NCBI GenBank assembly: GCA_964016885.1
Contig: OZ024740.1
Span: forward strand, 322,710,001-322,774,000
Reading direction: 5' to 3'
DNA: 64,000 bases
Source of the DNA: Eledone cirrhosa
Taxonomy: Eukaryota
Part shown: positions 1 to 64,000 of the stretch, in pieces
How the letters are laid out: each line of letters begins with the position of its first letter
How positions within the stretch are numbered: the first letter of the stretch is position 1
The notes under the pieces: model-generated
What the model saw: only the letters and a program-made list of their open reading frames with translations
Databases searched by the model: none
What the model was told of the DNA's origin: nothing
Position numbers and translations under genes: made by a program

Positions 1-420
1 TTCTCTGATCTCTGAGCTACGCACTCTATCAAGTAACGTTACTTCCATTGCCGATATTATCTTCTGGTCGCAACTCCTGACAGAAAGAAGCGAGATTGGG
101 AATCAAAACACACATATCCCATCCGACTCTTTAACAATTCCGCCAATCTACCACTACATACACTATTATTTTATTTATCAACACTGACACGATGAAAGCC
201 AATATTGACCTCAAAAAGATTTGAATTTTGTGACTCGGGCAGGGTGGTCTCTGAAATTAGTCTGAGTTCATTATCAACAAGCTGAGTTCGAACCTTCACT
301 GCGATGAACATTAGGATGAGTCCACGGCCATTGCCGCAGTCTGTTATGTCTCTCCCCTACTTGGAGATGATAACAATAAAGACGAAACAGGGAAAGATAA
401 TTCAGTGCTACATACAGCTC

Positions 421-651
421 CTAATCTCTCACCGCCCAAAACTGCAGCCGATCCTTTGGTTTCTTGTCAAAAAGATTTCCCCTAAATATGTGGAATTTTC
501 CTTTCCTCCACTTCCAAACCATGGCGGTTCTGTGAGCAGAAGTCCCGTTCAAAAAGTATCGATCGACTCTACCCGCCATATACCCATTGCATACACCACA
601 CTGCATACATTTGACAGAATACTTCCACCTTCAAAACATCTGTGTATAGAA
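421..651 (-). other. Candidate terminal exon of an unidentified host gene
   Basis: Minus strand reads CTAAC (branch-like) ...ccttcacAG| at 652, followed by non-repetitive sequence. One frame gives SIHRCFEGGSILSNVCSVVYAMGIWRVESIDTF*; another runs WKYSVKCMQCGVCNGY...QFWAVRD* to 421. No homologue recognised. Confidence 0.3.
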
Positions 652-706
652 CTGTGAAGGTGCATGGATTAATTGTTAGGGTGTTAAGCTCATGATGTAT
701 GAAAGG

Positions 707-2225
707 ACAGCTGGTGATAACCTCTGTGTGGGAATGGACGGTGGGTGATATCATCTGTGAAGGAATGGACGGTGGGTGATATCATCTGTGAAGGTGTGGA
801 CAGTGGGTGATATCATCTGTGAAGGTGTGGACGGTGGATGATATCGTCTGTGTATGTGTAGACGGTGGGTGATATCATCTGTGTATGTGTGGACGGTGGG
901 TGATATCATCTGTGAAGGTGTGGACGGTGGGTGATATCATCTGTGTAGGAATGGACGGTGGGTGATATCATCTGTGAAGGTGTGGACGGTGGGTGATATC
1001 ATCTGTGTATGTGTGGACGGTGGGTGATATCGTCTGTATATGTGTGGACGGTGGGTGATATCATCTGTGTATGTGTGGACGGTGGGTGATATCATCTGTG
1101 AAGGTGTGGACGGTGGGTGATATCATCTGTGAAGGTGTGGACGGTGGGTGATATCATCTGTGTATGTGTGGACGGTGGGTGATATCATCTGTGAAGGTGT
1201 GGACGGTGGGTGATATCATCTGTGTAGGAATGGACGGTGGGTGATATCATCTGTGAAGGTGTGGACGGTGGGTGATATCATCTGTGTATGTGTGGACGGT
1301 GGGTGATATCATCTGTGTATGTGTGGACGGTGGGTGATATCATCTGTGTATGTGTGGACGGTGGGTGATATCGTCTGTATATGTGTGGACGGTGGGTGAT
1401 ATCATCTGTGTAGGTGTGGACGGTGGGTGATATCATCTGTGAAGGTGTGGACGGTGGGTGATATCATCTGTGTAGGAATGGACGGTGGGTGATATCATCT
1501 GTGAAGGTGTGGACGGTGGGTGATATCATCTGTGTAGGTGTGAACGGTGGGTGATATCATCTGTGTATGTGTGGGCGGTGGGTGATATCATCTGTGTATG
1601 TGTGGACGGTGGGTGATATCATCTGTGTATGTGTGGACGGTGGGTGATATCGTCTGTATATGTGTGGACGGTGGGTGATATCATCTGTGTAGGTGTGGAC
1701 GGTGGGTGATATCATCTGTGTAGGTGTGGACGGTGGGTGATATCGTCTGTGTATGTGTGGACGGTGGGTGATATCATCTGTGTAGGTGTGGACGGTGGGT
1801 GATATCGTCTGTGTATGTGTGGACGGTGGGTGATATCGTCTATGTATGTGTGGACGGTGGGTGATATCATCTGTGTAGGTGTGGACGGTGGGTGATATCA
1901 TCTGTGTAGGTGTGGACGGTGGGTGATATCATCTGTGTAGGTGTGGACGGTGGGTGATATCGTCTGTGTATGTGTGGACGGTGGGTGATATCATCTGTGT
2001 AGGTGTGGACGGTGGGTGATATCGTCTGTGTATGTGTGGACGGTGGGTGATATCGTCTATGTATGTGTGGACGGTGGGTGATATCGTGTGTAGGAGAGTT
2101 GATGGGGTGGAGTGATATCATCTGTGTAGGAGTGGATAGGGGTGGGGTGATAACATCTGTGTAGGAGTTGATGGGCTGGGAGGTGGGGGGGGGGTGTGCT
2201 AACATCTGTGTAGGTGTGGACGGCG
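707..2225. repeat. 31-bp minisatellite (GGACGGTGGGTGATATCATCTGTGWAKGTGT)n, roughly 45-49 units
   Basis: 31-bp period read directly (GGAC at 736, 767, ...); edges degenerate. Confidence 0.95.
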
Positions 2226-2555
2226 TTGCTGGATGTAACAGGTTAGTGATGTATAGTAAGAGAGAAAGAAGAAAAGAAGGAAGCAAGATAAGGTAAAATA
2301 GAAAAGAAAGAAGATGAATAGAAAAAGAAGGAAAAGGAGGAAAAGTGAAAGAAGGAAGAAAAGGAGGAAAGAGACAAAAAGGATGAAAGAATTAAAGAGA
2401 GAATGAAATAATGTATGTGAATTCGTTGTTATGTGGCGGAAATTAAATATAAGTTATTATTTTAATCAGCTTTCGGGGTCGTTCTGGTATAATTAGCGCA
2501 CTCAAACTTGATGTCATGCAGTATTAAGTGTGTTGTCTTACAGTTTCATTGTGAA

Positions 2556-2872
2556 GCCATGTGGTTTAGGGGTAAGTGTGGTCAACCCAAGATCTTAAGT
2601 TCGTGGGTTTGTTTCCCTATCGGTGCAGTGTGTCCTTGTTCAAAACAGCTTATTTCACGTTGAATCAGTTTAATCAGTTGGCAAATATGTTGTACTTGAA
2701 ATTCACAAAAGCCAGCCTTGTAAACATTCTGTGTCTCACTGAATTTCCCTATGATATACGTTAAGGATACACGTGTTTGTGGAACGCCCAGGCACGTGCA
2801 TGTAAATTTCATGGGCTATATATTCCGTTGGTGAAACAACTGGTACACTCCTCGTCGGAACCGACGGAGGTA
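2556..2872 (+). mobile_element. Old tRNA-derived SINE (CORE-like family)
   Basis: Decayed tRNA-like head and a CORE-like GTGTCCTTG motif; 3' body is homologous to the inverted copy at about 15352-15660. Confidence 0.6.
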
Positions 2873-3390
2873 CAACACAGTTTCATTTCATATTATATTC
2901 TTTATTTTAACCTCTTATCTGTGTTGAAGTAAAATATATACTGTTGTATATCACTAGAGCTATAGATGGTTGTGGAGACAGACACCTAAAATATCGATAA
3001 CTTACACAACAGGTGGTGGTAGTGGAGGTGATGGTGGTGGTGGCAGTGGTATTGTTGGTGGTGGTGAGGAAAGAACGTTGATTTAAATCGATTCAAGTAC
3101 TTGATTGGAACTTTATTGTATCGATATCAGTACATGACTGGTACTTTATTTTATCGAACTGGGACGGATGAAAGACAGAGAAGACTTCGGTGGGATTTGA
3201 ACACAGAGCGTAAAGACACGGAACAAAGCGTAAAGACACGGAACAAACGACACAAGGGATGTTTTCTCACACTCTTTGTTATAGATATAATAAAACCCTA
3301 TCTATGGGATTCGAACTGGTGATAATACAATCGGAAATCTGTCTCGGTTACGACCATAAAACGAATAAAAAATACAAATAGATGAATAAT

Positions 3391-3578
3391 AATTGTTTCT
3401 ACTTTTAGCACAAGGCCAGTAATTATCCCAGTACGTTACTGGTACGTTCTTTTATCAACCTCGTAAGGATGAAAGGCAAAGTTAATCTCGGCGGGATTTG
3501 AACTCAGGTCGTAAAGGACGTAATTCTATGGTGTAAAGCATGGCCTCCGATCCTCTACCGATACTGCCAATCCACCAC
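3391..3578 (-). mobile_element. tRNA-derived SINE, family A
   Basis: Reverse complement has A-box TGGCAGTATCGG, B-box GAGTTCAAATCCC and the body motif TTTGCCTTTCATCCTTACG shared with 9 other copies. Confidence 0.9.
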
Positions 3579-3791
3579 GAATAATAATACGCATGTTTTG
3601 TAGATTAAGGACAATAAGGATTTACCAAAAAATATGTAATCATTCGGCTCCGGGTTCTAGTTCACAGCGTGACATCTTGAACAAGTGTCATTTATCATAT
3701 CCTTGCGGAAAAAATTAGGAAAAGAGTAACTGTTTGGAATCACGTATTGTGTCACACCAATACTCTCTGAAAACTTTAAGGGTACACGTGC

Positions 3792-3841
<50 letters not shown>

Positions 3842-4008
3842 GGCTTTCTTCCTCAGAATAAATGTTTGTGTGTTTGTGTATGTATATGTGTGCGTGATTG
3901 TGCATGTTTGCGCACAATTATGCCATATATATATATATATATATATACATGTGTACGTGTGTTTAATGTGCGTGTGTATAATACATGTGTGTGAGTGTTT
4001 GTGTGTGT

Positions 4009-4064
<56 letters not shown>

Positions 4065-4305
4065 TAAAAGAAAAACCACTTGATATTGTTGTTGATTTCT
4101 CGGATGAAAAATGAACGCTAAAAGGATGACGTCACCCACTGCAGTCCTTAAGGAAAATTAAAGGAATAATTTCCGCAACGGAAGTGGATGGGATTAAAAC
4201 ATCGTGAGAAGACCATGTTGGCAGGGAAGGGAGGTAACTGTAACTATGGCAGGGAAGGGAGGTAACTGGTTGAGGGAGGTTGTGGTAGAGTGTCTTAATG
4301 CAGAT

Positions 4306-4365
<60 letters not shown>

Positions 4366-4748
4366 AGAAATAGAGATATATGAGAGAAATAGGGGATATA
4401 TATATGTGTGTATGTGTGTGTGTGTGTGTATGTGTGTGCGTATGCGTGTTTAACACACACACACACATATATATATGAGAGAGAAATACAGAGATAGAAA
4501 GAAAGATGCTATAACGATATGAATAGATAAAGAAAGAAGGAAAGAAGAAGGAAGGGAAGAAAGAAGGAAAGTGAAAGAGGAGATGAGGGAGGGGGATAAA
4601 TATGGAGAGGGGGAGGATTGGAGTGATATGATTCAATTAAAAGAGTAGGAGATAGGAATGAAAAGTTAGATAAAAGAAGAAAGACGAAAGATAGATATAT
4701 AGAGAGACAGACAGATAGATAGATAGATATGGATATAAATATATATAT

Positions 4749-4859
<111 letters not shown>

Positions 4860-5140
4860 AATAGATAAATAGACAAATAGATAGATGGATAGATTGAAAG
4901 GGAGATACAAGTGTTAGAGGGGCTTAAGCGATACACGTATAAACACAATACACTCTCACCCGCACACCACATACACATACACACATACACACTTACACGC
5001 TCACATACACACACATATATATGCACATACAAATTTCTTTGAAGGAGGTCCTATTTCAAATGTGAGAACTCTCCTCCTGGCACACCAATGTATCTTATTT
5101 TACAATATAATATATATATATATATATGTATATATATGTA

Positions 5141-5238
<98 letters not shown>

Positions 5239-7130
5239 TATATATATATATATAGAGAGAGAGAGAGGGGGGAGGGAGGGGGGAGAGAGAGAGGTAGAAA
5301 GAGTAAAAGCCAGCAGAGAAGCAACAAGTTTAAACTGGATAAAAGAACAGATTCTGCAGAAACAACAACAACAACACAATCATAAATCACCCCTCCCCTC
5401 CAGTCGCGCTCTATCCCCGCTATCACCAAAACACATTATAAGATGAATTAATGCAAAATGTAAAATAAATCAAACGGAAAAGAATATTAAAAAATTGATA
5501 CATTAAACAACAAAATGATTTAAATAAATCGGTAAAGTTCAATAATTAAAAATTGTAACATCAAACAAAAAATAATAAAATCATGAAATATAACAACAAA
5601 AATTTAAAAAAATGTCTTTCAAGACGTAAATAGTATGGAGGAGGGATTTATCTGTTGTTGTTGTTGAGTGGATCTAGAAAACAAAGGGAGATCAATCTTG
5701 TAAAAATAATAAACCAAATAAAATAGTACTAAAAATGTATAAATATATAAATATATTTTTGGAGAGGAAAATAGTAAAAATAGAAATAAATTATCAAAAA
5801 TAAACTATTTTAAATATTAATAATTCATTTTAATAGTAATTTATTTTAAATATTAATATTTATTTCATTAATAATTATTTTAATAATAATTATTATTTCA
5901 ATAATAATTATTATTTTAATAATGTTAATTTATCTTAATAATGAGAGTTATTTTAATAACAATAAATTCTTTTGATATTAGTTTATTTAAAATAGTAGCA
6001 ATATAATTTGAGGTAAGTAGGATATTATCAACTGGGTATAATGGCATTGTTGATGTTTTTCTTGTTGTTTAACCTCAGGTCAGTGCTAATGAATCAGTGA
6101 TCTAGGATCAAAGTTAATTCAATGGTGACCAGCCCATTGAGACATTATAATATCATGTGGAAGGTCAACGTCACCTTTCATTCTTTTGTTGTCGATAAAT
6201 AAAGAAGCAGGCATGTATGTCGTGGCTTCCTAATCTATATCTCTTTTTTTCTCTAGAAGAAATCAGCTGTGTTCAGACCTGAAATATGATGGGTTCCACC
6301 AGGTTTAAATGTCCATGATACGCCGCATATCACTACGGTGCCTTTACGACTAAATCAAAAGCTAAGGGTCATGACATCACACTATCATCACACTATCATC
6401 AGATCATAATAACATTGTTAGTATGTAACGCTTAAGGAGAAATGAACCACAGCTTTACCGAATGCTGAAATGTTGTGTTCAATTCTGTCCTAATGTTTCT
6501 ATCTCAAAAATTTATATCTTCAATTTTATCCAGCTATCTCATAATTAATATGCGTTGTAGTTGTCTTTGCAAAAGTAAAGCATACTCTTTAAATATCATT
6601 GTTGTTGTTATAATTGTTTAAACTCAGGTCAATGATGATTTAGCAGTGACCTATGATCGAAGGTGTTTCATTCGTCGTTATCTCATGGTTTATTCAGACA
6701 GTGTACTTATGAATACAATATATAGCATCAATAACATCATGTGGAAGCTCAACTTTACTTTTTGTCCTTTTGTGGTCGATAAATAAAGTAACAGATGGTG
6801 GTTTCATCAGCTATATCACATTCGTAACCACTCCCTCTCTCTATTTCTTTCTCTAGAAAAATGACTGCAAGTACAACTGCCGAATGTTGTCGTTGCAGAT
6901 TATATAGAAACTATGTAACATGACGGCTGCAGCCTGATGACTTCTGTCATCCCTATACCAGTAATTGGTGCAGGTCGGTGGTTATTTTGCCGAAAGGGTT
7001 GGGACACGGTTTAGAAGGACGTGTTTGGTTTAACCCTCCCTTGAGCGGTTTAGTTCGGGTCAATGAGGCCAAATATAAGAGTATATATTACCTTTGCTTG
7101 AGTTCAGGTTAAGACAATTGACAGCCTCAG

Positions 7131-7161
<31 letters not shown>

Positions 7162-7177
7162 CATACATACATACAAA

Positions 7178-9713
7178 ATTAAGGAAGTATCGATGACAAA
7201 CAACGAGAAAGGTAAACAAACTTTATTCAGTTGTGGCTACAGAAGAAACCGAAATTATAAATCGCATTTCTCTTGGAGTTGCGAACTTAATAATGATTTA
7301 TTTAATTGTTATAAAATGGCAAAAAACAATCCCTCCATTGGCTATATGAACAGAATGAAGCCACACTGGGACGAAATGCACCCAGAGCTCAATTATTTCA
7401 CAGCGAAATAATTACGCCAACAAGCGACGTTTGTTGAGCGTAAAAACAAGATAAATATTATTAATTGTAAGTCCCCCACAACAAACATGGGATCAACAAC
7501 ACGTGCTACAGGTCGCCATGCTACTAGACTTCCTAGCAGCCATGTTGAACATTGCCTTGAAGCAACTATGCCTGTAAGAAACTTGACACCACCTGTACCA
7601 TCTAAGTCTACCTCGAATGCTGGGGAAAACACTATCGATAATAATAATAATCGAAGAAATAATAATAATAATCGAAGAAATTTGACACCACGTGTACCAT
7701 CCGAGTCTACCTCGACTGTTGTGGAAAATACTATCGATAATGATAATAATCCAGAGAGAAATTAATTCATGTATAAATATCTCTCTTGCTGAACGTATTA
7801 AAACGACAATATTTAATAAAAAACAAATAATGAAATATTACGTGTTATTGACGAAATAGGGGATGAATATTTACGACGGATAAAAACCCCAACATTTTGA
7901 CAAATCAACGCCTGTTTATATGCCTTAGCAATGACAGTGAAGCATTATCTTGGTGATAGCAGAGATATTAACAAGAACAAAACACCACCAAATATACCAT
8001 TATATATAACTAAAATAGAAAAAAAGATTGCTGACCTACGAAAAAACATAGGATATGTGACAATGCTCCTTACATGCAAACAAACACAAAAAACCCTCAC
8101 CCCTCACCAACAAAGAGTGGAAAATAAAATAGAGACGATGTTTGGTAACAGTAGAACCAGAACTCTTCAATATAAGCTGATCACCCTCAAATAAGAATTG
8201 AGAGCTGTTAGCGAATAACGCCGATACCTGAAGAAGGTAGACGAGAGAAAACTGCTTAATAAAAGATTCAGACAAAACCAAGCAACAGTCTATAGAGATA
8301 TGAAGAACAAAATAAGTGTCACTGAGGCCTCATCCCAGAAAGACATAGATTCTTTTTGGAGAAAAAATATGGGGTGAAAAGAAGAATTTCAACCAAGATG
8401 CAGTGTGGCTAAAAGAAATCCGAAAGAACTATTGCTCCTACACTACAACAAAAACATACGAAATAAGTGAGGGTACCCTTGAGACTGTGGTATGAAAACT
8501 CTAAGATAAGAAAACAAGAAAAAACCAGGAAGAGACATGATTGTCGGCTACTGGTACAAAAAAACTGATATTCTATCGGAGGTATCTTACTGACCTCTAC
8601 CAACAAGTTCTTAAGGGAGATACACTTATACCAGAATGGTTGACATTAGCACAAACATTACTGGTCCTCAAGAACAAAGACACCCACTTGACAAAAAACT
8701 ACCGACCATTGCATGCCAGAACCTGATGTATAAGATGTATACATCAGGAGCACGTCTCTCGAGCAAATCTATCTGCAAGAAACAGATAAGATCATTAGAG
8801 TTGGGAAGGAATTCCTCGAGAGATATTCCCTGTATGATAATCAAAAACTCACACCCAAGGAAGTCGCTCAGCAGTATCGCAGTGAATCCATGGGTGAAAA
8901 ACTGCATGCTTATCAGCAAAGGATCATGCATGGATATGTTGCCAGGAAGCTCCAGAGTGAGAGTAATATAAATAAGGAAAGTAGTCTATCTTGGACCAAC
9001 AACCGCTATATTGGCTCCCACTTTGAAAGATACGCTTTTGCAATCCAAGAACAGGAAATTAACACGAAATACCTGATTCACAAAAGAGATAGGGTTGCAG
9101 GCAAAACACCTAGATGTACATAATATGAAAGAGTACTAGTGCAATGTTCCAGTAAAAACCCCAATAAAATGCAGGCATAACAGACCAGATATTATGATAA
9201 GGGACAGGGAGAATAAAGCATGCACAGTAGTGGAAATTAGCTGCCCAGCAGATACCAATATAATATCAAAGATTAGCAAAAAGGAGAATATTTATGCAAA
9301 ACTGGTGAGAAATCTGCTGATACTCCACTCTGATTACACCTTCAGATTTATGCCTGTGATACAAATCTTGAGAAGCTAGGCTTCACAGGAACAGAAAGAA
9401 CACAACTAGTTAGGAAATTACAAGTACAATCCATTAATGGAACAGTAAAAATATGGAAAACATTCCAAAAATGTTGCATCTAATAACTGCATATACACAT
9501 GTACAGATGCAAAGCATATACACATGCACACATACGACTCAAAACATCCACATCCACACATGCAATAACATCCATATCTACACATGCATGCAGGCATGCA
9601 TACATAATCTACCTAGTTGATGTTGTGTAAATTCCAATGTGAGAGTCTTGTAACTATGTTAGAAACCGACTCTTTCTCTATTGGCAAAAAAATTGTGAAA
9701 TTATAAAACCAGA
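7178..9713 (+). mobile_element. RLE-type non-LTR retrotransposon (R4/Dong-like), copy 1, internally deleted
   Basis: Colinear with 27961-31216. Retains PGRD..GYWYKK, NYRP(I)ACQN, NRPDI and VEISCP. RT core and zinc knuckle are deleted. Flanked on both sides by (CATA)n. Confidence 0.9.
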
Positions 9714-9767
9714 ACATACATACATACGTACATACGTACGTACATACGTACATACGTACATACATAT

Positions 9768-10376
9768 ATGGTGGCTGCCAACTCGTTTTCGAGTACGGCC
9801 ACTACTCTATATGTAGGAGAACCCCTACCGATGCGCTGAACGAGTGTGAATTTTTAGTCCAGCCAGCGACTTGAAAACTCTGGTAGGTACAAACGCTACA
9901 CTTGTGACAATTATTGACACATAGTGCTGGGCCCATGGTACCATGTGATGACAAGTGCAGAGAGATCTCCAGATATAAAGCAATGCCTGTGCCGTGAAGC
10001 TTTTATAGTGAGGAAAGGCACTGCACAAAGCCAGTCCCACTCTCTTAACCAAGATGATATTTACCAAAAAGAAGAACAAGTCAACATCATTGGATACAAT
10101 CAGGGTTGCAGGGTTTATATCAGAGTTTTCCTTCTCCTACAATTCTGCCTTGACAAAGGCTAAGGGGTCATCTCTCCCGGTGATTTTGGATGGCCATTGA
10201 CTCTTAAGAGCTCCTTTGCCCTTTGACAGGTTTTGTTTTTAGTCCTGCAGGATGTCCAAAGTCACCCTCCTCACCAAGAAACCTTGGTGGGGTTGCCAGT
10301 TTAGTCGCCAACGACTCGACCATGAGACAGGTTGTACTGGGATACATGTTACCAGTAGCACCAACTGGTGACCTGA
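9768..10376 (-). mobile_element. Bipartite RTE-derived non-autonomous retroelement (~610 bp), copy 1
   Basis: Near-identical to 23597-24208. 3' end encodes a C2H2 finger remnant (..TRVFKSLAGLKIHTRSAHR*) followed by an (ATGT)n tail on the minus strand. Confidence 0.75.
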
Positions 10377-11058
10377 CATATATACATACATACGTACGTA
10401 CATACATGCATACGTACGTACATATATATATATATACATACATACGTACATACATGCATACGTACATATATATATATACATACATACGTACGTACATACA
10501 TACATACGTACGTACATACATACGTACATACATACATACATACATACGTACGTACGTACGTACATATATAGATAACATACACACGTACATACATACATAC
10601 GTACATACATACATACATAAGTACGTACGAACGTACATACATACATACATACGTACGTACATACATACATACATACATACATACATACATACATACATAC
10701 ATACATACATACATACGTACATGCATACATAAACACACACACATATATTCAAAAGAGGGATAAGTTTTACATGTTTATGTAACGTTGATCTCCCTCTTCT
10801 GTTTTTTCTTTATTCCCTACATACCTACCTAGTCGATATGATAGACTATGATTTATATGTATTTTCCTTCTATGTAGAGAAAAAAATGTTGTATCGTGCT
10901 GCTATTTCTAGTAACATGAAATATCAACAAGTCTATAATTCCCGCTTTTTCTTACGCCCTATTTATGTGTGGGTCACTTTAACGGCCTGACCTCATGCAC
11001 CGGGAAGAAAGCGATATATTTACTACTACGAAGCTTTGTGCCTTGTGGTTTGGAAATA

Positions 11059-11138
11059 GCTGTCTGAAGAGCTGATTCTTTCCATTGGAAATTCTCTGAA
11101 TTTCCAATCTTTTGATAAGAGAAACCGTCGGTCACAGC
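11059..11138 (+). ncRNA. Hammerhead ribozyme-like motif with extended stem II
   Basis: GCUGU-CUGAAGA-[UUGGAAAUUC/GAAUUUCCAA hairpin]-GAAA-CCGUCGG-UC-ACAGC. Stem I is 5 bp, stem III is ACC/GGU, GUC site present; the base of stem II is imperfect. Confidence 0.7.
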
Positions 11139-11231
11139 ACTAGAACAGGTGAATATTTAAATCGTATTTTAATTTATTTAAAAGATTGTTTAATGTTTGC
11201 TTGTTCCGCTCATTTATATATATATATATAT

Positions 11232-11421
11232 ATAGGAAAAAGTTTAACTCCGACGGCAGAGCTCAAGCCGTTTCGACGGCTAGTCCAGAAATAGCCGTCG
11301 AAACGGCTTGAGCTCTGCCGTCGGGGTTAAAGTTTTTCCTATTACACACCCTACTACCCTACGTATCGAGTACTCTGGTGCCTTATGGTCCATCTGGTTC
11401 CTTACCACACTTCCTTCGTTA
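11232..11421 (+). mobile_element. Fold-back mini-element (PLE pseudo-LTR-like, inverted) in (TA)n
   Basis: About 51-bp inverted arms (11232-11282 and 11292-11342) plus an ~80-bp tail. Related copies at 19301, 25698 and 32281. Confidence 0.8.
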
Positions 11422-11652
11422 TATATCTATCTATATATATATACACTATGTATAGCAAACCGTGTCACTCTTCTTTCTTATTTATCATTACTCCAAGTGT
11501 AAACAACATAGAAATCACCGCGTACTAGCAGCACCACCATGGAAACGCCTTGTTGAGTCAAACTTAGCCAAGCGTTGATACAATCCACTACTCGGAGTAC
11601 CCTAACTGGACTACACCTAAGTGGACTACCTATAACAATAATCTGTTATTCC

Positions 11653-11708
<56 letters not shown>

Positions 11709-11871
11709 TTAAGTATACTATTTATGGTTATGCAAATACAAAAACCGTTTGTAGTTATATATATTTTTATAAACCCTAAATAGTGGTAGGCAGTAATATA
11801 TTACTACCTTATTACCAGTAAGTTAAATAGCTCAATGTAATAACATCAGATGATTTACAGAGCAGTTATAA

Positions 11872-11929
<58 letters not shown>

Positions 11930-12288
11930 TATATAGATATATATATAGATAGATAGATATCTCTGTGTGAGTGTGTGTTTATACACGACACACACGCACA
12001 CACATACACACACGCACACATATATGAATACCAGGCATGAAAAAACAAATCCTAGGGTTGATATGATCGACTAAATCAAGGCAGTGCCCCAGCATGTACG
12101 GAGTATACTGACTGAAACAAGTATAAGTAGTGAATGAGAAGAATATGTGTGTTAGTTGACAGAAGCGGCGTGTAATGTGTTAACGTTGTCTTCTGAATTA
12201 AGCTGCAACAAAAGAAATTCTATGCTAAATTATTGATAGAAATTATTGACGCCAAAGATTTCTGCTATTCTCTCGCCCCCCCCCCCCC

Positions 12289-12383
<95 letters not shown>

Positions 12384-12470
12384 GGAAAAATTTGAACAGG
12401 GACAAAACAGAGAGGCAGTACAACGAATGTTTATTAATTTCACGCTCTGGAGAGTGGGGTGTTGGTGGGG

Positions 12471-12501
12471 GACGACGTTTCGGGCATAAGCCCTTCCTCA
12501 G
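12471..12501 (-). ncRNA. Minimal hammerhead core in a PLE pLTR-like fragment (~12372-12650)
   Basis: Reverse complement is CUGAGGA-A-GGGC-UUAU-GCCC-GAAACGUC, with AATAAA downstream. Stem I is not evident. Confidence 0.6.
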
Positions 12502-12838
12502 GTGAGAAGTGTGTGGGAACAGAGTTCAAAGGGTGTGTAGGGGAGTGGTGGAGAGACATATAGCGAAAGGAAACGGTGCGAATGAAAAAATAAAAAATAA
12601 AGATAAAAATAAAAATAAAGCATGATCAAAATACAAGGAATGAGATAAATTTAAATACATATATATATATACATATATATATATAAATATATATATACAT
12701 ACTTTCCCACGTATATATATACATATATACGTAAGCAAACAGACAGACAGGCATACACACACACATATATATATATGTATATATATGCCCGTCTGTCTGT
12801 TTGCCTAACTGGCCGACAGGCAGTCTGTCTCTCTCCAC

Positions 12839-12900
<62 letters not shown>

Positions 12901-13038
12901 GTCTGTCTGTCTGTCCGCCTGCCGGCCCGACTGTTTCGCTGTCTCTCTCTCTTCCCCCTCCTCTATCTCTGTCTATCTATATATCTACCTACTTACTTAA
13001 ACCTATCTTATCTGCTTGTCTATCTAGCCATCTCTCTC

Positions 13039-13127
<89 letters not shown>

Positions 13128-13131
<4 letters not shown>

Positions 13132-13380
13132 AAGTTTGCAATTTTCAACTGTGAAAATTGTGAAAATTGTGAAAATTGTGAAAATTGTGAAAATTTCACA
13201 GTTGAAAATTGCAAACTTGACTGTCACCACAGAATATGAACCTGAAGATTGCGAAAGCATGAGTACTTGTTCATTTAACATTTAACATTCTACCATACTA
13301 TTTCATTATAATAACATTATAATTTTAAAGGATTGTAAATAAAACGAGTAAATCAGACAAAGTTGGAATTCCTTTTATTA
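13128..13380 (+). mobile_element. Fold-back mini-element with an HHR-like motif in its tail
   Basis: Arms AGTCAAGTTTGCAATTTTCAACTGTGAAA and its inverse enclose (TGTGAAAAT)x5; follows (TA)n. Confidence 0.75.
13236..13274 (+). ncRNA. Stem-II-less hammerhead-like motif
   Basis: AUGAAC-CUGAAGA-UUGC-GAAA-G...C-UU-GUUCAU, with a 6-bp stem I and intact core boxes. Confidence 0.6.
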
Positions 13381-13440
13381 ATATAATCTTCTATACACAA
13401 TCATACACACACGTGTATATTTATATATATATATATATAT

Positions 13441-14280
13441 ATTAGAATGATCGAGTATCGAAAAATCGGCGCACGAGTTCACGATAAACAAAATTCGAAA
13501 TGAGCGGCAGAGGGCTCAATAATTCAGATGAATCAGAGCTATAACTATCGTTAAAATACCGTCACACATAGAACAAGTCTAAAATCAACCATACGATAAA
13601 AAATCGATAATAGAAGATTCGGGACAATCAGATAAAAAATATCAATAAAACAATACATCAATAATTTAAATGAATGTAAAATCATACCCGGACCCACTAG
13701 AAAGGTGTTAAATCTAGCTTCTTGGGTTTCTGTAAATCCTTAGACTGTACTCTATCAGCTCACATATAAATATATAAGACTTCTAGAGTAAGCGGACTGG
13801 AAGTTTACTTCTTCAACGAGCTTCGTCCTAGCGGATAAGAGGCTAACTACAAGCAAAATACGCACATGGAATCCGGCAAGGGAGATAACCTCTACATCCG
13901 CGAAAACTATTCGAGGAAATGTGGAAATACACATATCGAATAAAAGTGCTCAATAGACATGTTAAAATAAAACAGGAGCTATTCATCACTCAATAGAATC
14001 GACAAAAAATGAGCAATAAAATTAACTGGTGGATAGCTATGTCCAGAGCTAAAAATATTAGAATGATCGAGTATCGAAAAATCGGTGCACGAGTTCACGA
14101 TAAACAAAATTCGAAATGAGCGGCAGAGGGCTCAATAATTCAGATGAATCAGAGCTATAACTATCGTTAAAATACCGTCACACATAGAACAAGTCTAAAA
14201 TCAACCATACGATAAAAAATCGATAATAGAAGATTCGGGACAATCAGATAAAAAATATCAATAAAACAATACATCAATAA

Positions 14281-14285
<5 letters not shown>
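13441..14285. mobile_element. Non-coding element with 229-bp direct terminal repeats (period 616 bp) in (TA)n
   Basis: 13441-13669 matches 14057-14285, with one substitution seen. Confidence 0.8.
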
Positions 14286-14316
<31 letters not shown>

Positions 14317-14335
14317 AGAGAGAACGAGAGTGAAT

Positions 14336-14418
<83 letters not shown>

Positions 14419-14464
14419 TGAGGTATGAAAAACGTCTGGTGAAATAAGACAGCGTATATGTTTG

Positions 14465-14985
14465 CATGTGATGTGTGTATATGATTTTTGTATGTGATGT
14501 GTGTACGTAATGCATGTATACGTATGTGTGTATGTGATGCGTATATACGTATGTGTGTAAGTAACTGTGTGTATATTTAACGTTGGTATGTGATGTGTGT
14601 ATGTGATATGTGTATACGTATATGTGTGTATGTAACTATGTGTATATGACTTTTGTATGTGGTGCGTGTATACGTATGTGTGTATGTAACTATGTGTATA
14701 TGATTTTTGTATCTGATGTGTGTATGTGATGTGTGTATACGTATGTGTGTATGTAACTATGTGTATCTGATGTGTGTATGTGATGTGTGTATACGTATGT
14801 GTGTATGTAACTGTGTGTATCTGATGTGTGTATGTGATGTGTGTATACGTATGTGTGTATGTAACTGTGTGTATCTGATGTGTGTATGTGATGTGTGTAT
14901 ACGTATGTGTGTATGTAACTGTGTGTATCTGATGTGTGTATGTGATGTGTGTATACGTATGTGTGTATGTAACTGTGTGTATATG
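14465..14985. repeat. 54-bp minisatellite built from GT/AT microsatellite
   Basis: 18-aa periodicity (TVTYTHTYTHITYTHQIH) in the spurious ORF. Confidence 0.85.
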
Positions 14986-15351
14986 AACGGTAATATGTGT
15001 GGACAGAAGGCGAAACATGAAAAATAAGAAAAAAAAGATGAATAAATAAGAAAAATGGAGGAGAAAAAGACAGAAAAAAAGCAAGGAAAAGAAGAAAACT
15101 AGAAAAGTAAGATCAAGAGAAAAGAAATAAGAAGAAAATGAGACGAATAATAATAATAATAATAATGAAGAAGAAGAAGAAGAAGAAGAAGAAGAAGAAG
15201 AAGAAGGAGGGGAGGAGGAGGAAAGTGGTATTGAGTGCTGCCAAAAACTAAGATGCCAGTTGTTTTGCAAATAAACATCTTAATATCAACCAACTTTGAC
15301 ATTTCAATTCCAGTAAATTCTGATATAGGAATAATATTGGAACTGGAATGG

Positions 15352-15660
15352 ACCTCCGTCAGTTTCTGCGACGAATATTTCAGTTGTTCAATCAACCGAA
15401 CAGCTTGCTTGTGAAATTATCGTGTAAAATGGCTGAGACATACCACAAACGTTTGTACTCTGAACGTAATTCTCAGGCAAATTCAGTGTGACACAATGTG
15501 TAACAAGGCTGGCTCTTTGATTTACACATACAGCTCATCTTGTATTATAGTGTAAGTGGCTGGGAATTCCACAGACACGTGTACCATCAACGTAATTATC
15601 AGTGAAATTTGGCATAAAACAGCGACAAGGCTAGCCTTTTGAATTCCAGATACAGTTTTG
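15352..15660 (-). mobile_element. Old SINE (same family as 2556-2872), partly duplicated
   Basis: Inverted homology to 2700-2870 (ACAAGGCTGGC, CCACAGACACGTGTACC). Confidence 0.55.
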
Positions 15661-15893
15661 TAGCTATCGAAATGTCTATCCATTTATTTACCTACGTACC
15701 TACCCACTACCCCCCCCCACTTAACTACCCACCTACCCCTACCCGCCTACCTCTTTCTGTATGTGTGTGCGTATATATAAATACATACACCCATATCTAA
15801 TTATATATATAAACAAGCACACACACACACGTATATATACACACATCCACACACACACGCACATATTTAGATATATGTTTAAACATATATATT

Positions 15894-16021
<128 letters not shown>

Positions 16022-16806
16022 TATATATGTGTAGATATGTATGTTTATATATATATATTATATATATACAGACACATACACTCTCTCACACACACACACA
16101 CGCACACACGCGTGCACGCACGCACGCACACATGCACACACACACACATACACACACCTATATATATATATATATCCATTCATTTATCTCTATTTATTTC
16201 TATTTATTCCATACATTATTTTGATTGTAATATATATTTCGTTTATTAATATGACGTCTGGTTTTCCGTGGAGACTAGAAAAAAGAAGCTGGCAATGCCC
16301 TCAGCATGTGTGGGCCCTTCTGAAATGGAGGGGGTGTTATTCTGGAAAGGGTAAGGTTGGGTAAGAAGTTATGAAGTATGAGTGTGGGCTGGGTGTTCTG
16401 GTGTAGTTTATGGCAGTTATCTTCGTCTTTGGATGAAAAGGAACGCCGGAGATTATAAAAATGGTTGAAACAATTGCAGTAAAAACATATGGCTGTAAGA
16501 AAATCAGGACTATATGAAAGACTGTTCTAGAGATGTCGTCTGTATGTTAGTTTGCTTGTCGTCTGCAGTGAAATGAAGAACATTTGTTATTTAGTTAAAA
16601 AACAGAAAAGGGGCTAGCCGTCAGATCGGAATACGGAAAAAAGTGTTCCATTGGTCTTTCCATTGCTGATACTATTTGACAACCGCGAAATAAAGTATTT
16701 TGTCCAAGAACACAACATGCCGCCAATGTATAAGTTAAATAATTTGAATAAAATAAAAGACGGAATTTTGTTAAAACTTAATATTATGAGACACTCTTAC
16801 AAACCA

Positions 16807-16918
<112 letters not shown>

Positions 16919-16919
16919 C

Positions 16920-16958
<39 letters not shown>

Positions 16959-17134
16959 TCCCTCTCACTAACTATATATATATATATATATAATCTAAGT
17001 TTTTCGAATATTAATAATAACATTCGATTTGTTTGCAATTATGCAAACAAGCCTAATTTTTAACGCCATGTCTGTAGCATGTCATGCTCTTGTGTTGGCA
17101 TGTAAACAGAACTGCGAATATATATATATATATT

Positions 17135-17313
<179 letters not shown>

Positions 17314-17316
17314 GTA

Positions 17317-17358
<42 letters not shown>

Positions 17359-17658
17359 TTCATACACATGCACGTATTCATATATACATATACATATATA
17401 AAATGTTTTAAAATAAACATACAGTTTATTATTAAATATGCAATACGTACATTCACATATACATCGCATTTCAGAGGTCCAACACAAACACACACACAGA
17501 CACACACAGACACACACAGACACACACAGACACACACACATATATAAATATATATATACTATATATACATACATACACATGCACATATTTATATCTATAT
17601 ATGCATATATTTCATAACAGCGGAGAGTTATTGAAACCAATTCGTTCGAGTGTTGTAG

Positions 17659-17811
<153 letters not shown>

Positions 17812-17983
17812 ACACTCGATATATATATATATATATATGAGTGTGTGTGTGGGTGTGTGTGTATAAGAAATATGAAAATGATCTTGCGGAACATTGCTGG
17901 CAGATCTGAAGTTCCAGACTTACCACTTTGATCGATGTTGCGAGGACGAAAACATTTCTGGAATATTATTCCTTTGTAACAGT

Positions 17984-19140
17984 CACCACCACCTCCACCA
18001 CCTCCACCTCCACCGCCTCTACCTCCACCACCACCACCTCCACCACCTCCACCTCCACCTCCACCACCACCACCTCCACCACCTCCACCACCTCCACCTC
18101 CACCGCTATTACTACCATCACCACCTCCACCACCACCACCACCACCACTACCACCATCACCACCACCACCTCCACCACTATTACTACCACTATCACCACC
18201 ACCACCACTATTACTACCACCATCACCACCACCACCACTATTACTACCACCATCACCACCACCACCACCATCTCCACCACTATTACTACCACCATCACCA
18301 CCACCACCTCCACCACTATTACTACCACCACCACCACCACCTCCACCACTATTACCACCACCACCACCACCTCCACCACTATTACTACCACCACCACCAC
18401 CACCATCACCACCACCACCACCACCACCACCACCACCACCAGCACCAGCACCACCAGCACCACCACCACCACCACCAGCACCAGCACCACAAGCACCACC
18501 ACCACCTCCACCACTATTACTACCACCACCACCTCTACCACTATTACTACCACCACCACCACCACCTCCACCACTATTACTACCACCACCACCACCACCT
18601 CCACCACTATTACTACCACCACCACCTCCACCACTATTACTACCACCATCAGCACCACCACCACCTCCACCACTATTACTACCACCATCAGCACCACCAC
18701 CACCACCACCAGCACCACCACCACCACCACCTCCACCACTATTACTACCACCACCACCACCACCTCCACCACTACCACCACCATCACCACCACCACCACC
18801 ACCACCACCTCCACCTCCACCACTTTTACTACCACCACCACCACCACCACCACCACCACCTCCACCACTATTACTACCACCACCACCACCACCACCACCA
18901 CCACCTCCACCACTATTACCACCAGCACCACCACCACCACCAACACCACCTCCACCACTATTACCACCAGCACCACCACCACCTCCACCACTATTACTAC
19001 CAGCACCACCACCAACACCACCTCCACCACTATTACCACCAGCACCACCAGCACCTCCACCACTATTACCACCAGCACCACCACCACCACCAACAACAAC
19101 ATCAACAATAACAACAACAGCAGCAACAGCGACAACACCC
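17984..19140. repeat. (ACC)n-derived cryptic triplet repeat with ACTATTACT variants
   Basis: Read directly. Open in several frames because of its composition. Confidence 0.9.
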
Positions 19141-19402
19141 ACACCCACACACACACACATATATAGGCAGATAGATAGAGACAGACAGATGGATAGATCG
19201 ATACGTACATAAATATGGAGGTAAAAAGAATTACATGCATTCACTCCAACACGCATGTATGTATATATATGTAACACATGATATATATTTATATATATAT
19301 AGGAAAAAGTATGACCCCGAAGGCAGAGCTCAAGCCGTTTCGTTATATATATATATATATATATATATCGGCTTGAGCTCAGCCGTCGGGGTCTTACTTG
19401 TT

Positions 19403-19456
<54 letters not shown>

Positions 19457-19596
19457 TAGAAGGGGTATTTAATTTGTTGGAAATCCGACAAATATAAATA
19501 TAAATGTGTATAACTGATTTAGAGCACTCAACAGTAGCCTGGAGTAAATATTCAATGATATTAAATAAATGGAAACTATATTTATAAAACCATATT

Positions 19597-19659
19597 TATT
19601 TTATTATATATATTTCAAGTGTACCAAAAGACTTTGGTACGCTTTCTTCAGATAAAATA
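19597..19659 (-). ncRNA. Type I hammerhead ribozyme at the 3' end of PLE1
   Basis: Reverse complement is UAUUUUAU-CUGAAGA-AAGcGUACCAAA..UUUGGUACaCUU-GAAA-UAUAUA-UA-AUAAAAUA: 8-bp stem I, long stem II, palindromic minimal stem III. Confidence 0.85.
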
Positions 19660-20371
19660 CAAAGTTCGTTTTATAAATAGGAAAATCATACCTTATCAGT
19701 TGGATATTCTCTGGATTGTGGAAATGTATTAGGGATTTTTCAAACTTATGGGTGAATATGCAAATGAATATGTAAATAATTGAAAAACAACCGTTTATTT
19801 AAACGACTATGGAGAGAGAGAAGAGAGAAGAGAAGAAGGACAAAATAGTGAGAGAGAGAAAGAAGGAAAAAAAGCGAAGATGAATAAAATAACTCATATA
19901 ACGTTAATTTGAGGGAAATATATTCGAACAATTATCTATGTATATATGTAAATATATATATCTTAATAATATGTGTATTTATATTAAAAGGATATTTTAC
20001 GATTATTAGTTGTTTAAATTTTGTTTATAATATATTTTTCATTCGTTTATAAGTAGATAAATAAATAAATAAATAAATAAATAGATGGGTATATCATGTT
20101 ATAGATAGTTGTTCTAATGAGTTATGAGGGATATTGGTTTTATGTAAATAAATATGTATTTAAAATTGAGAATGTTTTAAAATTAAATTAAATTAAATTC
20201 AATTAACTGAGTTAAGTAGGAATATTTATATTTATATGATTGAAAAGGGAAGATAAGGAAAAAACTCCGGTTTTATTTATTTATTTGTTAGTGTGAGACT
20301 ATTTAGTCAAAATAAGTATGGATGTTTAAGATACATTTAGCCAGAATCAGTTAGTGGTTATTAATCTATTG

Positions 20372-20520
20372 GAAAAATAATATTGAAAAAATATTGAGAA
20401 AATATTGAAAAAGTATTGAAAAAATATTGAAAAAATATATTGAAAAAAATATTGAAAATAAATATTGAAAAAATATTGAAAAAATATTGAAAAAATATTG
20501 AAAAAATATTGAAAAAATAA
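20372..20520. repeat. 11-bp repeat (GAAAAAATATT)n inside the PLE1 3'UTR
   Basis: Read directly. Confidence 0.85.
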
Positions 20521-21073
20521 AAAAAAATGTTAAGAAATTTTGAGGAAAATTTTGAAAAAATGTTTGAGAAAATAAAAAAAAAAAAGTTTTTTTAAGATAT
20601 AAGTAATTTTTAGAGAAATAAAAAAATTATTAATATTAAAATTAAAATTAAAATTTAAAAAATATAAAAAAAAAATTAGAATTATATACGTATATATTAT
20701 ATGAACATTTTAAAGAAAATGTTTAAGAAGTGGAAGTACAGCAAATGTTAGAAATATGATTTAGAGATATCAATATATTAAAACCAAGTAGATGAGATTG
20801 TTATGGAGATTAATAGGAATATTATAAGTATAAATGGAAAAAAATGAAACGTAATTTCATTTCTCACTCTTAGTACGGCTGTTACTTAAATATAAGTATG
20901 TATACGTACAGTAGTATGTATATATATACATACATGCACACATATATATATGTACGTATGGATTTACCGAGCATTTATTATAATGCTCAGTTTGTTTGTA
21001 AACAAACATCCCGAATTAAGCCGTACAGTGTTTAGCAACCATCGTTGCCCTTTTGTTCAACACTGACAAAGGA

Positions 21074-21116
21074 ACGATGTATTAGTTTCAAGCTTATTAG
21101 CTATCGTCAGCACCGT
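21074..21116 (-). ncRNA. Minimal hammerhead ribozyme (inverted copy)
   Basis: ACGGUG-CUGACGA-UAGCUAAUAAGCUU-GAAACUAAUA-CAUCGU. Confidence 0.7.
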
Positions 21117-21378
21117 ATACCTTTAATATGCATAAGGAAAGTATATACATACTACTGTACGTCTGTATACATATATGTATGTACGTATACATACTTATAT
21201 TTAAGTAACAGCCGTACTAAGAGTGAGAAATGAAATTTCGTTTCATTTTATTCCATTTATCGTTTTCGGTGCGCCCGGCCGATTAACTCACTCGATATGC
21301 AAATTAGGCTACTCAGCCGTTAATATGCATAAGGAAAGTATATACTTTCAGACGTTCAATCATCTGGTAGGAACGTAT

Positions 21379-21421
21379 ACGGTGCTGACGATAGCTAATA
21401 AGCTTGAAACTAGTACGCCGT
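21379..21421 (+). ncRNA. Minimal hammerhead ribozyme
   Basis: ACGGUG-CUGACGA-UAGCUAAUAAGCUU-GAAACUAGUA-CGCCGU: 6-bp stem I and palindromic ACUAGU stem III. Confidence 0.8.
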
Positions 21422-22770
21422 TCCTTTGTCAGTGTTGAACAAAAGGGCAACGATGGTTGCTAAACACTGTACGGTTTAATTCGGGATGTTTGTTTACAAA
21501 CAAACTGAGCATTATAATAAATGCTCGGTAAATCCATACATACATATATATATGTGTGCATGTATGTATATATATACATACTACTGTACGTCTGTATACA
21601 TATATGTATGTACGTATACATACTTATATTATAAGTATAATTATAAGTTATATATAGTTCCGAATGTTGAATTCTGGCGATGTCTACAAGAATTAAATAA
21701 ATTCGTTCTTAGATTAATAGAGTTTTTACAGTTACGTATACAAAAAATTTCCTCAATACACAATTTTCAGAATCTAGATAAAGCTGTGTTCGGTACGCGG
21801 GTGCTTTGTGAAACTGTTTCCCAAGCTAATGAATAGTCTATATTCTTGCATTTTAAGTTCCATATCAGGTTTGAAAGAGAAGTTGAAGATATTTTATCAA
21901 ATCTTCGGAAAGAAAAATTGTGGTTATTCCAGCGAATTTTAAATTCTGTAGAAGTTGCACCGACATAGTTAAATATATTATCACTAGTTTTGACTGTGCA
22001 TTCATAGACCACGTTTTTATCTAAACACTTATTTTGTAGAGGACAGTTTGATTTAATTCTACAGTTACATTTTGTGGAGTTGTTGTTGCTAGGAACGTAC
22101 TATTGCTAGAATTATTACTGCTATTTTGGTTATTTTGGTTAGGGTTTAAATTTAAGTTTCTATTATTAATTCTATTTATATGTTGTGCTTTGTTCATAGT
22201 AGTAGAGTAGGATAGTTTTATAGTATGTCTGTTAAAGATTGAGTGGTATCTGTGGGCTTTAGGAAAACATTTGTCTAGTGCTTTAAAGAATAGCTTTGCT
22301 AAAGGTGTTTTAACGCTTAATGAGAATGGGGGTGAGTACCAAATAATATTTCTAGTTCTAGTTCTTCTGTTAGTTTTAGAGTTTAAGTTAAATTTTTTAT
22401 TATTATTACAATTAATAGTAGGGTGATTTCCCTTATTATTGTTGTCGATGTATTTAATCTTATTTATATACCCTGCTCTATTTAAAGCTTCATTATAATA
22501 TTCAGCCTTATCATAAAAAATGTTTTTATTAGCGGAGATGCGTGAAATCCGTTGTTGGACACAATTGACAATAGTGTTCTTGTGTTCTTGATAGATCTAG
22601 GATGATTAGAGTTAAAACTTACATAGTTTAGATTCTCATTAATTTTATGGAAATGATAGTAGAGCCTTGTGCTAAGGTTTAATGTTACGTCTAAAAAGTT
22701 AACGATTTTATAGTTATTCTCTATTTCTAACTTAAGGTTGTAGTTATTGAAGAGTTGTATTATCAAGTTT

Positions 22771-23078
22771 TATGAAAGGTGGGTGAAAGTGGCGAGAATG
22801 GCCCGAGTGAATGGGCCTTCTCTTTATATCAGCCTGTAGGTTGAGGAAAAGGAGGAGGAGAGGAAAGGAGTACAAGCTCTTCGTACTCCTGGAGATGAGG
22901 GTTGCACATTTTTTTCGGGGGTCTGTGTTACCCATATAAACTGTCTCCCTCTATTGGGGAAAATCGACTAACTTTTAAATTCCATCTGTGATAACATTTT
23001 ACACGTTTTTATTGTATGTAAACTTCCCCCTTTGTATTTGTCCCCTTCTTTTGTGCCCCTGTGGCTAATAAAGAAATA
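22771..23078 (+). mobile_element. 3' end of a LINE (L1/Tx1-like)
   Basis: Pyrimidine-rich 3'UTR ending AATAAAGAAA before (TATC)n; a similar end is seen at about 62400-62750. Confidence 0.4.
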
Positions 23079-23109
<31 letters not shown>

Positions 23110-23464
23110 ATACCTACCTACCTACCTACCTACCGAAACCTACCTACCTACCTACCGAAACCTACCTACCTACCTACCTACCTACCTACCCATCTATCTT
23201 TGTAGTCTATAACGTTACTGTCCCAATAAAGAAAGGGTTGCTTCAGGTTACATAATCATCAGTGACATCTACCAATGTGTATTGAAACCTTATAGCTTTA
23301 GAATTAGAGAGCGTGCGACAGATCCTATCGTCAAACCTTGAAGTAGTTTCTACATAGAATCGAAATCGTGTCTCAGATTTAATAGTTTGGCCATTAAGAT
23401 ATGTATTATTTCACTAGTATACGCGCACAGATATATAGATAGATAAACAGATATATAAATATAT

Positions 23465-23565
<101 letters not shown>

Positions 23566-23596
23566 TACATACATACATACATACATACATACATAC

Positions 23597-24208
23597 ATGG
23601 TGGCTGCCAACTCGTTTTCGAGTACGGCCACTACTTTATATCCATGTAGGAGAACCCCTACCGATGCGCTGAACGAGTGTGACTTTTTAGTCCAGCCAGC
23701 GACTTGAAAACTCTGGTACAAACACCACACTTGTGACAATTATTGACACATAGTGCTGGGCCCATGGTAGCATGTGACGACAAGTGCAGAGAGATCTCCA
23801 GATATAAAGCAATGCCTGTGGCGTGAAGCTTTTATAGTGAGCAAAGGCACTGCACAAAGCCAGTCCCACTCTCTTAACCAAGATGATATTTACCAAAAAG
23901 AAGAACAAGTCAACATCATTGGATACCATCAGGGTTGCACGTGTTATATCAGAGTTTTCCTTCTCCTAGAATTCTGCCTTGACAAAGGCTAAGGGGTCAT
24001 CTCTCCCGGTGATTTTGGATGGCCATTGACTCTTAAGAGCTCCTTTGCCCTTTGACAAGTTTTGTTTTTAGTCCTGCAGGATGTCCAAAGTCACCCCCCT
24101 CACCAAGAAACCTTGGTGGGGTTGCCAGTTTAGTCGCCAACGACCCAACCATGAGACAGGTTGTACTGGGATACATGTTACCAGTAGCACCAACTGGTGA
24201 CCTGACCA
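23597..24208 (-). mobile_element. Bipartite RTE-derived non-autonomous retroelement, copy 2
   Basis: Minus strand 23735-23658 reads HKCGVCTRVFKSLAGLKSHTRSAHR* (intact C2H2); (ATGT)n tail; matches 9768-10376. Confidence 0.8.
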
Positions 24209-24270
24209 TAATACATACATACATACATACATACATACATACATACATACATACATACATACATACATAC

Positions 24271-24350
24271 ATGGTGGCTGCCAACTCGTTTTCGAGTACG
24301 GCCACTACTTTATATCCATGTAGGAGAACCCCTACCGATGCGCTGAACGA
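24271..24350 (-). mobile_element. 5'-truncated 80-bp copy of the same element
   Basis: Matches 23597-23676. Keeping only this end supports the minus-strand orientation. Confidence 0.85.
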
Positions 24351-24494
24351 TATACATACATATATACATACATACATATATATATATATAGTCTGGAACT
24401 AACTGTTGAAACGGATTTTTATAATATAACCATTCTCTACGACCCCAAATATCGAGTACTCTGTTGAGTAATGGTGTAACTAGTATTAAACTGG

Positions 24495-24546
<52 letters not shown>

Positions 24547-26009
24547 CACCCCTCTCTCTCTTTATATACATATATATATAATATATATATATATGTATCT
24601 ATATATGTATAGATAGACAGATAGACAGAAATAGGAAGAGTGTACGTGACATACGACAACCATGGGGTAGATAAAACACTCTCACACACACAACACAACA
24701 CACAGACACACAGACATACACACACATTAACAATGTAACTAACTGCAAGTGTTAGCTAAATCTTTCTCATAAATACATGTATACAGAATCTTCTCTATTA
24801 TCACTGCAGCCCCTTTAACAACTGATATTAAAAATATCCTCCTCCTTCTCCTCCTCCTCCTCTCTAACATATCCAGCCATCCCTGCTCTATAAAGCAATA
24901 TATAGTGAGACGCTCTACCCCACTGTACCCGCTTCATACCTCACTACACACCTCCATTTTGGTTGCTCCATAATGGCGACCGACGTATCTGTTGATTTCT
25001 TCCGCCATTTTATACAAAAGACGTTATCATCCCCATCCTGCCATCAAACCTTACACTATCCTAAACATTCTTCTCCTCCCTATCATTACCCTAAACCTCG
25101 TTCTCCTCCTCCTCACGACCACCACATCTTACACTAACATAAACCTCCCGCATACTTTCTTTTCATCTTTCATTTTAGTTTTTCCCATTAACCCCTTTAA
25201 ATCACATCGATATATATGTATGTAAGTATATACGAATATTAAAATGGATATATAATAAGATGCAACGTGTCTTTAGACCATGCACAGTAAGGGCAGAATT
25301 GTCAATGGAATACACAGCTACATGTACTGTATAGATAGTTCTGTGCATCTGTCTGCCCCTCTCTCTCATATATATATGTGCGTGTGTGTGTGTACATATA
25401 TATGCATATATATAAATATATATATATATATATATGCATATATATGTACACACACACACATTGAAATGATCATAGTATAATAAACCTTTTAAGGAATCAC
25501 ACCAGTCCAGCCGCCTGTTATTTTATAATAATTAACTCCGTACTCGCACCACCAACCACACAAACGAAGACGGGTGAGTTGCATTACGTTGAGTGCTCTC
25601 CATAATATTACATCGAGGTTGACCATACGGAATGACCAGTTCTATCCAGTGGTGAACCAGCAAACCTAAATATATATATTTTTATATATATATATATAGG
25701 AAAATGTTTAACCCCGACGACAGAGCTCAAGCCGTTTCGACTGCTATTTCTGGACTCTTCCTTCGTTATATACATATATATGCGTGCGTGGATGTGTAAA
25801 CTACCAAACACAGCAGTAATTTATTGAAGTGTAGACATGGGACAGACAACGCCCTGATGGCCAGGGAACTGGTACCTGTGGTCAGAATTATGATGACGTA
25901 GACAACTAGCGGCCAATCACAGCTCACGCGAAGAGGATGACGTTTTTGACGGTACTGGCCCAGAGGCTCAGATACCCCAGTGAGAGAATATGCTCCGAAA
26001 TCATTAGAC

Positions 26010-26097
26010 GTGTCCGTCGAACCTGCGGATCCAGAATCAGACAGATCCACACAATGATCCCGTCTCGAGCTGTCCACCGGCGAAACAATTGTAACAC
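26010..26097 (+). ncRNA. Degenerate hammerhead in a pLTR-like fragment (~25805-26140)
   Basis: GUGU-CCGUCGA-...-GAAACAAUUGUA-ACAC then AATAAA. The core has 2 substitutions. Confidence 0.45.
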
Positions 26098-26561
26098 ACA
26101 ATAAATTGAGTTCAGATGCATCACTGATTTTCGTTTTCTATTATATATATCTATATCTATATATATATATATATATATCTATAACAATATATACATATAT
26201 ATATATTACTCTATATACTCTGTTACGTGTTCCAGCAGTCAGGCTGAGGCCATGTTGGGGCAGTGCCATATATAAATTTAGTCCCACAACAAATTAGCAA
26301 ATCATATTCGGAGACATATATTTCTCTAGAGAGATTTTCGACTCGTGTATGGCTGCAATGAGAACGGGAGTATATATGAGATGGCTGTACTCTGCGCGGC
26401 AGGTTTCAGTAGTTGATGACAATGGACACACACACACACACATATATATATGGTGGGGTGGTGGTGTAAGTGAGTGTGTGTGTGCATGCAAAAGGTAAAC
26501 GGAAACAACAAAGCAAACAACACAATACTATGAAAAAATATAATATATAGTAGGAAAATAG

Positions 26562-26598
26562 TCATTACGTTTCGGGCACTAGTCCTTCATCAGAATGA
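26562..26598 (-). ncRNA. Minimal hammerhead-like motif
   Basis: Reverse complement is UCAUU-CUGAUGA-AGGACUAGUGCCC-GAAACGU-AAUGA. Confidence 0.65.
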
Positions 26599-26790
26599 GA
26601 AATAAAAGATGAAATAGAAAGATAGTGAGTGATAAGAAGAAGAAACGTAAAACACATGTTCTGTGAAAAAACACGCGTGCACTCTGTCAGTCATTTTGGG
26701 GTAAAATATATATGTTACTCGTTTGCTATGGAAACAGTAAAAGACTAACCGAGAGCAGAGAATCGTTATAACACACGCACGCACACACAC

Positions 26791-26885
<95 letters not shown>

Positions 26886-27050
26886 GTCTGCGGTGCTGAG
26901 ACCGAGGAGACCACAAATCATGGGAGTCCTCGATGCATGGGGATATGCAGAGTGGGTATAGAAATATATAAAATCGTCAAGCGGAAACTATTTAGCACTG
27001 CGGTCGGGATTTTACTTCTCTCTCTCGTTCTCTTTCCCTCTCGCTCCCTC

Positions 27051-27089
<39 letters not shown>

Positions 27090-27307
27090 ATAATAATAGA
27101 AGAACGACTTGTTAAGCCTTCATTACATTTATTGATTGATGACGGGCGTTTCGCTATTGATCAGCTCAAGATTGGATCTGTATCGATCTAGCCCGACTCT
27201 GGAATCAAAACCTCGTCACACTTATACTCTACACCTCACCACTGACGTGAAGCTAAACCTCGAGTGCTTACCTGGGTAAACCTACAGTAACTTCACGTTA
27301 CACCTCT

Positions 27308-27388
<81 letters not shown>

Positions 27389-27960
27389 TATCACTAACTT
27401 ATTTCAGATGTTACTTGTTCGATCCACTTAAACTAACCAAAGAATGGAACTCACCACTACCACTTAACCAACATCCATAATGACTATGCTATTGTTCTGT
27501 AAGACAATAGTATGGAAATAGGAGCTTTAATCATAACATTCTATGGTTTTAAGTTCAATGTTATTTCTCAAATAAGCCTACCATATGACTATTATATATC
27601 TTATGCTAGTCCGACAGAAAATATCTGTGCCAAGCATATATATTTTCAGTTAATCTTAAGCTAAGGATTAATATTAATATATTAGCATATTTATGCTCGA
27701 TATCTACTTTTAAACAGCACATTTACTGTTATACGCATTCAAAATAAAGAAACACACATATACACATATATACATATATACATACATGCATATATATAGC
27801 ATACATATAACATACATATAACAGCTTTGCCGGATCCTCATTACATAGAGCTAAAAAACACCTAGTAAATAAGTATATATACTCTCACTAATATTATTAA
27901 TACATACATACATATATACTTACAAACAGCAGGGCTGAACACAACATCAACAACAACAAC

Positions 27961-30900
27961 ATTAAGGAAGTACCAGAGAAAAACAACGAGAAAGGTAAAC
28001 AAAATTTATTCAGTTGTAGTTACAGAAGAAACCGAAATTATAAATCGCATTTCTCTTGGAGTTGCGAACTTAATGATTTATTTAATTGTTATAAAATGGC
28101 AAAAAATAATTCCTCCATTGGCTATATGAACAGAATGAAGCTTCACTGGGACGAAATACACCCAGAGCTAAATCACTTCACAGCGCAACAATTACGCCAA
28201 CAAGCGACGTTTGTTGAACGTAAAAATAAGATAAATATTATTAATTGTAAGTCCCCCACAATAAACATGGGATCAACAACACGTGCTACAGGTTGCCATG
28301 CAACTACACTTCCTAGCAGCCAGGTCGAACAGTGCCTTGAAACAACTATGCCTGTAAGAAACTTGACACCACGTGTACCCTCTAAGTCTACCTCGAATGC
28401 TGGGGAAAACACTATCGATAATAATAATAATCGAAGAAATAATAATAATAATCGAAGAAATTTAACACCACGTGTATAAACAATTGAAACATTTCTCTTG
28501 CTGAACGTATTAAAACAACAATATTTAATAAAAAACCAACTAATGAAATATTACGTGTTATTGACGAAATAGGGGATGAATATTTACGACGGATAAAAAC
28601 CCCAACATTTTGGCAAATCAACGCCTGTTTATATGCCTTAGCAATGCCAGTGAAGCATTATCTTGGTGATAGCAGAGATATTAACAAGGACAAAACACCA
28701 CCAAAAATACCATTATATATAACTAAAATAGAAAAAAAGATTGCTGACCTACGAAAAACAATAGGATATGTGACAATGCTCCTTACATGCAAACAAACAC
28801 AAAAAACCTCACTCCTCACCAACAAAGAGTGAAAAATAAAATAGAGATGTTTGGTAACTGTAGAACCAGAACTCTTCAATATAAGCTGATCACCCTCAAA
28901 TAAGAATTGAGAGCTGTTAGCGAATAACGCCGATACCTGAAGAAGGTAGATGAAAGAAAAGGGCTTAATAAAAGATTCAGACGAAACCAAACATCAGTGT
29001 CACTGAACAAGCAGCTGGAAAGAAAGGTGTTTGGAGATGTGCTGAACAACTCCTAATCAACAAAACTGCGATGTCGGAGGTGCGACAACTTAGGAGGAAT
29101 ATGGCTACAGTCTGGCTGGACTACAGGAAAGCTTTCAATTCTGTTCCCTACTCTTGGATGATAGAGGCCCTCCAGCTTGCTAAAGTCTCAGACATTATTA
29201 TCAGAGCCATAGAGAAGCTGTCTTCTTCTTGGGCTACTATCCTAAAGTTAAAGACAGAGAAGGAGGACTCTATTTTCACTGATAAAATAAAATATCGCAG
29301 TGGTATGTTTCAGGGAGACAGTCTCTCTGTGATATTATTCATCCTGTCATTAAACCCCTTGTCCTTTCTGCTCAAGAAATGTGAAGGATACATCATTGGC
29401 TCACAGGAGGACAGAAAACGAACCTAACCCATAATTTCTTTGTGGATGATCTGAAACTCTATGCCATGAAAATGGATGGGATGAAGAAAAATCTTGACTT
29501 GGTTACAACGTTCTCAAAGGATATAGGAATGGAGTTTGGCCAAGATAAATGCTCATGTATGACAGTAAAGCGGAGAAAAACAACAACCCAATCTAGCAAC
29601 ATTGTCATCAATGGCCTAACTGTTTCACCGATATCTGATGCGGACTGCTACAGATACCTGGGGATAGATGAGAACATATCCTATAATGGTATCTGTAATA
29701 AGGAACGCGTAACCAGGGAATACTGCACCCGATTAAGAAAGATTTAGTCATCGGAACTCTCTGCGCAAAACAAAACAGTGGCTCACAATGTGTTTGCTGT
29801 GCCTGTCCTAACACTAACGTTTAGAATACTCAATTGGACGATAGACGAAATCCGAGCAGTTGATGTTAGAACTCGAAAAATACTAAACAACACAGGAAAC
29901 TTCCACATCAACAGTGACATAGACCGCCTTTACTTGAAACGTAAGCAGGGAGGCAGAGGCCTAACATCAGTCCAGACAGCATTTGAATGTCGCATCATAT
30001 CCCTCCGACAACATCTACGAACCTCGAAGCGTAGGAGCCCGTCTCTCGAGCAAATCTATCTGCATGAAACAGATAAGATCATGAGAGTTGGGAAGGAACT
30101 CCTCGAGAGATATTCCCTGTATGATAATCAAAAACTCACACCCAGGGAAGTCGCTCAGCAGTATCGCAGTGACTCCATGGATGAAAAACTGCATGCCTAT
30201 TAGCAAAAAATCATGCATGGATATGTTGCCAGGAAGCTCCAGAGTGAGAGTAATATAGATAAGGAAAGTAGTCTATCTTGGACCAACAACCGCTATATTG
30301 GCTCCCACTTTGAAGGAGACGCTTTTGCTATCCAAGAACAGGAAATTAACACGAAATACCCGATTCACAAAAGAGATAGGGTTGCAGGCAAAACACCTAG
30401 ATGTGATAACAAGTGCAGACTCTGCAGAATTAACATCGAAGATGTCACCCATGTCATCAGCAGCTGTCCAAAGATGTCATCGCGGTACTATCTACCTATG
30501 AGGCATGATGTAGTGGCCAAAACACTGTACAATGTAATCCATAGAAAAGATAGCCCCGATAATAAACACATTAAAAGCTACAGCAATGTGGAAGACATCC
30601 ATGTACATAATATGAAAGAGTACTGGTGGAATGTTCCAGTAAAAACCCCAATAAAATGCAGGCATAACAGACCAGATATTATGATATGGGACAGGGAGAA
30701 GAAAGCATGCACAATAGTGTAAATTAGTTGCCCAGCAGATGCCAATATAATATCAAAATTTAGCGAAAAGTAGAATATTTATGCAGAACTGATGAGAAAT
30801 CTGCAGATACTCCACCCTGATTACACCTTCAGATTTATGCCTGTGATTATTGAGGCACTGGGGTATGTTAGTAATTGCCTCAATACAAATCTTGAGAAGC

Positions 30901-31216
30901 TAGGCTTCACAGGAAAAGAAAGAACACAATAGTTAGGAAATTACATGTACAATCCATTAATGGAACAGTAAAAATATGTAAAACATTCCAAAAATTTTGC
31001 ATCTAATAACTGCATATACACATGTACAGATACAAAGCATATACACATGCACACATACCACTCAAAACATACACATCCACACATACAATAACATCCATAT
31101 CTACACATGCATACAGTGATGTTGTGTAAATTCCAATGAAAGAGTCTTGCGTCTATGTTAGAAACCGACTATCTCTCTATTGGTAAAACTTTGTGAAATT
31201 ATAAAACCAGAAGAAC
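27961..31216 (+). mobile_element. RLE-type non-LTR retrotransposon (R4/Dong-like), copy 2, pseudogenised
   Basis: WLDYRKAFNSVP, GMFQGDSLS, (FV)DDLKLY, YRYLG, DRLYLKRKQGGRGL, CRLC..THVISSC knuckle, RHD, NRPDI; several stops; (CATA)n tail. Confidence 0.93.
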
Positions 31217-31323
31217 ATAAATACATACATACTTACATACATACATAAATACATACATACATACTTACATACATACATAAATACATGCATACATACATAT
31301 ATACATACATAAATACATACATA

Positions 31324-31620
31324 TAGGAAATTACAAGTACAATCCATTAATGGAACAGTAAAAATATGTAAAACATTCCAAAAATATTGCATCTAATAAC
31401 TGCATATACATGTACAGATACAAAGCATATACACATGTACACATACAACTCAAAACATACTCATCCACACATTCAATAACATTCATATCTACACATGCAT
31501 ACATACATATCTACCTAGTTGATGTTGTGTAAATTCCAATGAGAGAGTCTTGTGTCTATGTTAGAAACCGACTCTCTCTCTATTGGGAAAAAATTTGTGA
31601 AATTATAAAACCAGAAGAAC
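31324..31620 (+). mobile_element. 5'-truncated 3' end of the same R4-like LINE
   Basis: Homologous to 30934-31216 and 9411-9713. Confidence 0.9.
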
Positions 31621-31963
31621 ATACACATAGGCATACAGACATTCATAGTTACGTCCAGATAAAGTGATCCAGCTGAAACTTCGAAGTCACTACCACTTTT
31701 CTACTCATAAAATAGAATTTACATTCTATCTGCAGGTATTGAGTGCTCATTCAGTTAATGTTTGAATTTTTTATGTGGTATGGTATTTATACACCTATTC
31801 TAGTATATATAATGGTACTGTTAATTAATCTTAACTGACCAAGCTCGCATTATATGCAAATGAGCATCTCCAGTAGATGTTTTATACGCAAAATGTTCTC
31901 AGTATCGAGTGAGCAAACCTTACAAATGATGGATAAAAACCTGAAACTGGCGTTCTCACATGG

Positions 31964-32019
<56 letters not shown>

Positions 32020-32023
<4 letters not shown>

Positions 32024-32197
32024 ATCTACTAACATGACCCCTACTCCACTCAGCCCATCGTCATTTCCCACCCAGAAAAATTTGTAGCTACGCTTTTTGC
32101 CAATAAGGAATCTAGTTCCCCTACATCTAGTCCCTTGTACACAGCATATATCAACTTTCTTTTGTTTAAGCATCTCTACAATCTCACCTGATCGTCC

Positions 32198-32200
<3 letters not shown>
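32020..32200 (-). pseudogene. APE endonuclease N-terminal fragment of an RTE-like LINE
   Basis: VDICCVQGTR..YKFFWVGN...GVGVMLV. Confidence 0.75.
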
Positions 32201-32272
<72 letters not shown>

Positions 32273-32280
32273 GATATATA

Positions 32281-32482
32281 GGGAAAAGAGTTAGGGCCCC
32301 GATGGCTGAGCCCCGGCCGTTTCGACAGCTAGATCCCAACGCTCGGATCTAGCTGTCGAAACGGCCGGGGCTCAGCCGTCGGGGTCCTAACTCTTTTCCC
32401 TATTACCCACTCTACTACCCTAAGTATCGAGTACTCTAGTGCGTTATGGTCCACCTGGTATCTTACCACACCTTCTTTGTTT
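32281..32482 (+). mobile_element. Fold-back mini-element, same family as 11232
   Basis: 56-bp arms around loop CAACGCTC, with a homologous tail; TA-flanked. Confidence 0.85.
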
Positions 32483-32567
32483 TATATATATATGTACATA
32501 TATATATATACACACACACATATATATATTTACATACATACATATATATGTATTAATTTAAGTGAAA

Positions 32568-32743
32568 TGGCAGTATTGGGAGAGGGTCGGACGCCATGCT
32601 TTGACGTATAGAGTTACGGCCCGTGCCATTCTGAGTTCAAATCCCGCCGAGGTTAACTTTGCCTTTCATCCTTACGGGGTCGATAAAATAAAGTACCAGT
32701 ACCGCACTGGGTAATTGCTGGCCTTGTGCCTAACGTAGAAACA
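32568..32743 (+). mobile_element. SINE family A with 16-bp TSD
   Basis: A and B boxes; ATTAATTTAAGTGAAA at 32552-32567 and 32744-32759. Confidence 0.92.
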
Positions 32744-33555
32744 ATTAATTTAAGTGAAAAATATTCATCTCCTATATATACATATCTATGTATATATATA
32801 ATTATATATACACATCACTAAATCTAAAATAACTGAGTTAAGAATCCTACAGTTAAATGAACAGTAGAATGAAAACGAAAATACAAGCGATACTGTGGTG
32901 AAGGATAATGAATTAAAAATAAAACAGTTCGTAAAGACATTATATTTGAAGGTGATTTACTGAGTGGAAAATCTCGGAAAAAAACGCAGGGAAATTGGAT
33001 AAAAGAGCGTAAGCAAAATGGCGGAGAGATTGAGACTTAGTGTTTTAAAATACTGTTTTAGCAAACTAAAGTAAATTGATATATAAAACAACAACAGCAG
33101 AAATCATAACGACAGCACCAAAAACATTACCAACACCAACAACGACGACAACATAAACAAAAACATCAAATAAACAAATTACACTATAATTACTAAAAGG
33201 AGTCTTAAAATATATTTGAAAAGGAAAAAAAAAAAAGGAAACTATAGTTGAAACAGGAAAGAGTTTTAACGTGTTGAAAAAAATGTAATTCTTTGAAAAG
33301 AAGTGTTAAAAACGAAGAAAGATTATATATATATGTGCAAAAATACATTATGTGTATATATTCCACTATTTATATTATACACACACGCACACACACATAG
33401 ACGTACATACACATATATACATATATAAATAATTTTGAGTGTATTTTAATCAGAGAGGGAAATGTGAAGAAGGAAACTATAGTAGCGAGAAGATATAATA
33501 CTACACACACACACACACACACACAAACGAACGTACACACGAACACACACACACG

Positions 33556-33648
<93 letters not shown>

Positions 33649-33870
33649 CCAAATCCTTATTAAAAATGTATGAAAAACTGTCTACACAGGTGCATTAGAA
33701 AAGACGGAGAGAGAGAGGGAGACAGAGAGAGAGAGAAAGAGATAGATAGATAGAGATGATGTCTAAGGGGTAAAAAACAATTATTCAACGTGAAAGTACA
33801 TATACGCTTTTATATCCTAAGATATAGTTAAACCTAAATATAATACTCACACATACTGACATATTAATTA

Positions 33871-34262
33871 CGGTGGATTGGCAGTATCGGTAGAGGGTCG
33901 GACGCCATGCTTTGAAGCATAGAGTTACCTCCCTGTATGATCTGAGTTCAAATCCCGCCGAGGTTAACTTTGCCTTTCATCCTTGCGGGGTCGATAAAAT
34001 AAAGTACCAGTAATGCACTGGGTAATTGCTGTCCTTGTGCCAAAAGTAGAAACAATTAATTACTAAAGACTAGGACGGTCAATTGGCAGTATCGGTAGAG
34101 AGTCGGACATGCTTTCCCACATAGAGTTACGTCCCCTTACGATCTGAGTTCAAATCCTGCCGAGGTTAACTTTGCCTTTCATCCTTACGGGGTCGATAAA
34201 ATAAAGTACCAGTAATGCACTGGTAATTGCTGGCCTTGTGCTAAATGTAGAAACAATTAATT
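33871..34262 (+). mobile_element. Two tandem SINE family A copies
   Basis: Copies at about 33871-34060 and 34076-34262, each with A and B boxes. Confidence 0.9.
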
Positions 34263-34344
34263 ACTAAAGACAAAACATGATAAAAAAATCAATGTCGTGA
34301 TTAAACTATTTTCAACTGTTTCATGATATAGGAAATGAACAGAG

Positions 34345-34590
34345 TTGTTAAGTCTAAAGTCTTTTTCAAGCTCGGAAGCTCATCGGGCTGGTGTTTATCC
34401 TGTTTTACGTGGCGTGAAGCGACTGAGAGTACAATACTTCTCCTCCCTGGGCAGGGAGTCAGTCGATCTCAGGGCTAAACCTGCAGCTATTGCTGTTACT
34501 AATTTTCAGCTGAGTATACTGGAGCAACAGCACACAACCCAGTCTAGGAATCGAACGCACGACATTATGATCGTGAGTCCAACACCACGT
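34345..34590 (-). mobile_element. Old SINE of another family
   Basis: Reverse complement has the B-box GTTCGATTCC near 34550; body is GC-richer than the flanks. Confidence 0.5.
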
Positions 34591-35617
34591 TTACCAAAGG
34601 AATATAGTGGACACCTGTTAAGGTGTCCACTATATTCCTTTGTATTTCTTCCGGCTCACTGCATTCTGAGTTCAATCCCGCTCAGATCAATTTTTTTCCT
34701 TTATTATTTTGGTGTCGATACATAAAGTACCAGTCAAGGAGAAGATTGGTTGGCGGATTTTGTTTAAAAAAAAAATCCGGCAGGATGCCTTGCGGTATAT
34801 GATCCTCCGTCACGTTGCGTTCTGAGTTTAAATTCTGCCGCTTTCTGACGAGTTGCGACAGGTTCATGCTATTAACAATGGAAAGAAAAACGGAAACAAT
34901 GTTTCCTTCGTCCGATTTGACAATCAGCTTCTTTCTTCTGCAACAAATTGCGATTGACAAATAAGATCAACGATGACAAACGTTGTTTCCTTGGTCTGAT
35001 CTGACGATCAACTGCGTCATTCTGTCAAGAGTTGTTACCAACAGATAGTATCAGCAATGGAAAACCAATAGAATATAATTTCCTTTGTTCTTTCCTTTCC
35101 TATGTTTTATTGGGGACGGACATAACTACTCATGTTTTTGAAATAGCTAAAATTTAAGTTAGATTAATGTTTTTCAAAGTAGGTTCCGAGAAACCTCAGA
35201 GCTCACTAGATATGCTGTGTTTTAATGAAATTTGACAAATATTTATTATATTATTTTATTCTTTTACTTGTTTCAATTTGTGGTCATGCTGGAACAACAC
35301 GATAAACAGATTATAGCGAACCTAGTAATAATTTTCCCAAAAATCTAGTACTTATTTTATCGATCTGCTTTTGTCGAACGGCTAGGTTATAGGATATAAA
35401 CAAACTGAAAACGTAATAACTGACAGGGACGCGCACACATATACATATGCGCATGCAACGCACACATACATATATATAGTAGTTCTCTTTACGTACATGG
35501 TTGTGTTTGTATGTGTGTGATTAAAAGTGTATATGTGTGTGTGTGCGCACATCTGTGTAACTGTTTGTGTATGACTGCGTGTATATATGTTCACAAGTAA
35601 TTATACACACACACACA

Positions 35618-36066
<449 letters not shown>

Positions 36067-36822
36067 ATTTATAATTGTATATAGTTTATATATATAAATA
36101 TAAATACTATTATTATAATATATATACAATAAGTATAAATACTATTATTATAATATATATATAAAGATATATATGCAAATATCATTGACGGATGTGGCAC
36201 AAATGTCGTTCTGTCGCGTGACATCGTAGTTGTGACCACTACCTAAACCACCAGCACCACCACCACCACCACCAGCACCACCAACACCATCACCACCACC
36301 ATTTTTATTATCATATCAGGGTTGCTCCCCATCTCCAAAACCCCAGAAAAGGAACAATAACAACAACAACAACAATAACAACAACATAATCAAATTACGT
36401 ATATTATTTGATTTTAAAAAGAAATTAAACACGCACACGTACCGAAATTTATCGGAAGTGATGACAAATTGCACAATCACTAAAATAATTTATTTCCATT
36501 TATATGTAAATGATTAAACAGTCGTCATCGTTTCCAGAAATTTCTCTTTTGATGAGGTGTGAAATAAAAATTATATTATATTTTTCTGTTTAATAGTCTT
36601 CTTCCATAAACAAATTATAGAAGTGGAGAATTGTTTCTTTATTTAATTTCTATTTTACCACGAAATAGAATATGAAAAGTGTGATTAATTTACTTGTTTT
36701 AGCGAAATATGAAGTCTTTAATAAATGAAGACATGTAGATAGATAACAGAACGTGCTGTTGTTTATGAGAGCCGCAGCTGATGGAGATGTTGATGTGGTG
36801 AGATTGGACAACCAGAGAAAAT

Positions 36823-37210
36823 AATTGTTTCTATGTTTGGCACAAGGCCAGCAATTACCCAGTACATTACTGGTACTTTATTTTATCGACCCCGTAAGGA
36901 TGAAAGGCAAAGTTAACCTCGGCGGGATTTGAACTCAGAAAGTAAAGGGACGTAACTATGCTGGTAAGCATGTCCGACCCTCTACCGATACTGCCAATAA
37001 TGGTTCCTGATATAGGTACAAGGCCAGCAATATTTGGGGAGGGGAAAGTCGATTAAATCGGCCCCAGTGCGTGACTGGTACTTTATTTTATCAACCCCAT
37101 AAGGATGAAAGCATAGCTAACCTCGGCGGGATTTGAACTCAGAATGTAAAGGGCCGTAACTCTATGACATGAAACAGGATGTCCGACTCTCTACCGATTA
37201 CTGCCAATTC
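36823..37210 (-). mobile_element. Two tandem SINE family A copies
   Basis: Reverse-complement A and B boxes and the shared body. Confidence 0.9.
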
Positions 37211-37371
37211 ACAGCCCTATACAACCAGTTGAAATGATATGGTGTAGTAACAGCTGTACTAGTGATGAATATAGATCCTCCGTCGCAAAGGCGGATTGGT
37301 TAGATAGGCATTTGTAACCAGCATGATACAGAGTGGGCTAAGGCAGAACGTTTGAATTAAAGGTAGAATCA

Positions 37372-37510
37372 ATTTGACGGGCTTCCAAACAGTTTCCGTC
37401 TACCTAATTTCCTTTGCAAAGCTTTCGTCGACTCGATGCTATGGTAATGACACTTGTAGTGAGATCAAACCCGGCACCTCATGATTGTGAAGCGACATTT
37501 TTAACCACTC
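37372..37510 (-). mobile_element. Decayed CORE-type SINE fragment
   Basis: GGGCTTCCA..CAGTTTCCGTCTACC..GACACTTG..AAACCCGG resembles an abundant cephalopod SINE (from memory, unverified). Confidence 0.45.
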
Positions 37511-37820
37511 ATCTATGCATACGTCCAAAGTCGAATCAGTACAGATGCACTATATTAATCATTATCAGGTATCGTCTGCTCTAACGCTACCCACTGGTCC
37601 ATTTTGAATTCAGCAAATTCAGATCATTTCAAAAACGTAGTTAGTCATAGTGGATCTCAATAAAACATTATGATCATCTATAGCGTATGAATTGTGAAAC
37701 TTTGTTCTTTCTAAGTACAACCACATCATCCAGGCAGATAGATACATATTCTGATGCTTCAATAATAATGAATTTAAGGCTGGAAATGTGAAAATGTAAA
37801 ATGTGAAAATAAATGTCTTC

Positions 37821-37848
37821 AACGTTTCGGATGTTAGTCCTTCATCAG
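37821..37848 (-). ncRNA. Minimal hammerhead core
   Basis: Reverse complement is CUGAUGA-A-GGA-CUAACA-UCC-GAAACGUU; stem I is not evident. Confidence 0.55.
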
Positions 37849-38057
37849 CAACGAAACGAGAGTATGAGAGGAGTTAAAAAACAGTGTGTGTGTATAACAT
37901 AACTGAAAATGTTTTCGTTCAATCAAAGTATTGTTTTTTTTTATATTTTATCTTTATTTATTACAATTTTAAAAATATTTTAGAATATAAAACTATTTTG
38001 AAATGATAATTAGATTTAGAATTATTTCAAAATAGTTGTATATTCTAAAATATTTCA

Positions 38058-38574
38058 AAAATAGCAATAGAAGCTTTCGCCATATTTTGACTACAGACAA
38101 TAGTGAAATAACAGGTTATATGAACCTCCATAACAGAAACAAATGGACATTAACACGCGTGTTAATGTCCATATTTTCCGTTATAGGGGTTCATATAACC
38201 TATTGTCAAAATACGGTGAAAGCTTCTATAGCTATTTTCAAAATCTTCAATCACCACCGTATTCTAAAACCACACGTGCTTATTCTGAAATGTAGTGTAA
38301 CTTAAACATAACAATTTTGCTTTGAATTGTTATATTAAAGTTGGTTTTAGAACACGGTGATTGAAGATTTTGATATATATTATAGATATACATTTACCAA
38401 GTAAATAATTAACCCTGAGATTAGTCAAAAGAAATGTTTGTTATTGAGAAAGTCCCATGGTGAAGAGTGCTGAGTAAGCGTTATATTTCTAGGGAATCGA
38501 ATATGCGACGCGAATTCGATCCCACATCATACAAAATCCTATTCCATATTGATGGAATGAGATTTTGTATGATG
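38058..38574. repeat. Cluster of three inverted repeats
   Basis: 38058-38238 (perfect 30-bp core at 38143-38172), 38238-38373 and 38525-38574. Confidence 0.85.
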
Positions 38575-39359
38575 ATTGTTAATCATATAAGAAACGAAGA
38601 GTTATAGATATGTTAATGTTGACAACAACAGCAACAAAAATACCAAATCAAAACAATAATAACAAACACAAGAAAAAAACATCACCATTACCACCACCAC
38701 CACCACCACCACCATTATCACCACAATAATAACAATAATAATCAGCATCAATACCACCATAACAGAAATAATTACAACACAACCATAACAGCTACCACCA
38801 ACTCCATCACCACCACCACCATCACCACCAGCACCAACACCAGCACCAACACCAGCACCAACACCACCACCACCAACAACAACAATAAAAACAGCAATGA
38901 AAACAATAACAACTATCACCATCACCACCAACATAACAATATTGACAACAAAACCATCTTTACAACGACAACCACAACAGCTACCACCACCACCACCAAC
39001 AACAACAACAATTACAAATATCATCAATACCACCAACATAACAACAACATACACAACAAGAAACCATCGACAACAAGAAACCATCAACAAGAACAAACAT
39101 TTTCGCAATAAACTGCTCCACCCCATCAAGTTTGTTTGTTAAGGTAGACTTAACAAAGAAAGAAAATGGCGGAAACATTAACATCTAATCATTAACCATA
39201 GCGAGAAACGGCGAATTAAAGAGTGGCGCTACGGTAGGTCAGAGGTGAAGGGGAGACAACACATTTAATAGAGAACATTAAAAATATGATTGTTTAATAA
39301 TATTTTTAATGTTCTCTATTAAATGATGATGATGATGCTGATGGTGATGATGATGATTG

Positions 39360-42300
39360 CGATGGTGTTGATGTTGGTTAGGTGGTGCTGGTGATGGTGA
39401 TAGTGTTAATGTTGGTTAGGTGGTGATGGTGATGGTGATGGTGTTGGTTAGGTGGTGATGGTGATGGCGATGGTGTTGATGTTGGTTAGGTGGTGATGGT
39501 GATGGTGTTGGTTAGGTGGTGATGGTGATGGTGATGGTGTTAATGTTGGTTAGGTGTTGATGTTGGTTAGGTGGTGATGATGATGGTGATGGTGATGGTG
39601 TTGGTTAGGTGGTGATGGTTATGGTGTTGGTTAGGTGGTGATGGTGATGGTGTTGGTTAGGTGGTGATGGTGATGGTGTTAATGTTGGTTAGGTGGTGAT
39701 GGTGATGGTGTTGATGTTGGTTAGGTGGTGTTGGTGATGGTGATGGTGTTAATGTTGGTTAGGTGGTGATGGTGATGGTGATGGTGTAGATGTTGGTTAG
39801 GTGGTGCTGGTGATGGTGATGGTGTTAATGTTGGTTAGGTGGTGATGGTGATGGTGATAGTGTTGATGTTGGTTAGGTGGTGATGGTGATGGTGATGGTG
39901 ATGGTTAGGTGGTGATGGTGATGGTGATGGTGTTGATGTTAGTTAGGTGGTGATGGTGTTAATGTTGGTTAGGTGGTGATGGTGATGGTGATGGTGATGG
40001 TGTTGATGTTGGTTAGGTGGTGTTGGTGATGGTGATGGTGTTAATGTTGGTTAGCTGGTGATGGTGATGGTTAGGTGGTGATGGTGATGGTGATGGTGTT
40101 AATGTTGGTTAGGTGGTGATGGTGATGGTGTTGGTTAGGTGGTGATGGTGATGGTGATGGTGTTGATGTTGGTTAGGTGGTGATGGTGATGGTTAGGTGG
40201 TGATGGTGATGGTGATGGTGATGGTGTTAATGTTGGTTAGGTGGTGATGGTGATGGTTAGGTGGTGATGGTGATGGTGATGGTGTTGATGTTAGTTAGGT
40301 GGTGATGGTGTTAATGTTGGTTAGGTGGTGATGGTGATGGTGATGGTGATGGTGTTGATGTTGGTTAGGTGGTGTTGGTGATGGTGATGGTGTTAATGTT
40401 GGTTAGCTGGTGATGGTGATGGTTAGGTGGTGATGGTGATGGTGATGGTGTTAATGTTGGTTAGGTGGTGATGGTGATGGTGTTGGTTAGGTGGTGATGG
40501 TGATGGTGATGGTGTTGATGTTGGTTAGGTGGTGATGGTGATGGTTAGGTGGTGATGGTGATGGTGATGGTGATGGTGTTAATGTTGGTTAGGTGGTGAT
40601 GGTGATGGTTAGGTGGTGATGGTGATGGTGATGGTGTTAATGTTGGTTAGGTGGTGTTGGTGATGGTTAGGTGGTGATGGTGATGGTGATGGTGTTAATG
40701 TTGGTTAGGTGGTGATGGTGATGGTGTTGGTTAGGTGGTGATGGTGATGGTGATGGTGTTGGTGTTGGTTAGGTGGTGATGGTGATGGTGATGGTGTTGA
40801 TGTTGGTTAGGTGGTGTTGGTGATGGTGATGGTGTTGATGTTGGTTAGGTGGTGATGGTGATAGTGTTGATGTTGGTTAGGTGGTGATGGTGATGGTGAT
40901 GGTGTTGATGTTGGTTAGGTGGTGATGGTGATGGTGTTAATGTTGGTTAGGTGGTGATGGTGATGGTGTTGATGTTGGTTAGGTGGTGATGGTGATGGTG
41001 TTGATGTTGGTTAGGTGGTGATGGTGATGGTGATGGTGATGGTGTAGATGTTGGTTAGGTGGTGATGGTGATGGTGATGGTGTTGATGTTGGTTAGGTGG
41101 TGATGGTGATGGTGATGGTGTTAATGTTGGTTAGGTGGTGATGGTGATGGTGTTGATGTTGGTTAGGTGGTGATGGTGATGGTGATGGTGTAGATGTTGG
41201 TTAGGTGGTGATGGTGATGGTGATGGTGTAGATGTTGGTTAGGTGGTGATGGTGATGGTGATGGTGTTAATGTTGGTTAGGTGGTGATGGTGATGGTGTT
41301 AATGTTGGCTAGGTGGTGATGGTGATGGTGATGGTGTTAATGTTGGTTAGGTGGTGATGGTGATGGTGATGGTGTTGATGTTGGTTAGGTGGTGATGGTG
41401 ATGGTGTTAATGTTGGTTAGGTGGTGATGGTGATGGTGATGGGGATGGTGTTGATGTTGGTTAGGTGGTGTTGGTGATGGTGATGGTGTTAATGTTGGTT
41501 AGGTGGTGATGGTGATGGTGATGGTGATGGTGATGGTGTTGGTTAGGTGGTGATGGTGATGGTGATGGTGTAGATGTTGGTTAGGTGGTGCTGGTGATGG
41601 TGATGGTGTTAATGTTGGTTAGGTGGTGATGGTGATGGTGATGGTGTTGATGTTGGTTAGGTGGTGATGGTGATGGTGATGGTGTTAATGTTGGTTAGGT
41701 GGTGATGGTGATGGTGATGGTGATGGTGTTGGTTAGGTGGTGATGGTGATGGTGATGGTGATAGTGATGGTGTTGATGTTGGTTAGGTGGTGATGGTGAT
41801 GGTGATGGTGATGGTGTTGGTTAGGTGGTGATGGTGATAGTGATGGTGTTGATGTTGGTTAGGTGGTGATGGTGATGGTGATGGTGTTGGTTAGGTGGTG
41901 ATGGTGATGGTGATAGTGATGGTGTTGATGTTGGTTAGGTGGTGATGGTGATGGTGATGGTGATGGTGATGGTGTTGGTTAGGTGGTGATGGTGATGGTG
42001 ATAGTGATGGTGTTGATGTTGGTTAGGTGGTGATGGTGATGGTGATGGTGTTGATGTTGGTTAGGTGGTGATGGTGATGGTGATGGTGTTGGTTAGGTGG
42101 TGATGGTGATGGTGATGGTGATGGTGTTGGTTAGGTGGTGATGGTGATGGTGATGGTGTTGATGTTGGTTAGGTGGTGATGGTGATGGTGATGGTGTTGA
42201 TGTTGGTTAGGTAGTGATGGTGATGGTGATGGTGATGGTGATGGTGTTGATGTTGGTTAGGTGGTGATGGTGATGGTGATGGTGTTGGTGTTGGTTAGGT

Positions 42301-42850
42301 GGTGATGGTGATGGTGATGGTGTTGATGTTGGTTAGGTGGTGATGGTGATGGTGATGGTGATGGTGTTGGTTAGGTGGTGATGGTGATGATGATGGTGTT
42401 GATGTTGGTTAGGTGGTGATGGTGATGGTGATGGTGTTGATGTTGGTTAGGTAGTGATGGTGATGGTGATGGTGATGGTGTTGATGTTGGTTAGGTGGTG
42501 ATGGTGATGGTGATGGTGATGGTGTTGATGTTGGTTAGGTGGTGATGGTGATGGTGATGGTGTTGATGTTGGTTAGGTGGTGATGGTGATGGTGATGTTG
42601 TTGGTGTTGGTTAGGTGGTGATGGTGATGGTGATGGTGATGGTGTTGATGTTGGTTAGGTGGTGATGGTGATGGTGATGGTGTTAATGTTGGTTAGGTGG
42701 TGATGGTGATGGTGATGGTGTTAATGTTGGTTAGGTGGTGATGGTGATGGTGATGGTGTTAATGTTGGTTAGGTGGTGATGGTGATGGTGATGGTGATGG
42801 TGTTAATGTTGGTTAGGTGGTGATGGTGATGGTGTTGGTGTTGATGTTGG
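39360..42850. repeat. 3.5-kb satellite [(GGTGAT)nGGTGTT(RATGTT)GGTTAGGT]n
   Basis: Read directly; unit length varies. Confidence 0.95.
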
Positions 42851-43069
42851 TGGAGACAGCGAGCTTTGGGTGGTGGTGGTAGGGGCTAATCTGATTGTGG
42901 TGGTAGTAGTGACAATGGTGATGATGATGATGATGGAGGTGACAGTGGGGATGAGAGATTGATGATGATGGTTTTGTTGTTATTGTTATTATTGTTATTG
43001 GTGGTTGTGGTGGTGTTGATGACGATGGTAAAAATGATGTGTTGATGAGAGGTTAATGATAAAAAATGG

Positions 43070-43106
43070 TGATGATTGCATGGCGATGATGATGAAGATG
43101 ATGATG

Positions 43107-43138
<32 letters not shown>

Positions 43139-43382
43139 GATGATGATAATAATGATGATGATGATGGTGATGATGATGATGATGTTAATGGTCATGGTGG
43201 TGATGATAGCATGCCGATGATGATAATGATGATAATGATGGTGATGATGATGATAATGATGGTGATGATGGTGATGATGATGATGGTGTTGATGGTGATG
43301 ATGGTCATGATGATGTTGATGGTGATGATGATGATGTTGATGACAATGATGATTGCATGGCGATGATGATGATGAGGATGAT
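43070..43382. repeat. (GAT)n-derived simple repeat
   Basis: Read directly. Confidence 0.9.
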
Positions 43383-44502
43383 ATTGTTAACAGTTTCTTC
43401 TTTAATTACAATAAAAGATAAAGCAAAAAAAAAACCTTCAACAAAACCAACAAAACCACTCAACTATAAATAGAAAATAATAAACGGAAAAAGAAGCCAA
43501 CAACAAAAACAAACAATACAAACTATAAATAGAATTTCTAATTCGATCTACAAGTCGTTTCCACGTCATGAAACATAAAGCTAGATAATCATAGTGTTAG
43601 GGTTTAGGAAAATTTCGGGTTCAAATTATCGCTGTGTATAGCATGGAAGCACCCACCACCAACCCAGCACATTGGTCACAACCCTCCCCAACACACCAAC
43701 TCCCAACACATAAAACTCAACATTCCAACACCCCGACCTTATACGTTTGTTCATCAATTCTTTCTTGAATAATTAAATAAAAGGTTATAAAATTATGCTA
43801 TAAAAATATTCAACTGCGACGATTACAAACTGAGTTTTATTTTTCTTTCATTTATAAACCGCAGTGAATTGTTCCGTGTCTCTGCGCTTCGAGTTCACAC
43901 CCCGCTGAGGTCAAATTTAGCTTTCATCATTTCGGGTTTTTATTTTTGTTTCATTTATTAAATGTCAGTGAAATGTTTCGGCTCTCTTCGTTATGAGTTC
44001 AAATCCCGTGCAGTGGATTGACAGAATTGTTAGAGTCAGACGAAATGTGTTAGCGGTATCTGATTAAACTCTATGCTTTCTCAGTTCAAATCCTTCCTCC
44101 TTCTGCCAGCAGTTGCGACCAGTATGTAGTATCAGTATTGGAAAGTCTAATGGAAACATTGTTTCTTTGGTTCAATCTAACCATTAACGTCTTCCCTTTA
44201 TATAAACTGTTTTCTAATGTAATGCAGAAGACTGCTGGGATCAAAGTTATTTTCTAGTTATGAAAAATATTAAAGACACCAACATATTTTACTTGTAAGA
44301 TCTGAAGGAAGGTGCAGTGACCATGGCGTTCACAAGCCCCCCCCCCTCCCCCGCCCCCGGGGCCGTTGAGATAGACGAGCTTTATTCATGCACACAGAAA
44401 CACATAGGTGCACACATAGACAAACAGACACACGCACACATATGCACTCACATGCAACCCTGTCACATCACACACATACATATATATATATATATACAAA
44501 CC

Positions 44503-44553
<51 letters not shown>

Positions 44554-44574
44554 ATATATATATATATATCTATA

Positions 44575-44610
<36 letters not shown>

Positions 44611-44853
44611 CATAAGGGGGGGGGGGGAGGGAGACGTATGATATATTGAACAACACTCGCCTGTGCTCCAGTTTGATCATTTTTATTACGGGTTTACGTA
44701 TGTCCTTTTTAGTTCTTTATGCTTGGTTTGGAATAGCAGCGTCCTTAAATCCATGTGTGCATTAAAGATTCGAAGCTTCCAGAGCTCCATGTCTAAAAAT
44801 TGGCATCCATGGTGGGGTCACGCTATCGTATATGCATATATATATATACATAT

Positions 44854-44931
<78 letters not shown>

Positions 44932-44984
44932 GTAAGTATGTATGTATACGCACATACATATATGTATACAGACGTACAGTAGCA

Positions 44985-45030
<46 letters not shown>

Positions 45031-45046
45031 CATTTTATTACAACTC

Positions 45047-45141
<95 letters not shown>

Positions 45142-45399
45142 ATATATGTATATATATTTATGTATATGTATATATATTTATGTATATATATATATTTATG
45201 TATATATATATATATATATATTAGTTTTCATACGCATACGTGCGTGTATACATAGATACATGCACGCACGCACGATTGCATGTGTGTATGCATATATGTA
45301 TGCTTGTCTGTGTATCTATATATATGTATGTATAAATGTGTGTATGTATATATATATATATATATATGTATGCATGAATGTATGTATGCATATATGTAT

Positions 45400-46490
45400 G
45401 AATGACTGTATGTAAGTATGTATATATGTATGTATATATGTATGCGTATATGTATGCATGTATTTATGTATGTATGCATTTATGTATGTATTTATGTATG
45501 TATGTATGAATGTATGACTGTATGACTGTATGTTCGTACGTACGTATGTATATATGTATGTATCCATGTATGCGTGTATTTATATATGAATGACTGTATG
45601 TAAGTATGTATATATGTATGTATATATGTATGCGTATATGTATGCATGTATTTATGTATGTATGCATTTATGTATGTATTTATGTATGTATGTATGAATG
45701 TATGACTGTATGACTGTATGTTCGTACGTACGTATGTATATATGTATGTATCCATGTATGCGTGTATTTATATATGAATGACTGTATGTAAGTATGTATA
45801 TATGTATGTATATATGTATGCGTATATGTATGCATGTATTTATGTATGTATGCATTTATATATGTATTTATGTATGTATGTATGAATGTATGACTGTATG
45901 ACTGTATGTTCGTACGTACGTATGTATATATGTATGTATCCATGTATGCGTGTATTTATGTATGTATGTATGTATGTATGTATGTATGTATGTATGTATG
46001 TATATATGTATGCGTATATGTATGCATGTATTTATGTATGTATGCATTTATGTATGTATTTATGTATGTATGTATGAATGTATGACTGTATGACTGTATG
46101 TTCGTACGTACGTATGTATATATGTATGTATCCATGTATGCGTGTATTTATATATGAATGACTGTATGTAAGTATGTATATATGTATGTATATATGTATG
46201 CGTATATGTATGCATGTATTTATGTATGTATGCATTTATATATGTATTTATGTATGTATGTATGAATGTATGACTGTATGACTGTATGTTCGTACGTACG
46301 TATGTATATATGTATGTATCCATGTATGCGTGTATTTATATATGTATGACTGTATGTAAGTATGTATATATGTATGTATATATGTATGCGTATATGTATG
46401 CATGTATTTATGTATGTATGCATTTATATATGTATTTATGTATGTATGTATGAATGTATGACTGTATGACTGTATGTTCGTACGTACGTA
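45400..46490. repeat. 188-bp tandem repeat built from (TATG)n, about 6 units
   Basis: Identical ORFs offset by 188 bp (45464/45652, 45492/45680, 46032/46220). Confidence 0.92.
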
Positions 46491-46718
46491 TGTATGTATG
46501 TATGTATGTATGTATGTATGTATGTATGTATGTATGTATGTATGTATGTATGTATGTATGACTGAATGTATAAGAGCAAAAGAATATTGAAAACTTATAC
46601 AAGTGCTTATTAATTTATTTGATTGAAGTTAAAGTTCAGTCTCTCGCTACACTGGGTTTCTCGTATCACGATCATCGGTCGAATGAAGGCATTGGGAGTA
46701 GAGACTGGGTGAGTGACG

Positions 46719-46821
<103 letters not shown>

Positions 46822-46822
46822 C

Positions 46823-46865
<43 letters not shown>

Positions 46866-46927
46866 TATGTTTACGTATACATACATCAATGCCTATATCT
46901 CTCTATATATATATATATTGCACACTC

Positions 46928-46964
<37 letters not shown>

Positions 46965-46992
46965 CGTAGATATACATCTATATCTCTATCTA

Positions 46993-47037
<45 letters not shown>

Positions 47038-47085
47038 TATACACACACATATATGTATATATATATATATACACACACAAGTATA

Positions 47086-47172
<87 letters not shown>

Positions 47173-47181
47173 ACAGACAGA

Positions 47182-47220
<39 letters not shown>

Positions 47221-47414
47221 CGTGTGTTTGTTTTGTTAATTATCAATTTAACAACGACTAATTTTAATCATATTTACAATAGCGGTGACATTTTATTTTT
47301 TACTTTTTTCTTGCTAATGTAAGAAAACAAGGAAAAAGGCCGACACTACAAAAAACACAACAACAGCAACTACTACTGCTGCTGTTGCTACTACTACTGC
47401 TGCTACTACTACTA

Positions 47415-47479
<65 letters not shown>

Positions 47480-47907
47480 ACTACTGCTGCTGCTGCTGCT
47501 GCTGTTACTACTACTACTACTGATACTACTACTACTACTAGTAGTAGTCGAACTACTACTAATAGTACTACTACTAGTAGTACTATTAGTAGTACTAGTA
47601 GTTGTAGTAGTAGTAGTGTTGGTACTGATGTTTATGTTTCAGAAACAACAATATCGATAACTACTAAGTTATCGATATTAATTAGAGTGTGATCGAAGCT
47701 GATTGATTGATTGCTAGTCTGTTAGAGTCGATCCGGCTCAGTGATTTACCACACCCTGTCATAGATGAAAGGAATCAAACACCATTTGTTTTGTAGTTCG
47801 TCTTTTATAAGTACATCTGTTGTTATTTTACTTTTAAAAATATTTTAGTATTGTTTTGAAAAAAAGTAAAAATAATATTTAAATTGAGGAAAATAGAATT
47901 AAAAAAA

Positions 47908-48085
47908 TGGCAGTATCGGTAGAGGGTCGGACACCATGATTTGACGCATAGAGTTACGGCCCTTGCCATTCTGAGTTCAAATCCCGCCGAGGTTAACTTT
48001 GCCTTTCATCCTTACGGGTCGATAAAGTAAAGTACCAGTAATGCACTGGGGTAATTGCTGGCCTTGTGCCAATAGTAGAAACAAT
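47908..48085 (+). mobile_element. SINE family A
   Basis: A and B boxes, shared body. Confidence 0.9.
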
Positions 48086-48134
48086 TATTATTACTGTAGA
48101 TATAGGGATGGACAGCCTTTGCGGCGACCTCCTC

Positions 48135-48165
<31 letters not shown>

Positions 48166-48454
48166 TTTATATATATGTACATTCACACACACACATATAT
48201 ATATGTACACACACACAAACACGAACACACAAAACACACACACACACACATACATATATATATAGTAAGTATGTGTTGAAACAGCGAAGAGTTTGAAATT
48301 AGAAATAGAAGCTTTCGCCGTATTTTTTGACTAAAGGAATTTTAGTCTGATAGTGGGGTTTAGAACCCTCTAAGAAATGGAAAAAGATGAGTATTGACGA
48401 ACATGTTCGTCAATATTATCTTTTTCCATTTCTTAGAGTGGCGGAATAGTGTTC

Positions 48455-49620
48455 TGAACAGTACACTGGACAGTGATCACCGGCTTGTTATGAGTGAAGT
48501 CCTGGTAAGTTTAAGAAAGAGTATGACTCATCCCCAGAGAGCGATCTATGACTGGGGAGCTTTCAAGGAAGATGATAAGCTACAGGAGAGGTACACAGTA
48601 GAAGTGAGGACCAGGTTCAAGGTTTATGTGTAGAGGTAGAGGAGAGAGAGATTAGAGGGACTGAGGAGAGTGTGACGAGGAGGTACGGGTACTTCATCAA
48701 TGCAGTGGCAGAAGCAAGTGAGGCCCTGGTGCTGAGGAAAGAGAGGAAGAGGAAGAACATCAGTTCTGCTGGACCAAAAGTGTGTGCAGCCAGAGAACAC
48801 CTGAAAGCTACCAAGGACTAATTCCATGCTGATCTTACGGAGGAGAGGAAGGGGAATGTGGAGATGATGAAGTAAGACTTGAAGATCTGTCTCTGTAACA
48901 CTGGCTCAGAGCAGGAGATTTAAGGCTAAAAAGAGATCAGATGCTGAATTTGCTGACTACATAATTCTGGTGACAAACACAGTGAAGGATGCAGAGCAGT
49001 TGATACAGGCGGTGGAGACTGTAGATGAGTGTGGGGCTGAGAATGAATGAGAGTAAGACGAAGTATCTGGTAGAGAACATTAAAAAGTCAGAGAAGACTA
49101 TGAATTTAGGCGGGAAGCCGCAAGATTTGGTTGAGGACTTCTTGTATCTGGGATCAAAGATTGGGAACACAGAGGACGATGTGGTCGAGAGGAAGAGCAA
49201 AGCCTGGACGGCGTATCACAGTTTGAGGACGATGTGGAAGTCGGACCTTCGTGGAGACCTGAAAATCCGTCTCTAAGTCGCTACAGTGCAGTCTGTGCTG
49301 CTGTACGGGCCTGAGACTTGGACACTGACCAAGAGACTCACTCAGATGATGGAGAAGTGCTACACAAGAATACTGAGGATGGCTCTAAACATTAATCAGT
49401 TATACACTGAGGACAAAGAACTCAGATCTCCACGGGAGCCTCCCAACAGTCAGTTCGAAAGTGACACAGGGGCGATTGAGGTTAGCTGGACATACTCAGC
49501 GACATTCAGAGTTAACACTGCATTCAGCGGTCCTTTGGTAGCCCCTACACGAACACACTAGAAGAGGGAGACCGATGTTGACATATATTGATGCCCTAAG
49601 GACAGGCACTGCTTAGCCAC
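48455..49620 (+). pseudogene. RTE-like LINE remnant (APE end fused by deletion to the RT C-half)
   Basis: DSDHRLV, GLRMNESKTKY, FLYLGS, SVLLYGPETWTLTK, YTRILRMALN. Confidence 0.85.
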
Positions 49621-49829
49621 TTACGCGTTAATCAAACAACTGGACCACTTATTGTTGGATCAGATAGAGACTCATTCCATTCGATATTCAAGATCGAAAC
49701 TATAGTCAAGATGTTCACATTTCCAATGATACGTAGAAATACACAGATGAGACATGATTACATGCTTAAAGGCATACACTTTCTCAGTTTCGCTATAACA
49801 CCCTGCAGTTTGTACAGACATATACGCGT

Positions 49830-49900
<71 letters not shown>

Positions 49901-49921
49901 TATATATATATATATGCATAT

Positions 49922-49955
<34 letters not shown>

Positions 49956-50462
49956 GCATTTAAGAGAGAATAAGAACGAGGGAGAGAGCGAGAGAGAGAG
50001 AGAGAAAGATCCAGTAAACTCACGAGTCTTGTAATATTAAAGATATGATCACTACGTCTATTTATCATTGTTTAAAAAAATCAGGTCTGAAATCTGATCT
50101 TCCTTGTTCATTAATACAGTTCTCTGTGTGAATATGTAAAGTTGCTTGTATTTTGTTCTCCTCTCTCTCTTTCTCCGTTCGGATGTTGTCTGTTTATTGA
50201 GATATATATCATGTATTATATATATATCATATGTCATATAGTATATATCGTTTATCATATATCATATAACATTTATTGTAACACAAACAGATAAAGGCAT
50301 GCTGATAGCGAGGGAAGGAAGTGGTGTCCGTTAACTACACACGAGGGCAGAAAAATGGTGGTGATATATATATATATATAGAGAGAGAGAAGGATTTATA
50401 CTGGTGATAGATTGATAGAGGAAAATGTAGTGTTAGAGAATGAGAGAGTGAGAGAGAGAGAG

Positions 50463-50588
<126 letters not shown>

Positions 50589-51143
50589 TGGTGTTGATAA
50601 GCAAGTAGAGAAAATGGAATGGCGGGCATAGAAAGAGAAAAAATTTGATGCAAGATAGAGAGAGAGTTTGTGAATGATCGACAGAAAGAAAGCGAGGGAG
50701 ATAAGCGACGACAGACAAGTTGGTGAAATAGAAACAAGAGAACTCTCTTTATTTTTCCTGAAAACGGGACATAATAAATACATTACAAACGCAACATTAC
50801 TAACATTACACTAACAGAACAATGTGATACGATAAACTGATAATATAAACTGTGAAACGATGGAGCGATAACAAAATGGCCATCTTGCGGAAATTAATGC
50901 GTCGTTGAGAAAAAATAGTTACAGTTAACGCTGATCAATACATGAAATGAATGAAAAAAATAGATGACGGTAATGATGATGGAGATGGGGATGATGATGA
51001 TGATGACAGTGATAATGATGATAATGATGATAAGGATGTTGATGATGATAGCTGGTTGTCTATTGTACTCGAGGTCATAAGGAAAGTGAAGATAATTATA
51101 TATACATATGTTCACTCACGGACAAATAGGCACATTAGCACCC

Positions 51144-51175
<32 letters not shown>

Positions 51176-51196
51176 TGTATATATATATATATATAT

Positions 51197-51270
<74 letters not shown>

Positions 51271-51879
51271 AGATACATACGGACACATACATATACATGA
51301 ATATATCCACACATATCCCTGAGTTAGTGGTGCCAACCTCAACCGATGTTGCTCTATGAATAACTGGGACAGAACAATCCGAATGGATTATACTGATTCA
51401 GTATCAGAGCTATATAATACATTATGAAGAGAGAAGAAACATTAGATATAATTAGTAATAACATATATCATACCTAAGCTGCTTCTATAGTCCCCGAGTA
51501 TGTAGTTTCGTGGCATATTATGCAAAAACACTACATCATAGAGATATAGAGTTTTTGTGAGGTTCTGCCGACTTATCAAGGGGATACCTCATTAAGGATT
51601 TCAAAACACGTCTGCAATGCGCGAGATAGAATCTCGAAAAGGCGGAGGGAGAGTCAATCACGTGATACAGCGGTCAAGAAACAGAGCTAAGCCCCTTATA
51701 ACCCTGAAAAAATACCACAGAGGCGGAGGGGGTATTCATATCAAAGCCGTAGAAGAGGCGGTTTGAGGAGGCGAGAAGTATGAGTAATGGTAGCTATCCA
51801 GCAGTCACTACACTTCAAAGGTTACTCGACCAAAGGGAGTTATAAACAATATATATAGAGAAATATATAGAGAGAATAT

Positions 51880-51918
<39 letters not shown>

Positions 51919-52088
51919 TATATACATACATATATATATTATACATATATCTGTATGTGGTTGACAGTTGAGAGAAATGAGTACTCGGCATTGACTAATA
52001 TATATTACTCTCCTTACTATCCTTGCTTTCATATTTCTCCTTGCTCCCCTTTTCTCATTGTATTTGTATATAAACAAGTATATAGATG

Positions 52089-53500
52089 CAAGGAAAAAGG
52101 GAGAGCAAGGAGAGCAAGGAGATCATCAAAAAAAGGAGAGCAATGAGAAAAGGAGAGCAAGGAAAGCAATGAGGAAAGGAGAGCAAGGAGAGCAATTTGA
52201 AAGAAGAGCAAGGAGAGCAATGATATCAAAGAGGAAAGGAGAGCAAGGAGAGAAATGAGAAGGGGAGAACAAGGAGAGCAATGAGAAAGGAAGAACAAGG
52301 AGAGCAACGAGAAAGGAAGAACAAGGAGAGCAATGAGATCAAGGAAGAAAGTAGAGTAAGGAGAGCAAGGAGAAAAGGAGAGCAAGGAGGAAAGGAGAGC
52401 AAGGAGGAAAGGAGAGCAAGGAGAGCAAGGAGAGCAAGGAGAGCAAGGAGAACAAGGAGAGCAGGGATAGCAATGAGAAAAGGAGAGCAAGGAAAGCAAT
52501 GAGGAAAGGAGAGCAAGGAGAGCAATGAGAAAAGGAGAGCAAGGAGATCAAGGAGAAAAGGAGAGCAAAGAGAGGAAGGAGAAAAGGAGAGCAAGGAGAG
52601 CAATTTGAAAGGAGAGGAAAGGAGAGGAAAGGAGAGGAAAGGAGAGGAAAGGAGAGCAAGGAGAGCAATGAGAAAGGGAGAGCAATGAGAGCAAGGAGAA
52701 AAGGAGAGTACAGAGATCAAGAAGGAAAGGAGAGCAAGGAGAGCAATGAGAAAAGGAGAGCAAGGAGAGCAAGGAGAGGAATGAGAAAAGAAGAGCAAGG
52801 AGAGCAATTTGAAAGGAGAGGAAAGGAGAGGAAAGGAGAGGAAAGGAGACGAAAGGAGAGCAATGAAAAAGGGAGAGCAATGAGATCAAGGAGAAAAGGA
52901 GAGTAGAGAGATCAAGGAGGAAAGGAGAGCAAAGAGAGCAATGAGAAAAGGAGAGCAAGGAGAGCAAGGAGAAAAGAAGAGCAAGGAAAGCAATGAGAAA
53001 AGGAGAGCAAGGAGAGCAATTTGAAGGAGAGCAAGGAGAGCAATTAGATCAAGGAGGAAAGGAGAGCAAGGAGAGCAATGAGAAAAGGAGAGCAAGGAGA
53101 GCAATGAGAAAAGGAGAGCAAGGAGATCAAGAAGGAAAGGAGAGTAAGGAGAGAAAGGAGAAAATGAGAGCAAAGAGAACAATGAGAAAAGGAGAGCAAG
53201 GAAAGCAATGAGAAAAGGAGAGCAAGGAGAGCAATGAGAAAAGGAGAGCAAAGAGAGCAATGAGAAAAGGAGGGCAAGGAGATCAAGGAGGAAAGGAGGA
53301 AAGGAGACCAAAGAGAGGAAGGAGAAAAGGAGAAAAGGAGAAAAGGAGAAAAGGAGAGGAAGTGGAAAAAGGGGAGGGGAGGAAGGGGAGGTAGCGGAGA
53401 AAGGGGAAGAGAGAGAGAGTAGTGGAGGAAGGGGAAATGAGGGAATAGAAGGGCAAGGGGAGAAAGGGGTTAGAGAGAAAGTAAGGGAGGAGGGGAAAGA
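52089..53500. repeat. Purine-rich repeat based on GGAGAGCAA
   Basis: Read directly. Confidence 0.9.
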
Positions 53501-53660
53501 GAGCCTCATAGATATAAAGCAGATCTCCGAGTCTCATGAGTGCTCTACCGATTACACGTAGCTGGGAGTGTAAATCCGTATGTGGTTGAAAGTTGAGATA
53601 GGGGTTGGGAGCAGCAAAATTTTAACTTTCGGGAAATTACCTATTGCTAAAGGCCACCCT

Positions 53661-53733
<73 letters not shown>

Positions 53734-53735
<2 letters not shown>

Positions 53736-56700
53736 ACCTATGACGATTTGATATAGAGTCACCTATGACGATTTGATAATCAGAGAACTTAGAAAAAGCT
53801 ACAAAAAAAAACTACACGGGCCAACCTGGATTTAATCAACACGGAGGCCAATAGCGTCATGACTAAACTGGGTATTGAAGGTAAAACCGAACCCTTCTAT
53901 CCTAGAACTCCGAGGATTTTGTTGAAAGACCACAAATTAAACTTTAAATCATCAAGACCTGTCAGGCTGATAGCCCCTTCGAAGTCGCACATAGGAATCG
54001 TGAGTAAAAACATCCTTGATAAAATAATCCCCACTCTAGTTAGGAGATCGAAGCTTAAATTATGGCCAGGAACTAGTGAGGTAATTAACTGGTTTGAGAA
54101 ATCGCAGAATAAGAATAGCACTAAGTTTATACAGTTCGATATCTCTAATTACTACTCTTCGATCTCTCCAACTCTTCTAGGTAGGGCCCTAAACTTTGCT
54201 AGCTTACACACCGACCTTACATCTGAAGAAATTAACATTATTCTCCTAGCTAGGAAAACCTTAACTGAGTTCAACGGTGACTTGTAAACCAGGAAGGATT
54301 GGCCGGACAATTTCGACATCACCATGGGATCCACGGACTCGGCCCAGGTGACGGATCTGGTGGGCCTTTACTTCCCCGACTGTCTCGGAGTGGAAATGCC
54401 TCACTTGGGAGGTGGCGCTTACCGTGACGACGTTTTGTTCACTGTGTCGTTCCATAATAATAGTATGGTAGAGAGGGTGAGGAAAAGACTAAGCAAATTC
54501 TTCAAGAACGTAGACCTAAGTATAGTATTTGAAGAGAACTTAAAGATAGTTAATTTTCTAGATGTTACACTTAACCCCAATTCAGGACTCTTCCAACCCT
54601 ACCACAAACCCAACGAGAATTTAAACTATGTCAACGCAAAATCGAACCACCCTAGAATAGTCACTAACGGTATTACCAAAAGCGTCTCTAGTAGAATTTC
54701 AGGACTATCTTCCAATGAAGATACCTTTAATAGGATTTCGAATTACTATAATAGCGCCCTGGAACGCGCGGGGCATAGTGAGAGAATATCATTCAAACGT
54801 CCATTAAATAGTAGTAGCAACATTGCCTGCGATAGCTTAGGCCAAAATAGTGACACTTTAGTTAACAGCAGGCGGGATACGAGGGAGGATCAATATAGAC
54901 TTCATGTTGTATTGCCTCCTAGTCCCAATGTTGATGGTACCAATGGAAACAATCACCCAGGTACTAACACGGGGTCTGAGCACCGTAATGCCAGCGGAAA
55001 CTCTAATTGTAACCTTAATTGTAGAACTGATAAAACAACTGTTGAACGTAAAATGGAACGAGGGTCGAGTAAAGGGAATAGGGATAAATGTAGTAGACGC
55101 ATAGTGGATATAACCCCGGATATCGAGGGTAATCCCAATGGCTGCACGGAGGGTACACCGCCCCGGAGACTTGGGACGATTCCGAACACAATCGGGACAC
55201 CCAGGACACCATCGACCCACAGGCAGTTTTCAGTTATAATAGACCAGTAGCTACTAAGGAGACAGGTAACTCTAATATAGTTAGTAAAAACAAGAGGCAT
55301 CGGACCAGAAAAATCCTGTAGTATAACCCCCTTACTCCACTGGCCTGACCACTAGTATAGCTAAGCTTTTCTTTAGGGCCTTAGACAAATGCTTCCCTAG
55401 ATCACACAGATACTATAAAATATTCAATAGGAATACCATCAAGCAGTCCTACTCCACAACCAGTAACATAGCTCAGAATATAGCTAAGATGAATTTTAGT
55501 AGAAATAGGACAGCCCAAGGGGGGGGGGGGTACTAGACATGGCAGAACTAATGGCAGCTCTATGGATGAACGGACTCATACACGTGAGGCGAGTCGGGTC
55601 ACCTCAACCCCTGGGAACTTACCCATAGAGCAGACAAGAACTAAGACCCGACCCCAAAGGTACCGTGGTTCCTCTGGAACTACCCAGGTCGATAACAGAA
55701 ATGTAATTGCAGGAACATCGCCACTTACCCCATGGCTGGGAAATGCCTCACCAAAAATATAGTCTACGACTCTAAGGTATCCATTCTTGATAGAACCTTC
55801 AGGTATGTTGGGACAACTGCCACTGAATTTAAGGATTGATGGTATAATCACAGCTATACCATTAATAGATTAGATAAAAAAAATAGCACGGCGCTTTCTG
55901 AATTAGTCTGGAAGCTTAAACAACAGAATTTAGAGCACTCCTTATCCTGGTCCATAATTTGCTCAGCCCAGCCTTATAACGGCAGCACTGGCGTCTGTAA
56001 TTTATGTATAGCTGAAACCTTTAATATTATTAGAGGCGGCCCCCTATTAATTAATAGGGGAGCGGATTTTTTCAGCAACTGCCAACATAGAACCTCGAAA
56101 ACCTTCCGCAGGATTTTTGGAAAGTAACCTACCACTAACTCCTCCCTCTCTATTTTAGCCATAGAGTTCTCTCAATAAACAGACAATCACACACTCAGGT
56201 AGTTAGACAGTTAAGATCGTTTGCGCACTTACAAACGGTAATCGGCCTGTTTTCACAGAGTTCTCACAGCTGAGTGCACTTTAGAATACCTAGTTAGTAA
56301 ATAGTTAGAATGATTACACACTCAGAATACCTAGTTAGTAAATAGTTAAAATGATTACACACTCAGGCAAGACCGATTACGCGCATTTACCTTTACTTTA
56401 AGATACCCTAACCATTGAGTTCTCTCGGTTGGGATATAGCTAGACGTATTGCACACTCAGTTAGGACCAATTACGCTCTCTATACATAACTCTACACACA
56501 GTACCCGTTTTCTTTAGACATTGAGTTCCCACAGTTATGACTGTTCACGTTCCTACCGATTGAACACTACAATAGGTTTTGATTCGTGATCATCTAACTA
56601 TGGAGTGCTCACGGTTACGGATTGAACAATAATACTTACACACCATTAATGGGCCTACACACATCCTATGAGTTTTGCTATCCTTTGTTATTTTATTTTA

Positions 56701-57713
56701 CTTTACTTTTTGTGTTGGATAACACACCTCCACCACTCAAACACCTATCTTAAAAGCCCAAGGGCCCATATGACGGGAAATAGAACTTACTGACACCTTA
56801 ACCCAAATACCCAACCCTACACGGAGCCCCTTGCTGGCCTACATAGCGGTTGCTTGCACTCACAGATTTGGGGACTCGGATTCTCAATGGGACAGCGGTA
56901 CATACTGAGTTCGATATGAGCTGATTGCTTGCTTTTCACATGGATGTGTATGTACCTAGACATACACTTTTTTGGACGATACGGATGTGTATATACCATA
57001 ACATACACTATTTGGAGATACGGATGTTACAATTCAAGCTATACACGTATAGCAGAACACTGAACTGAACTTACTTGCTTGTGTGTAGGGCTGTGGTTGA
57101 CCTAATATTTCCAATTTACACCGTCAAATTGAGATTTACCAATGTAGCATTTGTTGTTTTGTAAATTAACTTTCGATGAATGTTATGTTGGTATATTATA
57201 TTTATTATTTTCTCTTTGTCATCGCTTCCGTGTGTGTGAGAGTGTGTGTGTACCCACTCACACTAATTGTGACCGTCTATAGTTCTACAGATTTGATACT
57301 GTGTTGGTGTGTGTATATATATTTTTTCTTTGACCTCGAATCGGTGTGTGTGGGTGTTGAGTGTGTGTGTACCCACTCACATTGACTGTGACCGACGGGT
57401 TTCTACAGATTTGATTGATGTCCAGCGTCTTTTGCAGCTATTGGGATATAGACAGTTGATAGTTTTATGACCTTAACTGAAGGTGATAGCAGTCGCCGTA
57501 TTTTTGACTGCTTGATCTTCATATGAGGGAATAAACTCTGTGAGTGAACATTGCTAATTTTCTCCCTCATATCAAGAATTTGAAGACAATTCGTTTTCAC
57601 CTGACGAGATCAGTGATAATTGATCATGGCTTCACGATCGATCTATCTCTTATTGAAACATGTGTCCTGATTAAAATGATTGGAAATTTTACTTTGCCTT
57701 CGGATTTTTAATT

Positions 57714-57716
<3 letters not shown>
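53734..57716 (+). mobile_element. Penelope-like element 2, 5'-truncated, in (TA)n
   Basis: LKDHK..RLIAPSKS, FIQFDI..YYSSI, ITMGS.DSA, YRDD, NFLDVTL, SNHP, CNCR..KC, IVY..YVG, CNLC..E, CQH; 1.6-kb 3'UTR with HHR; (TA)n on both sides. Confidence 0.93.
57597..57670 (+). ncRNA. Hammerhead-like motif at the 3' end of PLE2
   Basis: UCAc-CUGACGA-[long stem II region]-GAAACAUGUGUC-cUGA; the first pair of stem I is mismatched. Confidence 0.6.
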
Positions 57717-57785
<69 letters not shown>

Positions 57786-57924
57786 GAGTTAAACAAGATT
57801 CAATGAGTATATCAAAGAATGAGTTTTACAGTAGATTTTAATATATATATATACAAAAGAAAATTTCGCTCTACATGGCTGAATACAATAAATGTAATCT
57901 GAGTTTTTCGAATATTAATAATAA

Positions 57925-58112
57925 GGGCGGTGGATTAGCAGTATCGGTAGAGAGTCGGACGCCATGCTTTGCAGAAAAGAGTTACGGCCCTTTATGATCT
58001 GAGTTCAAATCCCGCCGAGGTTAACTTTGCCTTTCATCTTTATGGGGTTAATAAAATAAAGTACCAGTAATACCCTGGAATAATTTCTGGCCTTGTGCCA
58101 AAAGTAGAAACA
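57925..58112 (+). mobile_element. Full-length SINE family A with 11-bp TSD
   Basis: ATTAATAATAA at 57914-57924 and 58113-58123. Confidence 0.93.
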
Positions 58113-58347
58113 ATTAATAATAACATTCGATTCGTTTGCAATTTTGCAAACAAGCCTCAATTTTATAGCCATGTCAGTAGAATGAACCCTTCATTCTTGC
58201 TCTTGTGTTGGCATGCGAGGAGAACTGCAGGCACTAATGTTCTGGGTTTCAGTACAGTAATGTTTCTTCATCAGTACAGCTCACTATTCACCTGCCAAAC
58301 TGTCAGAGCCAGTGAAAATATATGCTATTTTCAAAAATACACAGTGA

Positions 58348-58446
58348 CTGATCGGCCTGATTTGCATATTAGCAGACTGGCTGATCAGTTAGATCTGCAT
58401 ATTAGCAGATCCACTGATGAGCCAGATTTGTATATCAGCAGACTGG
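58348..58446. repeat. 3 x 33-bp tandem repeat with an octamer-like motif
   Basis: Units start at 58348, 58381 and 58414, with ATTTGCAT, ATCTGCAT and ATTTGTAT. Confidence 0.8.
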
Positions 58447-58496
58447 CCAGTAAGTTTCCTAAACAACAAAGCAGACAACTATATTAGTTTAACGCT

Positions 58497-58612
<116 letters not shown>

Positions 58613-58623
58613 CACACACACAC

Positions 58624-58920
<297 letters not shown>

Positions 58921-58945
58921 CATATATATATATACACATATATAC

Positions 58946-58977
<32 letters not shown>

Positions 58978-59117
58978 TCATATATATATATATATATGAA
59001 TAAGAGCTAGAACATAAACCGTGACAACAATGACAAAAGCACAACATAGGGACACAGCACAAAACGACATAAACGAGGAGGACCATTCTTTGTGTGTAGA
59101 TATTTATGGAGTCTTAC

Positions 59118-59165
59118 CATAATAGCATGTTAAGGGTCAGAAACTGCTGAGAGGCGAAGTATATT
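59118..59165 (-). other. Candidate 48-nt exon
   Basis: (TTC)n-cgccAG| acceptor and TG|GTAAGA donor; open as IYFASQQFLTLNMLL. Confidence 0.4.
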
Positions 59166-60181
59166 CTGGCGGAAGAAGAAGAAGAAGAAGAAGAAGAAGA
59201 AGAAGAAGAAGAAGAAGAAGAAGAAGAAGAAGAAGAAGAAGAGAAAAGAAGAAAAGAAGAAAAAGCAGAAAAAGCAGAAAAAAGAAGAGAAGAAAAAAGA
59301 ACAAAAAGAAAAATATGAAGAAGAAAAAAGAAGTAGAAGAAGTAAAGAAGAAAAAAAGAAGACATGTTTGTGATAAAGTTTTGTCAATATGTGTTTACAA
59401 TACCACAATGCCAATAAGAAAGAGAGGAACATAAACGAAAGAGAAAAACAGGAAAGAAAGAAAATAACAATAAAGAGACGAGGATGAGAGAGAGATGACG
59501 AAGGTGTAAACTGAACACCCTAGACGGGACTGTATATATCAGCTGCGGACAAGATAACGAAAGTGATGTTGGAGAGAAGAGCCGAGAACATATATTATAT
59601 AATAACATTTTGTTAATGTTATATAATATATGAGGTCGCCATGACAGTTCAGATGTCATTAGAAATTGCGAAAAATTTACAATAGTAACATATTTTAATA
59701 TATATCATTTGTGTATTTGCGTGTTGTTCAGAACAAGAGACGCTGATCTTCGAAGACTGCTTCGTTAATATGTATATCATGATTGGGCTGCTTTTGTACT
59801 GTTGAAAGAGACTATTTCATCACGACTCTATTATACGATGTTTACAATGTCTCTGTGTGTTCAATAAAGGTCGTGCTGGTGACCTGGTGTGATGTGTTCA
59901 GTTAGCTTGTATGTAGGTTTTAGGAAGAGAGAATGGAGGGTTGTATTAGCGGCGTCGCTGTGTGATTTGATTTGTTAGAAATATATATAAATGTGAGTGT
60001 ATATATATATATATATATATACATTATACATATGTCTATAGATACATATAGACGTATACGTATACGCACACAAACTGCCCCCTCACACAAATGTATATCA
60101 CCACACAAATATATTATATATATATATATCATTGTCTATATTGTAAAAGAAGAGCTGTTTTGCGTCTGTCTCTCCGTCACA

Positions 60182-60296
<115 letters not shown>

Positions 60297-60347
60297 TTTT
60301 TCGGGGGTTGTTTGTGTATGTGTGTATTTCTGAATACTATAATTGTT

Positions 60348-60520
60348 TCGGTAGAGGATCGGGCGCTCTGCTTTGCAGCATAGAGTTACGGTCCTTTACC
60401 GTCTCAGTTCAAATCCCGCCGAGATTAACTTTGCCTTTCATCCTTACGGTGTCGATAAATCAACTTACCAGTAATGTACTGGGATAATTGTTGGCCTTGT
60501 GCCAAAAGTAGAAACAATTA
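60348..60520 (+). mobile_element. SINE family A, 5'-truncated
   Basis: B-box and shared body. Confidence 0.88.
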
Positions 60521-60653
60521 TTATAGGATATATATAAAATGAACACACACACACACACACACACATATATATCGGTTCATTTTCATCGGCTCAGTTTGAA
60601 CAAGCTGGTCCACACGACTAACGGAACGTACAAACCTGGTATGGCGCCATTGC

Positions 60654-60733
60654 ATTGGGTCGTCAAGTATGAAATTTATAGAAATTTGTTTTTTTCTACA
60701 AATTTCTACAAATTTCATACTTGACCACCCAAT
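60654..60733. repeat. 36-bp-arm inverted repeat
   Basis: ATTGGGTCGTCAAGTATGAAATTTATAGAAATTTGT and its near-perfect inverse. Confidence 0.85.
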
Positions 60734-60827
60734 AGTAACTGGCCTTTATAATTATTTTCAAATTCTCCTTACGGACTTCAGTTGCTCTCTGACTTGGGTA
60801 TTTTTGCCTACATATTACTATTACATT

Positions 60828-60900
<73 letters not shown>

Positions 60901-60906
<6 letters not shown>

Positions 60907-61045
60907 TAAAAGGAAAAGAAAATGCTGACAAATTGTTCCCAGTGAAGAAAAAGTGAAAAATATTTTTCACTGGGAACAATTTGTCAGCATTTTCTTTTCC
61001 TTTTACCAATATATCATAACTCGTGTGTTACACCTCTATTCTTTT
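60901..61045 (+). mobile_element. Fold-back mini-element in (TA)n
   Basis: Perfect 46-bp arms (60901-60946 and 60966-61011) plus an ~30-nt tail; GGAACAAUUUGUC-AGCA resembles an HHR 3' half. Confidence 0.8.
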
Positions 61046-61398
61046 ATATATATATATATATATTTATAGTTAGATATTCCAAGTTAGATACATATATATT
61101 CTATAATAGTACAGAGTTATTGTTAAATTTACAAACACCGCCAGGAATGGTATTACCTTGTCTCCTATGATTTGTAGCGACTATAGATAAACATATTTAG
61201 TGGGGGAAGTAGTGTAGATTACAGCCCAGTTTAATTAAATATATGTTAGAACTTTAGCTGTGTTATACAATATCTAATCTGGCACACTGCCACAATAAAC
61301 TATTGTAGTTTCTTTTGTCTTCAACATGAAAAGATGAAAATAGTTCACCAAACTATATTGGAAACACTCATTTTTTTTTTAAATTCTTGTTTCATTTT

Positions 61399-61473
<75 letters not shown>

Positions 61474-61571
61474 AGTGTGTGTGAGTGTGTGTGTGTGTAT
61501 ATATTTCATACATATATGTGTGTATATGTGTGCGTGCATGTTTATGTAGGTTTGTGTGTCTGTCTGTGAGG

Positions 61572-61638
<67 letters not shown>

Positions 61639-61678
61639 GTATATATATATATATATACATGTATATATATATATATAT

Positions 61679-61743
<65 letters not shown>

Positions 61744-61757
61744 TATGTATGTGTGTG

Positions 61758-61796
<39 letters not shown>

Positions 61797-62039
61797 ACAC
61801 ACATATATATACATGTATATTGCTATTTCATTTTTTATCGATTCTGATAAACGTCTAAATTTTGTAAAGGAAATAGAAGATAAAATGTGGCTAATAATAA
61901 TGATAACAACAATAACAACAATAACATGAATAATAACAACAACTAATAATAATAATTATTATAATAAAGCCAATCGAGTGGATATTATAAATGTCTTCTA
62001 ATTGATTTATAAACCCCGACAGAACTCAATATATATATA

Positions 62040-62240
62040 CCAAGGAAATGGAGAATCTATCCAAATATAAAGATCTAGAGATAGACATAACCGAATGTGG
62101 AAGATGAAAAGAAAAACAATTTCTATTGTAATAGATGCTCTGGGAATGACAAAAAAAGACACAAACAGATACGTAATCAAAACGCCAAGACTCATAAATA
62201 AATAAAACATACACAAAATATTCACACAAGGCACTGCGTT
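62040..62240 (+). pseudogene. RLE endonuclease C-terminal remnant (R4-like, different family)
   Basis: KYKDLEIDI...TISIVIDALG. Confidence 0.55.
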
Positions 62241-62974
62241 TAGTTGAAGTTATAAGCGACTAAGGTCTGGGGAGCGAAAATCGAACAGCCACCTGTTTTA
62301 GAAGAAAGACGCGACAAATCACCCCAGCCTGGTAGCTCTGACAAAGAAAACTGTATAGTGGACTCAAGCTAAAACGATTGAACACAGGAATATTTCTGAC
62401 AAACCAAGCCCTCATCAACCTCTTCAAGTTCCACATACAGAGGAAGGTTGGGGTAGAGAGAGGGAGAGGTGTTGCCTTTTATGAAAGATGAGTGTGAATG
62501 GCGAGATAGACGAGGTTTAATGGATCCTCTTTGTTTATGCAAGATTAAAGAGACCCAAAGAAATCATTTTCAATGCTCATGGGACAATAGAGGAATCCAG
62601 CATTTTGTGTGGGGTTCTCCCAGTTTTAACTATTGATTTTTATTCTGTGTTATCCCCTTTCCTTTACCTTATGTAAACCTTACTCTATGTCATTTTTACT
62701 CTTGTATTGTCCTCAATTATTTTGGTCTTTTTGACTAATAAAAGAAATTGTTATTATTACTCATGTTTGTTTATCAACGAGTTCGAGTTATTAAGTCATT
62801 AAGTTTGTTGTTTTTCATCTGTTATCAAAGCATTGCATTATTTGATTTTTTTGTTACAAGGACTAGACAGGGCGCCATACTTTACCATCAAAATGGCGAC
62901 TCCACAATATTTGGGTCGTTGGCCTAATTATTGTATATTTATTTCCAAATCAGACGTCTTAATTAAAAACAAAT

Positions 62975-63153
62975 AATTATTTCTACTTTTGGCACAAGGC
63001 CAGCAATTATCCCAGTCCATTACTGGTACTTTATTTCATCGACTCCGTAAGGATGAAAGGCAAAGTTAACCTCGGCGGGATTTGAACTCAGACCATAAAA
63101 GGCCGTACCTCTTTGCTGCAAAGCATGGCGTCCGACCATCTACCGATACTGCC
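62975..63153 (-). mobile_element. SINE family A
   Basis: Reverse-complement A and B boxes and shared body. Confidence 0.9.
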
Positions 63154-64000
63154 AATAAACAAATAATGGAGGTGAAAAGCACCCTCACATCCACAAAATG
63201 GAATAGCCACAATCTGCAAGAGTTAAGCATCGTCGATAATGCCTCAGACGTGAGCGAGAGTCGAAAGGTGAAGAGTGCCAAAGACCCCCCTCCCCACTAT
63301 CCCCATTGCCACCACTACTATACCACAAACAAAGCTGCAGTCGCCGTAACCACCAACAACAGAAACAAAAAATGAAACATAAAGAGTCAACCTATCAACC
63401 AGCTAACCAACCAACGAGTCAAATAACCACTAAGTTAGCCAGCTAGCCAGCAAGCCAACCAGTCAACCAGCGAACAATAACTCGGTTTCAAAGCAGACTA
63501 AAACCGCAGCCGGCAAAACAGAAAAATATTCTCATCCAATCAGCTGCTTTCTTCGTGGGTGCGACAAAGAATTTAGAGAAAATAATTCTCAAAGAGGAGG
63601 AAATAAGAGAGGCAAAGTAGATGTTGGAAAAAGGCTACAAAGTGATCCTCAAACCACCATTCATGGTAATGAAATGACACAGCATTGTACGGTGACATAC
63701 CACACAACTGGAGCTAAGTCACACAGGGTGAAGCGGGCTACAGAAGCCAAAATCCCCAAAAGGTTTGAGGTGGGAATAGGGACGTGAAACTCATATTAAT
63801 AAAGACAAAAGTTTTGGACAATGAATGTAATGTTTGCAAGAGGCCATATCACACTCCATAGCAAAACTCAAGAGTGACGAGTTTATTCTGGTGCCCTCTT
63901 ATCGTGACTAATGATTGGGGAAAGTCACGGTAACCAAGGTCTCACACACAGTAGCCACTCCTTGGGTAGAGGTAACTGTCTTCCCTACGTCGAGGTCAAA

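Follow-up and report, generated by a model that had tools for sequence, protein, structure and literature searches.

Insertions and Hairpin Copies in the 64-kb Window

The window, by which we mean the whole 64-kb stretch of DNA analyzed, carries short mirrored and (TA)n-associated insertions in which a small bulged hairpin recurs (Table 1). The three strings from which a preliminary description had drawn a covarying stem-loop are present where it placed them, at 11347–11380, 32408–32441, and about 24429–24475. The first lies in a mirrored insertion whose forward arm holds the stem II 3′ strand, GAAA (11300–03), stem III, and the stem I 3′ strand of a hammerhead with a predicted cut after 11322, and whose tail does not extend into hairpin 2 itself. 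This copy is decayed, since the private changes it carries at 11350 and 11362 disrupt one pair each, and with both changes it folds otherwise; the minimum-energy fold of 32408–32441 is the bulged hairpin 1 structure, as predicted. The third string, which had been taken for a separate family, belongs to a subfamily of the same element and has its hammerhead stem III in common with the other copies.

Table 1. Hairpins, arms, and tails in the 64-kb window (PLE, Penelope-like element).
Feature	Position	Strand	Basis or extent
Bulged hairpin 1, decayed copy	11348..11376	+	
Lower stem of this copy	11348-51/11368-71	+	
Upper stem of this copy	11352-55/11362-65	+	
2-nt bulge of this copy	11366-67	+	
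Conserved 3′ single strand of this copy	11372-76	+	
One-sided PLE "tail," 80 nt	11340..11419	+	From UA before hairpin 1 to UA before hairpin 2
Forward arm, 3′ half of type I hammerhead	11283..11339	+	
Inverted arm	11235..11282	-	Stops at junction before hairpin 1, adjoins (TA)n
Bulged hairpin 1, intact copy	32409..32437	+	Minimum-energy fold
Second mirrored insertion, same family as 11235..11419	32281..32480	+	Has inverted arm, half of the hammerhead, and tail (32401-32480)
Decayed bulged hairpin 1, subfamily B	24434..24462	+	In truncated insertion
Bulged hairpin in another (TA)n-associated family	26916..26965	-	Covariance model match, E 9e-5
Bulged hairpin in another hammerhead-bearing family	19514..19557	-	Covariance model match, E 0.003

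Weaker model matches (E 0.1–0.2) fall in other (TA)n-flanked inserts at 13502–13547, 14118–14163, and 11818–11875, all on the minus strand, the first two inserts being near-identical to each other. A neighboring insertion of a different family (11480–11632, plus strand) has a 160-nt tail with a long-loop version of the hairpin near its start and a second, GAGUAC hairpin further on.

Within the window alone the 13-mer of the motif has three matches, all exact, and when two mismatches are allowed 26 of 100 shuffles reach three. Across the 3.0-Gb genome, the pattern of the preliminary description has 4,213 matches and a looser pattern 60,056, against none for the reversed patterns that served as controls for both. 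Whole-window Rfam scanning and repeat finding were dominated by microsatellites.

A Covarying Hairpin With a Conserved Bulge

The motif is real, but it had been wrongly folded. As originally drawn, the fold pairs 57% of alignment cells vs. 56% in shuffles, and 163 of 500 shuffles equal or exceed it. The C-G to U-A difference between the copies at 11347 and 32408, earlier read as compensatory, reflects one single-side transition in each, both private changes of U·G: of 162 distinct copies, from loci mostly retrieved with the motif patterns, 145 have U·G at these positions, 8 have U-A, 4 have A·G, 3 have C-G, and 2 have U·U, and 15 of 16 copies from 1 Mb of regularly spaced genome have U·G as well.

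The fold that the data support is RCUC-(stem-loop)-UH-GAGY-ACUNU, in which RCUC is followed by a stem of at least three pairs capped by a variable loop, then by two bulged nucleotides of which the first is U, by GAGY, and by a single-stranded ACUNU. RNAalifold found it unaided in an alignment without gaps that comprised the three window copies, a full-length genomic unit (L151), and all ten instances with a 14-nt insert, with 92% of cells paired and a covariation score of 0.547 vs. 0.219 (0 of 500 shuffles as high). As a check against circularity, instances were also anchored by sequence alone in related metagenome loci, where the anchors were present in 41 of 50 loci, compared with 26 in antisense (as expected for a hairpin) and 6 in an ORF control. 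After 18 ambiguous instances were left out, the three pairs above the bulge were formed in 52, 38, and 39 of the 55 unambiguous ones vs. 39.7, 22.5, and 23.4 expected. The fourth pair was at chance, as was pairing between slid partners, whose mutual information was nominally raised because the instances are related; the shuffle tests take no account of relatedness among copies.

A covariance model gave 116 matches at E ≤ 1 in 78 such metagenome loci, 106 of them on the sense strand, and matched in 57 of the 78. The alignment fitted to this model is 95% paired. The bulged base is U in 104 of 105 rows, the G and A that follow the bulge are present in 103 and 105 rows, and the pair before it forms in 101 of 102. 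G·U exceeded A·C by 15 to 4 in this alignment, which is biased in that respect, and by only 7 to 5 with the unbiased anchors, so the wobble pairs support the RNA sense strand weakly. The stability of single copies is ordinary (z +0.5 to −1.1).

Lack of covariation, or conservation no better than in the rest of the pLTR, had been named as grounds for dismissing the motif. Covariation proved significant, but for a fold other than the one first drawn, and non-anchor positions are 84–95% conserved vs. a flank mean of 38%. No Rfam family matched at its gathering score, all matches being sub-threshold and unrelated. The description of a conserved RNA element thus holds insofar as the motif is conserved, covarying, located in PLE tails, and absent from Rfam, and fails for the structure as drawn. 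The motif is a single bulged hairpin and lacks a hammerhead core (CUGANGA and GAAA around three stems).

Two other ideas were tried and discarded. A telomere template (CCCUAA) in the loop does not fit a position that is T in 86, C in 34, A in 25, and G in 1 of 146 instances, in a loop that is not conserved. Coding constraint was rejected because, although one frame can be read across the L151 tail, a stop codon directly follows the motif in subfamily B and frequent variants change the amino acid.

The Host Is a Hydra-Clade Penelope-Like Element

L151 represents a full unit, with direct repeats 3,096 bp apart flanking a broken ORF with reverse transcriptase (RT) motifs and a weak GIY-YIG match (E 0.022). 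Homologues of its protein are about 700 aa long. The L151 protein has DKT, RWR, and CxCX5C, and DKT, an RWK-type motif, and CxCX5C occur in 96, 88, and 90 of 99 full-length homologues, respectively; DKT, RWK, CxCX5C, and insertion into (TA)n are described as traits of the Hydra clade (PMC8557442). By eye, the protein resembles those of Hydra-1_Obim and Hydra-1_Ajap. On this sequence evidence the host is assigned to the Hydra clade, as a Penelope-like element with a C-terminal endonuclease (EN+).

The element's type I hammerhead lies upstream of the motif and has a U3-A8 core variant, of a kind described for Schistosoma (PMC4209133). A search for canonical CUGANGA upstream of the motif gave 46 inconsistent matches, the actual core being U3-A8, and in 17 of 20 metagenome loci a hammerhead core lies at most 160 nt from the motif. 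The motif itself is found in the 5′ UTR, downstream of the hammerhead and upstream of the start codon, usually in two copies. In the high-copy window family the hammerhead (L151:3921–4016; window 11283–11339) combines the U3-A8 core with a long stem II insert, and other subfamilies have UUGAAAA and UUGAAGA cores.

The inner hairpin had also been said to recur in a minimal hammerhead at 13236. That hammerhead lacks two A's of its GAAA core through a 2-nt deletion, the core is intact in two sister arms (locus L236), and the covariance model has no match at 13236 at E ≤ 10. It lies in a mirrored insertion at 13130–13440 (plus strand) with an array of TGTGAAAAT at its center, whose family has a tail in which the motif descriptor detects no hairpin.

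Twin Hairpins Across Related Elements

Insertions having both an inverted arm and a tail were catalogued independently of the motif, which yielded 150 tails in 67 clusters, many of them junk. A motif descriptor, chosen after seeing these data, occurred in 12 of the 67 clusters in sense and none in antisense, and in 10 of the 67 representatives vs. 0.03 in shuffles. In a 400-kb genomic hold-out it was found in 3 of 26 clusters, all previously known, and in none of 20 new clusters, many of which were microsatellite or mis-delimited. The 78 related metagenome loci provided a stronger hold-out, from which 50 were picked for a matched protein N-terminus and upstream sequence; the unchanged, pre-fixed descriptor occurred in 23 of these, compared with 0 in antisense, 2 in the ORF control, and 0.54 in shuffles.

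The hairpin usually occurs as a pair. Model matches in the metagenome loci included 35 tandem spacings of 55–83 nt, with hairpin 2 located 34–76 nt before the start codon. In the window family a 78-nt spacing is kept by 14 of 15 copies that read through, 12 of which extend into the beginning of the ORF. Two variant elements (L291 and L292) have a U-A closing pair (UCUC/GAGA) in hairpins 1 and 2 alike, the two copies having changed in concert. Inspected by eye, the published Hydra-1_Ajap consensus begins with two copies of the hairpin and that of Hydra-2_Amil ends with one; the 5′ end of the Hydra-1_Obim consensus showed no clear motif. A search for a second hairpin after the tail of family D gave one chance-like match, and no relative was found in viral contigs.

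Insertion Junctions Lie Just Upstream of Each Hairpin

When all retrieved copies were mapped on L151, 203 of 268 alignment ends adjoined (TA)n, and these fell into two peaks, one L151 position accounting for 92 and another for 84 (together 176 of 203). Allowing for TA microhomology, the peaks lie 5–8 nt before hairpin 1 and 3–7 nt before hairpin 2. Insertions therefore end at two fixed sites that bound the tail, as in RT initiation of the kind described for PAc, the Poseidon protein of Anolis carolinensis (PMC11167929), and the 80-nt tail equals the hairpin spacing of 78 plus 2.

Among 101 head-to-head insertions, 78 had one arm of each class (1+2), one was 1+1, one was 2+2, and 21 had an unclassified end; among those from loci retrieved without a tail pattern, 53 of 66 were 1+2. 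Of 15 metagenome junctions that are not contig ends, 11 lie 0–6 nt before a hairpin, with 1.1 expected, and four (L268, L275, L285, and L313) are off-pattern. Loose (TA)n ends were seen at the same two places in contigs of runs X1 and X2, which come from one sample, are not independent, and are possibly the assembly source.

A Candidate Reverse-Transcription Start Signal

The motif is hairpin 1 of a conserved 5′-UTR pair, and we propose that each member of the pair binds the RT-endonuclease and sets the start of reverse transcription at the U/A stretch 3–8 nt to its 5′ side, a reading to which we give a probability of about two in three. Each hairpin would anchor one RT-EN copy and position internal initiation, with the nicked (TA)n target strand pairing with the UA just upstream of the hairpin and priming cDNA internally. 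With one enzyme copy on each hairpin, each of the two opposite target strands would serve as a primer, and the resulting pair of cDNAs would then join head to head, leaving one arm with hairpin 1 and the spacer (the "tail") and the other arm without either. If each hairpin positions initiation in this way, PLE tail length would simply be the hairpin spacing. The dimer step is modeled by analogy solely on PAc (PMC11167929), which is described as nicking both strands of AT-rich DNA, as a predicted dimer, and as initiating internally at two sites bounding the tail in a manner that requires RNA 3′ of those sites. Of the functions first suggested for the motif, an RT-recognition or processing signal is supported, and a diverged hammerhead derivative is not.

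The junction positions fit internal initiation and RNA cleavage at the same place equally. The hairpins might thus guide a cut by an element protein or host nuclease a few bases upstream, giving two RNA 3′ ends for ordinary 3′-end priming. This would account for the same junction peaks, and the ends of PAc RNA-seq reads reported at both start sites (PMC11167929) agree with it. We nonetheless consider such processing unlikely, as PAc in vitro starts internally on RNA that has not been cut and requires sequence 3′ of the start sites (PMC11167929), two differently cut RNAs would be needed each time to give the 1+2 combination found in 78 of the 80 insertions that could be classified, and a cut would also strip the signal from the template.

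The hairpin could instead act as DNA, in single-stranded cDNA or in the pLTR, and be read by the GIY-YIG endonuclease, which would trim the adjacent intermediate. Recognition by the D. virilis endonuclease required the tail (cited in PMC11167929), the tail has been ascribed to EN-mediated resolution (PMC8557442), and the wobble direction with unbiased anchors is nearly even. Arms that end before hairpin 1, however, are always free of hairpins, and genomic matches for hairpin 2 are about 100-fold fewer than for hairpin 1 (473 vs. 60,056, with patterns that are not strictly comparable); with these observations, and the G·U excess in the biased model-fitted alignment, we regard the DNA-level reading as very unlikely. 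Translational or packaging control, in which the protein binds its own 5′ UTR (cis-preference or autoregulation) and junctions merely follow its seat, is suggested by the placement of hairpin 2 shortly before the start codon and is compatible with the initiation model as a second role. As the sole function it has a slim chance at best, since it does not in itself lead one to expect that elements whose proteins are about 45% identical would share a fixed 0–8 nt offset at each hairpin.

A self-cleaving ribozyme or diverged hammerhead is highly improbable. The bulge and single-stranded 3′ nucleotides are conserved and the host element uses ribozymes, but the motif has about 25 nt with a freely varying loop, has no hammerhead core or Rfam ribozyme match, and accompanies a separate hammerhead upstream; the likeness at 13236 is a deletion artifact. 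Least credible is the absence of any function, since shared ancestry of repeat copies would explain the three window copies taken alone and is already contradicted by the covariation, the duplication, and the position retained across elements whose flanks are at background level.

Comparison With Known Systems

In addition to the protein traits given above, the host shares with the Hydra clade as described (PMC8557442) an RT with a C-terminal GIY-YIG domain, RW(K/R) and a CxCX5C linker, a pLTR hammerhead, the (TA)n target, an inverted arm, and an optional tail, and the hairpin is present in two published consensus sequences of the clade. It departs from that description in that the window family's tail is 80 nt rather than 30–40 nt and its hammerhead has the U3-A8 core variant. 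Poseidon PAc, as reported, is alike in having two tail-bounding initiation sites, an AT-rich target, required 3′ RNA, and a predicted dimer, but it starts inside an AC-rich stem-loop within the ORF, whereas the Hydra element has two homologous 5′-UTR hairpins, one per site (PMC11167929). By eye, the PAc stretch given in Fig. S1 of that paper contains no RCUC/UNGAGY motif.

The bulge invites comparison with 7SK ASM3 and HIV TAR as described in PMC6189040, which likewise have a pyrimidine bulge whose first base is U, preceded by a paired base and followed by G-C and A-U pairs; in 7SK the U40U41 bulge forms a U40:A43-U66 triple. In our motif the arrangement is permuted, with the loop on the opposite side of the bulge, the pre-bulge base is more often G than A, and a conserved 3′ ACUNU is present in addition. 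The sequence pattern of arginine-sandwich bulges is matched in the model-fitted alignment, and we treat the likeness as analogy, not homology. By that analogy we weakly infer that the invariant bulged U may form a U·A-U triple and create an arginine-sandwich pocket resembling that of the 7SK UU bulge.

In other systems, structures at LINE/R2 RNA 3′ ends and the hepadnaviral epsilon stem-loop are recognized by the element's own RT and set the start of cDNA. The Hydra hairpins differ from these in being internal, duplicated, and downstream of the copied region, and so are left out of most insertions.

A bolder version of the initiation model, which we offer tentatively and rate below even odds, is that the arginine-sandwich-like twin hairpin serves as the reverse-transcription promoter of a telomerase-related enzyme, a Hydra RT-EN dimer gripping both hairpins of a single RNA and copying internally from both nicked strands simultaneously. 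If true, this arrangement would account jointly for the PLE tail and for the mirroring of insertions, and the hairpin, at 25 nt, would act as a portable tag by which any RNA upstream of it becomes a template for (TA)n insertion.

Searches of published papers returned no description of the motif. The main text of PMC8557442 lacks both "hairpin" and "stem-loop" and its supplement lacks "hairpin," a term search of PMC3846280 did not find the motif, and it was not found in the pLTR passages of PMC6765202 or in the searched part of bioRxiv 10.64898/2026.07.22.740005. The motif is thus apparently a so far undescribed cis-acting element of a known retroelement clade. Penelope-like elements are the closest retroelement relatives of telomerase RT, and what is at issue is the choice of template and start site. 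The one-sided tail has previously lacked a sequence-level cause, and one 25-nt covarying hairpin per start site would offer one. The hairpin also permits exact mutants in the in vitro system that exists for PAc, and provides a marker for the boundaries of Hydra elements and for non-autonomous passengers.

Other Retroelement Sequences

The window contains a decayed ORF of another Hydra-like element at 53793–56130 (plus strand), with long insertions between the RT and endonuclease regions, and a broken RVT_1 reverse transcriptase of another retroelement at 28972–29747 (plus strand), with a related copy near 8200–9150. A short insert at 24271–24377, seen also in locus L013, contains an ACUCG/CGAGU hairpin that lacks a bulge and precedes AC; this hairpin may be a reduced version of the bulged motif. 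Elsewhere in the genome, two tandem arrays of four units spaced about 3.53 kb apart and containing hairpin 2 (G000:C1:91476591–91487241 and C1:437200369–437210985) are probably full-length multimers of the element.

Follow-up and report, generated by a model that had tools for sequence, protein, structure and literature searches.

A non-LTR retrozyme in Eledone cirrhosa with two head-to-head arms ending at paired fixed sites: a probable Penelope-type insertion resolved by its target-site duplication

The closest described systems are the non-LTR retrozymes of metazoans and the Penelope-like elements. As far as the accessible portions of the two main sources go (PMC7229834; 10.64898/2026.07.22.740005), metazoan non-LTR retrozymes are non-coding tandem units of low GC content with one type I hammerhead ribozyme per unit, found as monomers to multimers, with target duplications longer than 4 bp, and co-occurring with Penelope-like elements. 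Unit lengths are given there as 150-450 bp (PMC7229834) and 51-972 bp (10.64898/2026.07.22.740005). Their RNA circles have been shown, and mobilisation by Penelope was argued from the co-occurrence and from similarity to pseudo-LTRs. Neither two fixed end sites nor paired head-to-head arms are described in the same portions of these papers. Penelope elements are marked by a tail on one end only, an inverted 5'-truncated arm and targeting of (TA)n, according to the sections of PMC8557442 and PMC3846280 used here. In vitro, the tail was identified as the interval that separates two start sites of reverse transcription, with both strands cut and extended, a primer without homology to the start site, and start-site use equal between the strands (PMC11167929, in part).

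The locus presented here lies in a stretch of 64,000 nucleotides of the Eledone cirrhosa genome, called the window, to which all positions refer unless a locus is named. It holds an insert of two head-to-head arms of a 428-nt hammerhead unit without ORF, joined at 21123. By its sequence the unit has the features of the non-LTR retrozymes: GC content of 0.37, tandem arrangement, a type I hammerhead in each unit, no coding capacity, target duplication and Penelope-like elements in the same genome. It differs from the retrozymes of both papers, as far as these were accessible, in that RNA circles are shown for them and are putative for the unit, and in having no matched parent among the four Penelope families compared. 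With Pen2a_Av (PMC3846280) and the elements reviewed in PMC8557442 the insert shares the inverted 5'-truncated arm, the one-end tail, the target duplication and the AT-rich target, although the tail is 30-40 nt in the Penelope elements of these partly seen sources and 59 nt here, and those elements carry an ORF which the unit lacks. The work on PAc (PMC11167929, in part) places two internal start sites beyond the hammerhead on its downstream side, as in our unit, and reports nicking just downstream of the element's own ORF-pseudo-LTR junction, which is the position of the insert in its host. PAc starts at non-homologous sites, while the unit shows 4-5 nt of microhomology between primer and template. 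Chlamys MRC1 (PMC8557442, PMC9977147) is likewise a non-autonomous Penelope passenger with head-to-tail multicopy insertions and microsatellite targets. In the parts of these two sources used here, the 3' end of the Chlamys elements generally resembles an autonomous family and most lack a canonical hammerhead, in contrast to the unit, which has a hammerhead and no matched parent. In a literature search covering few subscription papers, we found no published description of a cephalopod retrozyme, of this family or of paired retrozyme end sites.

The features of the locus are collected in Table 1. The preliminary description had reported a non-coding insert of about 790 bp inside the 3' UTR of a Penelope-like element (PLE), flanked by a 15-bp target-site duplication (TSD), and all of this was confirmed: the insert measures 792 bp, is free of ORFs and follows directly after the host stop codon, and 23 of 24 other genomic copies of the host element have an empty, contiguous site. 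The exact 15-mer is present once in 16 of these 24 copies. The host ORF (stop codon at 21643-21641) includes the C-terminus of the reverse transcriptase (RT), a CxCx5C linker reading CNCRIKSNC, and a GIY-YIG-type domain; a Pfam search of the host protein gave no matches. In translations of its relatives the motifs DKT, CxxC and CxH were read. The Hydra clade, in the available text of section 11 of PMC8557442, has a CxCx5C linker, a DKT motif, no CCHH, a hammerhead and a (TA)n target. The host and its relatives have the linker, DKT, CxxC, CxH, the lack of CCHH, the hammerhead and the (TA)n target in common with this clade, so the host fits a Hydra-clade Penelope-like element by motifs rather than by a tree. 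Its own hammerhead is at 19658-19598 and its own end sites are at about 19553 and 19456. From the sequences, the insert is unrelated to its host, the homology between the host pseudo-LTR and the unit being limited to two short motifs, TTTCCATTTAT and TACTTAT at an end site. A second copy of the host family carries the same retrozyme in its AT-rich UTR at a different site (L052:2625-3457).

Table 1. Positions of the insert, its parts and its host in the window. Unit position 1 corresponds to window position 21261.
Feature	Position	Strand	Remarks
Host 3' UTR/pseudo-LTR	19456..20833	-	own different hammerhead and own two end sites, then (TA)n
TSD, left copy	20819..20833	+	15 bp, ATATTATAAGTATAA; its final 4 nt (ATAA) agree with the unit at site B
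Whole insert	20834..21625		792 bp, between the two TSD copies
Left arm	20834..21123	-	unit 112-428; 5'-truncated; 24-nt internal deletion; 3' end at site B, has 59-nt tail
Left hammerhead, type I	21074..21116 (21116-21074)	-	predicted cut 21080/21079; helix III broken by private G>A
26-nt piece	21123..21148	+	unit 60-85; joined to position 311 via TATATAC (putative template switch)
Right arm	21142..21625	+	1.14 units: 311-428 then 1-369; crosses site B and ribozyme cut site; 3' end at site A
59-nt tail, internal copy between sites A and B	21202..21260	+	21260/21261 is site B
Predicted helix	21221..21293	+	GAGUGAG 21221-21227 with CUCACUC 21287-21293; closes domain around site B
Octamer ATGCAAAT	21297..21304	+	kept in 91/102 units; altered in a young subfamily
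Right hammerhead, type I	21379..21421	+	predicted cut 21415/21416; private stem-I variant CGCCGU
TSD, right copy	21626..21640	+	ATATTATAAGTATAA; first 5 nt ATATT match unit at site A; adjoins host stop codon
Host ORF, 3' part	21641..22780	-	broken, 5'-truncated, Hydra-clade Penelope-like; 5' limit approximate

The ends of the arms were followed in a main sample of 64 loci in position order (70 fetched, 6 overlaps dropped). Among 112 arm 3' ends, 44 fell at site A (unit position 369), 49 at site B (position 428) and 19 elsewhere, and a TA run followed 80 of the 93 ends at A or B. The two sites are 59 nt apart and lie 214 and 273 nt beyond the ribozyme cut. Head-to-head pairs numbered 37 in the 64 loci; both ends could be classed in 25, of which 24 combined one A end and one B end (binomial P = 7e-7). 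The same combination was found in all 16 classed pairs of a second set (20 pairs, including the present locus) and in 17 of 18 classed pairs of a third set (29 pairs). In total, 57 of 59 classifiable two-armed insertions have one arm at A and one at B, a count that excludes 27 of the 86 pairs with an end at neither site. Autonomous Penelope families of this genome showed pairing of the A+B type in seven of seven two-armed copies, read by eye. At the ribozyme cut, no 5' ends (0/113) and no 3' ends were found in the 64-locus sample. The position 21260/21261 had been taken for an apparent tail-to-head junction; since 3' ends cluster at fixed sites and none are at the ribozyme cut, predicted at 21415/21416, this position is site B and not the ligation joint of a circle. 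Elsewhere in the window, at 31655-31960 (+), there is a 5'-truncated element which starts in the 3' half of a hammerhead, contains GAGTGCTC and ATGCAAAT and ends in (TA)n; its sequence resembles that of a further Penelope end or retrozyme family. A two-armed array of near-identical copies of an unrelated 310-nt hammerhead unit was seen at L224:4300-6500.

Other elements of the preliminary description concerned smaller parts of the insert. A repeated 26-mer was indeed found at both 21123 and 21320. The monomer of about 430 nt also stands, as a unit of 428-429 nt which is prone to tandem arrangement, free of ORFs and separate from the host element. Template switching was retained in part: one switch is visible, linking the 26-mer to the arm via TATATAC, but for the inversion separate priming of two cDNAs is the better reading. 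The octamer and an AATAAA (at 21516) are both present, but a signal role for them did not hold up. ATGCATAT replaces the octamer in 8 of 102 units read, a young subfamily among them, and a role for the octamer is probably unsupported. AATAAA was rejected as a signal because the + strand of the window has 1.36 AATAAA per kb.

Both hammerheads have a helix I of 6 bp, a helix II of 4-5 bp and a helix III of 2 bp with a palindromic loop. They had been described as two minimal hammerheads in opposite orientation with different stem-I strands. The orientation and the strands were as described, CGCCGU on the right and CAUCGU on the left, each forming 6 of 6 pairs with ACGGUG, including one G.U; the word minimal does not apply, as the 2-bp helix III is retained. 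In the portion of PMC4209133 available, the minimal hammerhead of Penelope pseudo-LTRs has no helix III, a helix II of 7-8 bp and a short helix I. The unit ribozyme does not match this form but is the ordinary metazoan one with a short helix III, which, following the same part of that paper, would be expected to cut as a dimer. In 30 loci there were 54 matches to the unit ribozyme, comprising 41 intact, 7 broken and 6 partial copies. CGCCGU is private to the right ribozyme (1/41), as is the change to CUAA in the left helix III (1/41), where 38 of 41 have CUAG. Rfam gave no matches at gathering score in the 64-kb window, and none of its 51 weak matches there came from a hammerhead family.

The genome searched comprises 3.0 Gb. 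The exact 35-nt ribozyme core occurs 1,275 times in it and the reversed control not at all, so the motif is not due to chance; a looser pattern for the ribozymes of the clan gave 26,149 occurrences, again with none in the control. A 270-nt query returned 2,757 candidates, and the 40 that were scored were 96-100% identical. The subfamilies of the clan have units of about 422, 428, 442 and 466-480 nt. A distant relative, 63% identical over 333 nt, has a different ribozyme stem with the same tail layout and end (L091 from 2087 (+), L150). No ORFs were found in the six frames of the unit, and thus it lacks the ORF with RT and GIY-YIG by which an autonomous Penelope-like element is recognized.

The unit folds far more stably than its shuffled versions (z = -7.55). 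The predicted helix around site B, which spans 21260/21261, covaries between subfamilies by a single compensatory change, with A-U in 57 loci, G-C in 11 and A-C in 2; stem I has a likewise compensatory G.U/U.G swap between subfamilies (149 and 52 units), and both changes are probably single events in subfamily ancestry and so weaker than these counts suggest. A bulged hairpin seen by eye after the tail end sites of the Hydra elements has no clear counterpart in the unit. In the Hydra host family, two complementary pairs lie across the second end site, at the tail-to-ORF junction (L128, L129, L133): GAGTGCT with AGCACTT, and TCAGTTATAA with TTATAACTGA, in crossing order and pseudoknot-like as judged by eye. 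Rare variants of the unit's subfamily showed no excess of A>G over T>C of the kind left as scars of RNA editing (64/12461 vs 50/11155, P = 0.51). In contigs of four sequencing runs, whose RNA or DNA kind is unrecorded, the unit was far deeper than the host flank, but the summed contig depth is no measure of expression, the clan being far more numerous than the host family.

Arms longer than one unit made up 46 of 115, and 13 of 115 were longer than two units; at the present locus the arms have 1.14 and 0.7 units. The ribozyme cut site is crossed by 77 of 98 arms, a fraction inflated by the choice of loci for holding a ribozyme. Because the right arm here passes both the cut site and site B, a cut linear monomer cannot have been its template. 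Young copies have locus-specific haplotypes common to all units and both arms, which would fit a circle and also transcripts of homogeneous arrays. Within the best model, a circular template is slightly favoured. Long arrays were rejected as proof of rolling-circle copying for this subfamily, since those at L174 and L171-L231-L172 grew after insertion. The former (L174:1893-7294) is a 12.6-unit arm with a recent, near-perfect higher-order duplication of five units, and the latter (G000:C1, about 132,715,000-132,730,300) is an uninterrupted satellite-like array of ~15 kb with heterogeneous recombined units. At L233:1337-3273 two types of unit alternate (a,b,a,b) before a third one follows, pointing to either a dimeric template or a later duplication of a dimer.

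The two arms of the insert differ by 7 substitutions over about 293 nt, by the 24-nt deletion and by insertions of single bases. One minor variant, at a CpG, is common to both. Where they differ, the letters are private or rare, as in 114C (1/97), 153A (1/98) and 157G (2/96). Across loci, the arms agreed in subfamily in 23 of 23 pairs. At young loci the arms differed at 0/265, 0/164, 2/384 and 5/1775 sites, and those loci differed from each other by 2.2-7%. In the older subfamily, to which the present locus belongs, the divergence was 6.6% between neighbouring units of one arm, 6.6% between different loci and 5.5% between arms, which counts against the mechanism proposed below. Variants were nevertheless shared by the arms at 0.94% of sites vs 0.40% between loci, approximately 2.5 times the chance level and above all of 1,000 random draws. 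Either age or two templates had been proposed for the differences. The near-identity of arms at young loci, the shared variants and the private letters make age sufficient, and two templates are disfavoured by the subfamily agreement and by those same private or rare letters; as judged from these sequences, a single RNA population is the likely source of both arms.

If the unit were regularly attached to an ORF for RT, as in an ordinary pseudo-LTR, its free 5' flanks should reveal this. Among 57 such flanks, 10 had matches to Penelope proteins and only two were direct same-sense joints, each to the 3' part of a different Penelope family and at a truncated internal point. There was no regular joint, and no common upstream sequence was seen in the 57 flanks; the separation of the unit from an RT ORF is thus upheld in this sample. 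A BLAST comparison of the unit with four Penelope families at their ends gave no match; these were the host Hydra family and another of the Hydra type, one of the Neptune type and one with a 1240-aa protein. The genome does contain Hydra- and Neptune-type families in which many ORFs are intact, and a very young Neptune-type family (L176-L190, L229) has 106 scored copies of 98-100% protein identity with many intact frames of 775 aa. Single joints link the retrozyme to the host Hydra family (L164) and to a Neptune-type family (L143). At L165 and L292 it lies head to head with a second Hydra family across a TA run, and at L275 and L294 it adjoins another retrozyme-like family. These joints were rejected as a clue to the partner, for they are single cases and point different ways. 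The direct joints (L143:1339-2793; L164:2005-2720 with an upstream Hydra part; L292:5579-8900; L294:684-1750) may be template switches or deletions. The window further contains a broken LINE-like RT region with many stops at 27900-31000 (+) and a long (CAC)n-rich minisatellite at 17985-19110 with several spurious ORFs above 400 aa.

Mobilisation of the Penelope type, as had been suggested, is supported by the paired fixed 3' ends, the tail and the TA targets, all as in Penelope. We regard the insert as a copy of a non-LTR retrozyme placed by a Penelope-like enzyme in trans into the AT-rich start of the 3' UTR of another element, with a probability of roughly 80%. In most copies the cut is hidden by the TA run; it can be resolved here since the insertion is in non-repetitive sequence for which many empty sites exist. 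The end of the left duplicate, ATAA, can pair with the UUAU of site B. The right duplicate starts with ATATT, which is also what site A reads, and with one letter skipped the match extends to 11 of 12. We infer that each end of the duplication primed one arm from a 3' overhang of a 15-nt staggered cut. The same arrangement was read by eye at L003, with a duplication of 14 nt. The endonuclease would thus nick both strands 15 nt apart and leave 3' overhangs. The overhang ending in ATAA would pair with UUAU at site B and prime the left arm, and the one ending in AATAT would pair with AUAUU at site A and prime the right arm. Both reverse transcriptions would cross the ribozyme cut site, which would make the template a circle or an uncleaved multimer. 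The cDNA of the right arm would jump 226 nt via the TATATAC microhomology, the two cDNA ends would be joined head to head, and the arms would then diverge by about 2.4%. A more specific version, which we put forward tentatively and at somewhat less than even odds, has one Penelope protein dimer sitting on a single circular retrozyme RNA and using its two start sites simultaneously, one per 3' overhang of a 13-15-nt stagger.

Other explanations of the insert were weighed against copying in trans by a Penelope-like enzyme. The unit could be the truncated pseudo-LTR of an unsampled autonomous Penelope, with arrays formed later by unequal crossing-over. Penelope insertion usually leaves solo and inverted pseudo-LTR remnants (PMC8557442 and PMC4209133, in the parts seen), a pseudo-LTR origin of retrozymes has been proposed (Li et al., 10.64898/2026.07.22.740005, likewise in part), growth of arrays after insertion was seen at L174 and L171-L172, and about 150 loci were read among many thousand. 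Yet unit position 1 follows site B even in short two-armed insertions such as the present one of 1.14 units, 46 of 115 arms exceed one unit, and the ORF-less unit has neither a regular ORF joint nor a common upstream sequence in the 57 free 5' flanks, so that we consider a truncated pseudo-LTR improbable. That the second arm was formed by self-priming, by fold-back on an antisense template or through switching from one template to a different one has been given slightly more weight and is still unlikely. Fold-back on the first cDNA cannot give unit positions 1-111, present in the right arm and missing from the left, and nothing in a continuing synthesis would make it halt at the complementary fixed site, as seen in 57 of 59 cases. 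The short overlaps at head-to-head joints, mostly 0-4 nt and in a few cases up to 13, would suit self-priming, which was proposed for such structures by Arkhipova et al. 2013 (PMC3846280, seen in part). The arms here do differ, by 7 substitutions and the 24-nt deletion, as two templates would have it; the differing letters, however, are private or rare, and each end of the duplication agrees with its respective start site over 4-5 nt.

Least credit is given to a LINE-type enzyme acting by L1-like twin priming on a SINE-like passenger, which we hold to be very improbable. Twin priming of L1 typically yields 13-15-nt duplications and 5' inversions, and to this extent the insert would conform. 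Internal priming by L1 is not known to be fixed to sites, whereas both ends of the unit are fixed internal sites; the unit has no poly(A) or simple-repeat tail of its own, and the A+B rule is common to the Penelope families of this genome. LINEs have been named as possible retrozyme partners in the accessible part of PMC7229834, and LINE remnants are present in the window around 27900-31000.

Copying by a Penelope-like enzyme in trans bears on how animal retrozymes are copied and on why the Penelope tail is found at one end only. The paired ends can be counted in the genome and are evidence for the strictly paired use of Penelope-type start sites by a retrozyme. The locus yields the stagger of the cut and the primer ends, which are normally hidden by (TA)n targets, and it provides work in vitro with a defined target and a small RNA as substrate. 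If a single dimer does work on a single circle, this would explain together the one-end tail rule, the head-to-head inversions and the retrozyme multimers, and the helix at site B would be a cis signal letting an unrelated RNA circle hijack the enzyme.
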